Virus record (IMG/VR): IMGVR_UViG_3300010366_000022
Coordinates: 1 to 39,446 of that record
Reading direction: 5' to 3' (one strand)
From: a virus
Lineage: Duplodnaviria; Caudoviricetes
Length of the DNA stretch: 39,446 nucleotides
Below the pieces are notes generated by a model. The model saw nothing but the letters and a program-made list of their open reading frames with translations, searched no databases and had not been told where the DNA came from. The position numbers and the translations under genes are program-made. Of the stretch, positions 1 through 39,446 are shown one piece after another (positions within the stretch are counted from its first letter, which is position 1; each line of letters opens with the position of its first letter).

Positions 1-18
1 ATGTGAACCGTTTTCATG

Positions 19-56
19 TGGGGTCACGCGCTCACACCCTCGAAGCGATTTTTTCG
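19..56. repeat. terminal direct repeat, left copy (matches 39410-39446)
   Basis: TGGGGTCACGCGCTCACACC(C)TCGAAGCGATTTTTTCG occurs at both window ends with a one-C indel; indicates circular/complete assembly. Confidence 0.9.
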
Positions 57-153
57 GCCGCCCCCGCCCCCACCTGCGATTGCCAACGTGGACGACACAT
101 CACGTTGCGTCGTACGACAACGTGATGTGGCCGGGTCATCCGATCCCCCTCCA

Positions 154-366
154 TCATCGGAGGGGTGCCCCCCCATCCCGTTCGGCCGGGCGCACAACCA
201 TTTCATGTGAACCGTTTTCATGTTCGACCACGCGTAGTTGCACCGGTTCCGACCATACGCGCAATTGGTCGCGTAGTTGTTCGGACACCTGCACCAACAA
301 CGTGTGTGGTGGCAACGCCACCTCGTGCCGTATCCATTGATCGGAGGGGTTACCTAGCATGGGCAT
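154..366 (-). CDS. hypothetical protein (70 aa)
   Basis: Overlaps HNH stop, same strand as operon, genome-typical codon usage. Confidence 0.5.
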   Translation of the reverse strand: MPMLGNPSDQWIRHEVALPPHTLLVQVSEQLRDQLRVWSEPVQLRVVEHENGSHEMVVRPAERDGGAPLR

Positions 367-631
367 CCATCGCCCGGTGGCATGGCCCGCACAACGTCAC
401 GCCCACATGGGGATCATGGTTGCCGGGCACTAGATGGTGGGCGTGCAATCCCGTAGTGGCGCCGCATCGTTGGCACGCCCCGTCCCGTGCGACCACCGCG
501 CGCCGGAACCGCATGTGTGCGGCACGGTCGCGCCCCGACCACGAACCCGCACGCCGATGGCGGGGGCAATACGCGGACGACCCCGTCACCGGGACGCCGC
601 ATCGTGGGCACGTGTGCGCGCGCATGGTCAC
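350..631 (-). CDS. HNH endonuclease (packaging-associated)
   Basis: CQRCG..LHAHH..LCGPCH HNH/zinc motif; upstream of terminase across the circular junction; AAGGAAG RBS. Confidence 0.85.
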   Translation of the reverse strand: MTMRAHTCPRCGVPVTGSSAYCPRHRRAGSWSGRDRAAHMRFRRAVVARDGACQRCGATTGLHAHHLVPGNHDPHVGVTLCGPCHRAMDAHAR

Positions 632-648
632 TTCCTTAGGTCACGGCG

Positions 649-1008
649 TCATCGTGGGACCAACCCGTCCGCGTGCCGCAACATGCCGCGAACCGTCCAC
701 GGTGGCACCACGGTCGAATAGCGAATGGACAACCGCCGTTCCGGTTCGTCGTCGTCGTTCACGGCCACGTGGTCAACGATGATCACGAACCCGAACAACT
801 CATTGGCGTCGATCCCGAATTGGTCCAACACGCCTTGTGCCAACGGATCGACCGTGGGTTCGGAATCGGGCGCGGCGTCCACCACCGGCGCCGACGATTC
901 GGGTTCGGGCGCCGACGCCATCGACGGCGCCACCACCTCATCCGCTTCCGGACGTGATGCGGCACGTTCGCGCCGTGCCTGCGCCCGTGAATGCCGTTTC
1001 CGTTTCAC
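649..1008 (-). CDS. hypothetical protein (119 aa)
   Basis: GGAGGAGG RBS before GTG; protein-like composition. Confidence 0.7.
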   Translation of the reverse strand: MKRKRHSRAQARRERAASRPEADEVVAPSMASAPEPESSAPVVDAAPDSEPTVDPLAQGVLDQFGIDANELFGFVIIVDHVAVNDDDEPERRLSIRYSTVVPPWTVRGMLRHADGLVPR

Positions 1009-1294
1009 GTTCCTCCTCCCCCGCCACGTGTACTTGCAACCGCACCAATCGTGCCCCGGCGAACCGCACCGAAATCTCGTTGGCCGTCAACCGCAATCCC
1101 ACCACGCGACCCGTCAATCCCGATCCGGATACCACCGTGTACCCACGATAATCGCGCCCGTGTGTCGATCGCCGGGCGGCGATGCATTCCCGGCACAACA
1201 CCGACCATTCGTCACGAAACCCGGTGGGGATGAATTTGGCGGTGGGTAGTGAACGGCGACAATCAGGACACCACTTGCGTGCGGCCACGCCCAC
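938..1294 (-). CDS. hypothetical zinc-binding protein
   Basis: WCPDC...LCREC CxxC pair; boundaries uncertain. Confidence 0.5.
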   Translation of the reverse strand: MGVAARKWCPDCRRSLPTAKFIPTGFRDEWSVLCRECIAARRSTHGRDYRGYTVVSGSGLTGRVVGLRLTANEISVRFAGARLVRLQVHVAGEEERETETAFTGAGTARTCRITSGSG

Positions 1295-1345
1295 ACGTCA
1301 ACGGTAACGGTTTCACCGGCGCCCGAACAACGCGACAACTGACAG

Positions 1346-1434
1346 GCCCGTCACCTCGAACCCGGCGCGGTGGTTAGCCCATCGCAGCGCCACCGGCACC
1401 GCCAGAAGAGGTCAAGCAGGCGCGGCTTAGCCAA
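1346..1434 (-). pseudogene. frameshifted N-terminal remnant of a C5 DNA cytosine methyltransferase
   Basis: Removing two single-base insertions (TGGC>TGC, TAAC>TAC) gives MAKPRLLDLFCGAGGAAMGYHRAGFEVTG = motif I (FxGxG); GGAGG RBS; no continuation. Confidence 0.75.
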
Positions 1435-1456
1435 CCCGCCTCCAGTTTCGAGCTGC

Positions 1457-1675
1457 TCAGCCACGTACTCGGTGTCGCCGCCAGCCGTTGCCGATGTAGG
1501 TGGTACCGCATCCCTGACACACGTACTCGGCGACGACCTCGCATCCCGGCGGCAGCGGGTTTGGGTCATTGACGGTGGTGACGATGCGGCCGCAGCGCAG
1601 CCCGAACAGGCACGGCCACACGCGTCGGCGGGCGAGCCAGTTCAGCTCAGTAGACACGCGATTCGAACTCGACAT
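1457..1675 (-). CDS. hypothetical protein in compositional island
   Basis: 72 aa ORF with YVCQGCG; AG/CT-rich unlike the rest of the genome. Confidence 0.4.
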   Translation of the reverse strand: MSSSNRVSTELNWLARRRVWPCLFGLRCGRIVTTVNDPNPLPPGCEVVAEYVCQGCGTTYIGNGWRRHRVRG

Positions 1676-1747
1676 TCAGCCGCTCCTGCAAGCGCCCGAC
1701 ACTGCACGCTTGCCACCCTCATCGCCGCCTTCGGCATGTCCACGACC

Positions 1748-2104
1748 CTACAACGGTTGCGCTTCCCGCCACAATGTGGCCCATTGTTGCGGTGTCAGGC
1801 AGGCACGCCACACACCGCCACGTAGACGCACGAACGCAGTGGCGAACAACGCGTCCGCCCGTTCGCGTTGGTGTTCGGCGTCCAACGGTTTTTGCCGCAC
1901 GGCGCGTAGTGCGTCCGACCAATTGGCCACTTGCACCACCGTGTTGGGCACACCGGTGATGTCACCCATGTCGTCGGCACGCCCGGCACCGAACGCACGC
2001 CGGATGCCCAACAACCCCAATTCGGACGCGATGATGCGTTCGATCTCCAATTCGGCGCGGTCGCCTTTGCGTTTGGACGCACCCGTCACGGCAACCGCCG
2101 CCAC
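1748..2104 (-). CDS. Holliday junction resolvase-like PD-(D/E)XK nuclease
   Basis: SKRKGDRAELE...DMGDITG..VVQV pattern of phage Hjc-type resolvases. Confidence 0.75.
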   Translation of the reverse strand: MAAVAVTGASKRKGDRAELEIERIIASELGLLGIRRAFGAGRADDMGDITGVPNTVVQVANWSDALRAVRQKPLDAEHQRERADALFATAFVRLRGGVWRACLTPQQWATLWREAQPL

Positions 2105-2436
2105 CGGATCGTGACCACACCGGCGGTCGTCATGTGCAACCGCTCCGCCATTTGCGTGGACAAATCAAACCGGCGTCCGGGCACATACGGCCCGGTGTCG
2201 GCCCGGCGTCCCCATACGCACCGCCGGTGCCAGCAAAACCGAATGCGCATCCCACACGGCACCGACCGGCTAGCGAACGTGTGCGCGCCCAACCGATGCA
2301 ACCCGTTCCCGCACCATCCCAATTCGCCCCCGTAGAACGACGCCACCGCGTGGTGCCAATGCCGAACCGCCGACGACGCCACGGTCACCAACGTGGCCGC
2401 GATCGTGGTCACGAACATGACGACGGCGCGGATCAT
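2086..2436 (-). CDS. RlpA-like double-psi beta-barrel protein with signal peptide
   Basis: Hydrophobic N-terminus; ASFYG...ASRSVPCG...DTGPYVPGRRFDLS motifs of the RlpA/DPBB family. Confidence 0.8.
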   Translation of the reverse strand: MIRAVVMFVTTIAATLVTVASSAVRHWHHAVASFYGGELGWCGNGLHRLGAHTFASRSVPCGMRIRFCWHRRCVWGRRADTGPYVPGRRFDLSTQMAERLHMTTAGVVTIRWRRLP

Positions 2437-2642
2437 TCGAACCCCAATTGCCCGGCGGCGACACCTTTGCGTTCCCGTTCAACGCATGGCGTACACGCCC
2501 ACCGTTGTTGCGGCCGTCGCAACGCCAACGCGTGTAACCCGCCTTCGTCGCGCGGTTGTTCCCACCCGTGGACGAATCGCCACGTGCGCATGTGATCCGG
2601 GTCCAACCATTCGTTGCAGAAATAACAGCGGACGATTTTCAT
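2433..2642 (-). CDS. hypothetical zinc-finger protein
   Basis: CYFC...CTPC; GGGGAGG RBS; overlaps next start. Confidence 0.65.
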   Translation of the reverse strand: MKIVRCYFCNEWLDPDHMRTWRFVHGWEQPRDEGGLHALALRRPQQRWACTPCVERERKGVAAGQLGFE

Positions 2643-2653
2643 GGGTGACCTCC

Positions 2654-2899
2654 CTAGAAGTCGAGGCCGTCGTCACGTTCGACCTCATCGTGTTGGTGGC
2701 AGGTGATGGATTGGCACACGCCGTCCCCAATCGGGCCGTCGATCACGATGTGGCGTTTGTACGCCGCCGCGATCCGTTTGGCGCGACGGGCGCATTCGTC
2801 ACACATGCGCACCCGTGGGCGTAGCGGGCGCCCGACGTCGAACACGTCGTACAACGGTTGCGAATCGCGGCAGACCGTCTCACCGTCCTGCCAACTCAT
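2654..2899 (-). CDS. hypothetical protein
   Basis: ATG at 2899 overlapping upstream stop; CDEC and C-x3-C motifs. Confidence 0.6.
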   Translation of the reverse strand: MSWQDGETVCRDSQPLYDVFDVGRPLRPRVRMCDECARRAKRIAAAYKRHIVIDGPIGDGVCQSITCHQHDEVERDDGLDF

Positions 2900-3024
2900 C
2901 GCCCGTCCCTCCGCTTGCGCCATTCTCTGAGGTCGGTAACGACCATGTATCCGATAAGCGGGACGGCCACGAAGAAGACCACGACCGTCATGGCAATCCC
3001 GAAAACAAGGTCAGCCATCATCAT
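2896..3024 (-). CDS. small membrane protein
   Basis: MMMADLVFGIAMTVVVFFVAVPLIGYMVV single hydrophobic segment; coupled start/stop. Confidence 0.55.
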   Translation of the reverse strand: MMMADLVFGIAMTVVVFFVAVPLIGYMVVTDLREWRKRRDGR

Positions 3025-3152
3025 TCCCGCGGTTCCCATCCCGTGGCGCGCCGTTGATGCCGCGTCCACCACCACGACGCCACCGTAAACGTAACCGGAG
3101 TCAACGCAATCCCGCACACGACGCCCAACACGTACGACCACCACGTGATCAC
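3021..3152 (-). CDS. small membrane protein (43 aa, not in ORF track)
   Basis: GTG overlapping the glycosyltransferase stop; MITWWSYVLGVVCGIALTPVTFTVASWWW... Confidence 0.5.
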   Translation of the reverse strand: MITWWSYVLGVVCGIALTPVTFTVASWWWTRHQRRATGWEPRE

Positions 3153-4453
3153 ACCATTTCCAATTGTTGCGGCGCCGGTTCCGGTTCCACCAAATCGATG
3201 CCGTCACAACGCAACCGGTGACGGTACGGCGTCCACGGAACTCGTGGCCCACCCCAACCCATCGCTTTGGTCAGCGCGGCCTTAGACGGGCGCACATGCG
3301 CCCGCGCCATGCGACGCAACCGTTCGTACGTGGGCGTGACCGTGGCCACGGGAATGGCGGCAATCGCACGGTCGAACATGGCGTTGATGGGTTTGATCAT
3401 GTCCACCCACGCGTACCGGCGCGCCACCCCGCGGGCGATGTCTTCGATCGCCCATTCGTTGCGATTGTCCACCACCGATTCGATCAACCGGCCCATGTCG
3501 GCGTCGTCGTCGTACAACCACGGGTACGCCGGACCGACCATTTCCGGGTAGCACAACCGGTTCGGCAACACGTACGGCACACCCACCGACAACCCGTCCA
3601 TGACCGCCACCGACCACGCCGAATAGGTACGAAACGCGCCCACTCCCACGTTCGCGCGCGACAGTTCCCGTAGGTAGTCGTCACGGGTGGTGGCATGAAT
3701 GCGCGTGGCCCACGGCGCGTCCACGTTGGTCAACGTGAACGCCACCCGGAAATCGTGGCGCCGTTTCCACATGGAATCGAACATCTGGCACGCGGCCGGA
3801 AACCCGGTGTAGGAATTCGCACGGTGGTTGAACACCACCAACCCGTGTTCCATCGGTTCGGGCACGATCGTCAACGGATCGACACCCAAATGCTGCACCG
3901 ACAACCGCGTGGCCAACGACGCCACCAACGGCGGCGCCACCACGTGCGACGCGCGGTCGATGACCAAATCCCGCAACCACGTGGAGTTGACCCCACATTC
4001 GCGCATGGCCAAAATCCCGTGCAAATTGGCGGGCAACATCGTCTCCGCGTACGCGGAGTTCTCGGCCACTTCGAACCAATGCGCGTATCCGACGATCACC
4101 GGCCGTTCGTTGGTGGCGTTGGCGAACACGTTGGCGATTTGCAGCGTGTGTTCGGGTAGATGCGACCACACGACGTCGTACGACCGCGCCCGCCAATCGA
4201 TCGCACGCACGAACGTGGGCGCATCGAACGACGTGCGCATGGTGTTGGGATAACGTGGCAACGGGTAGTGGACGTGGCGAACGTTGGGAAACCGCAGCGA
4301 CCGCACCGGTTCCGGCAGCAACATGGTGAATTCCAAATCGTCGCGCACGGCGTTCAACGCCCGGATCATCGACCGCACCGCCACCACGTACGAATCGGCA
4401 CCCAAATCGCGCCCGTACGTGATGTTCGGATACACCAAAACTTGGTAGGTCAC
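3149..4453 (-). CDS. GT-B fold glycosyltransferase (possible DNA modification)
   Basis: 434 aa; DVVWSHLPEH, VVFNHR, WSVAVMDGLSVGVPYVLPNRLCYPEMVG resemble GT4-type C-terminal nucleotide-sugar binding region; coupled to Mom-like gene. Confidence 0.8.
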   Translation of the reverse strand: MTYQVLVYPNITYGRDLGADSYVVAVRSMIRALNAVRDDLEFTMLLPEPVRSLRFPNVRHVHYPLPRYPNTMRTSFDAPTFVRAIDWRARSYDVVWSHLPEHTLQIANVFANATNERPVIVGYAHWFEVAENSAYAETMLPANLHGILAMRECGVNSTWLRDLVIDRASHVVAPPLVASLATRLSVQHLGVDPLTIVPEPMEHGLVVFNHRANSYTGFPAACQMFDSMWKRRHDFRVAFTLTNVDAPWATRIHATTRDDYLRELSRANVGVGAFRTYSAWSVAVMDGLSVGVPYVLPNRLCYPEMVGPAYPWLYDDDADMGRLIESVVDNRNEWAIEDIARGVARRYAWVDMIKPINAMFDRAIAAIPVATVTPTYERLRRMARAHVRPSKAALTKAMGWGGPRVPWTPYRHRLRCDGIDLVEPEPAPQQLEMV

Positions 4454-5322
4454 GCGTCACCGCGTTTCGGATACGGCTTCGTATGTGGCGCCAACGCTTT
4501 GATGATCGCACGCCGTGAACGCCGATCACCGATGGGCAACACGTAACAATGTTTCCGGGTGTTCATGTCCGCCACTTTCACTAGTTCATGCCCGCGTTCC
4601 GCAACCAACCGGAACGCCTCGTTGCTTTGTGTCCCGACCCACGCTACCAAACTGCGGGGATGGAACGGTCGGCCGTCCAATAGGTAGCCGGGGCGCGCAT
4701 CGGACACGCCCACGTACACGGCGTTGACTGCTTGATAGATGCCGCCGTGATGCCCGGCGCCCGTGTCGGCGTACGAAAACACCCACGCGATCCCGGTGGC
4801 CGCGACCACCCGGTTCGCCGCCGCCACCAACCGCGAAGTGGTGAACCGCGGCGCCGACGGATGCACCGCCACGCGCGCGATTTCGATGTTGCCCGGCCAC
4901 GCGGTCAACCCGTATTTCTTCGCCACACCGTGCGCGTTGGTGGGTTGGGCGTACACGACCACGCCTACCATGTCGGGCGCGAACGCGGCGATGCGGTGGC
5001 ACGCGCCCGCGGGCATCCCGCCCAAATAGTGGTACCGGCCGATCCATTGTTCGGCGGTGTAGTGGGACACATCCCGCAACACCCACGGGCGGGCAAAATC
5101 GGGGTCGTCCAACGCGAACAACGCCCCATCCGGCGGTGACACCGGGACGACGACCGGTTCGGGCACCGGTGCCACCACCACCGGGACGTCCCCGTCCCAC
5201 AACGGCATTTGCTCATAGCGGGCCGATGGAATCGAACCATCACCTCGGGACGTGGCACGCCCGTGTGCTGACCACTTACACCCGGCCCGCCCGCAAATGG
5301 GGACCGATTCCGCGCACCGCAC
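4450..5322 (-). CDS. mom: Mom-family (GNAT-fold) DNA adenine modification protein; start 5322 (GTG) or 5208 (ATG)
   Basis: RYHYLG, EIARV, SYADTGAGHHGGIYQAVN.VYVG and terminal PYPK motifs typical of Mom-like proteins. Confidence 0.85.
   Translation of the reverse strand: MRCAESVPICGRAGCKWSAHGRATSRGDGSIPSARYEQMPLWDGDVPVVVAPVPEPVVVPVSPPDGALFALDDPDFARPWVLRDVSHYTAEQWIGRYHYLGGMPAGACHRIAAFAPDMVGVVVYAQPTNAHGVAKKYGLTAWPGNIEIARVAVHPSAPRFTTSRLVAAANRVVAATGIAWVFSYADTGAGHHGGIYQAVNAVYVGVSDARPGYLLDGRPFHPRSLVAWVGTQSNEAFRLVAERGHELVKVADMNTRKHCYVLPIGDRRSRRAIIKALAPHTKPYPKRGDA
5217..5290 (-). tRNA. atypical tRNA-Gly(GCC)-like element, CCA not encoded
   Basis: GCGGGCC GG GTGT AAGTGGTCA GCAC A CGGGC GTGCCAC GTCCC GAGGT GATGG TTCGATT CCATC GGCCCGC T: 7-bp acceptor, D-arm with GG, GCC anticodon, perfect T-arm, U73. 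Confidence 0.8.
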
Positions 5323-5350
5323 GACCGGGCCACACGAAACCGGTCCCCAT
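5297..5350 (-). promoter_or_regulatory. 18-bp RNA hairpin immediately 5' of the tRNA-like element
   Basis: ATGGGGACCGGTTTCGTG pairs with CGCGGAATCGGTCCCCAT (3 G-U on minus strand). Confidence 0.6.
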
Positions 5351-5688
5351 CACCATGGTGGCATATCGATCGAACGGTTCACCCGCGACGCGATCCCGCG
5401 GATGCGTTCCACGTTGGCCACCCGTTCCGCATCGGTCAACGCCGGTTCGGGCAACGCCCGTCGTGACGTCCACCGGCGCGCCACCGCGTACGTGTCGCGG
5501 ATGGCGGACACGGACGGAAACCGGTGGTCCCGTTCGATGATGACGTCAATCGCCGTCCGCGCCGCGTCCGCATCCGACAACCGCACCAAATGGTGGACGT
5601 ACACGTCCACGGTTTCGGCGGAAATCGTCATCCACGGATACGCCGCGCACAATCGCGCCACGATCTCAATCGCGTCCGAATTGTTCAC
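5350..5688 (-). CDS. replicative helicase loader/inhibitor-like protein
   Basis: IVARLCAAYP...AIDVII...RFPSVSAIR pattern of G39P-like phage proteins following replisome genes; AGGAGG RBS. Confidence 0.6.
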   Translation of the reverse strand: MNNSDAIEIVARLCAAYPWMTISAETVDVYVHHLVRLSDADAARTAIDVIIERDHRFPSVSAIRDTYAVARRWTSRRALPEPALTDAERVANVERIRGIASRVNRSIDMPPW

Positions 5689-6052
5689 GCCGTCGTGCCT
5701 CCTGTGCGAGGTTCAACAAGGTTGACGCGGTGACCCCACGACTAGGGATCGGCGTTACCACCCGCGCCCAATTGGTGGCCAACGCGGTCGGGGTCAATTC
5801 CATCGTCGGCCATCGTTGCCGGTACAAATCCGCACGAACGGGGATTTCACGTGCCAACATCGCATCTGCCGCATCCCACCCATCGTTCGTCACCACCCGG
5901 ACGTAGTCGGGATGGGATCGCAACGTGCGCAACGCCTGATTGATACGCCCCCGTTCCAAATGCGGGTCGCACCCGCACGCCGCCACCATCGCTTCCCACG
6001 CAACGTCACGTCGTCGTGGCGGGGTTGGTTTTGGCTCTAGTCCCGACATCAT
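5666..6052 (-). CDS. replisome organiser C-terminal-like protein
   Basis: LTPTALATNWARV resembles C-terminus of phage replication initiators; precedes loader-like gene; AAGGA before ATG. Confidence 0.5.
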   Translation of the reverse strand: MMSGLEPKPTPPRRRDVAWEAMVAACGCDPHLERGRINQALRTLRSHPDYVRVVTNDGWDAADAMLAREIPVRADLYRQRWPTMELTPTALATNWARVVTPIPSRGVTASTLLNLAQEARRREQFGRD

Positions 6053-6495
6053 CCTTCGTTGCTCTTGGGCGCCGGGCACGCGTGCCCGGCCGCGGGGGTG
6101 TGGGGGTGCGAAACCCCCACGGTTTGGTTTTTGGATTGGTTGTTCAAGGAGAAACCCCCTTCCGCCGGTGCGTGATTTTGGTGCCGAACCCGCGCCCCGC
6201 CGCCCAATGTTCGCCGCCAGGCCGGACGCCCCCGGACGCCCCCTTCACACGCCCGGACGGGATAACGGGTCATCGGCTTTTGCGGCCGATGCCGCCCGTG
6301 CATCATCGCCGTTGGCGCCGCCGTTTCTGACACCGTGAACATTCGGTGCCCGTCCATTGGGTACGAAACGGCCGGTGGCATCGCCAACACGTGGCGTCGT
6401 GCCATGACGTTCGGTAGTGCCGTATGCCGGTCATGCTCGACCGCCGACCGGCGGATGCGATAGCGTGTGGCTACCTAGTCCCATAGGTGTTGGAC

Positions 6496-6535
6496 ACTAA
6501 CGGGGTTGGCGGTTTCGTGCCGCCGCCCCGTTAGT
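6496..6535 (-). terminator. strong hairpin after RHH gene
   Basis: ACTAACGGGG...CCCCGTTAGT outer stem with inner GGCGG/CCGCC; no U-tract on minus strand. Confidence 0.4.
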
Positions 6536-6546
6536 CGTTTTTGCCG

Positions 6547-6855
6547 CTAGTTGCGGACCAAACGTCGGGTCAGGATCACCCGTAGTTGGTCGCGGCGCGA
6601 ATGCCGGTACTCCGCCGCCCGGTGCCACAACGCCCGGTCGATGTCCGCGGGCACGCGCATGAACAACTGTCCGTTGCCGGGCGGGTCGTCGGATGGGGTG
6701 CGGTTGTGGCCCAACCGGGCCTCCAACCCGAATTCGTCTGCTAGTTCCGTGACCACCACGTTTTTGACCGACGTGCGATTGGCGCGGGCACGTTCGATCA
6801 ACGCCCGTTTGACCGTCGGGCCGATGGCGAAATTCCAAACCGGGTCACCCATCAT
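6547..6855 (-). CDS. tandem ribbon-helix-helix (Arc-like) DNA-binding protein
   Basis: Two beta-helix-helix-like units: WNFAIGPTVKRALIERARANRTSVKNVV and LFMRVPADIDRALWHRAAEYRHSRRDQL. Confidence 0.6.
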   Translation of the reverse strand: MMGDPVWNFAIGPTVKRALIERARANRTSVKNVVVTELADEFGLEARLGHNRTPSDDPPGNGQLFMRVPADIDRALWHRAAEYRHSRRDQLRVILTRRLVRN

Positions 6856-7468
6856 GGGATAGCTCCTTCACTGCTTGCGCGCGGTTCATGGTCGTGAACG
6901 ACAACGCGATCACGCACGCGTGGTAGCGGCGTAACCGGGACGTGGCGTCAGTGAACCCAAAATCGTCCGCCAACGCATCGACCAACGTGTCCAACACGTC
7001 GGCGCCACGTTCGGCATCGTCGGGCACCACCAACGTCCACGTGGTTTTGCGCCGGGCGGGTAACGGGTCGGCGTCCGGCGTCGGTTCCACCGTTTTGACC
7101 TCCCGGCGGCACCGGGCGCACAACACGGGGTCGTGCGGGTAGTGGCGGTCCAACCACCACCGGCCGCGTTTGGCGTACACGTATTGCGTTTCCGCCGGTG
7201 ACAACGAACCACGGATGGCGGACGCGATCGCTTCCCATCCCGGCGTGTGCGTGGTGATGGCGCCGTGGCACCCGGTCGTTCCGGTCCCGCACAACGGAAT
7301 CACGTTGGCGGGCACGTCGTCGCCGCGTTGCCCACGCGGGACCACGTGATGGAACGACGACGCCGGACCGCCGCACCCACGGCACGGTCCCGTTTTGGCC
7401 AACACGATCGCGTCCCATTCGTCGCGTTCGGCTACGTGCCGCGGCACGGGTTTCGGGTCGGTGGTCAC
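6845..7468 (-). CDS. HNH endonuclease domain protein
   Basis: CRGCG...FHHVVPR...NVIPLCGTGTTGCH; GTG overlapping upstream stop. Confidence 0.75.
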   Translation of the reverse strand: MTTDPKPVPRHVAERDEWDAIVLAKTGPCRGCGGPASSFHHVVPRGQRGDDVPANVIPLCGTGTTGCHGAITTHTPGWEAIASAIRGSLSPAETQYVYAKRGRWWLDRHYPHDPVLCARCRREVKTVEPTPDADPLPARRKTTWTLVVPDDAERGADVLDTLVDALADDFGFTDATSRLRRYHACVIALSFTTMNRAQAVKELSHDG

Positions 7469-8367
7469 CGGCGCCCCGGCCGTACCGAACACGTGGGCCA
7501 AAATCCGCATTGGGCTGGAGCGCACCACCATGCGCCTTCGGCGGCGCCCGGCCACGGACCGTCGGGTCCGCGCGTGTCGTACAACCACCGGATCAACGCC
7601 ACCGTGTCGTCCACCCGGCGCGCGAACGCCACGAACGCGGCATCGCCCCGTTCGGTGATCAATTCTTGGTGTTCGGGTTGCCGTTTGCGGATGGCGGTGT
7701 GCCACCGGAATCCGGCGGCGGGGTTGCCCTCCACCCGGCGCACGTACATGTACGCCGTCGCTTGTTCCGATTTGTCGATGTCGGATTGGTTGCGGCGTCG
7801 TTTGCCCGTTTTCACGTCGGTCACCAACCCGGTGGCATCTTCGACGTCCAACACGGCCACGAACGGGATGCCGGACGGCAACACCACTTCGACCCGCCGT
7901 TCGGCCGCGGTCGGTTGCACCGTGGGCGCCAACGTTTGGTGGTAGCCCGGCCATTCGCCCCGGCCGACCACGGCCGCGATCGCATCCGATTGCAACGTGT
8001 TGGGTTTGTCGCCCCACACGATTTCCGTCAACCCGCGTTCGTGTTCGACCACTTCGTCCCACGCCGTGCCGGTGTATTCACGCATGTCGTTGACCGGCCG
8101 GTCCGCGTGCGAATCGATTTTTTGCCCGTAGTTCCACGCCACCGCTTGGTGAACGGTGCGCCCGAACAATTGGTCCCCCGACGTGGCGGGCCATTCCCCC
8201 CCGATGCGTTGGCGGCGCCACCGTTCCGGGCACCGCCAAAACCCGTCCATGGACGACACCGACAACCGGTGGATGTCGGGCGGCAACGCAGGCGGTTGCC
8301 CGCCGTGGCGGTGTTCGCGGAACACCGCTTCGATTTGGGCCAACAACGGGGCGTTGTCGGGGATCAT
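7465..8367 (-). CDS. Cas4/RecB-like PD-(D/E)XK exonuclease
   Basis: LSVSS...RCP, LDV...DVKTG, QATAY and C-terminal Cys cluster; adjacent to ERF. Confidence 0.85.
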   Translation of the reverse strand: MIPDNAPLLAQIEAVFREHRHGGQPPALPPDIHRLSVSSMDGFWRCPERWRRQRIGGEWPATSGDQLFGRTVHQAVAWNYGQKIDSHADRPVNDMREYTGTAWDEVVEHERGLTEIVWGDKPNTLQSDAIAAVVGRGEWPGYHQTLAPTVQPTAAERRVEVVLPSGIPFVAVLDVEDATGLVTDVKTGKRRRNQSDIDKSEQATAYMYVRRVEGNPAAGFRWHTAIRKRQPEHQELITERGDAAFVAFARRVDDTVALIRWLYDTRGPDGPWPGAAEGAWWCAPAQCGFWPTCSVRPGRR

Positions 8368-9089
8368 GTGCCCGCGTCGGTGGCAGCCTCCTCCGCGGCG
8401 CGGCGTTCCATCGTTTCCACCACCGCGTCCCGATAGCCGCGCAACCGTTCGGTCAAATCCAACGTGATGTCGGCGTCCAACGATTCGGCCAAATCCGGCC
8501 AGGGCAAATTGATCCCCGACCGCCGTTGCAATTGGTCGATGGTGATGGCGTCCAACCCCATCAATTCTTCGACCAACGCAATCAACGTGTCCGTTTCCGC
8601 CTGCGTGGGGCGCCGGGATTGTTCGGCATGTGGTTGGTCGTCCGACCCGGCCGCAAGCGATCCTGAGCGATCCTGAGGGCTCGCCGCGGCCGATTGAGCG
8701 TCATCGTCATCGTCGGGCGCCAATCCCAACATGGACACAAACGTGTACCGGCGCATGTACGTGATCAACGACCCGGTGTCCTGTGGGTCCAATCCGACTA
8801 GGTTCAACGGGAACCGTGACGTCAACCGTTGGTCGGTGGTTGCGTGCAACACGATCGTTTCCAACACGGCATCGCCGTGGTCGGTGAAATTCAACGGTTG
8901 CACGACCGCCAACCCGTGGTTCGACAACACGGGAATGGTCGCGGTCAACACGTCGTCCAACGTCGCATATTTGAACGCGTACGACCCGCCCGATTTGGTG
9001 CGTACGGTCACGGTGCGGGTGCGCGGGATTTTTGGGAACTCGGCTTGGGCCGCGGCCAATGCCGCGGCCAACGTGTCATGCGTCGGCAT
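8364..9089 (-). CDS. ERF-family single-strand annealing protein
   Basis: KYATLDDVL...PQDTGSLITYMRRY...DDDDAQ ERF signature; AGGAGG RBS. Confidence 0.9.
   Translation of the reverse strand: MPTHDTLAAALAAAQAEFPKIPRTRTVTVRTKSGGSYAFKYATLDDVLTATIPVLSNHGLAVVQPLNFTDHGDAVLETIVLHATTDQRLTSRFPLNLVGLDPQDTGSLITYMRRYTFVSMLGLAPDDDDDAQSAAASPQDRSGSLAAGSDDQPHAEQSRRPTQAETDTLIALVEELMGLDAITIDQLQRRSGINLPWPDLAESLDADITLDLTERLRGYRDAVVETMERRAAEEAATDAGT
8661..8683. repeat. 23-bp exact repeat (inverted copy at 16971-16993)
   Basis: TCCTGAGCGATCCTGAGGGCTCG is the reverse complement of 16971-16993. Confidence 0.85.
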
Positions 9090-9246
9090 GGTTTTCCTCC
9101 TGTGGCTCGTGGTGGCAGTCGGTGACGTCATCATCATCGTCCGTGGATCGGTCGTCACACGGCCCGCCCATGTCGGGCGGGCCGTGTTCGGAACGGGCGT
9201 GGTAGTCCGCAATTGCCCGTTCGGATGCGTGTTCGGGGTCGGTCAC
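9076..9246 (-). CDS. small acidic hypothetical protein
   Basis: GTGA overlap with upstream stop; fills gap to ERF. Confidence 0.45.
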   Translation of the reverse strand: MTDPEHASERAIADYHARSEHGPPDMGGPCDDRSTDDDDDVTDCHHEPQEENHADA

Positions 9247-9458
9247 GAAAACGATTCCGTGATCAACCGTTCCGCCGTGCGCATCGCGGCCACGGCGTCG
9301 TTGACCTTTGCCACGCGGTCGTCCCACGACCGGTCGTCGTGGGATTTGAGTTTCCGGTCCGCGCAGTACTCCGCCCACGCACCGACCGCGTCCCGCACAT
9401 CACGGACGCGGTCGATCAATTCGTGGACGGCCGCGATTTCCTCGGCCGTGATCATCAT
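9243..9458 (-). CDS. hypothetical protein (71 aa)
   Basis: ATGA overlap; helical protein-like sequence. Confidence 0.65.
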   Translation of the reverse strand: MMITAEEIAAVHELIDRVRDVRDAVGAWAEYCADRKLKSHDDRSWDDRVAKVNDAVAAMRTAERLITESFS

Positions 9459-10138
9459 GGCCGCAACTCCGGCATGTCGGCAGCGACGTCGGCCAACACC
9501 GATACCGCCCGCCAATCGCGGGCGTCGATCGCGGTCAACATGCGATCGACTACCGGGTGGTTCAACACGTCCGGCGCCGCCACCACGACCGGATGTGGTT
9601 TGGGGTCGGGATCGGGTTCCGGTTCCGGATTTGCCGCCATCGGCTCTGCGTGCCCATTGTCCAATAGGTAGCGGGCGACTTTGCGCCGAGTGGACGGCCA
9701 CACCGGGTCGCCATCCATCGCATGACGAATAGTCGATGGCGCCAACATCACCCGGCGGGACACTACGGTGTACCCGTCCCGTCCGACGTACGTGCGTAGT
9801 TGTTCCCGTTGGTCGGTGGGCAAACGGCCGTGTTGCCGTTTGATCGGTTCGTTCATGGGTGGTTCCTCCTTGTACGGCACGGGTTCGGGGATGTCCCGGC
9901 GTTCCCGCACCACGTCTTTCAATCGTCGTTCGCCGTATTCGCGCAATAGCCCGACCCGTCGGCAATCGATGACGAATCGGTCCACGGCGTGGTTCATGTT
10001 CGATGCGTTCAACGATCCGGTCGCAATCCGGCGCCCGTCGATACGGACGGCGAAGTGCGACCCGTTGGGTTCGATGGTCGCCCCGTCAACGCGGGTCAAC
10101 CATTCGATCACGGGGCGGATGTCACGTGACGTTTTCAC
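9455..10138 (-). CDS. hypothetical protein with HicA-like N-terminus and possible HTH
   Basis: IEPNGSHFAVRIDG resembles HicA GSH motif; GYTVVSRRVMLAPSTIRHAM is HTH-like. Confidence 0.5.
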   Translation of the reverse strand: MKTSRDIRPVIEWLTRVDGATIEPNGSHFAVRIDGRRIATGSLNASNMNHAVDRFVIDCRRVGLLREYGERRLKDVVRERRDIPEPVPYKEEPPMNEPIKRQHGRLPTDQREQLRTYVGRDGYTVVSRRVMLAPSTIRHAMDGDPVWPSTRRKVARYLLDNGHAEPMAANPEPEPDPDPKPHPVVVAAPDVLNHPVVDRMLTAIDARDWRAVSVLADVAADMPELRP

Positions 10139-10241
10139 GTGCTACCGTCCCGGTGTTCGCCCCCGGCACCGCTAGTGCCGGGACGTTCATGCCGAAACGG
10201 ACCCGGCCACGCCGGGTTCGTTTCATGTGGGGGCTGGTAGT

Positions 10242-10421
10242 TCAACGGGCCTCCTTCGTTGGTGGCCGGTGGACGACGGACTCTAACAACGCCCGTTGCT
10301 GGTCACCGGCAAGGGTGGCCACCACCCCCAACGCGTGGTCAACGCGTTGGGGGTACATCGGGTCGGTGGCCGCTAGTACCCGGACGAACAATTCCGCGGT
10401 GGATTCGTCCGGTTCGTTCAT
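10242..10421 (-). CDS. hypothetical protein (59 aa, not in ORF track)
   Basis: MNEPDESTAELFVRVLAATDP...; genome-typical codons. Confidence 0.5.
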   Translation of the reverse strand: MNEPDESTAELFVRVLAATDPMYPQRVDHALGVVATLAGDQQRALLESVVHRPPTKEAR

Positions 10422-10470
10422 TTGGACCCGTTCGATTTTCCGAGCGTTCCAGTGGGTCGAAACCGTCCGA

Positions 10471-10683
10471 TCATTCGGGCAACCGCCATTCCCCGCGCCA
10501 CCATTTCCAATAACAGTCGGCGCACACGAGACGCGGCGGTCGTTTGCCTTTTCGTTTGCGAATCGGATGGGTTACGTGTGCGGGCACGGTACGTCCGCAC
10601 GGCCCGGCGCATTTCACCAACGGGCGGGCGGCACCCAACGATCGGCCCACACCCGCCGCACGAGATTCGCGCCGCGACCTCAT
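10471..10683 (-). CDS. hypothetical zinc-binding protein
   Basis: CAGPC...CADC; ATGA overlap. Confidence 0.55.
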   Translation of the reverse strand: MRSRRESRAAGVGRSLGAARPLVKCAGPCGRTVPAHVTHPIRKRKGKRPPRLVCADCYWKWWRGEWRLPE

Positions 10684-10910
10684 AGCACCGTCCCGGTGGG
10701 TTCGACGGTGACCGGCCGGTTGTAGATGGTCCGGGTGACGGCCACCGTGGCCCACGACGTCATGCCGCCGATGGACCCACACGATGGGCATTCGTCAACC
10801 GGACACGCGCTGTCCAACGACACGCCGTCGTGCATGGGCACGATGACGCGGCCGGGATCGGGTTGTGAAATCCCGGTGTCGTCATACGGACAATGCGCAC
10901 ACACGAACAT
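10680..10910 (-). CDS. hypothetical zinc-ribbon protein
   Basis: CAHC...CPSCG. Confidence 0.55.
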   Translation of the reverse strand: MFVCAHCPYDDTGISQPDPGRVIVPMHDGVSLDSACPVDECPSCGSIGGMTSWATVAVTRTIYNRPVTVEPTGTVL

Positions 10911-10921
10911 CCGCCACACGG

Positions 10922-11896
10922 TCACGACGTGACCAACGCCAACGCGCGATTTTTCAACCCCGTTCCGTCGAACATCGCGCGCGTCCATTTCCGCTCCAAC
11001 GCGACATCGGAATCACGGCCGCGCACCGCACGATCGTGGTCGGCGTATTCGGCCACCGCGTTCACCGCCGCCCACGCGGTGCCCCGAACGTTCGCGAGGT
11101 TGTCCGCGTCGTTGTAGATGGATGCGATGGCGTTGCGGGCTTCGACGGCGTTGCGCGCCGCCCGGCTGTCCGATTCGTTGGCGCCCACGGTCATGGGCAC
11201 CAATTCGGTGAGGAACGCCTTGAACTCGGACGGGGACATTTTCGTCGCCGCCAAATCGTTCCCGACCTTCTCGAACTCGGCGTAGTAGCTGAATGTCATG
11301 CCCAACGACCGGCGAGCGATGTCCAACCGACCGCCGACGCCCGACGTGTGCCGGGTCGTCCACGACCGTGACGCCGCCCGCAACGCGATGTTCAACGTGT
11401 TGCGACACACGACCCGGATGGGCGTTGCCGCCACCGTGATCGCGCGTGTGCCGTCGTGGGCATGGGTGAACAGGATGAACGGGTCGATGTTCTCGCCCGC
11501 GATCATGATGCCTTCAGGCAGCCGCGCCAAAATCCAAACGATGCGGCCACCGGACAACGCACCGGCGGTGTGGAATTTTGCCCCACCGGTGTCCAGTAGA
11601 TCGTCCACGAACGCGAACGCGTCCCGGTTTTGGACGATCCGGTATTGATCCCCGACCACACCTAACACGCGCCCGTCCGTGGTGCGGACGTTGGCGACGT
11701 GGGAGGCGATGGGGATGTGCAACGCGGGGTCGGTCAACGCGCCGTGGTACAGCGGTTGCGGGACGACGTCCCAATCCAAACCGGCCAAATCCAACGCGCG
11801 GTCGGCGGTGACGACGTCATCGGGGATAACGGTGCCCAATCCATGCCAGGCACGTTCCCCGTTCCCGAAAAACCCCGATTCGAAGTCAGCAGGCAT
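10922..11896 (-). CDS. DUF932/DUF945 family phage/plasmid protein
   Basis: AWHGLG, AGLDWDV, YRIVQNRDAFAF, HDGT, TPIRVVCRNTL, GTAWAAVNAVAEYADH; AAAGGGGG RBS. Confidence 0.9.
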   Translation of the reverse strand: MPADFESGFFGNGERAWHGLGTVIPDDVVTADRALDLAGLDWDVVPQPLYHGALTDPALHIPIASHVANVRTTDGRVLGVVGDQYRIVQNRDAFAFVDDLLDTGGAKFHTAGALSGGRIVWILARLPEGIMIAGENIDPFILFTHAHDGTRAITVAATPIRVVCRNTLNIALRAASRSWTTRHTSGVGGRLDIARRSLGMTFSYYAEFEKVGNDLAATKMSPSEFKAFLTELVPMTVGANESDSRAARNAVEARNAIASIYNDADNLANVRGTAWAAVNAVAEYADHDRAVRGRDSDVALERKWTRAMFDGTGLKNRALALVTS

Positions 11897-11957
11897 CGCT
11901 GACCCCCTTTCGGTGGTGGTGGGTGACACGTGGAACCCACGTGCCGGAACATCCAAT

Positions 11958-12031
11958 CGGACGTTCCGCCGGACCCACCCCCGCGCCCCACGTGGAGGAG
12001 GGGATTTGAGGTGGGTCCGGCGCAACGCCCG
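11958..12031 (-). ncRNA. intergenic hairpin, family B copy 1
   Basis: 24-position stem CGGGCGTTGCGCCGGACCCACCTC / GGGGTGGGTCCGGCGGAACGTCCG with G-U pairs and one G.G mismatch. Confidence 0.65.
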
Positions 12032-12050
12032 TGTGGGGGTTGCGCGGCGA

Positions 12051-12743
12051 TCACGTCCAATCGTGGTCGTCAGCGTCGGACGGAACACCCTGCGCCGCGG
12101 CCAACGCATCCCGCACCGATTCGTAATGTGCGACGGCGTTTTCCTGGTCGCGGATTTCCGCGTTGATGCGATCGCGTGACGCGTCCGTGCGAGCACGGGC
12201 CAACTTCGCCTGCGTCGCCTTGACGGTCGATTTGGCGTTGCGGACGTCGTCGTCCGCGGTGCCGATCAACGAATTGCGTGCGGCGAACGATGCCCGCATT
12301 TTCAATTGGGGAATCGCCCACATGTCCGAAATACGCCCGGACACGATGTCATCGGCCGCTTCCGCAATTTGTCGTTCCACGAGGTTGGACGTTTCGGAAG
12401 TCGAATGTGACCGGAGGCCGGACGACACCCAACCCCGCAACACCGATTCAACGTGGCGAACGATGTCCACCGCCGAGGCCTGTTCCGCGTCCTCGTCGGC
12501 GGGGTCCAATTCGGATTGGACCATGATGGCCACCCGCGTTCGGGTTTCGGCGGCAACCAATTTGCCCTGATCCCATCCGAACCGATACGCGAACGGCCCT
12601 TGATTCGACCATCCGTTGGTGTCGTCCACTTCGTCCTTGAATTCGTCCCACGCGTGTCGGCCGTCCATCGCCCAATGTACGACGAGTTGCACCAACAGCG
12701 CGCGTAGTTCCCGTTCGTATGCGATGTCGTACGGTGATGCCAT
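12051..12743 (-). CDS. hypothetical protein with C-terminal coiled coil
   Basis: ACCACCAACCGAAAGGGG leader before ATG. Confidence 0.8.
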   Translation of the reverse strand: MASPYDIAYERELRALLVQLVVHWAMDGRHAWDEFKDEVDDTNGWSNQGPFAYRFGWDQGKLVAAETRTRVAIMVQSELDPADEDAEQASAVDIVRHVESVLRGWVSSGLRSHSTSETSNLVERQIAEAADDIVSGRISDMWAIPQLKMRASFAARNSLIGTADDDVRNAKSTVKATQAKLARARTDASRDRINAEIRDQENAVAHYESVRDALAAAQGVPSDADDHDWT

Positions 12744-12783
12744 TGTGAATCCCCTTTCGGTTGGTGGTTTGGGTGCTATCCAA

Positions 12784-12844
12784 AACGGACGCCCCGCGGA
12801 ACCCACCCCGGTGGGTGTGAGGTGGATTCCGCGCGGCGCCCGTT
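12784..12844 (-). ncRNA. intergenic hairpin, family B copy 2
   Basis: AACGGGCGCCGCGCGGAATCCACCTC / GGGGTGGGTTCCGCGGGGCGTCCGTT; compensatory changes relative to copy 1. Confidence 0.65.
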
Positions 12845-12896
12845 AGGGTTCCGCGCGATCCCCGCGGCCGTGATCCTTGACGGCGGGGAAACTAGG

Positions 12897-13904
12897 TCAT
12901 CGATCCCACGTGTACGCCCGCGGTTTGACGACCAACGGTTGGTCGTCCGGGCCTTTCACGTAGGGACTGATCCATATTTGTCGATGAACACCCGCGGACG
13001 GGAACCATTGGTTGCGCCAATGACCTCCGACAATCCACCGATGCGTCCATTCGACGGTGTGGCCGGACGATTCGATCGTGTCGGATCGTTCCCGGCGCAA
13101 CCGCACGACCAACGTTTCCCGATGGGGGAAGTTGATACGCGCGGCGGCACGTCGGTCACCGCGATCCGGCGGCGTGGTGTGACGGACGGCCACCCGTTGT
13201 TGCATCAACCGCAACGACGTTTGGACGATCCGCCACCACCATTCGGCGCCGGTGGGCCGTCCGATTTCGTCCCATTGGTTGCCGTCGAACGCCATGCCGA
13301 AAAACCACGGCGTGATGTGGATGGGGACGACCGTGGGGCGAACACCCCAATGGTCGGCCCATTCGGGGAACCCGCCCACATCGGCGTCGGTGGCCGCGTA
13401 CAACGTCAACGCGACCCCTTGGCCGATGCGACCTTCGCCGCGCCGCCAATTGTCCAACACGCGGTCGTACTCACCGTCCACGGCTTCGACGTCGGTGCGG
13501 GTGAACATCGGCACCCACGAAAACGCGGCGATGTTGACCGGGTCATCGAACCGGTCCAACACCGGGAACGGTTCCGCGAAGTACACGAACCCGTTGTCGG
13601 TCATCAAATCGGTGCCCAACAACGGTTCCGGAGCGAACGACGATTTGGCCGCGGCCACCAATTCGCACATGTCCGCGGACACATAGATGGGGTCGGCCGT
13701 GCGCACCTTGTCGGTTTCGACGGCGTACAACATCCGGGTCATTTCGACCGTGTCCGGGTTCATGCGTTTGGTTTCCATGTCCATCCGTGCGGCCAACCAT
13801 CGTTGCCCGGCGGTGGTGGCGTGTTGCCACCGCCACTGCTCCATTTGCACGGACATGGCGTCACGCCACCCGTGTCGTGATTGGGGACTGTTGGTGCGGT
13901 CCAT
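12897..13904 (-). CDS. hypothetical protein (HRWxVxGHWR...PYVKGP C-terminal motif)
   Basis: Long ORF with leader motif/RBS; C-terminal motif recurs in uncharacterised phage proteins. Confidence 0.8.
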   Translation of the reverse strand: MDRTNSPQSRHGWRDAMSVQMEQWRWQHATTAGQRWLAARMDMETKRMNPDTVEMTRMLYAVETDKVRTADPIYVSADMCELVAAAKSSFAPEPLLGTDLMTDNGFVYFAEPFPVLDRFDDPVNIAAFSWVPMFTRTDVEAVDGEYDRVLDNWRRGEGRIGQGVALTLYAATDADVGGFPEWADHWGVRPTVVPIHITPWFFGMAFDGNQWDEIGRPTGAEWWWRIVQTSLRLMQQRVAVRHTTPPDRGDRRAAARINFPHRETLVVRLRRERSDTIESSGHTVEWTHRWIVGGHWRNQWFPSAGVHRQIWISPYVKGPDDQPLVVKPRAYTWDR

Positions 13905-13948
13905 GACCGCCCCCTTTCGGTTGGTGGTTCGGTTGGTGGTGCAAACGT

Positions 13949-14000
13949 GCAAGCACCGTGACGGGCACCGGTAACCCGATGCCCGCGGACGGTGACCTAC
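13949..14000 (-). ncRNA. intergenic hairpin, family A copy 1
   Basis: CACCGT-CC-GCGGGCATCGG-GTTA-CCGGTGCCCGT-C-ACGGTG. Confidence 0.65.
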
Positions 14001-14221
14001 CCGTTGGTGACGTCCTCCACGGTGACCTTGAACCGTCGGCCGTCGATTTCGACCGACCAAAACGCGGTCGTGTCGGACTGGTCATCGCCACCGTGAAACA
14101 TGACGCCGTTGGCGTCAACGACGGCGGACAAACATCCGTTGTGGCCGAACGCCGCGGCGTCGAACACGGGACGGGTGAAATCGTGCAACTGATCCGCAAC
14201 GGTTTTGGCGGATGTGAACAT
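13997..14221 (-). CDS. hypothetical early protein (74 aa)
   Basis: ACCAACCGAAAGGGGATTCAC-ATG leader. Confidence 0.8.
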   Translation of the reverse strand: MFTSAKTVADQLHDFTRPVFDAAAFGHNGCLSAVVDANGVMFHGGDDQSDTTAFWSVEIDGRRFKVTVEDVTNG

Positions 14222-14252
14222 GTGAATCCCCTTTCGGTTGGTGGTGGTGCAA

Positions 14253-14301
14253 AACGCACCGTGACGCACCCGCCGGGTGGCGGGTGCGCGGACGCTACGT
14301 T
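14253..14301 (-). ncRNA. intergenic hairpin, family A copy 2
   Basis: AACGTAGCGT-CC-GCGCACCCGCC-ACCC-GGCGGGTGCGT-C-ACGGTGCGTT. Confidence 0.7.
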
Positions 14302-14537
14302 CAAAACCCAGTGGGGTCGTGGCCATCCGGTTGGCATACCGGGCACCATTCGTTCGGCACCGGCGCGAACATGGTGGCGTCCCGGCGGGTCATGTGCGAA
14401 CACACGCCGCCGTGATCGACGCACACGGTGAACCAACCGTTGGGGTCGCCGCAATCGAACGACCCGTCGCGGTTGTCCACGATTTGGACGGTGGTGCCGG
14501 TAATGCGTGATCGGTGTTCGGAAACTACGCGGGACAT
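14301..14537 (-). CDS. hypothetical Cys/His early protein (78 aa)
   Basis: WFTVCVDHG...WCPVC; AAAGGAA RBS. Confidence 0.8.
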   Translation of the reverse strand: MSRVVSEHRSRITGTTVQIVDNRDGSFDCGDPNGWFTVCVDHGGVCSHMTRRDATMFAPVPNEWCPVCQPDGHDPTGF

Positions 14538-14548
14538 GGTTGGTTCCT

Positions 14549-14596
14549 TTCGGTTGGTGGTTCGGTTGGTGGTTCGGTTGGTGGTTCGGTTGGTGG
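14549..14596. repeat. tandem repeat (TTCGGTTGGTGG)x4; x2 at 13916-13939
   Basis: Direct reading; expansion of the leader motif. Confidence 0.95.
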
Positions 14597-14601
14597 TGGT
14601 G

Positions 14602-14653
14602 CGAACGCACCGTGAGCCGCACCCGTGTTGGATGCGGCCGGACGCTACGTTCG
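14602..14653 (-). ncRNA. intergenic hairpin, family A copy 3
   Basis: CGAACGTAGCGT-CC-GGCCGCATCC-AACAC-GGGTGCGGCT-C-ACGGTGCGTTCG. Confidence 0.7.
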
Positions 14654-14860
14654 GCGCCGGTCGGCGGCATCCGCGCACCGCGCACAACGGCGCGCGTACG
14701 ACGAATGCACCGCACGATCAAATCCCGACGGCGCCCACCGCCCGCATTCGAGCGGGAAGTCGCCGTTGGTCACATCGGTCGGCCGGACGCCGACAACCGC
14801 CAAATGCGAACGGGCGGTGCCGTTCCAACTAACCCAAACGTTGGTGGTGATGGTGGTCAT
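14645..14860 (-). CDS. hypothetical early protein (71 aa)
   Basis: AAAGGAA RBS; CG...CARC. Confidence 0.75.
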   Translation of the reverse strand: MTTITTNVWVSWNGTARSHLAVVGVRPTDVTNGDFPLECGRWAPSGFDRAVHSSYARRCARCADAADRRRT

Positions 14861-14880
14861 GTCGTTCCTTTCGGTTGGTT

Positions 14881-14933
14881 GTGGACGTTCCATGAGGCGC
14901 CCCGTTGCCGAGGCGCCCGGATGCAACGTTCAC
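14881..14933 (-). ncRNA. intergenic hairpin, family A copy 4
   Basis: ACGTTGCAT-CC-GGGCGCCTCG-GCAA-CGGGGCGCCT-C-ATGGAACGT. Confidence 0.7.
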
Positions 14934-14940
14934 GCGTTGA

Positions 14941-15153
14941 TCACGCGGTGTGGCCGATTTCCCACACGTAGCGTGCCGGGCGGGTCATGTGCCGGACTTC
15001 GGCAACCGCCGCGGCGAACGACTCCACGCCGATCGTCAACGACCGACCGTTGGTGGCGTCGAACATGCCGTCCGCGTATTCGCGGACGACCCAACCCGGC
15101 GTCGAAAGCCGGGTCGTGCGGATCACGGGATTGGTGGGGGTCGAATCGGTCAT
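14941..15153 (-). CDS. hypothetical early protein (70 aa)
   Basis: ACCACCAACCGAAAGGATTGAC-ATG leader. Confidence 0.8.
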   Translation of the reverse strand: MTDSTPTNPVIRTTRLSTPGWVVREYADGMFDATNGRSLTIGVESFAAAVAEVRHMTRPARYVWEIGHTA

Positions 15154-15174
15154 GTCAATCCTTTCGGTTGGTGG

Positions 15175-15229
15175 TGCGTTTCGGCCGTGCCCGGCCATCA
15201 TCGGGTGGGTGGCATCAACCCACGACGCA
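15175..15229 (-). ncRNA. type III hammerhead ribozyme (variant core)
   Basis: TGCG-TC | GTGGGT TGATGCC ACCCAC | CCGATGA T | GGCCG GGCA CGGCC | GAAA CGCA: three perfect stems, GUC cleavage triplet. Confidence 0.85.
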
Positions 15230-15550
15230 AAAACGATGACGTCACCGACCGCACGATCACGAACCGTTAGTGCGACGCGCCATCACGACGCGTCCACCTA
15301 GTCGGGTGCCACCGATGGGGCGTGGCCGCGGACACACACGCGGCCGGTCACCATCGCGGGGGCGGGATCGCGTTGGCGCGGGGGGTGCATCGGCCGGGTT
15401 CGCGCGGGAGTCCACCCGCCGCCCCCGGTGATCCCCACGTTGCCGGGAACCGCCACCGGATCGATGTCTACGCGATACACGAAACACGCTGCAACATCAA
15501 TCGGACATACACAAATTTACATGAATACGGCCACGGTCGTTGCCTATGCG

Positions 15551-15566
15551 TGACCTATATGGGTCA
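15551..15566. promoter_or_regulatory. imperfect palindrome in AT-rich putative early promoter region
   Basis: TGACCTATATGGGTCA; overlaps a minus-strand TTGACC hexamer. Confidence 0.4.
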
Positions 15567-15583
15567 ACCCCATTTCGGAATTT

Positions 15584-15604
15584 CCCGCTATTTGCGGGTT
15601 TTTT
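15584..15604 (+). terminator. possible intrinsic terminator
   Basis: CCCGC-TATTT-GCGGG-TTTTTT. Confidence 0.4.
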
Positions 15605-15721
15605 GTCGCCCGCGGAGAAGTCGCGCGCGCGCGCGCGGGCGTGGTGCCCGTTTGGGCAACGGCGCCGGGACGACCCGCACCGGCCGTGGTTGCGATGGGT
15701 AGTCGGCGGACGTGAACGTGG

Positions 15722-16024
15722 TCACGCCGCCCGCCGCCGTTCGCACGCGATCCGTCCCGCCCGCGTCGGGTGATGGTGCGGGCACGGCGCCGGGGTTCGT
15801 CTGTACCCGTCCCCGTGCGCCAACCCGTGGTGGCGTCGGCACAACGTCACCAAATTGGACAACGCGAACGGCTCGCCGCCCTCACCCACGGGGCGGACGT
15901 GATGCACCGTCAACGGACCCGCGCACGGACGCCAATCGTCGTCGCGGGCGACGCATCGATACCCGTCCCGCACCAACGCGCGGACACGGACGATTTGCCA
16001 CGTGGGGGTCGCGTAAATGGACAT
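15722..16024 (-). CDS. HNH endonuclease
   Basis: W..VR..ALVRDGYRC...LTVHHVRP...NLVTLCRRHH. Confidence 0.85.
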   Translation of the reverse strand: MSIYATPTWQIVRVRALVRDGYRCVARDDDWRPCAGPLTVHHVRPVGEGGEPFALSNLVTLCRRHHGLAHGDGYRRTPAPCPHHHPTRAGRIACERRRAA

Positions 16025-16158
16025 GGCGCACACGCCCACTTTTACCCGCCGCGGCGGACGTCGAACCGTTGCCGGTCGTGGAAACGCCAAACCGCGTCAA
16101 GCCAAAATTTTTTGCGGGGACTTTTCTCACAAAACCCCCGCAAACGCTCCGGTTTCGA

Positions 16159-16189
16159 CCCTCAACCTCAGGTTTAGAGTTGCTAAGCT
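16159..16189 (+). promoter_or_regulatory. putative extended -10 promoter with upstream palindrome
   Basis: TG-C-TAAGCT at 16181-16189; CTCAACCT-C-AGGTTTAG inverted repeat upstream. Confidence 0.35.
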
Positions 16190-16301
16190 GTGGGTGCGAG
16201 TCGATCCGATGGCCCGACGGCGAGTGGTCACTAGCGGGGTCACCGACACGCAACGGTCATTGACAATTGAGGTCACCGGGGCGGGTGGAAAGGAACCACC
16301 A

Positions 16302-16628
16302 ATGCCACGATGTGAAACATGCCAAGCGATGCGCCCGTCCGCGGACGTGCGCAAGTTGCCGCGGCGGGACGCGTACCGGTGCAAGGACAAGTTCGCGTGC
16401 GAACTGGCCCGCACCAACCGCGACCCGTACACGGCCACCATCACGATCACGTTCCCGGCGAAATCCCACCGGGAAGCGTGGGACATCCTGGACGGGCTTC
16501 GGCTCGATCCGTTCCCGTTGACGCGGGAAACGGTCACCGGCCCGGACGGAACCGTCACCCACGGCCCGGACGATTTGGCCGGGATCACCGTGGACGACAT
16601 CCGTGCGGCCGTGGGGCGGTCGTCATGA
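16302..16628 (+). CDS. hypothetical zinc-binding protein
   Basis: GAAAGGAA RBS; CETC...CKDKFAC. Confidence 0.75.
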   Translation: MPRCETCQAMRPSADVRKLPRRDAYRCKDKFACELARTNRDPYTATITITFPAKSHREAWDILDGLRLDPFPLTRETVTGPDGTVTHGPDDLAGITVDDIRAAVGRSS

Positions 16629-16873
16629 CCGGCCCGCACCGCATCCGCATCGCCCGATCCCTAACTGCGGAACGGGCGATGGATTTGCTCCGACAACACG
16701 GATGGATTCGCGTTGACGTCGATTCGTGGGCGGCGACGTGGAACCCGGCGTCAACGAAACGGGACCTGTTCGGTCCCATGACGATCGACTACGTGTTGCA
16801 CGACGACGGCGGCGTCCATGCCACCGTCATCGAAATCGGCCCAACCTCCCCGTCGGGGGTCCGGCTCACCTAA
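16625..16873 (+). CDS. hypothetical protein (82 aa)
   Basis: ATGA overlap with upstream gene. Confidence 0.7.
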   Translation: MTGPHRIRIARSLTAERAMDLLRQHGWIRVDVDSWAATWNPASTKRDLFGPMTIDYVLHDDGGVHATVIEIGPTSPSGVRLT

Positions 16874-16878
16874 ACCGA

Positions 16879-16906
16879 CGGGGCGGCGCCCGTAGACGCC
16901 GCCCCG
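16879..16906. terminator. 10-bp hairpin between convergent operons
   Basis: CGGGGCGGCG-CCCGTAGA-CGCCGCCCCG. Confidence 0.55.
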
Positions 16907-17046
16907 CACCACCAACCGCCACCAACCATACCCGACCCGGTGACCTCAGTTGTCATGGATTTGCCGTCTGCGAGCCCTCAGGATCGCTCAGGACGCGACG
17001 CTACGGCGTCCGCGGGTGATCCGTCGCGGAAACGGGGGCGCGCGCT

Positions 17047-17265
17047 TTACTGCTTGGCCAACCCGCGCGACAACCCGTACGCGATCGTGGACGCCGACGT
17101 CACCACGGCCGCCCATTTGGGATTCAACCCACCGGCCAACGCCGCCAACAACGCACCCACGGACGTCAACACGGCGATCCAAAATTCGGTCGTGCGCACA
17201 CCGGTGGTCACGACTTTGGTGGGTTCGGGTTCGGGGGTGGCGCCGTACGGTCGTGGTGTGGTCAT
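17047..17265 (-). CDS. putative holin
   Basis: GVRTTEFW motif, two hydrophobic segments, basic C-terminus, downstream of endolysin. Confidence 0.7.
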   Translation of the reverse strand: MTTPRPYGATPEPEPTKVVTTGVRTTEFWIAVLTSVGALLAALAGGLNPKWAAVVTSASTIAYGLSRGLAKQ

Positions 17266-17420
17266 GTCCCCTCCTTTTTATTGGGCATTTTCGAATCCAA
17301 CCACGCGCGGGTGAAATCCAAAATCTTCGGACCCAACATGGTCAACATCAACACGGCGAACCCGAACAAGGCGTTTTTCAATTCCACCCACCCGGTAATC
17401 GATGTCAGGGCCACGATCAT
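17262..17420 (-). CDS. small membrane protein (lysis cassette)
   Basis: One hydrophobic segment; ATGA overlaps at both ends. Confidence 0.6.
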   Translation of the reverse strand: MIVALTSITGWVELKNALFGFAVLMLTMLGPKILDFTRAWLDSKMPNKKEGT

Positions 17421-17710
17421 CCGCGCCACAACCATGCCACCGCACCGGCCAACAATCCCCATCCGATCGCGCCCGGCACGGTCAACCCCGGTATCCACCC
17501 GGCAGAATCCGACATCAAAAATGCGCCCGCGAACAACGCCGTACCTACGATGAATTTTGGCGTCGTCGTTACCGACCCCCCCGTGACCGTTAGACGTATC
17601 GGCGGATTTGTCCGATCGTTCGATAGTTGACGGGCACCAAAAACGGCCCGCCTTCGGACCCGTGCGACACGCATTTGCCGCCGCCGATCGCCACCACCAC
17701 GTGCGACCAC
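17417..17710 (-). CDS. small membrane protein, start unclear
   Basis: Two hydrophobic segments in C-terminal half; no canonical start right after the endolysin stop. Confidence 0.4.
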   Translation of the reverse strand: MVARGGGDRRRQMRVARVRRRAVFGARQLSNDRTNPPIRLTVTGGSVTTTPKFIVGTALFAGAFLMSDSAGWIPGLTVPGAIGWGLLAGAVAWLWRG

Positions 17711-18327
17711 GGCGCGCCCGACCCGTAGAAGATCAAATCACCCGGCTGCGCCGAGTTGACCGCGCGCCCGTTTTTGCACAACGTCCCCGTCCAACCCCAC
17801 GCCCAATTTTGCCCGTTGGGATCGCGAGTGATCCCCGCTTCCCGGAAGCACCCCGTGGCAAACGAACTGCAATCGCCGTACTCCCACATGTTCGATTTCC
17901 ACCCCGGCGCCCGGTTGACCGGCTGCCACCGTTCGGCGCCTTGGGTGTAGTGGCGCGGACGGCGCGATTGGGCGTACAACGCGGCCGACGCGATCCGTTG
18001 CCCGGCCGACGCCGACGGCGCCTGCTTGGTTTGCGCGGTTTTCGCCAACCGCATCAAATGGGCGCCATAGGCGTCGAAATGACCTTTGCGCACCAACCGG
18101 TCGTGGACGGGGCGCGTGTACGTCCCCGTGGCTTTGTACCCGTGTTTTTTCTGGAACGCGGTCAACGCCTCCCGCGTCCGGTCACCGAACGCGTTGGTGA
18201 TTTTGTGTGGCTTGTTGGGTGGCTTCAATGCGCCCGCACGGGTCAACGCCCGTTTCATGGCCAACACGTCCCGCGCCCGGTTGCCGCGTTTCATTTCCCG
18301 TGTGTATGGGACGACCGTTTTGGCCAT
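17590..18327 (-). CDS. endolysin: peptidoglycan-binding domain + NlpC/P60 peptidase
   Basis: FGDRTREALTAFQKKHG..TG PG-binding motif; GDCSSF, PGDLIFYG, SHVV catalytic Cys/His. Confidence 0.9.
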   Translation of the reverse strand: MAKTVVPYTREMKRGNRARDVLAMKRALTRAGALKPPNKPHKITNAFGDRTREALTAFQKKHGYKATGTYTRPVHDRLVRKGHFDAYGAHLMRLAKTAQTKQAPSASAGQRIASAALYAQSRRPRHYTQGAERWQPVNRAPGWKSNMWEYGDCSSFATGCFREAGITRDPNGQNWAWGWTGTLCKNGRAVNSAQPGDLIFYGSGAPWSHVVVAIGGGKCVSHGSEGGPFLVPVNYRTIGQIRRYV

Positions 18328-18521
18328 TACGCCACCTCCGGATGTTCACGCGCCATCGTTTCGGCCAAGTCCATTTGGTCACCGTCGGGACCGGGCAATT
18401 CGTCGGTGGGCATGTCCTCCACCGATTCCACGCCTTCGTCGTCGGGCACCCCGTCGGGTTCCGGTTCGGGGGCGTCGGCTTCGACGTCCTCGTCTTCGTC
18501 AATCAACACTTCGTCCGTCAT
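18327..18521 (-). CDS. highly acidic small protein (64 aa)
   Basis: GGAGGA RBS; D/E-rich. Confidence 0.65.
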   Translation of the reverse strand: MTDEVLIDEDEDVEADAPEPEPDGVPDDEGVESVEDMPTDELPGPDGDQMDLAETMAREHPEVA

Positions 18522-18730
18522 ATGTCCTCCCGTAGGGATTCGATCAACGCCGATTGTGATTCGTACGTCAAATCCTTGATCAACGCCCGCGCCGCTCGTT
18601 CCCGCACCGGCGGCAAATGAGACAGTTCGATGACGTTCAATAACCGCGCCCGCAACCGGTCGAAATCGCGCGCCAACCGTCGTTCCCGTTCCGATTCGTA
18701 CCACCGCACTTCCGTGGTCATGGTGGTCAT
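18518..18730 (-). CDS. hypothetical protein (70 aa)
   Basis: Coupled between tail fibre and next gene. Confidence 0.65.
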   Translation of the reverse strand: MTTMTTEVRWYESERERRLARDFDRLRARLLNVIELSHLPPVRERAARALIKDLTYESQSALIESLREDI

Positions 18731-19761
18731 GTCACACGGATGATTTTGTTGGCGACGATGTACGGGGGCAAATTGTCCACCGGCGTGCCCGAACCCACCG
18801 CAGCGGTGGCGCCAGTGGTGACCGCGTGTGTGTGCGCCCCACCCGCCGCCGACGATCCGGTCATGCCCGGTGCGGTTGCGGCGGTGGTGCCGGTCACCGT
18901 CGGCCCGACCGAAGCGGTGGCGCCGGTGATCCCGTGCGTGTGCGGGGTCACCGTGTTGGAATAAAACACCTGCCCGTCGGCACCCGATGGCGCACCGTGC
19001 GTGCCCCAATTGGTTGCGCCCGCGTTCGACGTCAAATACACGTATGTGGTCGTCGCCGCCGCCGCCGCAACCGCCAACGTGCCCACACCGTGCGTGTGCG
19101 CGGCGGCGGCCAACGTGCCCGCGCCGTGTGTGTGCGATGCCACCGCATACGTGCCCGTGGTATGCGAATGGGCCGCAACCGTGTCCGTGCCCAACGTGCC
19201 CGGCCCGTGCGTGTGCATGGGCAAATTTGTGATCGCCAACGTGACCGTGGCACCGCCCCCGGTCGCGCCGCGCGCCAACGTAGTGCGCCCGGCCGCGCCC
19301 GCGCCGGTCCCCATCGTGTCGGGACCGATGGTCACCCGCGACCGGCAATCGGGGATGTTGAACGTATCGGTGCCGTCGCCGGTGCCGTACGCAGTGCCGA
19401 TGGCGGCGAACAACGCCGCGAAGGTGACACGCGACAACGCACGCCCGTCGCACAACAACCAATTGCCGCCGGTGGGGTCGCCGGTGCCCGCATAGTCGGC
19501 CACCGTGCCCACAGGCGAATCCCCGGCGGCGGGCATCACCCGCACCCAACCCGGTCCCAACCCGAAAAACAGTTCCGCCGTGTCGGTGGCGTAGTAGAAA
19601 TCGCCCAATTTGGACGACGCCGGTCGCGCCGTCAACGCGCCCTGGTTGAACATGGCAACGGCGTCCAACGTGGACGACATCCCCGAAATGATGTTGTCGC
19701 CTTGGTTGATCATGTCCGTGCCGATCGGCAAGGGCAAATTGCGACGTGGGGTGGTGGCCAT
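18727..19761 (-). CDS. tail fibre with collar domain and HxH needle
   Basis: PVGTV..YAG...WLLCDG..LSR...LFAAIGTAYG.GDG..TFNIPD collar motif; repeated HTH/HSH motifs; NLPPY. Confidence 0.9.
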   Translation of the reverse strand: MATTPRRNLPLPIGTDMINQGDNIISGMSSTLDAVAMFNQGALTARPASSKLGDFYYATDTAELFFGLGPGWVRVMPAAGDSPVGTVADYAGTGDPTGGNWLLCDGRALSRVTFAALFAAIGTAYGTGDGTDTFNIPDCRSRVTIGPDTMGTGAGAAGRTTLARGATGGGATVTLAITNLPMHTHGPGTLGTDTVAAHSHTTGTYAVASHTHGAGTLAAAAHTHGVGTLAVAAAAATTTYVYLTSNAGATNWGTHGAPSGADGQVFYSNTVTPHTHGITGATASVGPTVTGTTAATAPGMTGSSAAGGAHTHAVTTGATAAVGSGTPVDNLPPYIVANKIIRVT

Positions 19762-19774
19762 CTACCTCCTTAGG

Positions 19775-20356
19775 TCACGGAACGACCGACAACGATTCGT
19801 CCCACGTGATCGTGGCCGCATCCCATGTGTTGGTGGATTCGTCCCACGTGATTCCGTCCCCGACCGTGTACGTCATCACCAACCCGGCGGGTTTGGCGTC
19901 GCGGATCGCCGCCAACACCGCCGCCGGGTCCGGTGTTTCCCCGGTGCGGGTCATCACCGTGAACGCGTACGCGTCCGGCGTCCGTTCCGATATGGCCACG
20001 AATTTGGTGCCGGTCAAATACGGTTGTGCCACTTCGGACAAATACCCGAACGTGCCGCGGCGCCGCCCGATCGCATCGGACAATTGCGATTGCATCGCCG
20101 CGGTGGACAACCCCATCGTCAACCGTACGCCCGCCATTTGTGCTATCCACCGCAACGCTTGATCCTCGGGCGCGAATGACGGCGCCACCAACCCCGTCCA
20201 TCCGGGAATGTCCTCACGTTCGCGTGCGTACGTTTCCACCTGCTCGAACATCGCCGCCAACGCGCCCGTGTAATCCTGCAACGCGTTGTCGTTGGCGTCG
20301 TCGTCGGGGTGGAACGGCGCGAACCGTTCGTACAAATCGTCCGCGAATTGGGTCAT
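19775..20356 (-). CDS. baseplate protein (P2 gpI-like)
   Basis: LRWIAQMAGV, RRGT, AKPAGL motifs; follows J. Confidence 0.75.
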   Translation of the reverse strand: MTQFADDLYERFAPFHPDDDANDNALQDYTGALAAMFEQVETYAREREDIPGWTGLVAPSFAPEDQALRWIAQMAGVRLTMGLSTAAMQSQLSDAIGRRRGTFGYLSEVAQPYLTGTKFVAISERTPDAYAFTVMTRTGETPDPAAVLAAIRDAKPAGLVMTYTVGDGITWDESTNTWDAATITWDESLSVVP

Positions 20357-21525
20357 GTCCCTAGGTTGACCGTGATCGTGCCCGGCCGCGTCAACGGTGC
20401 CGCCGGGAACGGTTGGCCCGCGGGTGCCGGGGTCAACATGCGGTCGTCACCCGACGCCGTGCCGTCGCCAGTGATGGAAATGGACGGCACGTACGCCACC
20501 CCTTCGACCCGTTTGATTGCTTCCCCGACGTTGACCCGCCCCACCTTGGAGGAGTTCACCCACGGGCGGGAAATCAACCCGTCCCCGGACATCATGCGCC
20601 CCCATTGGGACGGTTGGAAAAAATCGGTCAACGAACCGACCACCGCGTTTTGCACCGACGCGGGATCGAACCCCGGCAACACGATGATGGTGGTGGTGAC
20701 GTTGATGGTGAAATACGTCGGCGGGATCACGTTGACCACGAAATTGATTTCGCGCAGCGAATCCAAATAGTCGTGCAATTCCGTTTTCGTGGCCGCGGGG
20801 ATGTCCTCGCCGTCCACGTCCACGGCCGCGATCGCCACCATGCGTTCGTTGTCGTACGAATCGTCGGCAGGGTTGAACCCGTCCACGGCCACCGTTCGTT
20901 CCACACCCACGATCGACCGCGCCAATGCTTCAAAGTCGGTGGGGAGGATGGGCCGGGGCGCCATCAATTGCAACACGTCCACCAATCGGTTCATGTAGTC
21001 GTCGTCCGTTTCGGCGTCGATGCCCCCGGCGGTCGTGCCATCCAACGTGATCGCGTTCACGTACGCCAACGTGTCCACCAACGCCACCGGTCCCACCAAA
21101 TCGTTCCCGGCCACGCCCACCTCTGCGGCCACGATGGGCACGGTGCCCGACGGTTCACCCGGCGAAATGACCACGTCCGTCGCCACCGTGAACACCACGT
21201 CTTGAATGGACAACACCGTGTCTACGGGGATCGTGCGCCCGTCCGTGTCCGCCATCGTCCACGTGGTCACGCCGGTGGCCGCAACACCGTCCAACGGGGG
21301 CAAATGCATCAACTCCGACCCGAAATAGCGGAACACGGTCAACGGCACCTGTGAAGCCACCAACGCTTGCTCCGCCGCCATCGCCGCGATCGATTCGATC
21401 AACAACGTTTCGATGTTCCCCGGCGCTGCCTCCCATCCGGGCACGGCGGTTTCCAAATAGGTGATGGCGTCGTCGGCCAACGCGTCCGCGTCCGTTTCAA
21501 TTTCCAAATCGATGTATTCGGGCAT
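20353..21525 (-). CDS. baseplate J-like protein
   Basis: AAEVGVAGN, GGIDAETDDDY..R, TDFEALA..GV motifs. Confidence 0.9.
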   Translation of the reverse strand: MPEYIDLEIETDADALADDAITYLETAVPGWEAAPGNIETLLIESIAAMAAEQALVASQVPLTVFRYFGSELMHLPPLDGVAATGVTTWTMADTDGRTIPVDTVLSIQDVVFTVATDVVISPGEPSGTVPIVAAEVGVAGNDLVGPVALVDTLAYVNAITLDGTTAGGIDAETDDDYMNRLVDVLQLMAPRPILPTDFEALARSIVGVERTVAVDGFNPADDSYDNERMVAIAAVDVDGEDIPAATKTELHDYLDSLREINFVVNVIPPTYFTINVTTTIIVLPGFDPASVQNAVVGSLTDFFQPSQWGRMMSGDGLISRPWVNSSKVGRVNVGEAIKRVEGVAYVPSISITGDGTASGDDRMLTPAPAGQPFPAAPLTRPGTITVNLGT

Positions 21526-21537
21526 ATGGCCCTTTCC

Positions 21538-21903
21538 TTAGAGGAATTCCCGGTGGGCGGACGCGTCCCCGCCCTCCTCAACCGGTCGAATAGACGCCAA
21601 CACGTGTTGTACGGCCGGGTCGATCGTGTCCATGAACCCTATCGCGGTCAAATCCGCCCGCGATTCCCATTCCATGATTTGGGCCATCAACTGATCGACG
21701 TCCAACGGCGGGGTGCGGAACACCGGTTGGTCAACCCCGAAATCGGGCAATTCCTCCCGTTGGCCAATCGGGGTCAACACGATGACGATGCAACACCCCG
21801 CCACTTCCTCGGGGGTGTGTTGATCGGTCACGGCCGCGGCCATCCCCCCACCCGGTTGCGGTTGGAACCGAAATGGATACGCCAAATGGGGAACGTCGGC
21901 CAT
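21538..21903 (-). CDS. GPW/gp25-like baseplate wedge protein
   Basis: YPFRF...TPIGQR..LPDFGV...WESR; precedes J. Confidence 0.8.
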   Translation of the reverse strand: MADVPHLAYPFRFQPQPGGGMAAAVTDQHTPEEVAGCCIVIVLTPIGQREELPDFGVDQPVFRTPPLDVDQLMAQIMEWESRADLTAIGFMDTIDPAVQHVLASIRPVEEGGDASAHREFL

Positions 21904-21904
21904 G

Positions 21905-22450
21905 CTAAATCGGTCCCAACCGATGGATCGACATTTGCGGCCACCACGGATTTCCGGCGACGAGGGTCAGCGCCGCGCCCGAGTTCTGGTAGGCGACGAA
22001 TTCCAGATAGTCGCCCACGGCGAAGTCGCGTATCCCGACGACCTGAAGAACCGGACCGAGCGTCCCACTGACTGCGATGTGCGTGTTCGTGTTGAAGCTC
22101 GATCCGTTTTTGTTCAGATACACGATGCGCGATCCGGTCGCGCTCGCTCCGAACTGGCATTGGGCAACGATCACGTAGATGCCCGCCTGCTTTATCGTCA
22201 GTCGCGTCGGGTTAGGACTCGCCGCCCACAGCCCGGAGGGGTCGTAGATCACGGTGTCGAACGGGATCGCGGCAGCCGCAGCGGTAGCGAGCGAGAATGC
22301 CGTCCCGCTCCGAACGACGCAGGCATGGTCGAGGTTGAGGGTCGGGTTCGGGAAGCTTCCCGCGAGGTCGCCTCCCGCCGGACCCGCAATCGCCCCGCCG
22401 AAGAGCGTCTGCCACGCCGTCCCGTCCCAGTATTTGAGCGAGGGGCTCAT
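21905..22450 (-). CDS. putative receptor-binding/fibre accessory protein (C1q-like beta sandwich)
   Basis: LKYWDGTAW, IPFDT.IYD, RLTIKQAGIY, VGDYLE..YQNSG patterns. Confidence 0.65.
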   Translation of the reverse strand: MSPSLKYWDGTAWQTLFGGAIAGPAGGDLAGSFPNPTLNLDHACVVRSGTAFSLATAAAAAIPFDTVIYDPSGLWAASPNPTRLTIKQAGIYVIVAQCQFGASATGSRIVYLNKNGSSFNTNTHIAVSGTLGPVLQVVGIRDFAVGDYLEFVAYQNSGAALTLVAGNPWWPQMSIHRLGPI

Positions 22451-24417
22451 AGCTGCGTGGATATCCGTCTCATGCGGACGAGCCAGTTGCCTGCCCCCGA
22501 CGCCGTGATGGAGGTACGCAGGATCGCGGTCGCGCTGCTGTTACTGATGATCGACCAAGAGACGGCGAGCGCCCCACCGTAGTTCTGCTGCGCGACGATG
22601 TTCCAGGTGTAGACGTTGTAGCTGGACGCAGACATCAGCATCACAATCGCCTGTCCGATACCCAGAGAGCCGTAGGTCGCCTCAATGAAGAAGATCCCGC
22701 CCGCGACTCCCTGACGGACTCCCAGCCCCGAAGCGGAGAGGTCGAAGTTCTGCGGAGCAGGAGTGACCGCTTGATTCACAATCGTGTACACGTCGAGGAG
22801 CTTCGTCCCGCCGAGCGTGACCTGCGTCGTGAGGTTGGGCGAGTCGAGCGGTGCCTTCGTCGCGAGTCCCGGCACGGTCGGATTCGGGTACGTTCCCGCG
22901 AGGTCGCCCCCCGCCGGACCCGATGGCGGCACGTTCAGCGGTCCCGTGTCGTCGGTGTCAACCCACAACAATTCCCGTGCCCGTGGCGACGGTCCGGCAT
23001 CGGACACATTCACTTCCGTGAACGGTCCGTCCGACAAATCGGCCGAGGATAGATACACGCTTTGAAAATTCGTCCCGTCCGATCGCAGCACACGCCCGAG
23101 GTTTCCGGGCGCCACGGGCAGGGTGTACGCCGACCACATCGTCCCCGCCCCGTCCGATCGCACTTGCATCACCGGGCGCGCGGTCGAACTACCCGCTGTA
23201 GCAATCGGCAACCGCGACCAGATCAAACCCGTCCCGAAAAACAACGTGTCGCCCACCGCCAACCCCGACGACGTCCACCCCGTTCCGCCACGGTTAGTGG
23301 GCAACGTACCCGTGACCATCGCCGTCGATAGGTCAACGGTTCCGAACCCCAACACGCCGCCGGACACGCGCAACGTTTGATTGTCCGCACCGGTGATGTC
23401 CGCGATTGCGCCCGCGGTGGCCGCACTGCGACCCAACACGCTCGTCGCCGCCCCGGATCGGAACAACGGATTGGGGTACGTACCCGACAAATCCCCCCCG
23501 GCGGGACCCGACGGAACCCCACCGCCACCACCCGCCGCGATCGCCGCGGTCACAAACGCGGTGGTGGCCAATTGGGTCGTGTTCGTCCCCGGCGTCGCCG
23601 TCGGACCGGCGGGCGTTCCCGTGAACGTCGGAGACGCCAACGGTGCGCGCGCGGCCAAATCGGTCACCAAATTGGTCACCTGCGCTTGGGTGAGCGTGAT
23701 CGCGTCGGAACCACCGGCGGCGTGTGTGGTCGCGTGCGCCGTCGGTGTGCGCGCATTGGTCAATCGCGTGTCGTTCCCGGCCGCGGCCTGCTGCGCTCCC
23801 GTGCCCAACGTGCGCAACGATCCCGTAGACGGCGCCGCATCCACCGCCATAGCATCGATTCCGCCGGGTTGGTGCGTGGCGGCGTGTGCCGTTGGAGGGC
23901 GGCTGTTCGTCAGCCGCGCATCATTCCCGGCGACTGCTTGCGTCGCGCCGGTGCCCAACGTGCGCAACGACCCCGTACCCGCAGACGCGTCCACCGCCAT
24001 CGGGTCGGCACCACCGGGTTCGTGGGTGGTGTGATGGCCGGGCAACCGCGCCAACGGCAACGTGCCCGACGACAACGCACCCGCATCACGAACCGCGAGG
24101 TCGGCCAAGGACGACCCCGTTTTGGTCACGTCCGTCCACGCGATCGGCAACGTGATCTCGCCGCCGCCGCCGCCCGACACCTTCCCGTTCCATGCCACCA
24201 CCCATGCGGAACCCAACACATCGAACCCCACCAACACGGCGTCCCCGATTTCGGGCGTGCCCACGAACGTCCACGGGGACGGCCCGAATTCGTACGCCAT
24301 GTCGAAATCGGGCACCACCGTCCACACCTGGTCCGTCCCGATGCGGGCGATCACACCCGCGTTTAGCTTCAATTCCACCTCGTCGGTGGGTGCCGGTCCC
24401 AAATCAACGGTGGTCAT
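22447..24417 (-). CDS. baseplate spike (gpV-like N-terminus) fused to tail-fibre-like repeats
   Basis: PEIGDAVLVGF OB-fold motif; HxxTHxxGGxD repeats; APLASPTFTGTP..TQLATTAFV fibre motif; position after hub. Confidence 0.7.
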   Translation of the reverse strand: MTTVDLGPAPTDEVELKLNAGVIARIGTDQVWTVVPDFDMAYEFGPSPWTFVGTPEIGDAVLVGFDVLGSAWVVAWNGKVSGGGGGEITLPIAWTDVTKTGSSLADLAVRDAGALSSGTLPLARLPGHHTTHEPGGADPMAVDASAGTGSLRTLGTGATQAVAGNDARLTNSRPPTAHAATHQPGGIDAMAVDAAPSTGSLRTLGTGAQQAAAGNDTRLTNARTPTAHATTHAAGGSDAITLTQAQVTNLVTDLAARAPLASPTFTGTPAGPTATPGTNTTQLATTAFVTAAIAAGGGGGVPSGPAGGDLSGTYPNPLFRSGAATSVLGRSAATAGAIADITGADNQTLRVSGGVLGFGTVDLSTAMVTGTLPTNRGGTGWTSSGLAVGDTLFFGTGLIWSRLPIATAGSSTARPVMQVRSDGAGTMWSAYTLPVAPGNLGRVLRSDGTNFQSVYLSSADLSDGPFTEVNVSDAGPSPRARELLWVDTDDTGPLNVPPSGPAGGDLAGTYPNPTVPGLATKAPLDSPNLTTQVTLGGTKLLDVYTIVNQAVTPAPQNFDLSASGLGVRQGVAGGIFFIEATYGSLGIGQAIVMLMSASSYNVYTWNIVAQQNYGGALAVSWSIISNSSATAILRTSITASGAGNWLVRMRRISTQL

Positions 24418-24420
24418 CGG

Positions 24421-26295
24421 TCACATCCCCGGATAGTGGCGTGGTGTGAACCCCCAATGGGGACGATGCGTGTGCCGCACCCGCGGGCCGTTGGGACCGT
24501 CACCCCACGGTGAGGTGTCGAACCGTTTGATCGTGTGGTTGAACTCCATGAACACGTGCCCGGCGTTGGCCCACACGGTGAAGTCCTTGCCCGTGCCCGG
24601 CCGACCCCAACTAGAGGCAAACCACCCCGACGTCATCGCGGTGGACGTGTTCATTAGCCCCGCTTTCCACAACGCGAACGACACCGACGACGAACAATCG
24701 AAATAGCCGGACGCCGAAATGGACGTGAACCGTGTGTGCGCGGCACCGTAGATGTACCCCTTCGACCGCCGCGACAACAATTTGCACGCTTTCACCAACT
24801 CATCGAACCGGGTGTCGCCCGTCCCCGGTTTGCCGCCCGGCGTGGAACCGGGGATCGTTTTGGTCACCACCTGCGGTGCCGGTTCGGGGCGCGGTTTCGA
24901 AATCGAATTCAACGTGACGTCGGCGGTGGCCGACGATTCCGATTCCACGATGTCGGCCACGATCCACCGTTGGTCGGCCGGACCCGCCCCGGTGATCTCC
25001 AACGATTCGCCCGCGTACCCCTGCCACCGTTGTTTCAAAATCGAAAACGTGACCGCAGACAAATGCTTGCCTTGATCCCAGTCAAACCCGAAATTCGAAA
25101 TCGCGGGTGAGTCCCGACGTAGCACCATGCGTGGTTTTTGGTGGTACAAATCCGGTTCCGACATGTAGAACACGTCATTACCAACCACCCACACTTTCCA
25201 ATTCACTTCGTCGGCCAACCGGTTCATGCAATCCCACGAATTTTCCCCTTTTTTGCGCGTGTAGTTGTACGCCTTTTCCACCGTGATCGTGGTGGGCGCC
25301 GATGCCGACATGCCGTGGAACGCGTCCACGATCCGTTTGGCTTCCGGTTCGTGGCGTTGGTAGCGCTCGGGGAAGGCCGACCGTTGCACCGCTTGGGCGA
25401 TCGCTCCCGACGACATCGACGTGGTGCGCGCCAAATGGATGGCGCCCGTGCCACCGTGGGAATACCCCTGCAAAAAATGGGACGCCGACCATTTGACCGA
25501 CATTGACCGCGACCGTGACCCGGACGTGGACGTGCGCACCTGCAACACGCCCAACGAATCCAAATCGCCCCGGTTCAAATTGTGGATGCCCGTTTCCACG
25601 ATCATCGCTTCGACCAACGCCCACTGTGCGCGGGCGGGAGCGTTCAACGTGTGCGCGATGTTCAACGCCTCCTCCAACAACGCTAGCTGGCTGCGGTCCA
25701 ACGCCACCCGCGCCCCACCGCCCGACGATCCCGTGATGGTCAAATGCGGATGCCCGGCGAATCCGCGCCGCCCCGCCGTGTGCCCTCGTTTGAGTGTCGT
25801 ATGGACACCCCGGTTGGTGTCCGCAACTTCCTGTGGGCTACGCAACCGCGGGCACCGAAACCCGATCGCGTGCCCGTCGGCGTTCGCTTCGCGGATCAAC
25901 GACCGGATGAACATGGCGCGCGTGTACGCGTTGGTGCGCCGTTTGTGCCGGGCGCCGGAGTATTGCCGCAGGATGCCGACTACCCGGTTTTCGAACGTCA
26001 ACGCAACGTCCATGTTGTTGGGGGTCACTTTCACCAACCGGTACCACCGCCCCCGGTATTGCACTTCAACGTGGTCCAATTTGCCGTCCACGTTCAAATC
26101 CAACATCGGGGATTGGATGATCGACCATTCGGGGTCGGACAAATCGATTTCCAACGTGGGGGCACCGGTGATGGTGCGTTCCAACCGCACGTCGGTCACC
26201 GACGCACCGACGTTCAACGTCCGGTTGATTTTGCCGTGCTTGCCGCTGCGGGTGACCAATTTCACGGCGGCATTTTCAACCGCGTGCCTATGCAC
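24421..26295 (-). CDS. baseplate hub with inserted lysozyme-like domain and C-terminal NlpC/P60 domain
   Basis: Hub-like ENSWDCMNRLADEVNW; VETGIHNLNRGDLDSLGVLQ...AQAVQRSAFPERY; FDCSSSVS...NAGHVFM. Confidence 0.7.
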   Translation of the reverse strand: MHRHAVENAAVKLVTRSGKHGKINRTLNVGASVTDVRLERTITGAPTLEIDLSDPEWSIIQSPMLDLNVDGKLDHVEVQYRGRWYRLVKVTPNNMDVALTFENRVVGILRQYSGARHKRRTNAYTRAMFIRSLIREANADGHAIGFRCPRLRSPQEVADTNRGVHTTLKRGHTAGRRGFAGHPHLTITGSSGGGARVALDRSQLALLEEALNIAHTLNAPARAQWALVEAMIVETGIHNLNRGDLDSLGVLQVRTSTSGSRSRSMSVKWSASHFLQGYSHGGTGAIHLARTTSMSSGAIAQAVQRSAFPERYQRHEPEAKRIVDAFHGMSASAPTTITVEKAYNYTRKKGENSWDCMNRLADEVNWKVWVVGNDVFYMSEPDLYHQKPRMVLRRDSPAISNFGFDWDQGKHLSAVTFSILKQRWQGYAGESLEITGAGPADQRWIVADIVESESSATADVTLNSISKPRPEPAPQVVTKTIPGSTPGGKPGTGDTRFDELVKACKLLSRRSKGYIYGAAHTRFTSISASGYFDCSSSVSFALWKAGLMNTSTAMTSGWFASSWGRPGTGKDFTVWANAGHVFMEFNHTIKRFDTSPWGDGPNGPRVRHTHRPHWGFTPRHYPGM

Positions 26296-26963
26296 CCGGC
26301 CTTTTTCTTATTCGTGCATTTGCCCACTTGCCGTGGGTCGGAGATACGGTTCAACGTGCGGATTTGCACCCACCGCGTTTCGTCGCCCAACACTTTGCGC
26401 GCGATTTTCCGCAACGTTTCACCCTTTTTGACGATGTGCGTACGTTTGTGATGGCGGGCCTTTTTCGCCGCCGCCCGTCGCCGCGCCGCCGACCGTTGCG
26501 CCGCGTGAACGTCCCACACCGCCTGCAATACGGACACGGTCACGTGTTGCCGTTGCCGGGTTCCGTGTTCGTTGATGATCGCGTCCCCCCAATCCAATGC
26601 CACCACGTGCCATTTGGCGTCCGCGTGCCGCACCAACGTCCCCGGCCCGGTGACGGTGATTTTGGGTGGTTCCCCGGTCATGCCCGGCGCGCGCCCGCAC
26701 ATGAATTCCAACCGAGTCATTTCGTCTTCGACGGACGACCCCGTCAACCACCCGTCCAAAATGACCGGAATGTCCATCGCCAACGGGGGGTAACCGGTCC
26801 ACCGCGTCAACCCGGCTTTGAACGGGCGATCGACCGTTTCGAACGCGGCGTACCCGTCCGTGATCACCGGCGGGCCGTCGCCGGGCAACGCACGCACGGT
26901 GCGGTCCGGGGATTTGAACACGATGTATTGGACTCCCACCGTTCCCGGTGCCGTTGTCGCCAT
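26262..26963 (-). CDS. tail tube initiator-like protein with LysM domain
   Basis: HIVKKGETLRKIARKVLGD..RW..I..LN...GTRLKMP; follows tape measure. Confidence 0.8.
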   Translation of the reverse strand: MATTAPGTVGVQYIVFKSPDRTVRALPGDGPPVITDGYAAFETVDRPFKAGLTRWTGYPPLAMDIPVILDGWLTGSSVEDEMTRLEFMCGRAPGMTGEPPKITVTGPGTLVRHADAKWHVVALDWGDAIINEHGTRQRQHVTVSVLQAVWDVHAAQRSAARRRAAAKKARHHKRTHIVKKGETLRKIARKVLGDETRWVQIRTLNRISDPRQVGKCTNKKKAGCIGTRLKMPP

Positions 26964-26966
26964 CCG

Positions 26967-28613
26967 CTATCGCCGCGCCTTCGCGTCCGCCACCCGCCGG
27001 GCCACGCCTTGCGTGACCACGCGCCCGTCCATCGTCGTTTGCACCACGATCGGTTGTCCGGCCAACGACCGGATGGCGGCGATGACGTCGCGGTTTGACG
27101 ACACCGTCCCGCCCGTACGACCCATCGTCAAAATCTCCGGGCCACGTTCACCGACCAAAAACGCGCCCCCGGCGCCGACGGGACCGCCGCCCGCACGCCG
27201 ACCGGACGCCTTTTTCCCTTGCCGCCACGCCCGTTGCATGGCTGCGTTCCACGCTACGTGTTTCAACGCCGATTGTTTTTGCCCGTGGTAGCCCGTGTTC
27301 CACGCGTCCCACGTGGACGTGCCCACCGGAAACGGGTTAGCGCCACGCGTGACGTCGGCCGCAGTTTTGGACGACCCGCCCCACACGTTGTATTTGTTCG
27401 ATAGGTACACCCCGGCCGCGGCACCGATGGCCGCGGGTCCGGCGTAGCGTGCCACCGTCCCCGCTTTGCCCGCCCACCCCGACGGCCCAACGCCGGTGCG
27501 ACCGCCCCCGAACATGCTTCCTGCCGCTTGCGCGCTGTTTAGTTCACGGAGCGCCCCCGCTAGTTTGGACACGCCGCCCGCGATTTTCAGGATGCGGGAG
27601 GCCAAAAACCCGCCCACGACCAAATACGTGGTCAATTTCGGGTGCCGGGATAGGAAGTTGAAAATGGGTTGGACGATGTGCCATAGCTGTTTCAACGCAT
27701 CCACCATTTGCAACACGATTCGTCGCACCCGCCCACCGGTGCCCGTACCCGTGCGCATTTGATTCACAAACCGGTTGAACCACGTGATCGCCCGTGTCAA
27801 ATACGGGATCAATGCCTGCCCGATGGCCAACTGCAACCCCATCATCGCCGCCTTTTGCTCCTTTTGAGCGGTCAACAAATCCGACAACGATTTGATCGTT
27901 TTGCCGTGCAACGTCACCCCGTATTTGTCCATCAAATCCAATTGTTCCTGAATCCCCTTTGACCCTTTGGAAAACATGGGCGCCAACGCCGCCGCGCCCC
28001 GACCCAATATCCGTTGCATGTCCACCGCGCGTGACACGCCTTTATCGTGTGTTTTGAACGCCTCCACGACATCCAATATCCGCTGCGACGGTGCCTCCTT
28101 CGCCAGTTTTTGCCACCGCAATCCCAACCGGTCGAAAATGGGCAACGCCGTTTTCGATCCCTTTTGTGCGCCCTGCAATTGGGTCGATAGCGATCGCAAC
28201 GACATCACGAACGTTTTGGCGTCGATGCCGCGCACTTGCAACATGCCCGCCCACCGGGACGCCTGCGTGACGCCTTCGCCCATGTAGTAATTCAAAATCT
28301 TCGTGCCCTTCGCCAATTGCGTCGTTTGCGAAATGGCGTCGTTGACGCCACGCCACGCGATGAACCCCGCCGCCAACGCCCCCGCACCTTTGGCCATCGA
28401 CCAAATGTTCCCGGCGATGTTCCCCAACCACCCTTTCATGCCGGACAACCCGCGCCGGAACAACCCCACGTGCTTATTTGTTTTCTCCATCGACCCGGAC
28501 AATTTGTTCGTGCGTGTGTCCATTTCGGACACGGCGGTCGAAGTGGACATGGCGGCCGCTTTGAATTCGCGTGCGCCGCGCAATTCCATGATCACGATGA
28601 CGTATTCGGCCAT
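26967..28613 (-). CDS. tape measure protein
   Basis: Ala/Gly-rich helical ~548 aa; RAGGGPV...LVGERGPEIL; position after chaperones. Confidence 0.85.
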   Translation of the reverse strand: MAEYVIVIMELRGAREFKAAAMSTSTAVSEMDTRTNKLSGSMEKTNKHVGLFRRGLSGMKGWLGNIAGNIWSMAKGAGALAAGFIAWRGVNDAISQTTQLAKGTKILNYYMGEGVTQASRWAGMLQVRGIDAKTFVMSLRSLSTQLQGAQKGSKTALPIFDRLGLRWQKLAKEAPSQRILDVVEAFKTHDKGVSRAVDMQRILGRGAAALAPMFSKGSKGIQEQLDLMDKYGVTLHGKTIKSLSDLLTAQKEQKAAMMGLQLAIGQALIPYLTRAITWFNRFVNQMRTGTGTGGRVRRIVLQMVDALKQLWHIVQPIFNFLSRHPKLTTYLVVGGFLASRILKIAGGVSKLAGALRELNSAQAAGSMFGGGRTGVGPSGWAGKAGTVARYAGPAAIGAAAGVYLSNKYNVWGGSSKTAADVTRGANPFPVGTSTWDAWNTGYHGQKQSALKHVAWNAAMQRAWRQGKKASGRRAGGGPVGAGGAFLVGERGPEILTMGRTGGTVSSNRDVIAAIRSLAGQPIVVQTTMDGRVVTQGVARRVADAKARR

Positions 28614-28768
28614 CACCCGCCTCCGTGAACGCGGTTGAATTCTTCGATGGCGTGGTTGGTCACCATTTCGAACAACACCCGGTACGCGGGGTCGTTACCA
28701 GTGAACAACGGCGCGGGGTCCAACGTCACCCCGACAATCCCCGCACGGGCGGCGAGACGGACAAAGGG
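28613..28768 (-). CDS. tail assembly chaperone -1 frameshift extension (gpGT-like)
   Basis: Open -1 frame from slippery C CCT TTG (28768-28762) to TGA overlapping tape-measure ATG. Confidence 0.75.
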   Translation of the reverse strand, partial: PFVRLAARAGIVGVTLDPAPLFTGNDPAYRVLFEMVTNHAIEEFNRVHGGG

Positions 28769-29262
28769 CCGACATCGGGGTCCTCGGACGCCTCCACCGC
28801 CACGTCCTCATCGATCGCGTAGTCACGATCGACCGTCCAATCCATCAACCGGTTGTATTGGTAGATCAACGCCGCTTCGCCGGTCAAATACAACGCATAG
28901 ATGATTTCGCGGGCGGTTTCGGCGTGGGTGATCCCCAACGCTTCCGCCAACGATTTGTCGAACCGCACGACCGGTGTGCCTTCCGGGTATTCCAACGGTT
29001 GGATGGGGTCGTCGCCGCCGGGTCGGTAAAAAAATCCCACCACCGCGTGTGCCAACGCATCCGCGGCCACGGCCGGGGTCGCGTCGGTGCCGCCCCGTTG
29101 CATTTGCTCCTTCATGGCCCGTTCGACCACGTCCCACGGCAACGGTCCGAACCGGGCCACCAACATGCCTTGGTAGCCGGGGACGTCCATGTCCACGTGA
29201 ACACGACGGGCAACTTTCGCGCGGATTTCCCGTAGTCGGGATAGCGCGGCTTGGCTTGGCAT
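28726..29262 (-). CDS. tail assembly chaperone (gpG-like)
   Basis: Between tube and tape measure; AAGGAGG RBS. Confidence 0.75.
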   Translation of the reverse strand: MPSQAALSRLREIRAKVARRVHVDMDVPGYQGMLVARFGPLPWDVVERAMKEQMQRGGTDATPAVAADALAHAVVGFFYRPGGDDPIQPLEYPEGTPVVRFDKSLAEALGITHAETAREIIYALYLTGEAALIYQYNRLMDWTVDRDYAIDEDVAVEASEDPDVGPLSVSPPVRGLSG

Positions 29263-29296
29263 TTCCGGTGCCTCCTTGACTGTCGGATTGGTTCGG

Positions 29297-29707
29297 TTAC
29301 GCCACCGTCCCGTGCGTGGAGCATTCCAGTTCCAACATGGCCGCGTCGGTGGCGTTGGCGTCCATGTCCGGCGGGGTGACGCGAAGCAGGATTCCCCGGT
29401 ACACCTCAGCCGAACCCGACGGCGCCCCCAAATCGTCCAACGGTTGCACGGCGATGGTCATGGACGCGCGCCCGGCCAACGACCGCAACAGTTTCGTTTT
29501 GCCGCGTAGTTCCGCGTCCCACACCCGGCGAACGATGACGTTGTCCACGCCCACCGGCCCGCCCAACGAGATGATCGGTTCCATCGCACCCAACCGTAGT
29601 TTGGTTTCCTCGGCCACGGTTTGCCCACCCGTTTGCGCAATCCACGTGCCCAATGCGCCCACACCGGTGACGGTGACCGTGATCCGGTATTGGTCAACGC
29701 GTGACAT
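29297..29707 (-). CDS. tail tube protein
   Basis: 136 aa beta-rich protein immediately after sheath. Confidence 0.8.
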   Translation of the reverse strand: MSRVDQYRITVTVTGVGALGTWIAQTGGQTVAEETKLRLGAMEPIISLGGPVGVDNVIVRRVWDAELRGKTKLLRSLAGRASMTIAVQPLDDLGAPSGSAEVYRGILLRVTPPDMDANATDAAMLELECSTHGTVA

Positions 29708-29710
29708 CGA

Positions 29711-31144
29711 CTACACCGCCTGTGTGATGGGTGTTTTGACGAATTCGATCACGACCTCCTCCGCGTGCGGTGACATGCGCACCGCGGCCACGGCGTGCAA
29801 TTCTCCGTTGGCGATCGTCATCGGCGTGTTAACCGACGGTCCCGCGTCCACCCGGAATGCTTCCGCCACGGAGGAACCGTACAACGCCCCGGCCAAATAA
29901 AAATCGGTCAACATCCCGGCGATGCCCGACGCGAATTCCCCCGCCTTCAACCCTTGACCGTCGATTTGGTCGAACACGTACGACTCTCCGACCACCTGCC
30001 CGTGCGCTGTCAACGCCATGCGTAGGCGTGCCCAATTGAATTGCACCCAATTGGGGTTGGTAGACACGGCCCGGTAACCGTACGTTTCCGGTGACCCGTA
30101 CACCATTTTCCCGGTGTTGACGCCCGCTTGGATCAAATCCCACCGGTCGGCATCGGTGAAATCGAACGTGAACCCGATCACGTACGCGAACGGCCAATCC
30201 ATCCCCGCCGCGGCGATGTTCACGTTCGGGTCGGAAATACGGTCGCGGCGCGCCTCCAACCCGGCCTGCGCCGCCGAATACGGCACGGTGCGCACCGTGT
30301 TGGGCACGACGCCGGGCACGGTCACCCACGGGGCGAAAATGGCCGCGTAGTCCGTGTTCCCAGCCGCGCGCGCGGTGGTGCCCACGTTTTTGATCGACCC
30401 GTAATCGGTCGTCAACGGGACGTCCAACAACGCCACCCGGTTGTGATCGGCCGCGTGTTGCGTCAATGCCGATTGCACGGCCGCGTCCGATCGTCCCGGC
30501 GCCAACACTTGGCCCGGTCCCAACCCGTTTTGGAACACGGCCAACGCCGTGGCCCAATCCGCATCCACGATTCCACCGCGATCGTCGTCGCCGCCTTCTA
30601 GGGTGGCGCCCGTCACCGGCGCCGGGTCCTCCGCGGTGGGGTCGGCATCGGTCAAAATCACGTTTTGCCATCCGGTGTACGCGATCAAATCGGCTTTGGT
30701 CGCACCCCCGTGGGTGTCAACCACGTTCCCGTCCGCGTCCGACACGGTCACCGTGATCACGCCCGCGGCAACGGCCACGTCCACGGTGTAGTCGTTCGCC
30801 CACGGCCCTTCGGCATTGGCGGTCACGGTCACGGTGGGTTTTTTGGGCGACCCGCCCGTTTCCAAATCCACCGTCGCGGACGTCGCCGCCGCCGACCCGA
30901 CGCGGGACACCCACGCCGATCCGCCGCCTTCCCGGAAAAACACGTCCAACGAATCCCACAAATAGCTATACGACTGCCGCGATCCCAACAACCGGTCAAC
31001 GTCGGCCATCGATTGCACATGTACGGCCGACCCGACCGCGCCGCGTTCGGATTCGCCCACCATGAACGCGGTGCCCGTTTGGATCGGTGGACCCGAAGAC
31101 GGGGGCGATTCACGGTTGATGATCGTTACGCCGGGACGTGGCAT
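29711..31144 (-). CDS. contractile tail sheath protein
   Basis: PGV N-terminus, GESERG, FFREGG, NRVALLDVP, GVN...YGYR, P.AE.V.IEF sheath motifs. Confidence 0.9.
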   Translation of the reverse strand: MPRPGVTIINRESPPSSGPPIQTGTAFMVGESERGAVGSAVHVQSMADVDRLLGSRQSYSYLWDSLDVFFREGGGSAWVSRVGSAAATSATVDLETGGSPKKPTVTVTANAEGPWANDYTVDVAVAAGVITVTVSDADGNVVDTHGGATKADLIAYTGWQNVILTDADPTAEDPAPVTGATLEGGDDDRGGIVDADWATALAVFQNGLGPGQVLAPGRSDAAVQSALTQHAADHNRVALLDVPLTTDYGSIKNVGTTARAAGNTDYAAIFAPWVTVPGVVPNTVRTVPYSAAQAGLEARRDRISDPNVNIAAAGMDWPFAYVIGFTFDFTDADRWDLIQAGVNTGKMVYGSPETYGYRAVSTNPNWVQFNWARLRMALTAHGQVVGESYVFDQIDGQGLKAGEFASGIAGMLTDFYLAGALYGSSVAEAFRVDAGPSVNTPMTIANGELHAVAAVRMSPHAEEVVIEFVKTPITQAV

Positions 31145-31161
31145 CGGTTCACCTTCTTAGG

Positions 31162-31626
31162 TCACAACGTTGATCGCCGTCGTTGTTGGACACGGTGCAA
31201 CCGTTCGTTTTCCTCTATCAGTTGGTCGCGGACGTATTCGCGCGCGTACGCCCGCGACGCCGCCACTTCGTCGTGGATGACCACCGCGCCCACGGTTTGC
31301 ACCAACCGGTCCTCCAATTCGAACCAATGGTCAGCGTGTGCTGAACCGTATTCGCGCCGCCACCGATAACGGAGTTGTTGGGCGAACAAAATGCCGTCCA
31401 ACCCCACCTTGCGCCCTTCGCCTTTGTGCCACACGTGCCCGTGCCCGCAGTCGTACACCGGCGCCACCGCCCGCAACCCGGTGTCGTCCCCGAACGCGTC
31501 CACGACCACCATCACGTGTTCGGCGCCGGTCAACCGACCCGTATGTCCACATTCGCGGCACCGTTCGCGGTCGGCACACGACCACAACAATTGGTCCGCG
31601 CACCGTTCCAATTCGGCGTTATCCAC
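31162..31626 (-). CDS. hypothetical zinc-ribbon protein
   Basis: CRECGH...YDCGHGH; coupled in the late operon. Confidence 0.65.
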   Translation of the reverse strand: MDNAELERCADQLLWSCADRERCRECGHTGRLTGAEHVMVVVDAFGDDTGLRAVAPVYDCGHGHVWHKGEGRKVGLDGILFAQQLRYRWRREYGSAHADHWFELEDRLVQTVGAVVIHDEVAASRAYAREYVRDQLIEENERLHRVQQRRRSTL

Positions 31627-32275
31627 CGGTCCCGTTGATGTTGGCGATCACATTTTCGTACACGACATCGACCGTCCGCACCACCGGCATGTCCGGCCAC
31701 GGTGCATACGGGTCGTCGGGCGGCAAATCTGCCTGTGTGGGACCCGCGCCGGGGGTTACCAACCCTTCTACCCGCGTGCGGAAATGGACGACGCAGGCAG
31801 CGCGTGAACGATTCCGGGCCGTGTCCGGGTTCCCGTAGATTTCCTCACCCGACCACACCGTGCCGCGCGTGAACCCGTCGATGGTGGGACGTTGCACCAT
31901 CACGCCCCGAATGGCGGCGGCGTAGTACCCGGCCAACGCCCGCGCTGACACCTCGTCCACGGAATGGACCCCGGCCACGACCGACAATTGGAACCACGAC
32001 GCGTACGAAATCGCGTCCGGGTTGGTCATGTCGTTGATCCGTTCCGGGTCGCCGTCGGTGCCCGGCGACACCACCAAAATCGCCGGGGATTGCTCTTCGG
32101 GCAACACATCCTGCTGGGACGCGGATTGGTACGACCGCGGCAATTCGATGAACCGGGCGTCCAACCCCATTTGCCGTTCCACTTCCGCCACGTACGCGGG
32201 CAACCACGCGCGTAGTTGATCAACCGCCGCCGTTTCCAATTGCGGCACGGCCACCAACGGGGCGAACATGGTCAT
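31619..32275 (-). CDS. tail terminator/completion protein
   Basis: Position before sheath; P.ILVVSPG beta-rich segment; ATGA overlap. Confidence 0.6.
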   Translation of the reverse strand: MTMFAPLVAVPQLETAAVDQLRAWLPAYVAEVERQMGLDARFIELPRSYQSASQQDVLPEEQSPAILVVSPGTDGDPERINDMTNPDAISYASWFQLSVVAGVHSVDEVSARALAGYYAAAIRGVMVQRPTIDGFTRGTVWSGEEIYGNPDTARNRSRAACVVHFRTRVEGLVTPGAGPTQADLPPDDPYAPWPDMPVVRTVDVVYENVIANINGTGG

Positions 32276-32694
32276 TTCAAATCCCCGCGTAGGAATTCGT
32301 CCAAAATCGCCCGGATGCGGATGCGGTCGGACGGGCGGATGTCCATCAATTGCCGCCGCGGTTGGTGTTTCGTCCCCAACGCGAAATGCCCGTACCACAC
32401 ACCCGACGCCACCTGCAATTTGGAATTGGACACACGCACCACCGGGTGAGTGGTCAACGATCGTTTCAACGCCCCGGTGTCATCCAACACCGGGTGGTCC
32501 CCGGCGATGCGGGTGGTGATGTCGGACAACGGCGCCCACGGGGATTTGGCGAACAACGCCCGTTCCGATTCGGCCACCACTTTGGTCACTTGCCGCAACG
32601 CCGGTGACGCTTCGATGGCCCGTTCCCCCATCCCTTCTAGTTTGCGCGCGGTTTCGGTGGCGCCATGCACCCGCACGTCCATCCATTTGGCCAC
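32272..32694 (-). CDS. virion morphogenesis (tail completion) protein
   Basis: WAPLS..T, L.DTG.LKRSL, YG.F...GT..QPRR motifs (Mu gpG/P2 gpS-like). Confidence 0.7.
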   Translation of the reverse strand: MAKWMDVRVHGATETARKLEGMGERAIEASPALRQVTKVVAESERALFAKSPWAPLSDITTRIAGDHPVLDDTGALKRSLTTHPVVRVSNSKLQVASGVWYGHFALGTKHQPRRQLMDIRPSDRIRIRAILDEFLRGDLK

Positions 32695-33167
32695 TAGACG
32701 GCCACCCGGCGCGGGCGCAACCGCCCCAACGCCGTTTCGTACGACAACCGCAACGTTTGGTACGCCAGTTGGCCTTCCCCGCCCAACGACTCCTCGGGGA
32801 AGAAGGACAATTCGATCAACATGGCCGCGCGATACCCGACGCACGTTTTGGCGGCGGCGACGTGATCGGTCCACCGCGACACGTGTGCGTCGTAATCGAC
32901 CGTGTCCGCCGCCAACGCCGTCCCGTCATAATCGGTGGCGTATTTGGGATCGTCCGGGTTCGGTGCCACCGGCGGCGGGTCCATCAACAACGTGATTTCC
33001 CGCGCCGCGGCATCGATCAACTGCTGCGTTTCGGTGTCGGTGGGCCGTGTGTCCGGGCCGAACGACCCTAGCTGACCGCCGCCTTTGGTGAACGTGCGTG
33101 CGTGCAACAACGCCGCCACGTCCTCCAACGTCGGTGACCAATCAACGGGGTTGGCCGGGGCGGGCAT
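32694..33167 (-). CDS. head-to-tail adaptor
   Basis: PTLEDVAALLHART...TRPTD...AAMLIELSFFPE pattern; position after capsid. Confidence 0.65.
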   Translation of the reverse strand: MPAPANPVDWSPTLEDVAALLHARTFTKGGGQLGSFGPDTRPTDTETQQLIDAAAREITLLMDPPPVAPNPDDPKYATDYDGTALAADTVDYDAHVSRWTDHVAAAKTCVGYRAAMLIELSFFPEESLGGEGQLAYQTLRLSYETALGRLRPRRVAV

Positions 33168-33227
33168 GACGGGCGGGCGGGCCGGGGAACACTGCGACAA
33201 ACCCGGCCCGCCCGGTCACATGGTTAC

Positions 33228-33398
33228 CTACCCGCCCCCGCCGCCGCGGGCGTTGATGGGCGTGGCTTTGCCTTTGCCGACCGATTTGACGTTGGTCGTT
33301 TTGTCCTTGGCGATCTCCTGCCACCGTTCGGCGTCGTCGTCGTCCAATTGCAGGATCGTTTCGGTGCCGTCGTCGTACGTGATTTTGTAATCGTCCAA
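33228..33398 (-). CDS. small protein after capsid (56 aa, not in ORF track)
   Basis: AAGGAGG RBS + TTG; MDDYKITYDDGTETILQLDDDDAERW... Confidence 0.7.
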   Translation of the reverse strand: MDDYKITYDDGTETILQLDDDDAERWQEIAKDKTTNVKSVGKGKATPINARGGGGG

Positions 33399-33413
33399 CG
33401 CGGTTCCCTCCTT

Positions 33414-34754
33414 CTACGTTGCCGACGTGATGGCGGCGAATCCCTGTGGGCGCCACACCGCCAACGCCAACCGTTCCTCAGCGCGGAACATCAATTTGTT
33501 CTCTGCGAAGAACGTGCTGTGCTGGTCGGAAATGGACATGTCGATCCCCGACCGGCGGATGACCATCGACGCCGATTGGAACGCACCCACCAACGCCACT
33601 TTGTTGGCCGCGACCTGTGCGGGCATGTTCGTGTTCAACACCACCCGCAATCCCCACAACCGGAACCCGCCGGATGCATCACCGGACACGTACCCGACCG
33701 AACCCGGCCCACCCAACAAATAGTTGCGGTTCCCGTCTTTGGCCAACGCCGCCAATTCCCACGTGGACGGGCGCATGACCACGGTGTCCGGTTCCAAATA
33801 GGAATCCCGTACCCGCATGGCGGCGTGGAACACCGATTCCACCAACGCCTGATCCGGATTGGTGCCGCCGATCGAATACGACGTCGCCGTGTTGATCCCC
33901 GACCGGTTCATGATGCCGCGCAATTCGGGGGCGGTGCCCGACCCCAACAACAACTGTCGGTCCTCCTCCATTTGCACGAACAAAATCAACCGGGCGTTTA
34001 GGTACGCGCGCAAAAACGTTTCGTCCTCCAACGCCTCATCGGTGATCGGCAACAACACCGCGATTTTGCGCACCGGTTCGTCCACGGACGCGAACGACAA
34101 CGCGGCTTCCGGTTTGCTGCCGCCTTCGGCCACCGACGCCGCGCCGGTGGAGGTGATCGTCTCCGTGACGTAGCGGATGGTGTTGGACGTGGTCGTCCCC
34201 TGTGCCATCAACGGACCGATGTTCGACGGCTGGTACAGCGTTTGGATGGGGGTGGGCATGAACTGTGGCTGCGACGGGAACGCGGTCGTTTGGAACAACG
34301 CCGCTTCGATCACCGGCGTTTCACCGATGCCGCGATAGCCCGGCATCAACGAATCCAACGGCAACCGCGCCACGACGTCCTTTGATTCCCGTTCCCGAAA
34401 CGCTTTCCACGCGCTCGACGCCAACCACAACGCGCCCAAATCGGACGGTCCCGCGGTGCGAGCGGTGCCGTTCGATCCGTACCCCGGCACCGGGCCGGGT
34501 TCGTCCATGAACTGCTGCAACCGTTCGAACTGGCCGTCGGCGTGCGCCTGCTCCTGCAATTCGTCGCGCCGTTCCGCCAACGCGTTCAAATCGGCCATTT
34601 TCTCCCGTACGGTTTCGGCGTCGGCGCCATCCATGCCGACCAACGTTCCGCCGTGTTTTTCCCGTAGCGACTGCACCTCATCGCGGGCGGCGTCTATGGC
34701 GTCGTCAAGTTGCCGAGCGTTTAGGGATCGAAGGTCGTCCTCCGAAATCATCAT
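33414..34754 (-). CDS. HK97-fold major capsid protein
   Basis: Coiled-coil delta domain; VAEGGSKPE, KIA...ITDEALED, EDRQLLLGSG, FAENKLMFRAEERL. Confidence 0.95.
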   Translation of the reverse strand: MMISEDDLRSLNARQLDDAIDAARDEVQSLREKHGGTLVGMDGADAETVREKMADLNALAERRDELQEQAHADGQFERLQQFMDEPGPVPGYGSNGTARTAGPSDLGALWLASSAWKAFRERESKDVVARLPLDSLMPGYRGIGETPVIEAALFQTTAFPSQPQFMPTPIQTLYQPSNIGPLMAQGTTTSNTIRYVTETITSTGAASVAEGGSKPEAALSFASVDEPVRKIAVLLPITDEALEDETFLRAYLNARLILFVQMEEDRQLLLGSGTAPELRGIMNRSGINTATSYSIGGTNPDQALVESVFHAAMRVRDSYLEPDTVVMRPSTWELAALAKDGNRNYLLGGPGSVGYVSGDASGGFRLWGLRVVLNTNMPAQVAANKVALVGAFQSASMVIRRSGIDMSISDQHSTFFAENKLMFRAEERLALAVWRPQGFAAITSAT

Positions 34755-34768
34755 CCCTCCTTTTGTGA

Positions 34769-36310
34769 CTAGCCGAATCGGTCGAAATCGTGTTCGTCCA
34801 ATTCGTCCAACGGTGCCACCCCCGATGGGGACGGCGTGGTGCGCGCGATCATGTCGGTCAACCGTTCGTGTAATGCAACCAACGTGTCGCGTTTGGCCGT
34901 TGTCAAACGGCCTCCCTCCCGGTATTCGGCAAGCGAATCGGCGCGGGCAAGGACGGCGTCCACCGCGGCAAGCGCATCGTGGGCCTCCTCAACGAACGTA
35001 CGACCTTTCAGTTCGGGTGGTTCCCGGTCCCCGTCGCGTAGGTGTCGCGCGACGTGGGCGTATACGCCGCGGCGGTCACCGTCGGGGATGTTCGCCCCAC
35101 CGCGCCCGCCGTTCAACACGGCGATCACCGACGAACACGCGGTCATGTTGGCCGCAGCGCCGGGGCGCGAATGGTGCGGAAATTTGTACGACGATTTGGC
35201 GTCCGGGTCGCCGGACGAATCCACCCACGCGTGGATAGCACGCAACGACGCCGCTTCCGACGGGCAATTGCGGGTGGCGGCGGCGGCATCCCACGCCGTA
35301 TCGGTGGTGGGCGTGGAATGGGACGCGATCGGACCCGCATCGACTTCCGCGCCCACGGCGGTGTGATCGGTCCACCGCGATACTGCCGACGGCGGGTTGG
35401 TGTCATTGGAGGAGGATGTGAACGAGGAGGATGTGAACCACACGCCGGGCGCAACCGCCAACGTCGGTTCCGCGGTCAACGCCCGCGCCAACGTCGCCTC
35501 CAACGGGGCGATGTCGTCCACCATCCCCAACGCGTGTCCCATCGACGCGGTCACCAACCGCCCCTCCCCGTACCCGTTCACGACCTCGTCGGCGCGCACC
35601 CCCCGGCCCGCGGCCACGTCGTTCACGAACCGGTCGTACGTTTCGTCCACCAATTCCTGTATGTGGTCGCGTGCATCGTCGGACAACGGTTCGAACGGGT
35701 TGCCTTCGGTTTTGAACCGCCCCTGTGAAATCAACGTGGTTTTGACCCCCACGTCTTCGCGTAGTTTGGACAAATCCTCGTGGGCGGCGAACACGCCGAT
35801 CGATCCCACCGACCCCGACGGGGTGGCGACGATTTCGTCCGCTTGTGCCGCCAACCAATACGCGGCCGAACCCGCCAACGTGTTCACCTGCGCGGTGATG
35901 CGTTTGTCCGCACGTGCGGCACGGATTTCCGCCGCCAGTTCATGCACCATCTCGACGCGGCCACCGGGCGAATCGACGTCGATGACGATGTGGTTGACGT
36001 CCGGGTCGGCCATCGCCGCCCGTAGGGAATCGCGGAACGATTCCACCGACATGCCGCCGGACACGTCCGAAAACAACGACGCCCGCGGCATGATCACCCC
36101 GTGCAACGGCAACAACGCCACCCCGCCCGCCGTTTCCGGGTCGGATGGTTCGCGGCGCGTGCCGATGCGGGCGTTGATTTCGTCCGGAGTCATTTCCCCG
36201 CCCGCGGCGCGGATCGCCACCGTGTCGATGATCGTCGCCAACGTGGAGGGGACCAACGCCCATGGCGCCTCCGCTATCCACCGGACGATGTGACGGTACA
36301 TCACGGTCAC
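34769..36310 (-). CDS. prohead protease, S49 (ClpP/SppA-like) with C-terminal extra domain
   Basis: IDVDSPGG, AGSAAYWLAAQAD, GSVGSIGV, GRFK, F...VAAGRG. Confidence 0.9.
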   Translation of the reverse strand: MTVMYRHIVRWIAEAPWALVPSTLATIIDTVAIRAAGGEMTPDEINARIGTRREPSDPETAGGVALLPLHGVIMPRASLFSDVSGGMSVESFRDSLRAAMADPDVNHIVIDVDSPGGRVEMVHELAAEIRAARADKRITAQVNTLAGSAAYWLAAQADEIVATPSGSVGSIGVFAAHEDLSKLREDVGVKTTLISQGRFKTEGNPFEPLSDDARDHIQELVDETYDRFVNDVAAGRGVRADEVVNGYGEGRLVTASMGHALGMVDDIAPLEATLARALTAEPTLAVAPGVWFTSSSFTSSSNDTNPPSAVSRWTDHTAVGAEVDAGPIASHSTPTTDTAWDAAAATRNCPSEAASLRAIHAWVDSSGDPDAKSSYKFPHHSRPGAAANMTACSSVIAVLNGGRGGANIPDGDRRGVYAHVARHLRDGDREPPELKGRTFVEEAHDALAAVDAVLARADSLAEYREGGRLTTAKRDTLVALHERLTDMIARTTPSPSGVAPLDELDEHDFDRFG

Positions 36311-36324
36311 CTTCTTAGGTCACA

Positions 36325-37773
36325 TCACGGTTGAGCCAACCGGTGCCGTTCGATTTCCGCCACCACTTCGCGGGCGATCGCGGGCGCGTCGGCGCCACCG
36401 TTGGCGGGCGGCGCGTTTTGCGTGCCGGTGGGCACCGACCCGTTGCCGAACACGGACGATCGCATCACATTGACGTTCGCTTGACGCAAAAACACCTCGT
36501 CGCGGGTGGGGTCAACGGGCAATCCCGCCGCCTTGCGCGCTTCCGACACCATTTCCCACCCGCCGTTGACGCCGATGTTGTGCCGTTGCACCATCCGGTA
36601 CACGTCCTCCTGCAACACCTTGACTTTGGATAGGTCGAACCCGAACCGCCACAAAAATGGATCGGTTTCCCATTCGGGCAACAATTGCCACCGCACGTCT
36701 TCGGCCAAAATGCGTTGGTTGGGGATCACCCCGGCTTCGTACGCCGCCTGTCGCGCCTCAGAGAAGTTGGTGAACGTCGATCGTTGCAACCCAGCACCCA
36801 ACCCGGCCACGATCGCGGGCACGCCCAACACCGCCGTCACGCGTTCCTCGGGAACGCGGCGCAAATCGGTCAACGCCATTTCGGTGGGGTTGAAACCAAA
36901 TTGTTCGACGTTGGTTTTGGACGTCATCACCAACGGTTCGCCGCGTAGGTCACCGGCAAATTTTTCGGTGAGGTACTGCTTGGTGGCGATCGCGTCCTCC
37001 TCGGAGATGGGTTGCGCCGAATCGGGCGACACCATCACGCCGGGGACGCCCATGTTGCGCAACAACGCGGCGGTGAAATTGGCCGCTTCGTCGTCGGAGA
37101 ACACTTCGCGTAGCACCGACCGCAACGGGGTCAACCCTTTGCGCGGGTTTTCCGGGTCCAACCCGTAGCGGAAATGGACGATGTCGGCGCGCTCGATCCA
37201 AAACGGCGAACCGTCCACGTAGTAGTCATATCCCGATATGTACGTTTGCCACATGGCCGTGGGATCGGCCGGTGAGGGCGGCACCGGCGGTTCCCACGTA
37301 GGGCGGATGCGTGGCGTGACCGCCCACGACGGCAACCACCACAATTCCACCGGCGCACCGCCCGACCGCGGGCGGTTTTTGTACCAATACGCGTCCCCGT
37401 TCACCAACCAATCCACCAACGTGGCCATCCAAATGGTGATCCCGGAATGGAACCCGTTGGGACGTTCCAACAACCGCAACATTTTGTGGTCGTACACGGG
37501 TTGTTCTTCACCGGTGTCGTCGCGTTGGTACAACGCCGGAGGCGCCTCGGGGAAGGTGCGCGCCATCCACAACAACGGCGCCATGACCGTGGACGACCCG
37601 GTGCCGTCCCCGACCGCGGCCACGTAGTCGTACGACGACCCGTGGTAGCCGCGGAACCCGTACTGCTCCATCGGGAACAACATTTGGGTCATGCGCCGCA
37701 TCCCGTTCATGGCCGCGGTGAACGGTTGTCCGATCCACGTGAACCATTTGGTCAAACTCAAAATGCCCTCCAC
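36325..37773 (-). CDS. portal protein (HK97 family); start uncertain
   Basis: LLERPN, NGDAY, DIVHFR, GLTPL, LGVP...G, NFSEA motifs. Confidence 0.92.
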   Translation of the reverse strand: MEGILSLTKWFTWIGQPFTAAMNGMRRMTQMLFPMEQYGFRGYHGSSYDYVAAVGDGTGSSTVMAPLLWMARTFPEAPPALYQRDDTGEEQPVYDHKMLRLLERPNGFHSGITIWMATLVDWLVNGDAYWYKNRPRSGGAPVELWWLPSWAVTPRIRPTWEPPVPPSPADPTAMWQTYISGYDYYVDGSPFWIERADIVHFRYGLDPENPRKGLTPLRSVLREVFSDDEAANFTAALLRNMGVPGVMVSPDSAQPISEEDAIATKQYLTEKFAGDLRGEPLVMTSKTNVEQFGFNPTEMALTDLRRVPEERVTAVLGVPAIVAGLGAGLQRSTFTNFSEARQAAYEAGVIPNQRILAEDVRWQLLPEWETDPFLWRFGFDLSKVKVLQEDVYRMVQRHNIGVNGGWEMVSEARKAAGLPVDPTRDEVFLRQANVNVMRSSVFGNGSVPTGTQNAPPANGGADAPAIAREVVAEIERHRLAQP

Positions 37774-39239
37774 GACATGCGCGGTGCCGACAACCGCAAT
37801 TCGGCGTACGCGGTCGAAACCACCATCGCCGCCGCCACCAACGCGTCGATCACCCGTTGTTCGTTCAACGCCGCCGCCCGCGAATGATCGCGGCGGGCGA
37901 ACACCGGTTCACCCCGCGGCAAAATGCGCGCCACCGCGTTCATGGCGTGGCGGCGCAAATCCGCATCGCCGGTGTGCCGTAGTTGCCCGCCGCGTAGCAG
38001 TTCCATGAACCGCGCATACGCCACCGCTTGCAACGTCAACGCCTGTCCGTGTTCCACGATCCGGCACCCGAATTCGATTTCGGCCCATTCCGCCACGTCA
38101 CGGGCATCGTGCAAATCCATCACCAACGTGTCGATCGTGTTGCGTTCGAACACAACCGACAACGCCCGTTTGACCTCGTCCAACGACAACGATTCGCCCA
38201 CTTTGCGCGGCGGGGTCAACACGGTGGCGTCACCCAACACCCACGGATCGTCCGGCCGAATCCACAACGGCACGATGGCGGTGGTGTCGTATCGCCACCC
38301 GCAATCCAACCCCACCCACACCGGTTCGCCCGCGGGGATGTGTTCCCCGCCCGCGTCGGCCCATTCCACTTCCGAAATCGCCGCCGACGTCGCCCGCGTG
38401 GGTTGGTTGCACACGAACCGGCGCCAATGCCCGTCCGACACCGACCGCGCCATTTTTCGTTTCAACCGCGTTTTGGTCATGCCCCGAAACGGGTTGGCCG
38501 CGGCCACCACCTCCAAATCGTTGGTGTCGCCGTTGTCGGGCACGGCCCATTCGTGCATCACGTACCCGGCACCTTCGAACCGGGCGAACGATCCCCGCCG
38601 TTCCACCCGCGTCGCGTCGGTGCGGCGCCGTTCCCGTAGCGTTTCGAACTCCGATCCGGGTTCACCGGCCACCGAAATGACCACCAATTGGGCGTCGCGT
38701 TTATCCAATTTGCCCGCCCACGTTTCGAATAGCTCCAAATTTTTGTGCCGGTGCAACTCATCCAACACCGACAACGTGGGGATGACGCCGTCGCCGGTGT
38801 TGGCATCAGCCGCGAACACTTGCATCATGGCGTCGTTGTCGAAGTTCAACACCCGACGCACCCCGCCGTGGCACACGAGGTGCCCACCCGCGTCACGGTC
38901 CAACGACGATCGTCGCACCAAACCCGATGCTTGGCGCCACAACGTCATGGCCTGATCACGGCTCGATGCCGCGACGGGGACGTATCCCTCACCGACGTTT
39001 TCGATGTGGTACAGGCACAACGCGGCCGTCCACGTCGTTTTCCCATTCTGCTCGGGAACGATGAACCACACCTCCTGGAACCGTGGGCGCCCATGACGAT
39101 CGCGGGCGAACACGTCGCGAGACACGCGCGATTGGAACGGTTGCAACACGAACGGTCGGCCGTTGTCCAACGTCAGTTGCGAGCAGTACGCGCGGAATTC
39201 GCGTAGCGAACAACCGGGTGCGACCGTTCGGACGGGCAC
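37758..39239 (-). CDS. terL: terminase large subunit
   Basis: LQPFQ, Walker A PEQNGKT, Walker B VLDELH, nuclease VGLD...DTTA, IDALVA. Confidence 0.93.
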   Translation of the reverse strand: MPVRTVAPGCSLREFRAYCSQLTLDNGRPFVLQPFQSRVSRDVFARDRHGRPRFQEVWFIVPEQNGKTTWTAALCLYHIENVGEGYVPVAASSRDQAMTLWRQASGLVRRSSLDRDAGGHLVCHGGVRRVLNFDNDAMMQVFAADANTGDGVIPTLSVLDELHRHKNLELFETWAGKLDKRDAQLVVISVAGEPGSEFETLRERRRTDATRVERRGSFARFEGAGYVMHEWAVPDNGDTNDLEVVAAANPFRGMTKTRLKRKMARSVSDGHWRRFVCNQPTRATSAAISEVEWADAGGEHIPAGEPVWVGLDCGWRYDTTAIVPLWIRPDDPWVLGDATVLTPPRKVGESLSLDEVKRALSVVFERNTIDTLVMDLHDARDVAEWAEIEFGCRIVEHGQALTLQAVAYARFMELLRGGQLRHTGDADLRRHAMNAVARILPRGEPVFARRDHSRAAALNEQRVIDALVAAAMVVSTAYAELRLSAPRMSWRAF

Positions 39240-39242
39240 GAA

Positions 39243-39332
39243 CTAGTCGGCGGGTTCGTCCTCGCCGTCGCCCGTGTCGTCGGTGGGCGGCGTTTCGGGT
39301 TCGGTCGTCGGTGTTTCGCGTGGTGATGTCAT
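39243..39332 (-). CDS. 29-aa acidic peptide upstream of terminase
   Basis: AAGGAG RBS; MTSPRETPTTEPETPPTDDTGDGEDEPAD. Confidence 0.5.
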   Translation of the reverse strand: MTSPRETPTTEPETPPTDDTGDGEDEPAD

Positions 39333-39409
39333 GGCGTCTCCTTCGCCCGCGGTCGTCGGCCCGCGGTCGGCCGGGTCCATACACCTTTGCTGTTCGCGGA
39401 TGACGGTTT

Positions 39410-39446
39410 TGGGGTCACGCGCTCACACCTCGAAGCGATTTTTTCG
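39410..39446. repeat. terminal direct repeat, right copy
   Basis: Matches 19-56 except one C. Confidence 0.9.

Follow-up and report, generated by a model that had tools for sequence, protein, structure and literature searches.

The Mom protein of phage Mu glycylates the N6 position of adenine and takes the glycyl group from host tRNA, i.e., Gly-tRNA-Gly is accepted as the donor and Gly-tRNA-Ala is rejected, and all three host tRNA-Gly isoacceptors can be used (PMC13219725). An earlier note on the DNA analysed here, which named Gly-tRNA-Gly as the Mu Mom donor, is correct on this point. Dedicated tRNA-Gly species are known from Staphylococcus aureus, in which NP1–NP3 tRNA-Gly act as non-proteogenic donors for FmhB, FemA and FemB (PMC7826273), and the EF-Tu value published for the staphylococcal NP tRNA is −9.5 kcal/mol (PMC3239215). 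The elements by which GlyRS recognizes its tRNA have been reported as G1–C72, C2–G71, U73, C35 and C36 (PMC9976931, PMC7826273). Here we describe a tRNA-Gly(GCC)-like RNA adjoining a mom-family gene in a viral DNA of 39,446 nt (the window, i.e., the whole stretch that was analysed), and the family of RNAs to which it belongs.

The RNA and the mom gene in the window

Table 1. Features of the window around the tRNA-Gly-like RNA
Feature	Position	Strand	Basis or remark
tRNA-Gly(GCC)-like RNA, G1 to U73, no encoded CCA	5217..5290	minus	ARAGORN, Rfam RF00005, model R1, arm-by-arm comparison
mom-family GNAT gene, 252 aa	4450..5208	minus	PF25680, phrog_1384, PDB 8bv8
Stop-free in-frame mom extension through the RNA, from GTG 5322	5209..5322	minus	probably not translated
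20-bp RNA hairpin, five G·U pairs, no mismatch	5296..5351	minus	folding energy
Upstream gene, weakly helicase-loader-like	5350..5688	minus	phrog_2289, E 3.7e-4
Downstream 434-aa gene, resemblance to viral GT-B (GT4-like) glycosyltransferases	3149..4453	minus	ESM Atlas look-alikes

ARAGORN at default settings makes a single tRNA call in the entire window, a tRNA-Gly(GCC) at 5216–5291 of the minus strand, and the Rfam model RF00005 scores 5217–5290 at 42.3 bits (gathering threshold 29), a score at which its cloverleaf passes as a tRNA. Both results agree with the earlier note, which had placed a cloverleaf at this site and regarded it as the only tRNA-like sequence of the genome. The family model R1, for which 30 loci were used that were also among those scanned with it later, likewise has one match in the window, namely this RNA, and its 39.2 bits fall within the 36–55 bits of ordinary host tRNAs. 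The acceptor stem is paired in 7/7 positions, including G1–C72, C2–G71 and G3–C70, and is followed by the discriminator U73; together with C35 and C36, the GlyRS identity set is complete, as had been claimed. The D stem has 4 bp and G18G19 is present, the T stem contains G49–C65, A50–U64 and U51–A63 below a canonical T loop, and the anticodon loop reads G32-U33-G34-C35-C36-A37-C38 on a stem with a C27·C43 mismatch and a G30·U40 pair. Positions 8 and 9 are both G. The degraded translation features pointed out previously are thus seen: the canonical marks U8, unpaired 32/38 and G51–C63 are all missing and are replaced by G8, G32–C38 and U51–A63. The minimum-energy fold (−34.9 kcal/mol) differs from the cloverleaf (−30.6 kcal/mol), and the acceptor and T arm are common to both. 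The element is identical letter for letter in contigs of a second study. No close DNA relative of 5200–5360 was found among GenBank phages, and a clade-specific DNA pattern search returned only 4 loci, 1 of them on a newly met contig.

The neighbouring gene was claimed to encode a Mom protein, and both its profile and its predicted fold uphold this. It matches Pfam PF25680 with 103.6 bits (E 1.5e-29; cut-off 27.1) and phrog_1384 in a PHROG profile search, its best PDB match by sequence is Mu Mom 8bv8 (E 4e-9), and the same structure is the best Foldseek match of the predicted model (E 2e-12; pLDDT 89.6), in which the helical insertion is present as helices 184–191 and 197–204.

The RNA was described as built into the 5′ end of mom. 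The frame from GTG 5322 indeed runs through the RNA with no stop, and U73 does lie 8 nt before the ATG at 5208. However, the database gene call begins at this ATG; third-position GC, which is 0.8–0.93 over most of the mom body, is 0.6–0.73 over 5385–5161; nothing significant was matched among homologs by the N-terminal 45 residues of the 290-aa frame (best E 5.1); and the GTG is located in the loop of the 20-bp hairpin. For these reasons, translation from GTG 5322 was judged unlikely, and in this genome the RNA is probably not part of mom but borders its coding sequence on the upstream side. The possibility of a single-base frameshift at the ATG that follows U73 was likewise rejected, as no indel occurs there in contigs of two studies, one of which is possibly the source of the window itself.

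The hairpin begins at the stop codon of the upstream gene, which shares the strand and frame of mom, and ends 5 nt before G1. With −39.6 kcal/mol (z −5.55; equal stability in 0/200 shuffles), it ranks fifth in stability among the non-overlapping sites when 3939 60-nt windows of the minus strand are compared, and it may be a terminator/attenuator or a processing signal; a scan for sigma-70 promoters and terminators returned nothing on the minus strand. On the other side, the 434-aa gene overlaps the mom stop by 4 nt. Its product has ESM Atlas look-alikes scoring 0.97–0.99, with PF00534 in some clusters, and no match in Pfam, PHROG or NCBIfam; the resemblance is a lead that it is possibly a second modification enzyme.

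A family of RNAs linked to mom genes

The mom-linked tRNA-Gly-like RNAs form a widespread family, which we did not find described in the published literature. An identity-blind forward scan of 143 mom loci (after 90% protein dedupe) found a tRNA-like fold at the mom 3′ end in 94, compared with 13/143 and 11/143 in control windows. These blind-found folds carry GCG/CGC/U73 in 87/94 and C35C36 in 82/94 cases; the blind counts replace those from a first element finder, which demanded GCG/CGC/T and was therefore circular at those positions. In the reverse direction, a search by RNA motif alone gave 59 distinct loci, of which 57 have Mom on the same strand no more than 1.5 kb away, with Mom just past the flank in one of the two misses, whereas canonical tRNA-Gly(UCC), used as the control, had Mom beside it in 0/53. 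A single-protein scan of viral contigs returned nothing, and alignment-based scans succeeded. In 30 long elements, 94.7% of the cells are paired and 16 of 22 pairs show changes on both sides; none of 500 shuffles was as good, and slid controls pair at 33–42%. The check proposed in the earlier note, whether covarying tRNA-Gly-like folds recur at the 5′ ends of mom homologs, thereby came out in its favour, except for their place: most members overlap the YPK-R codons at the 3′ end of mom, not its 5′ end. A 5′-embedded, truly translated class is present in other phages. Other copies lie upstream, before a parB-like gene (about 1.2 kb upstream of mom) or detached at 59, 115, 598 and 614 nt downstream of the mom frame, and such a variable position fits a diffusible product. 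The 3′-embedded copies use all three reading frames (55/27/6 of 88), which argues for selection on the RNA and not on a peptide.

Across the family, CCA is encoded in 82/95 elements, the D arm is missing in 62/95, and base 34 varies freely. At least three of seven non-canonical marks occur in 94/95 elements compared with 1/83 control tRNA-Gly, and the window RNA has three; control tRNA-Gly mostly carry U8 (89/97), unpaired 32/38 (88/97) and G51–C63 (82/97). The window RNA keeps U33, UUC, A58 and G18G19 and is among the least degenerate copies. It combines the features by which mom-linked RNAs are defined here, i.e., Gly identity, purine 8, a paired 32:38, absence of G51–C63, and a position next to mom on the same strand, and arm by arm it resembles the members of a full-length subclass with a canonical T loop. 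The signature of such window-type RNAs is not Mom-exclusive, with 4/8 beside Mom; in five records with odd purine-8 RNAs, PF25680 was unmatched, which is weak evidence, as the control likewise matched nowhere. A quick tree was used only to place the window; it was labelled with a stricter script, by which model-found elements (for example, L090, L073, L018 and L426) are missed, and its clade labelled '3sep' is probably 3′-embedded.

Most family members escape the usual search programs: ARAGORN at default settings reports a tRNA near mom in only 5 of 160 mom loci, and RF00005 gives 2 tRNA matches in 20. In cultured Arthrobacter phages, the RNA occurs in 22 records and is unannotated in the three inspected. 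The RNA was not found in Mu, phage Lifes or one complete 57.8-kb relative, and mom loci in bacterial genomes carry it in only 26/56 cases. In the clade of the window, most Mom proteins end just after YPK-R, about 13 of 81 listed tails resemble a translated element as judged by eye, no second case of the upstream untranslated layout was found, and L085, the nearest relative with DNA, has no element within its flanks. As Mu and many close relatives are without it, the RNA is not essential to Mom and would be an accessory raising donor supply.

Proposed role and competing explanations

We think it probable that the window RNA is processed, charged by GlyRS and able to evade EF-Tu, and that it serves Mom as a glycyl donor. 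A message containing the RNA and mom would arise when transcription passes the upstream hairpin; cleavage by RNase P, trimming of the 3′ end and addition of CCA by the host enzyme would then produce the mature RNA, which host GlyRS would charge via its identity set. Weaker EF-Tu binding and poorer decoding are predicted from U51–A63, G8 and the closed 32:38 pair, and the calculated EF-Tu affinity is −9.5 kcal/mol, a prediction to be compared with −10.7 ± 0.4 kcal/mol for 80 controls. The charged RNA would thus stay free, and Mom is predicted to transfer its glycyl group to N6-adenine of the phage DNA.

We consider it unlikely that the RNA is simply a phage tRNA-Gly, intact or slightly decayed, which serves translation or a common pool on which Mom also draws. 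Its passing of ARAGORN and Rfam and its retained G18G19, U33, UUC and A58 would suit such a tRNA, whose GCC anticodon would read GGC/GGU, i.e., 249 of the 475 Gly codons counted in 12 genes of the window, and in Microbacterium phage Appa a normal-looking tRNA-Gly is annotated next to mom, on the opposite strand. However, the combination of G8, G32–C38, U51–A63 and C27·C43 is rare among the control tRNAs, RNAs with U8 and G51–C63 lie beside Mom in 0/19 cases, and the arm-by-arm agreement is with the mom-linked subclass. A control in cis of the mom message, in which RNase P cuts the mimic, or GlyRS or Mom binds it, so as to limit expression of a host-toxic enzyme, is also unlikely as the main role. 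The window RNA borders the start codon and is preceded by a strong hairpin, a stop codon lies beyond U73 in 84/88 of the 3′-embedded copies and would be removed with the excised RNA, excision in the 5′-embedded class would cut the gene start, and some regulatory effect is hard to avoid; on the other hand, it is at a free charged end that an encoded CCA and U73 are of importance, and the RNA is also found detached from the mom frame. Control in cis and a donor function can coexist.

Improbable, in our judgement, is an uncharged decoy, i.e., an RNA antidote that binds and restrains Mom until late infection. The RNA does resemble the co-substrate of Mom and would be co-transcribed with mom, and the acceptor end, thought to be read by Mom (PMC13219725), is its most conserved part, but retention of C35C36 with a free base 34 is the pattern of GlyRS, whereas Mom accepts all three anticodons. 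Integration at tRNA genes is common, and the record is rated 85% complete, so that an integrase could be missing; nevertheless, an origin as an attachment site, or as a host tRNA gene remnant present by chance, is largely refuted and very improbable, as no tyrosine integrase or resolvase was found in the record, host-type tRNA-Gly mostly carry the G51–C63 absent here, and covariation and mom linkage extend over the family.

The glycyl-donor reading may be extended into a joint one, to which we give slightly less than even credence. Phage DNA-hypermodifying GNAT enzymes would widely encode their own co-substrate as stripped-down, often D-arm-less tRNA-Gly mimics in or against the enzyme gene; host GlyRS would charge the mimics, which would remain out of reach of EF-Tu and the ribosome, and each Mom would prefer its own mimic; release of an embedded RNA would destroy the message, so that one transcript would give the enzyme first and the glycyl carrier later; and this type of carrier would also serve a second enzyme family, phrog_7858, with a GNAT-phage-like C-terminus. 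Mu would then look exceptional, with most sampled Mom genes carrying a predicted purpose-built carrier RNA that gene and tRNA finders largely miss, and the C-terminal tails, which are variable in many Mom proteins, would be explained as translated RNA. If true, dedicated non-proteinogenic tRNA-Gly would have arisen a second time, independently, natural minimal substrates of GlyRS would be at hand, many of them lacking the D arm, and a phage way around EF-Tu competition late in infection would be shown. The cultured Arthrobacter phage carriers make the donor idea testable now.

Comparison with described systems

The window protein shares with Mu Mom (Silva et al. 2026, PMC13219725; 8bv8; PF25680) the enzyme family, the fold and six important residues of the list in that paper, with H58, Y59, R111, S124, D149 and Y159 of Mu kept as H60, Y61, R112, S125, D148 and Y158. 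However, its identity to Mu Mom is 27%, R151, which is essential in Mu, is G150, W181 is replaced by Pro, and a nearly invariant Asn is F122. By sequence it is a Mom-family member and, with R151 and W181 lost, a mere candidate for the Mu-type reaction, in which 6-NcmdA is formed on dsDNA from Gly-tRNA-Gly. The glycine-tRNA identity of the window RNA agrees with the co-substrate demonstrated for Mu, which itself is without such an RNA and whose Mom has been read as a scavenger of host tRNA (PMC13219725). Relative to canonical tRNA-Gly (RF00005), the window RNA shares the cloverleaf, identity elements, G18G19, U33 and T loop, and departs at G8, the Watson–Crick 32:38 pair, U51–A63 and C27·C43.

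The parallel to the staphylococcal NP tRNA-Gly, which the earlier note had drawn, holds in that the GlyRS set is kept, the 51–63 pair is weak, the calculated EF-Tu affinity is the same and the consumer is a tRNA-dependent GNAT-fold transferase. The staphylococcal RNAs are chromosomal, full-length, restricted to staphylococci and feed peptidoglycan, whereas the mom-linked RNAs are phage-borne, often without a D arm, often inside the frame of the enzyme, and would feed DNA. The anticodon (UCC vs. GCC) and the T stem (A49–U65, U50–A64 and A51–U63 vs. G49–C65, A50–U64 and U51–A63) also differ. Thus, the window RNA is not a staphylococcal NP tRNA, and the two may be likened in function only.

The window RNA and its mom gene

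The window (39.4 kb, 64% GC) is a tailed-phage record with genes for terminase, portal, capsid, sheath and baseplate, and soil metagenome runs contain DNA identical to it. A near-identical repeat of ~37 nt at both ends (roughly positions 20-56 and the final 36 nt) suggests that the record may be complete despite an estimate of 85%. The two most stable minus-strand hairpins genome-wide, at 11945-12044 and 12787-12846, have a common 8-nt motif and similar arms. The earlier note's assignment of the protein to Mom is borne out by Pfam, PHROG, PDB sequence match and fold; counterparts of Mu Mom H58, Y59, R111, S124, D149 and Y159 are kept, and those of R151 and W181 are not (residues as listed in PMC13219725). 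F122 stands where Asn is nearly invariant, which could be drift. The glycosyltransferase-like gene downstream may encode a second modification enzyme of the same operon.

Features of the mom neighbourhood in the window
Feature	Position	Strand	Remark
Weakly helicase-loader-like gene	5688-5350	-	In the minus-strand run with mom
Gap of 141 nt	Between helicase-loader-like gene and mom	-	
20-bp hairpin, five G.U pairs, z -5.55	Loop holds GTG 5322	-	Additional to the earlier note
mom	5208-4450	-	Pfam, PHROG, PDB sequence, fold
Glycosyltransferase-like gene	4453-3149	-	Viral GT-B-like; overlaps mom stop codon

ARAGORN calls a single tRNA in the whole window, Gly(GCC) at 5216-5291, and every structural detail listed for the cloverleaf was present when the sequence was re-inspected. 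The RNA (Rfam score 42.3 bits) has a canonical T loop and lacks none of its arms; its C27.C43 mismatch could be drift. It had been described as built into the 5' end of mom; the frame is indeed open from GTG 5322 through the RNA, but ATG 5208 is the more likely start. The database gene call is a 252-aa protein, third-position GC is lower across the 5' extension, the first 45 residues of the extended frame match no homologue and GTG 5322 lies in a hairpin loop, all of which argues that translation begins at ATG 5208 rather than at GTG 5322. A frame of 24 codons (5351-5277, minus strand), whose ATG overlaps the upstream stop codon, crosses the hairpin and terminates within the RNA's D loop. Many Mom N-termini of the clade (P0003-P0018; window 5214-5197) carry a Q-L-x-(L/F)-D-L-F-like motif reminiscent of a sliding-clamp binding motif.

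A family of tRNA-like elements at mom loci

The C-terminal tails of Mom homologues resemble translated tRNA, and the DNA of mom loci was therefore fetched (160 viral and metagenome loci, 57 genome loci), the sample being seeded by two peptide motifs, capped at the best 80 matches and thus not random. At most of these loci, a tRNA-shaped element starts on or close to the Lys and Arg codons in the YPK-R motif that ends the protein. Deduplication at 90% protein identity left 145 loci, of which 2 were too short; in the other 143, scanned for the fold without regard to identity elements and with the window copy scored as a miss, the fold was found at the mom 3' end in 94/143, versus 13/143 and 11/143 in control windows. 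GCG/CGC/U73 was present in 87 of these 94 folds and C35C36 in 82; with deduplication at 70%, 56/91 loci had the fold, 51 of the 56 with GCG/CGC/U73. A covariance model trained on 30 of the long elements matched 89/104 distinct viral and metagenome loci, a partly circular count, and 26/56 genome loci. The D arm is absent in 62 of 95 distinct elements, and CCA is encoded in 82. Two 420-aa Mom proteins (P0057, P0064) have long tails resembling read-through of several tRNA-like elements.

The linkage also holds from RNA to protein. A T-arm/acceptor motif used without protein information gave 120 viral loci, of which 59 were distinct and had 1 kb or more on each side. At 57 of these, Mom lay within the flank, always on the same strand, and at one of the two misses it lay just past the flank. 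Canonical tRNA-Gly(UCC) controls had Mom beside 0/53 comparable loci, and again at none with a broader profile. The sole element far from the mom gene used to fetch its locus turned out to accompany another mom gene. In a 5'-embedded class, which the same search brought out, the element of the 11 loci examined lies within the open frame that begins Mom, the start codon mostly 7-22 nt before it. One phage record (L012 + L484) has two different mom-family genes separated by ~3 kb, of which only one contains a 5'-embedded RNA.

In the cultured Arthrobacter phages BarretLemon, Sicarius2 and GravityBall (L162:2059-2132; L605 and L606 from 801), an unannotated RNA spans the stop codon of mom; between the three phages its acceptor, anticodon and T stems differ by compensatory changes. 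The RNA occurs at the mom end in 22 Arthrobacter phage records, unannotated in all three inspected, which makes the claim directly testable. Microbacterium phage Appa (L163:2127-2201, minus strand) has an annotated, normal-looking tRNA-Gly(CCC) 33 nt past mom on the opposite strand.

In the 30 long elements, 94.7% of cells were paired, compared with 33-42% in slid controls, and 16 of 22 pairs showed both-sided changes (0/500 shuffles as high), the effect of relatedness being only partly removed. All three reading frames are used by embedded copies (55/27/6 of 88). This covariation and frame usage indicate that the object of selection is the RNA.

The window-type subclass and fitness for translation

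The covariance model (R1) does not separate the window copy from ordinary tRNAs by score. Arm by arm, the copy matches the canonical-T-loop subclass, to which the RNAs of the window's close relatives L082 and L089 also belong. A search for such full-length RNAs yielded 63 distinct loci with full flanks, and the acceptor was intact in 55. Mom lay next to 4/8 RNAs with the window signature (non-U8, no G51-C63), 0/4 with non-U8 and G51-C63, 2/24 with U8 and no G51-C63, and 0/19 with U8 and G51-C63. The four signature RNAs that lack an adjacent Mom comprise two in incomplete records and two directly before a phrog_7858 protein; the latter proteins (L504:3-1619, minus strand; L552:1324-2922, plus strand) lie in complete records, apparently without a PF25680 match. 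The C-terminus of the one tested (L552) is like PF22559 GNAT-phage-like domains, and phrog_7858 is likely a second client enzyme family of window-type RNAs.

A quick tree placed window Mom in a 10-row clade (SH-aLRT 100) with the 3'-type carriers L082 and L089, apart from the 5'-embedded group, so that the upstream position of its RNA looks like a separate relocation. No second upstream, untranslated element was found in the window's clade.

EF-Tu affinity was calculated from published T-stem increments (PMC3239215, Table 2), with a baseline of -10.1 derived here from that paper's staphylococcal value. The window RNA has a predicted -9.5 kcal/mol, equal to the calculated value of the staphylococcal non-proteinogenic tRNAs; control tRNA-Gly gave -10.7 +/- 0.4 (80/83 scored; 3 scored as weak), and the family about -9.95, with the common T-stem bulge left out of the count. 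The window RNA bears three of seven non-canonical marks, and three or more occur in 94/95 family members versus 1/83 controls.

A candidate glycyl donor and its alternatives

The observed part of the mechanism comprises the cloverleaf with its identity set, the linkage to mom, the covariation and the enzyme family. According to PMC13219725, Mom takes its glycine from Gly-tRNA-Gly, Gly-tRNA-Ala being rejected. We consider it probable that the RNA is a glycyl donor: it would be co-transcribed with mom, freed by RNase P and 3' processing, given CCA, charged, and kept from EF-Tu, with transfer to DNA as the final step. Conservation of C35C36 with base 34 free points to GlyRS, and CCA together with a movable position points to a released product. 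Control in cis by the RNA fold is unlikely. That the RNA is an ordinary tRNA is likewise improbable given the marks; a decoy is more doubtful still, and a remnant or attachment site is very hard to credit, the window record having no integrase or resolvase.

The RNA is not needed by Mom. Mu Mom accepts all three host isoacceptors (PMC13219725), and no element was found in Mu, phage Lifes or a complete 57.8-kb relative. Most Mom proteins of the window's clade end directly after YPK-R, and in the nearest relative for which DNA was at hand the flanks contain no element. In the quick tree, Mu Mom (L161) was sister to a 17-row clade with the RNA in 16/17 rows, rows that were found via the RNA.

Neither the mostly open-access literature searched nor Rfam describes a tRNA-like RNA that a phage encodes as a partner for Mom. 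In staphylococci, an EF-Tu-poor tRNA-Gly is reserved for Fem transferases (PMC7826273). A dedicated non-proteinogenic tRNA-Gly is already known, and what is new is a phage-borne, enzyme-embedded and often D-arm-less family that would feed a DNA modifier.

What the first reader, a model, noticed from the sequence alone, without database searches (positions are those of the whole stretch)
15175..15229. Type III hammerhead ribozyme at the head of the early gene array
Seen (minus): UGCG-UC / stem I GUGGGU-[UGAUGCC]-ACCCAC / core CCGAUGA+U / stem II GGCCG-[GGCA]-CGGCC / GAAA-CGCA closing stem III. All three stems are perfect. Predicted cleavage is after GUC (C at 15224), about 70 nt upstream of the first early ATG (15153), and stem III runs straight into the ACCACCAACCGAAAGG leader. 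Established: the consensus core is CUGANGA...GAAA...NUH. A loop 1 starting with UG plus a tetraloop 2 ending in A matches the tertiary contact of fast natural hammerheads, and an extra base after A9 occurs in some viroid/satellite hammerheads. The U4>C core substitution is non-canonical. Inference: self-cleavage gives the early mRNA a defined 5'-OH, hairpin-protected end and releases the upstream leader RNA.
Basis: partly seen in the sequence, partly recalled or inferred. Interest (0 to 1): 0.8.

Follow-up and report, generated by a model that had tools for sequence, protein, structure and literature searches.

The report
Variant-core phage hammerhead heads early genes
A soil phage carries a complete hammerhead motif (an RNA shape predicted to cut itself) just before its first predicted early gene; its unusual core spelling recurs intact in dozens of other viral sequences and is missed by the standard RNA-family library, so it is likely a working variant that trims the phage message.

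Summary
Confirmed: a type III hammerhead at 15229-15175 (minus), core CCGAUGA+U, predicted cut 70 nt before ATG 15153, in a 39-kb soil myovirus. Two other runs carry it unchanged. Rfam misses it, but a model built without it scores 66.9 bits. The C4 core is a selected natural variant: 60 of 95 viral C4 sites are complete hammerheads, against 0 of 50 with A4/G4; most also carry an extra base after A9. Loops 1 and 2 can pair (UGCC/GGCA), and this pairing covaries across relatives. The next six genes have long mismatched hairpins, resembling RNase III sites, in the same slot. Best reading (0.65): it cuts the early message into end-protected pieces. Cleavage is untested, and U4C lowers activity in published scaffolds. 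Phage hammerheads before genes are known since 2011. This scan already noted the hammerhead/RNase III-hairpin swap and phage U4C cores on other DNA. New variant of a known kind; interest 0.42.

The parts
15175..15229 (-). Type III hammerhead motif; core CCGAUGA + extra U; predicted cut between C15224 and G15223
   Evidence: sequence, fold, descriptor and shuffles, leave-out model 66.9 bits
15197..15204 (-). Variant core: C3 C4 G5 A6 U7 G8 A9 U9a (C4 at 15203, extra U at 15197)
   Evidence: recurrence and A4/G4 control
15188..15214 (-). Predicted loop 1 / loop 2 contact: UGCC (15214-15211) complementary to GGCA (15191-15188)
   Evidence: compensatory forms UACC/GGUA, UGCU/AGCA, UCC/GGA, GCG/CGC in relatives
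15230..15247 (-). Weak 5-bp hairpin plus U run abutting stem III; would cap the 3' end of the upstream product (or act as a weak terminator)
   Evidence: such sites are at chance level in the region: 5 found, 6.8 expected; abutting hairpins in 17 of 36 type III lineages
15159..15174 (-). A/C-rich leader CCAACCGAAAGG with Shine-Dalgarno-like AAAGGA, 5 nt before the ATG; six exact copies, one before each of six early genes (12753, 13913, 14230, 14546, 14867, 15160)
   Evidence: 6 found, 0.28 expected
14941..15153 (-). First predicted early gene, 70 aa, no family above cut-off
14881..14933 (-). Long mismatched hairpin E2 (21 bp) before gene 14860; RNase III-site-like (inferred)
   Evidence: z -3.9; shared core
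14603..14652 (-). Hairpin E3 before gene 14537
   Evidence: z -4.6
14252..14302 (-). Hairpin E4 before gene 14221
   Evidence: z -5.1
13944..14005 (-). Hairpin E5 before gene 13904
   Evidence: z -5.4
12784..12844 (-). Hairpin E6 (25 bp, one G.G mismatch) before gene 12743
   Evidence: z -6.3
11958..12031 (-). Hairpin E7 (one G.G mismatch) before the DUF932 gene 11896
   Evidence: z -5.8; DUF932
15451..15600 (.). AT-richer island, candidate early promoter region; the only TANNNT on the minus strand between 15200 and 16200 is at 15519-15514
   Evidence: no sigma-70 consensus site found, so the start site is a guess

Best explanation
This is a type III hammerhead motif with a variant core (C at position 4, extra U after A9) that likely self-cleaves at 15224/15223 and so likely trims the phage's early message 70 nt before its first gene. 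Shown: the anatomy, its recurrence as a complete motif in other viral contigs, loop-loop complementarity, and position before a ribosome-binding site. Inferred steps: (1) host polymerase starts in the AT-rich island near 15500 and reads into the early array; (2) stems I-III fold and loops 1 and 2 dock through UGCC/GGCA, which would offset the weaker C4 core; (3) cleavage leaves a downstream mRNA that begins with 5'-OH directly on the stem I hairpin, and an upstream piece ending in a hairpin and a cyclic phosphate; (4) the six long hairpins at the next junctions would be cut by host RNase III, as in the T7 early mRNA, so that each small gene gets its own end-protected message behind the same CCAACCGAAAGG leader. 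The ribozyme does at junction 1 without host protein what the hairpins would do at junctions 2-7.
For: Complete anatomy; 12 of 4136 shuffles do as well; leave-out model 66.9 bits. C4 control: 60 of 95 unique C4 site contexts in IMG/VR form complete hammerheads, 0 of 50 with A4/G4 (p 4e-16). C4 occurs in types I, II and III (30, 1 and 33 unique sequences; 13, 1 and 13 clusters at 80%) and beside U4 copies in one phage (L017, L285, L327, L335, L537). Loop 1/loop 2 Watson-Crick runs of 3 bp or more in 35 of 70 loop pairs against 15.8 when permuted, and 19 of 34 against 8.8 at one per cluster (p 0.0002); loops were not part of the selection. SD-like motif plus start codon within 60 nt in 103 of 129 phage hammerheads against 624 of 2580 random positions. 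A hairpin abuts the 5' side in 17 of 36 type III lineages (4.4 expected) but 1 of 44 type I (criterion set). Slot sharing: DUF932 is preceded by hairpin E7 here, by a C4+U9a hammerhead in L512 and by type II hammerheads in 6 of 71 other loci. Print: prophage hammerhead arrays cleave in vitro and in E. coli, and a halovirus early transcript's 5' end maps within 3 nt of a hammerhead cut (PMC3088659 sections 6, 11).
Against: No cleavage data. U4C 'considerably decreases activity in vitro' in a viroid (PMC3088659); in a type III scaffold all single CUGA mutants had low activity with no rescue by a second substitution except the C3-G8 swap (PMC9901934 passages; insertions were not in that library). 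An Aedes cCgauga candidate was made for testing and Aedes examples stand among the inactive ones, though the figure text is too scrambled to match them for certain. The viroid extra A slightly lowers the rate (PMC3376415). Flanks compete with the fold: 4.1 kcal/mol against a median of 2.3 among 82 type III homologues, and 1-7 depending on the ends chosen. No orthologous junction could be compared: 0 of 42 loci around relatives of gene 13904 hold a convincing hammerhead, nor do 7 of those whole records. For DUF932, 55 of 71 loci have neither element. The RNase III reading rests on shape alone; the E2-E5 core was found in no other fetched locus.
Confidence: 0.65

Rival explanations
1. Slowed or conditional cutter: the C4 core and competing folds make cleavage partial or signal-dependent, so the element tunes early expression (cut against uncut message, or with the upstream hairpin-U run as an attenuator).
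For: U4C slows published hammerheads. GUCAUCG (15240-15234) can pair with the core CGAUGAU, and CGGUCGGUG with the leader (folds). A terminator-like site abuts stem III.
Against: Predicted openness of the SD did not rise consistently on cleavage (0.18-0.83 uncut, 0.67-0.72 cut). Terminator-like sites are at chance level. C4 copies sit in the same positions as U4 copies within single phages.
Confidence: 0.13
2. The purpose is to release the roughly 280-nt upstream leader as a small RNA with a defined, hairpin-capped 3' end.
For: Long GC-rich stretch between the AT island and the ribozyme with no recognisable gene (two short ORFs without Pfam match); hairpin next to the cut.
Against: No Rfam family; pieces no more stable than shuffles (z +0.7 and -0.25); no similar DNA in 50,697 phage records; type III hammerheads elsewhere follow coding genes directly (L304).
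Confidence: 0.08
3. Decayed or inactive relic.
For: Two departures from the consensus core; no Rfam hit; not conserved in distant relatives.
Against: All three stems perfect, loop contact intact, the same double variant in many lineages, and A4/G4 never complete.
Confidence: 0.07
4. Cleavage destabilises the downstream message, as glmS cleavage does, to shut the first genes off quickly.
For: glmS cleavage lowers expression (PMC6765202 passage); that RNase J degrades such a 5'-OH product is recalled, not tested.
Against: The 3' product starts with a paired G in stem I; strong repeated ribosome-binding leaders point to high expression.
Confidence: 0.07

Closest known systems
Hammerheads flanking genes in phages and prophages (Perreault et al. 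2011, PMC3088659; sections 6, 7, 8 and part 1 of 11 read, plus supplement searches), including the HF1/HF2 halovirus ribozyme before the first early ORF
   Same: Intergenic, just before a start codon in an early region; proposed to process polycistronic mRNA; loop-loop pseudoknots described in about 40% of hammerheads.
   Different: That paper says cores match the consensus almost without exception and knows U4C from a viroid; here C4, mostly with an extra U after A9, recurs in many viral contigs. One ribozyme only, followed by six long hairpins.
Rfam RF00008 Hammerhead_3 (viroid and satellite type III; CChMVd loop motif, PMC2632901 passages)
   Same: Topology, GUC site, C3-G8, G5, A6, A9, G12-A14, A15.1-U16.1, G10.1-C11.1; loop 1 fits UNmYN (UGAUGCC; CChMVd(+) has UGACGUC) and loop 2 fits RNnA.
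   Different: C4; extra U; 4-bp loop complementarity. The model finds 4 of 6 U4 type III phage copies, all below its gathering score, and 0 of 8 C4 copies or the window.
RNase III processing signals of the phage T7 early mRNA (R1.1; PMC8708148 passages, PMC1540722 abstract)
   Same: Long mismatched hairpins between early genes, with an internal loop under a 10-11 bp upper stem (E2-E5).
   Different: No cleavage shown; proximal and distal box rules not tested; host likely an actinobacterium; first junction uses a ribozyme.
RiboJ-type ribozyme insulators of synthetic biology (recalled, no call)
   Same: Type III hammerhead in front of a ribosome-binding site, removing the variable 5' leader.
   Different: Natural, variant core, untested.

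Membership tests
Hammerhead ribozyme, type III | Three stems around the core, stem III open | tested here: met
   6, 5 and 4 bp plus A15.1-U16.1; minimum-energy fold
Hammerhead ribozyme, type III | C3, G5, A6, G8, A9, G12, A13, A14, A15.1-U16.1, NUH site | tested here: met
   sequence, (GUC)
Hammerhead ribozyme, type III | U4 of the consensus CUGA turn, and no insertion after A9 | tested here: not met
   C at 15203, extra U at 15197. U4C is in print as a viroid variant and recurs in complete phage motifs; filed as a variant, not as a consensus member
Hammerhead ribozyme, type III | Tertiary contact between loops 1 and 2 | tested here: met
   Sequence level only: UNmYN/RNnA motifs and covarying UGCC/GGCA
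Hammerhead ribozyme, type III | Site-specific self-cleavage giving 2',3'-cyclic phosphate and 5'-OH | not testable with these tools
   needs a cleavage assay or RNA end mapping
Rfam RF00008 | Score at or above the gathering threshold of 48.5 bits | tested here: not met
   no hit at E<=10; U4 phage copies also fall below it
RNase III processing signal (hairpins E2-E7) | About two helical turns of mismatched double strand between genes | tested here: met
   20-26 bp, z -3.9 to -6.3
RNase III processing signal (hairpins E2-E7) | Proximal and distal box sequence rules of the host enzyme | not tested
   rules known for E. coli (abstract only); host unknown
RNase III processing signal (hairpins E2-E7) | Cleavage by RNase III | not testable with these tools
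   needs enzyme assay or rnc mutant

The most novel reading that the evidence does not exclude
Phages use a distinct hammerhead subclass, core CCGAUGAU, in which the extra U after A9 and a Watson-Crick loop kiss restore full speed to a U4C core that is crippling in textbook scaffolds: a substitution-plus-insertion rescue that substitution scans could not see and Rfam misses, used here as a host-independent stand-in for RNase III sites in one early operon.
Probability: 0.3. Interest if true: 0.62.

Novelty: new variant of a known kind. Interest (0 to 1): 0.42.

Why it matters
The role of phage hammerheads is stated as open in reviews (PMC6155905, PMC6765202 passages). This locus offers one operon in which a ribozyme and six enzyme-type hairpins share a slot behind identical leaders, so swaps are easy to test in a reporter. 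The C4(+U9a) core shows that a position treated as fixed varies in nature in a specific way, that Rfam undercounts phage ribozymes, and gives a two-by-two experiment (C4/U4, with and without U9a) on the best-studied RNA catalyst. It is not a new class of RNA, and the scan has met both themes before.

Tried and rejected
Rfam at gathering and E-value thresholds: no hammerhead and no family for E2-E7 beyond sub-threshold miRNA hairpin hits. No similar DNA in annotated phages. Close relatives not found by DUF932 or baseplate single-protein scans, by the leader motif (88 loci, generic actinophage-like leaders; L166 shows a type I hammerhead before the same leader, seen by eye), or by gene 13904 relatives (42 loci). 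No RNA holder listed, so no test of expression or ends. Cleavage-activated translation: no stable signal. First test for an upstream hairpin (z<=-2) was not significant, 10 of 36 against 5 of 44, p 0.085 (the script then crashed); the sharper adjacency test was chosen afterwards. Stem covariation (97% of cells paired) is circular because the sequences were picked for their stems, so it is not counted as evidence. Circular RNA or retrozyme: rejected, only one hammerhead in the genome. E2-E5 as a new ribozyme: no conserved loops or pseudoknot seen. Promoter not pinned down. The original viroid U4C paper is not held; it is cited only through PMC3088659.

Full report
Setting. The window is one 39,446-base virus record, 64% GC, with terminase, portal, capsid, tail sheath, baseplate, HNH, Erf-like and RusA-like genes, all on the minus strand: a myovirus. 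It is held in soil metagenomes. The host is likely an actinobacterium: the top capsid matches are actinophages at only 30-32% identity and one relative of gene 13904 is named from a Gaiellaceae genome. 'Early' is inferred from gene size and from the position ahead of the recombination genes.

Observation. The 55-mer folds into the hammerhead junction, with ordinary stability. A descriptor with position 4 left free gives a match this good in 12 of 4136 shuffled windows. Rfam does not find it. A model from 38 other type III hammerheads with an extra base after A9, window excluded, finds it at 66.9 bits. Contigs from two other studies cover it without a difference.

Is the C4 core decay? A viral scan that left position 4 free (131 loci from 21 of 64 parts) gave 129 unique complete hammerheads: 115 U4, 14 C4, none A4 or G4; 12 of the 14 C4 but 20 of the 115 U4 carry an extra base after A9 (lineages are not independent). 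A matched pair of scans then tested C4 (125 loci, 41 of 64 parts) against A4/G4 (61 loci, whole collection): 60 of 95 unique C4 contexts are complete hammerheads, 0 of 50 A4/G4 contexts are. Among 53 unique C4 motifs, 40 have the extra base and 13 do not, so the insertion is favoured but not required. C4 motifs also appear in 7 of 121 bacterial genome loci (two are Oscillospiraceae genomes) and 12 of 31 metagenome loci, one of them the window's own record. L304 has three C4+U9a copies of two topologies. Rfam found 4 of 6 U4 type III copies, all below threshold, and 0 of 8 C4 copies in ten loci; the two U4 misses both carry the extra U.

Loop contact. They are also complementary over 4 bp. Across 70 unique loop pairs of other type III motifs (loops over 12 nt dropped), 35 have 3 bp or more against 15.8 in permutations; at one per 80% cluster 19 of 34 against 8.8; among C4 motifs 14 of 24 against 8.2 (p 0.009), though 4-bp runs are not significant there (3 against 1.5). 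Compensatory forms include UACC/GGUA, UGCU/AGCA, UCC/GGA and GCG/CGC. Since loops were not selected, this is independent evidence of selection on the active fold. All four pairs may need the closing pair of stem II to open (inference).

Surroundings. Six early genes start behind an exact CCAACCGAAAGG leader and the seventh behind a variant. Before the first leader stands the hammerhead; before the next six stand hairpins of 20-26 bp with z -3.9 to -6.3. E2-E5 share a small asymmetric internal loop under a 10-11 bp stem whose sequence varies while pairing is kept; five of the six have a G.G mismatch. Their shape recalls T7 R1.1, whose cleavage matures and protects T7 mRNAs (PMC8708148 passages). 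U-less terminators or protein-binding stems are not excluded. Other strong hairpins exist elsewhere in the genome. Slot sharing is seen for one gene family: DUF932 follows hairpin E7 here, a C4+U9a hammerhead in L512, and type II hammerheads in 6 of 71 further upstream regions (80 loci, 9 dropped as duplicates or too short); 10 have a long hairpin, some unconvincing, and 55 neither. Across phage hammerheads an SD-like motif and start codon follow within 60 nt in 103 of 129 (control 624 of 2580). Type III motifs, whose upstream product keeps no ribozyme hairpin, have a hairpin abutting stem III in 17 of 36 lineages; type I motifs, whose upstream product keeps two, in 1 of 44. That test was chosen after a first one gave p 0.085. 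The window has a weak example.

Mechanism. Best reading (0.65): constitutive self-cleavage gives the first early mRNA a 5'-OH end on a hairpin and caps the upstream piece, while RNase III would cut the later junctions. Shown: anatomy, recurrence, loop covariation, position. Inferred: transcription start, cleavage, RNase III action, stabilisation (resistance of paired 5'-OH ends to RNase E and J is recalled). Against: U4C is slow in published scaffolds, the viroid extra base lowers the rate a little, an Aedes C4 candidate may be among inactive examples, flanks compete with the fold more than in three quarters of homologues, and no orthologous junction was available. Rivals: tuned or conditional cleavage 0.13, release of a leader RNA 0.08, relic 0.07, destabilisation 0.07.

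Novelty. Phage hammerheads before genes, loop pseudoknots, U4C and an extra core base are each in print (PMC3088659; PMC3376415). A search for 'hammerhead' with 'U4C' returned only that paper; searches listed none describing a widespread phage C4(+U9a) form or a hammerhead/RNase III swap, but the library lacks most subscription papers and Dataset S1 was cut. PMC5737381, PMC13725137 and PMC10085705 were read as passages only and add context, not this variant. Earlier notes of this scan report the swap on several other genomes and phage U4C cores; I had both readings before those look-ups, and they are not independent support. Verdict: real, likely active, a new variant of a known kind; interest 0.42.

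Noticed in passing
window 11958-14933 (-): Six long mismatched hairpins before successive early genes; E2-E5 share a core found in no other of 681 fetched loci.
   Followed up: partly
window 15584-15604; L602:2286-2303: An 18-nt hairpin motif, terminator-like on the plus strand, is identical in a distant phage (DUF932 56% identity), where it lies just before a promoter-like TTTACA-17-CATACT; may mark the early control region.
   Followed up: partly
window 14546-14600 (-): The leader unit ACCACCAACCGA is tandemly repeated about four times before gene 14537 and twice before gene 13904; run X1's contigs break here and two runs differ at 14577.
   Followed up: no
window 12897-13904 (-): 335-aa protein without Pfam match, 401 relatives mostly from metagenomes, with a conserved basic C-terminal part.
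   Followed up: partly
L304 (G007) 1660-3914: Three C4+U9a hammerheads of types III, III and II in one phage, suggesting core sharing across topologies.
   Followed up: no
L017, L285, L327, L335, L537: U4 and C4 copies side by side in one phage; several U4 copies have C at position 7, and C4 with C7 was seen only twice, a possible link between positions 4 and 7; my patterns fixed U7, so untested.
   Followed up: no
window 4450-5322 (-): Mom-like DNA modification gene (phrog_1384).
   Followed up: no
window 9157-9226, 6497-6566, 16837-16906 (-): Further strong hairpins near gene boundaries outside the early array.
   Followed up: no
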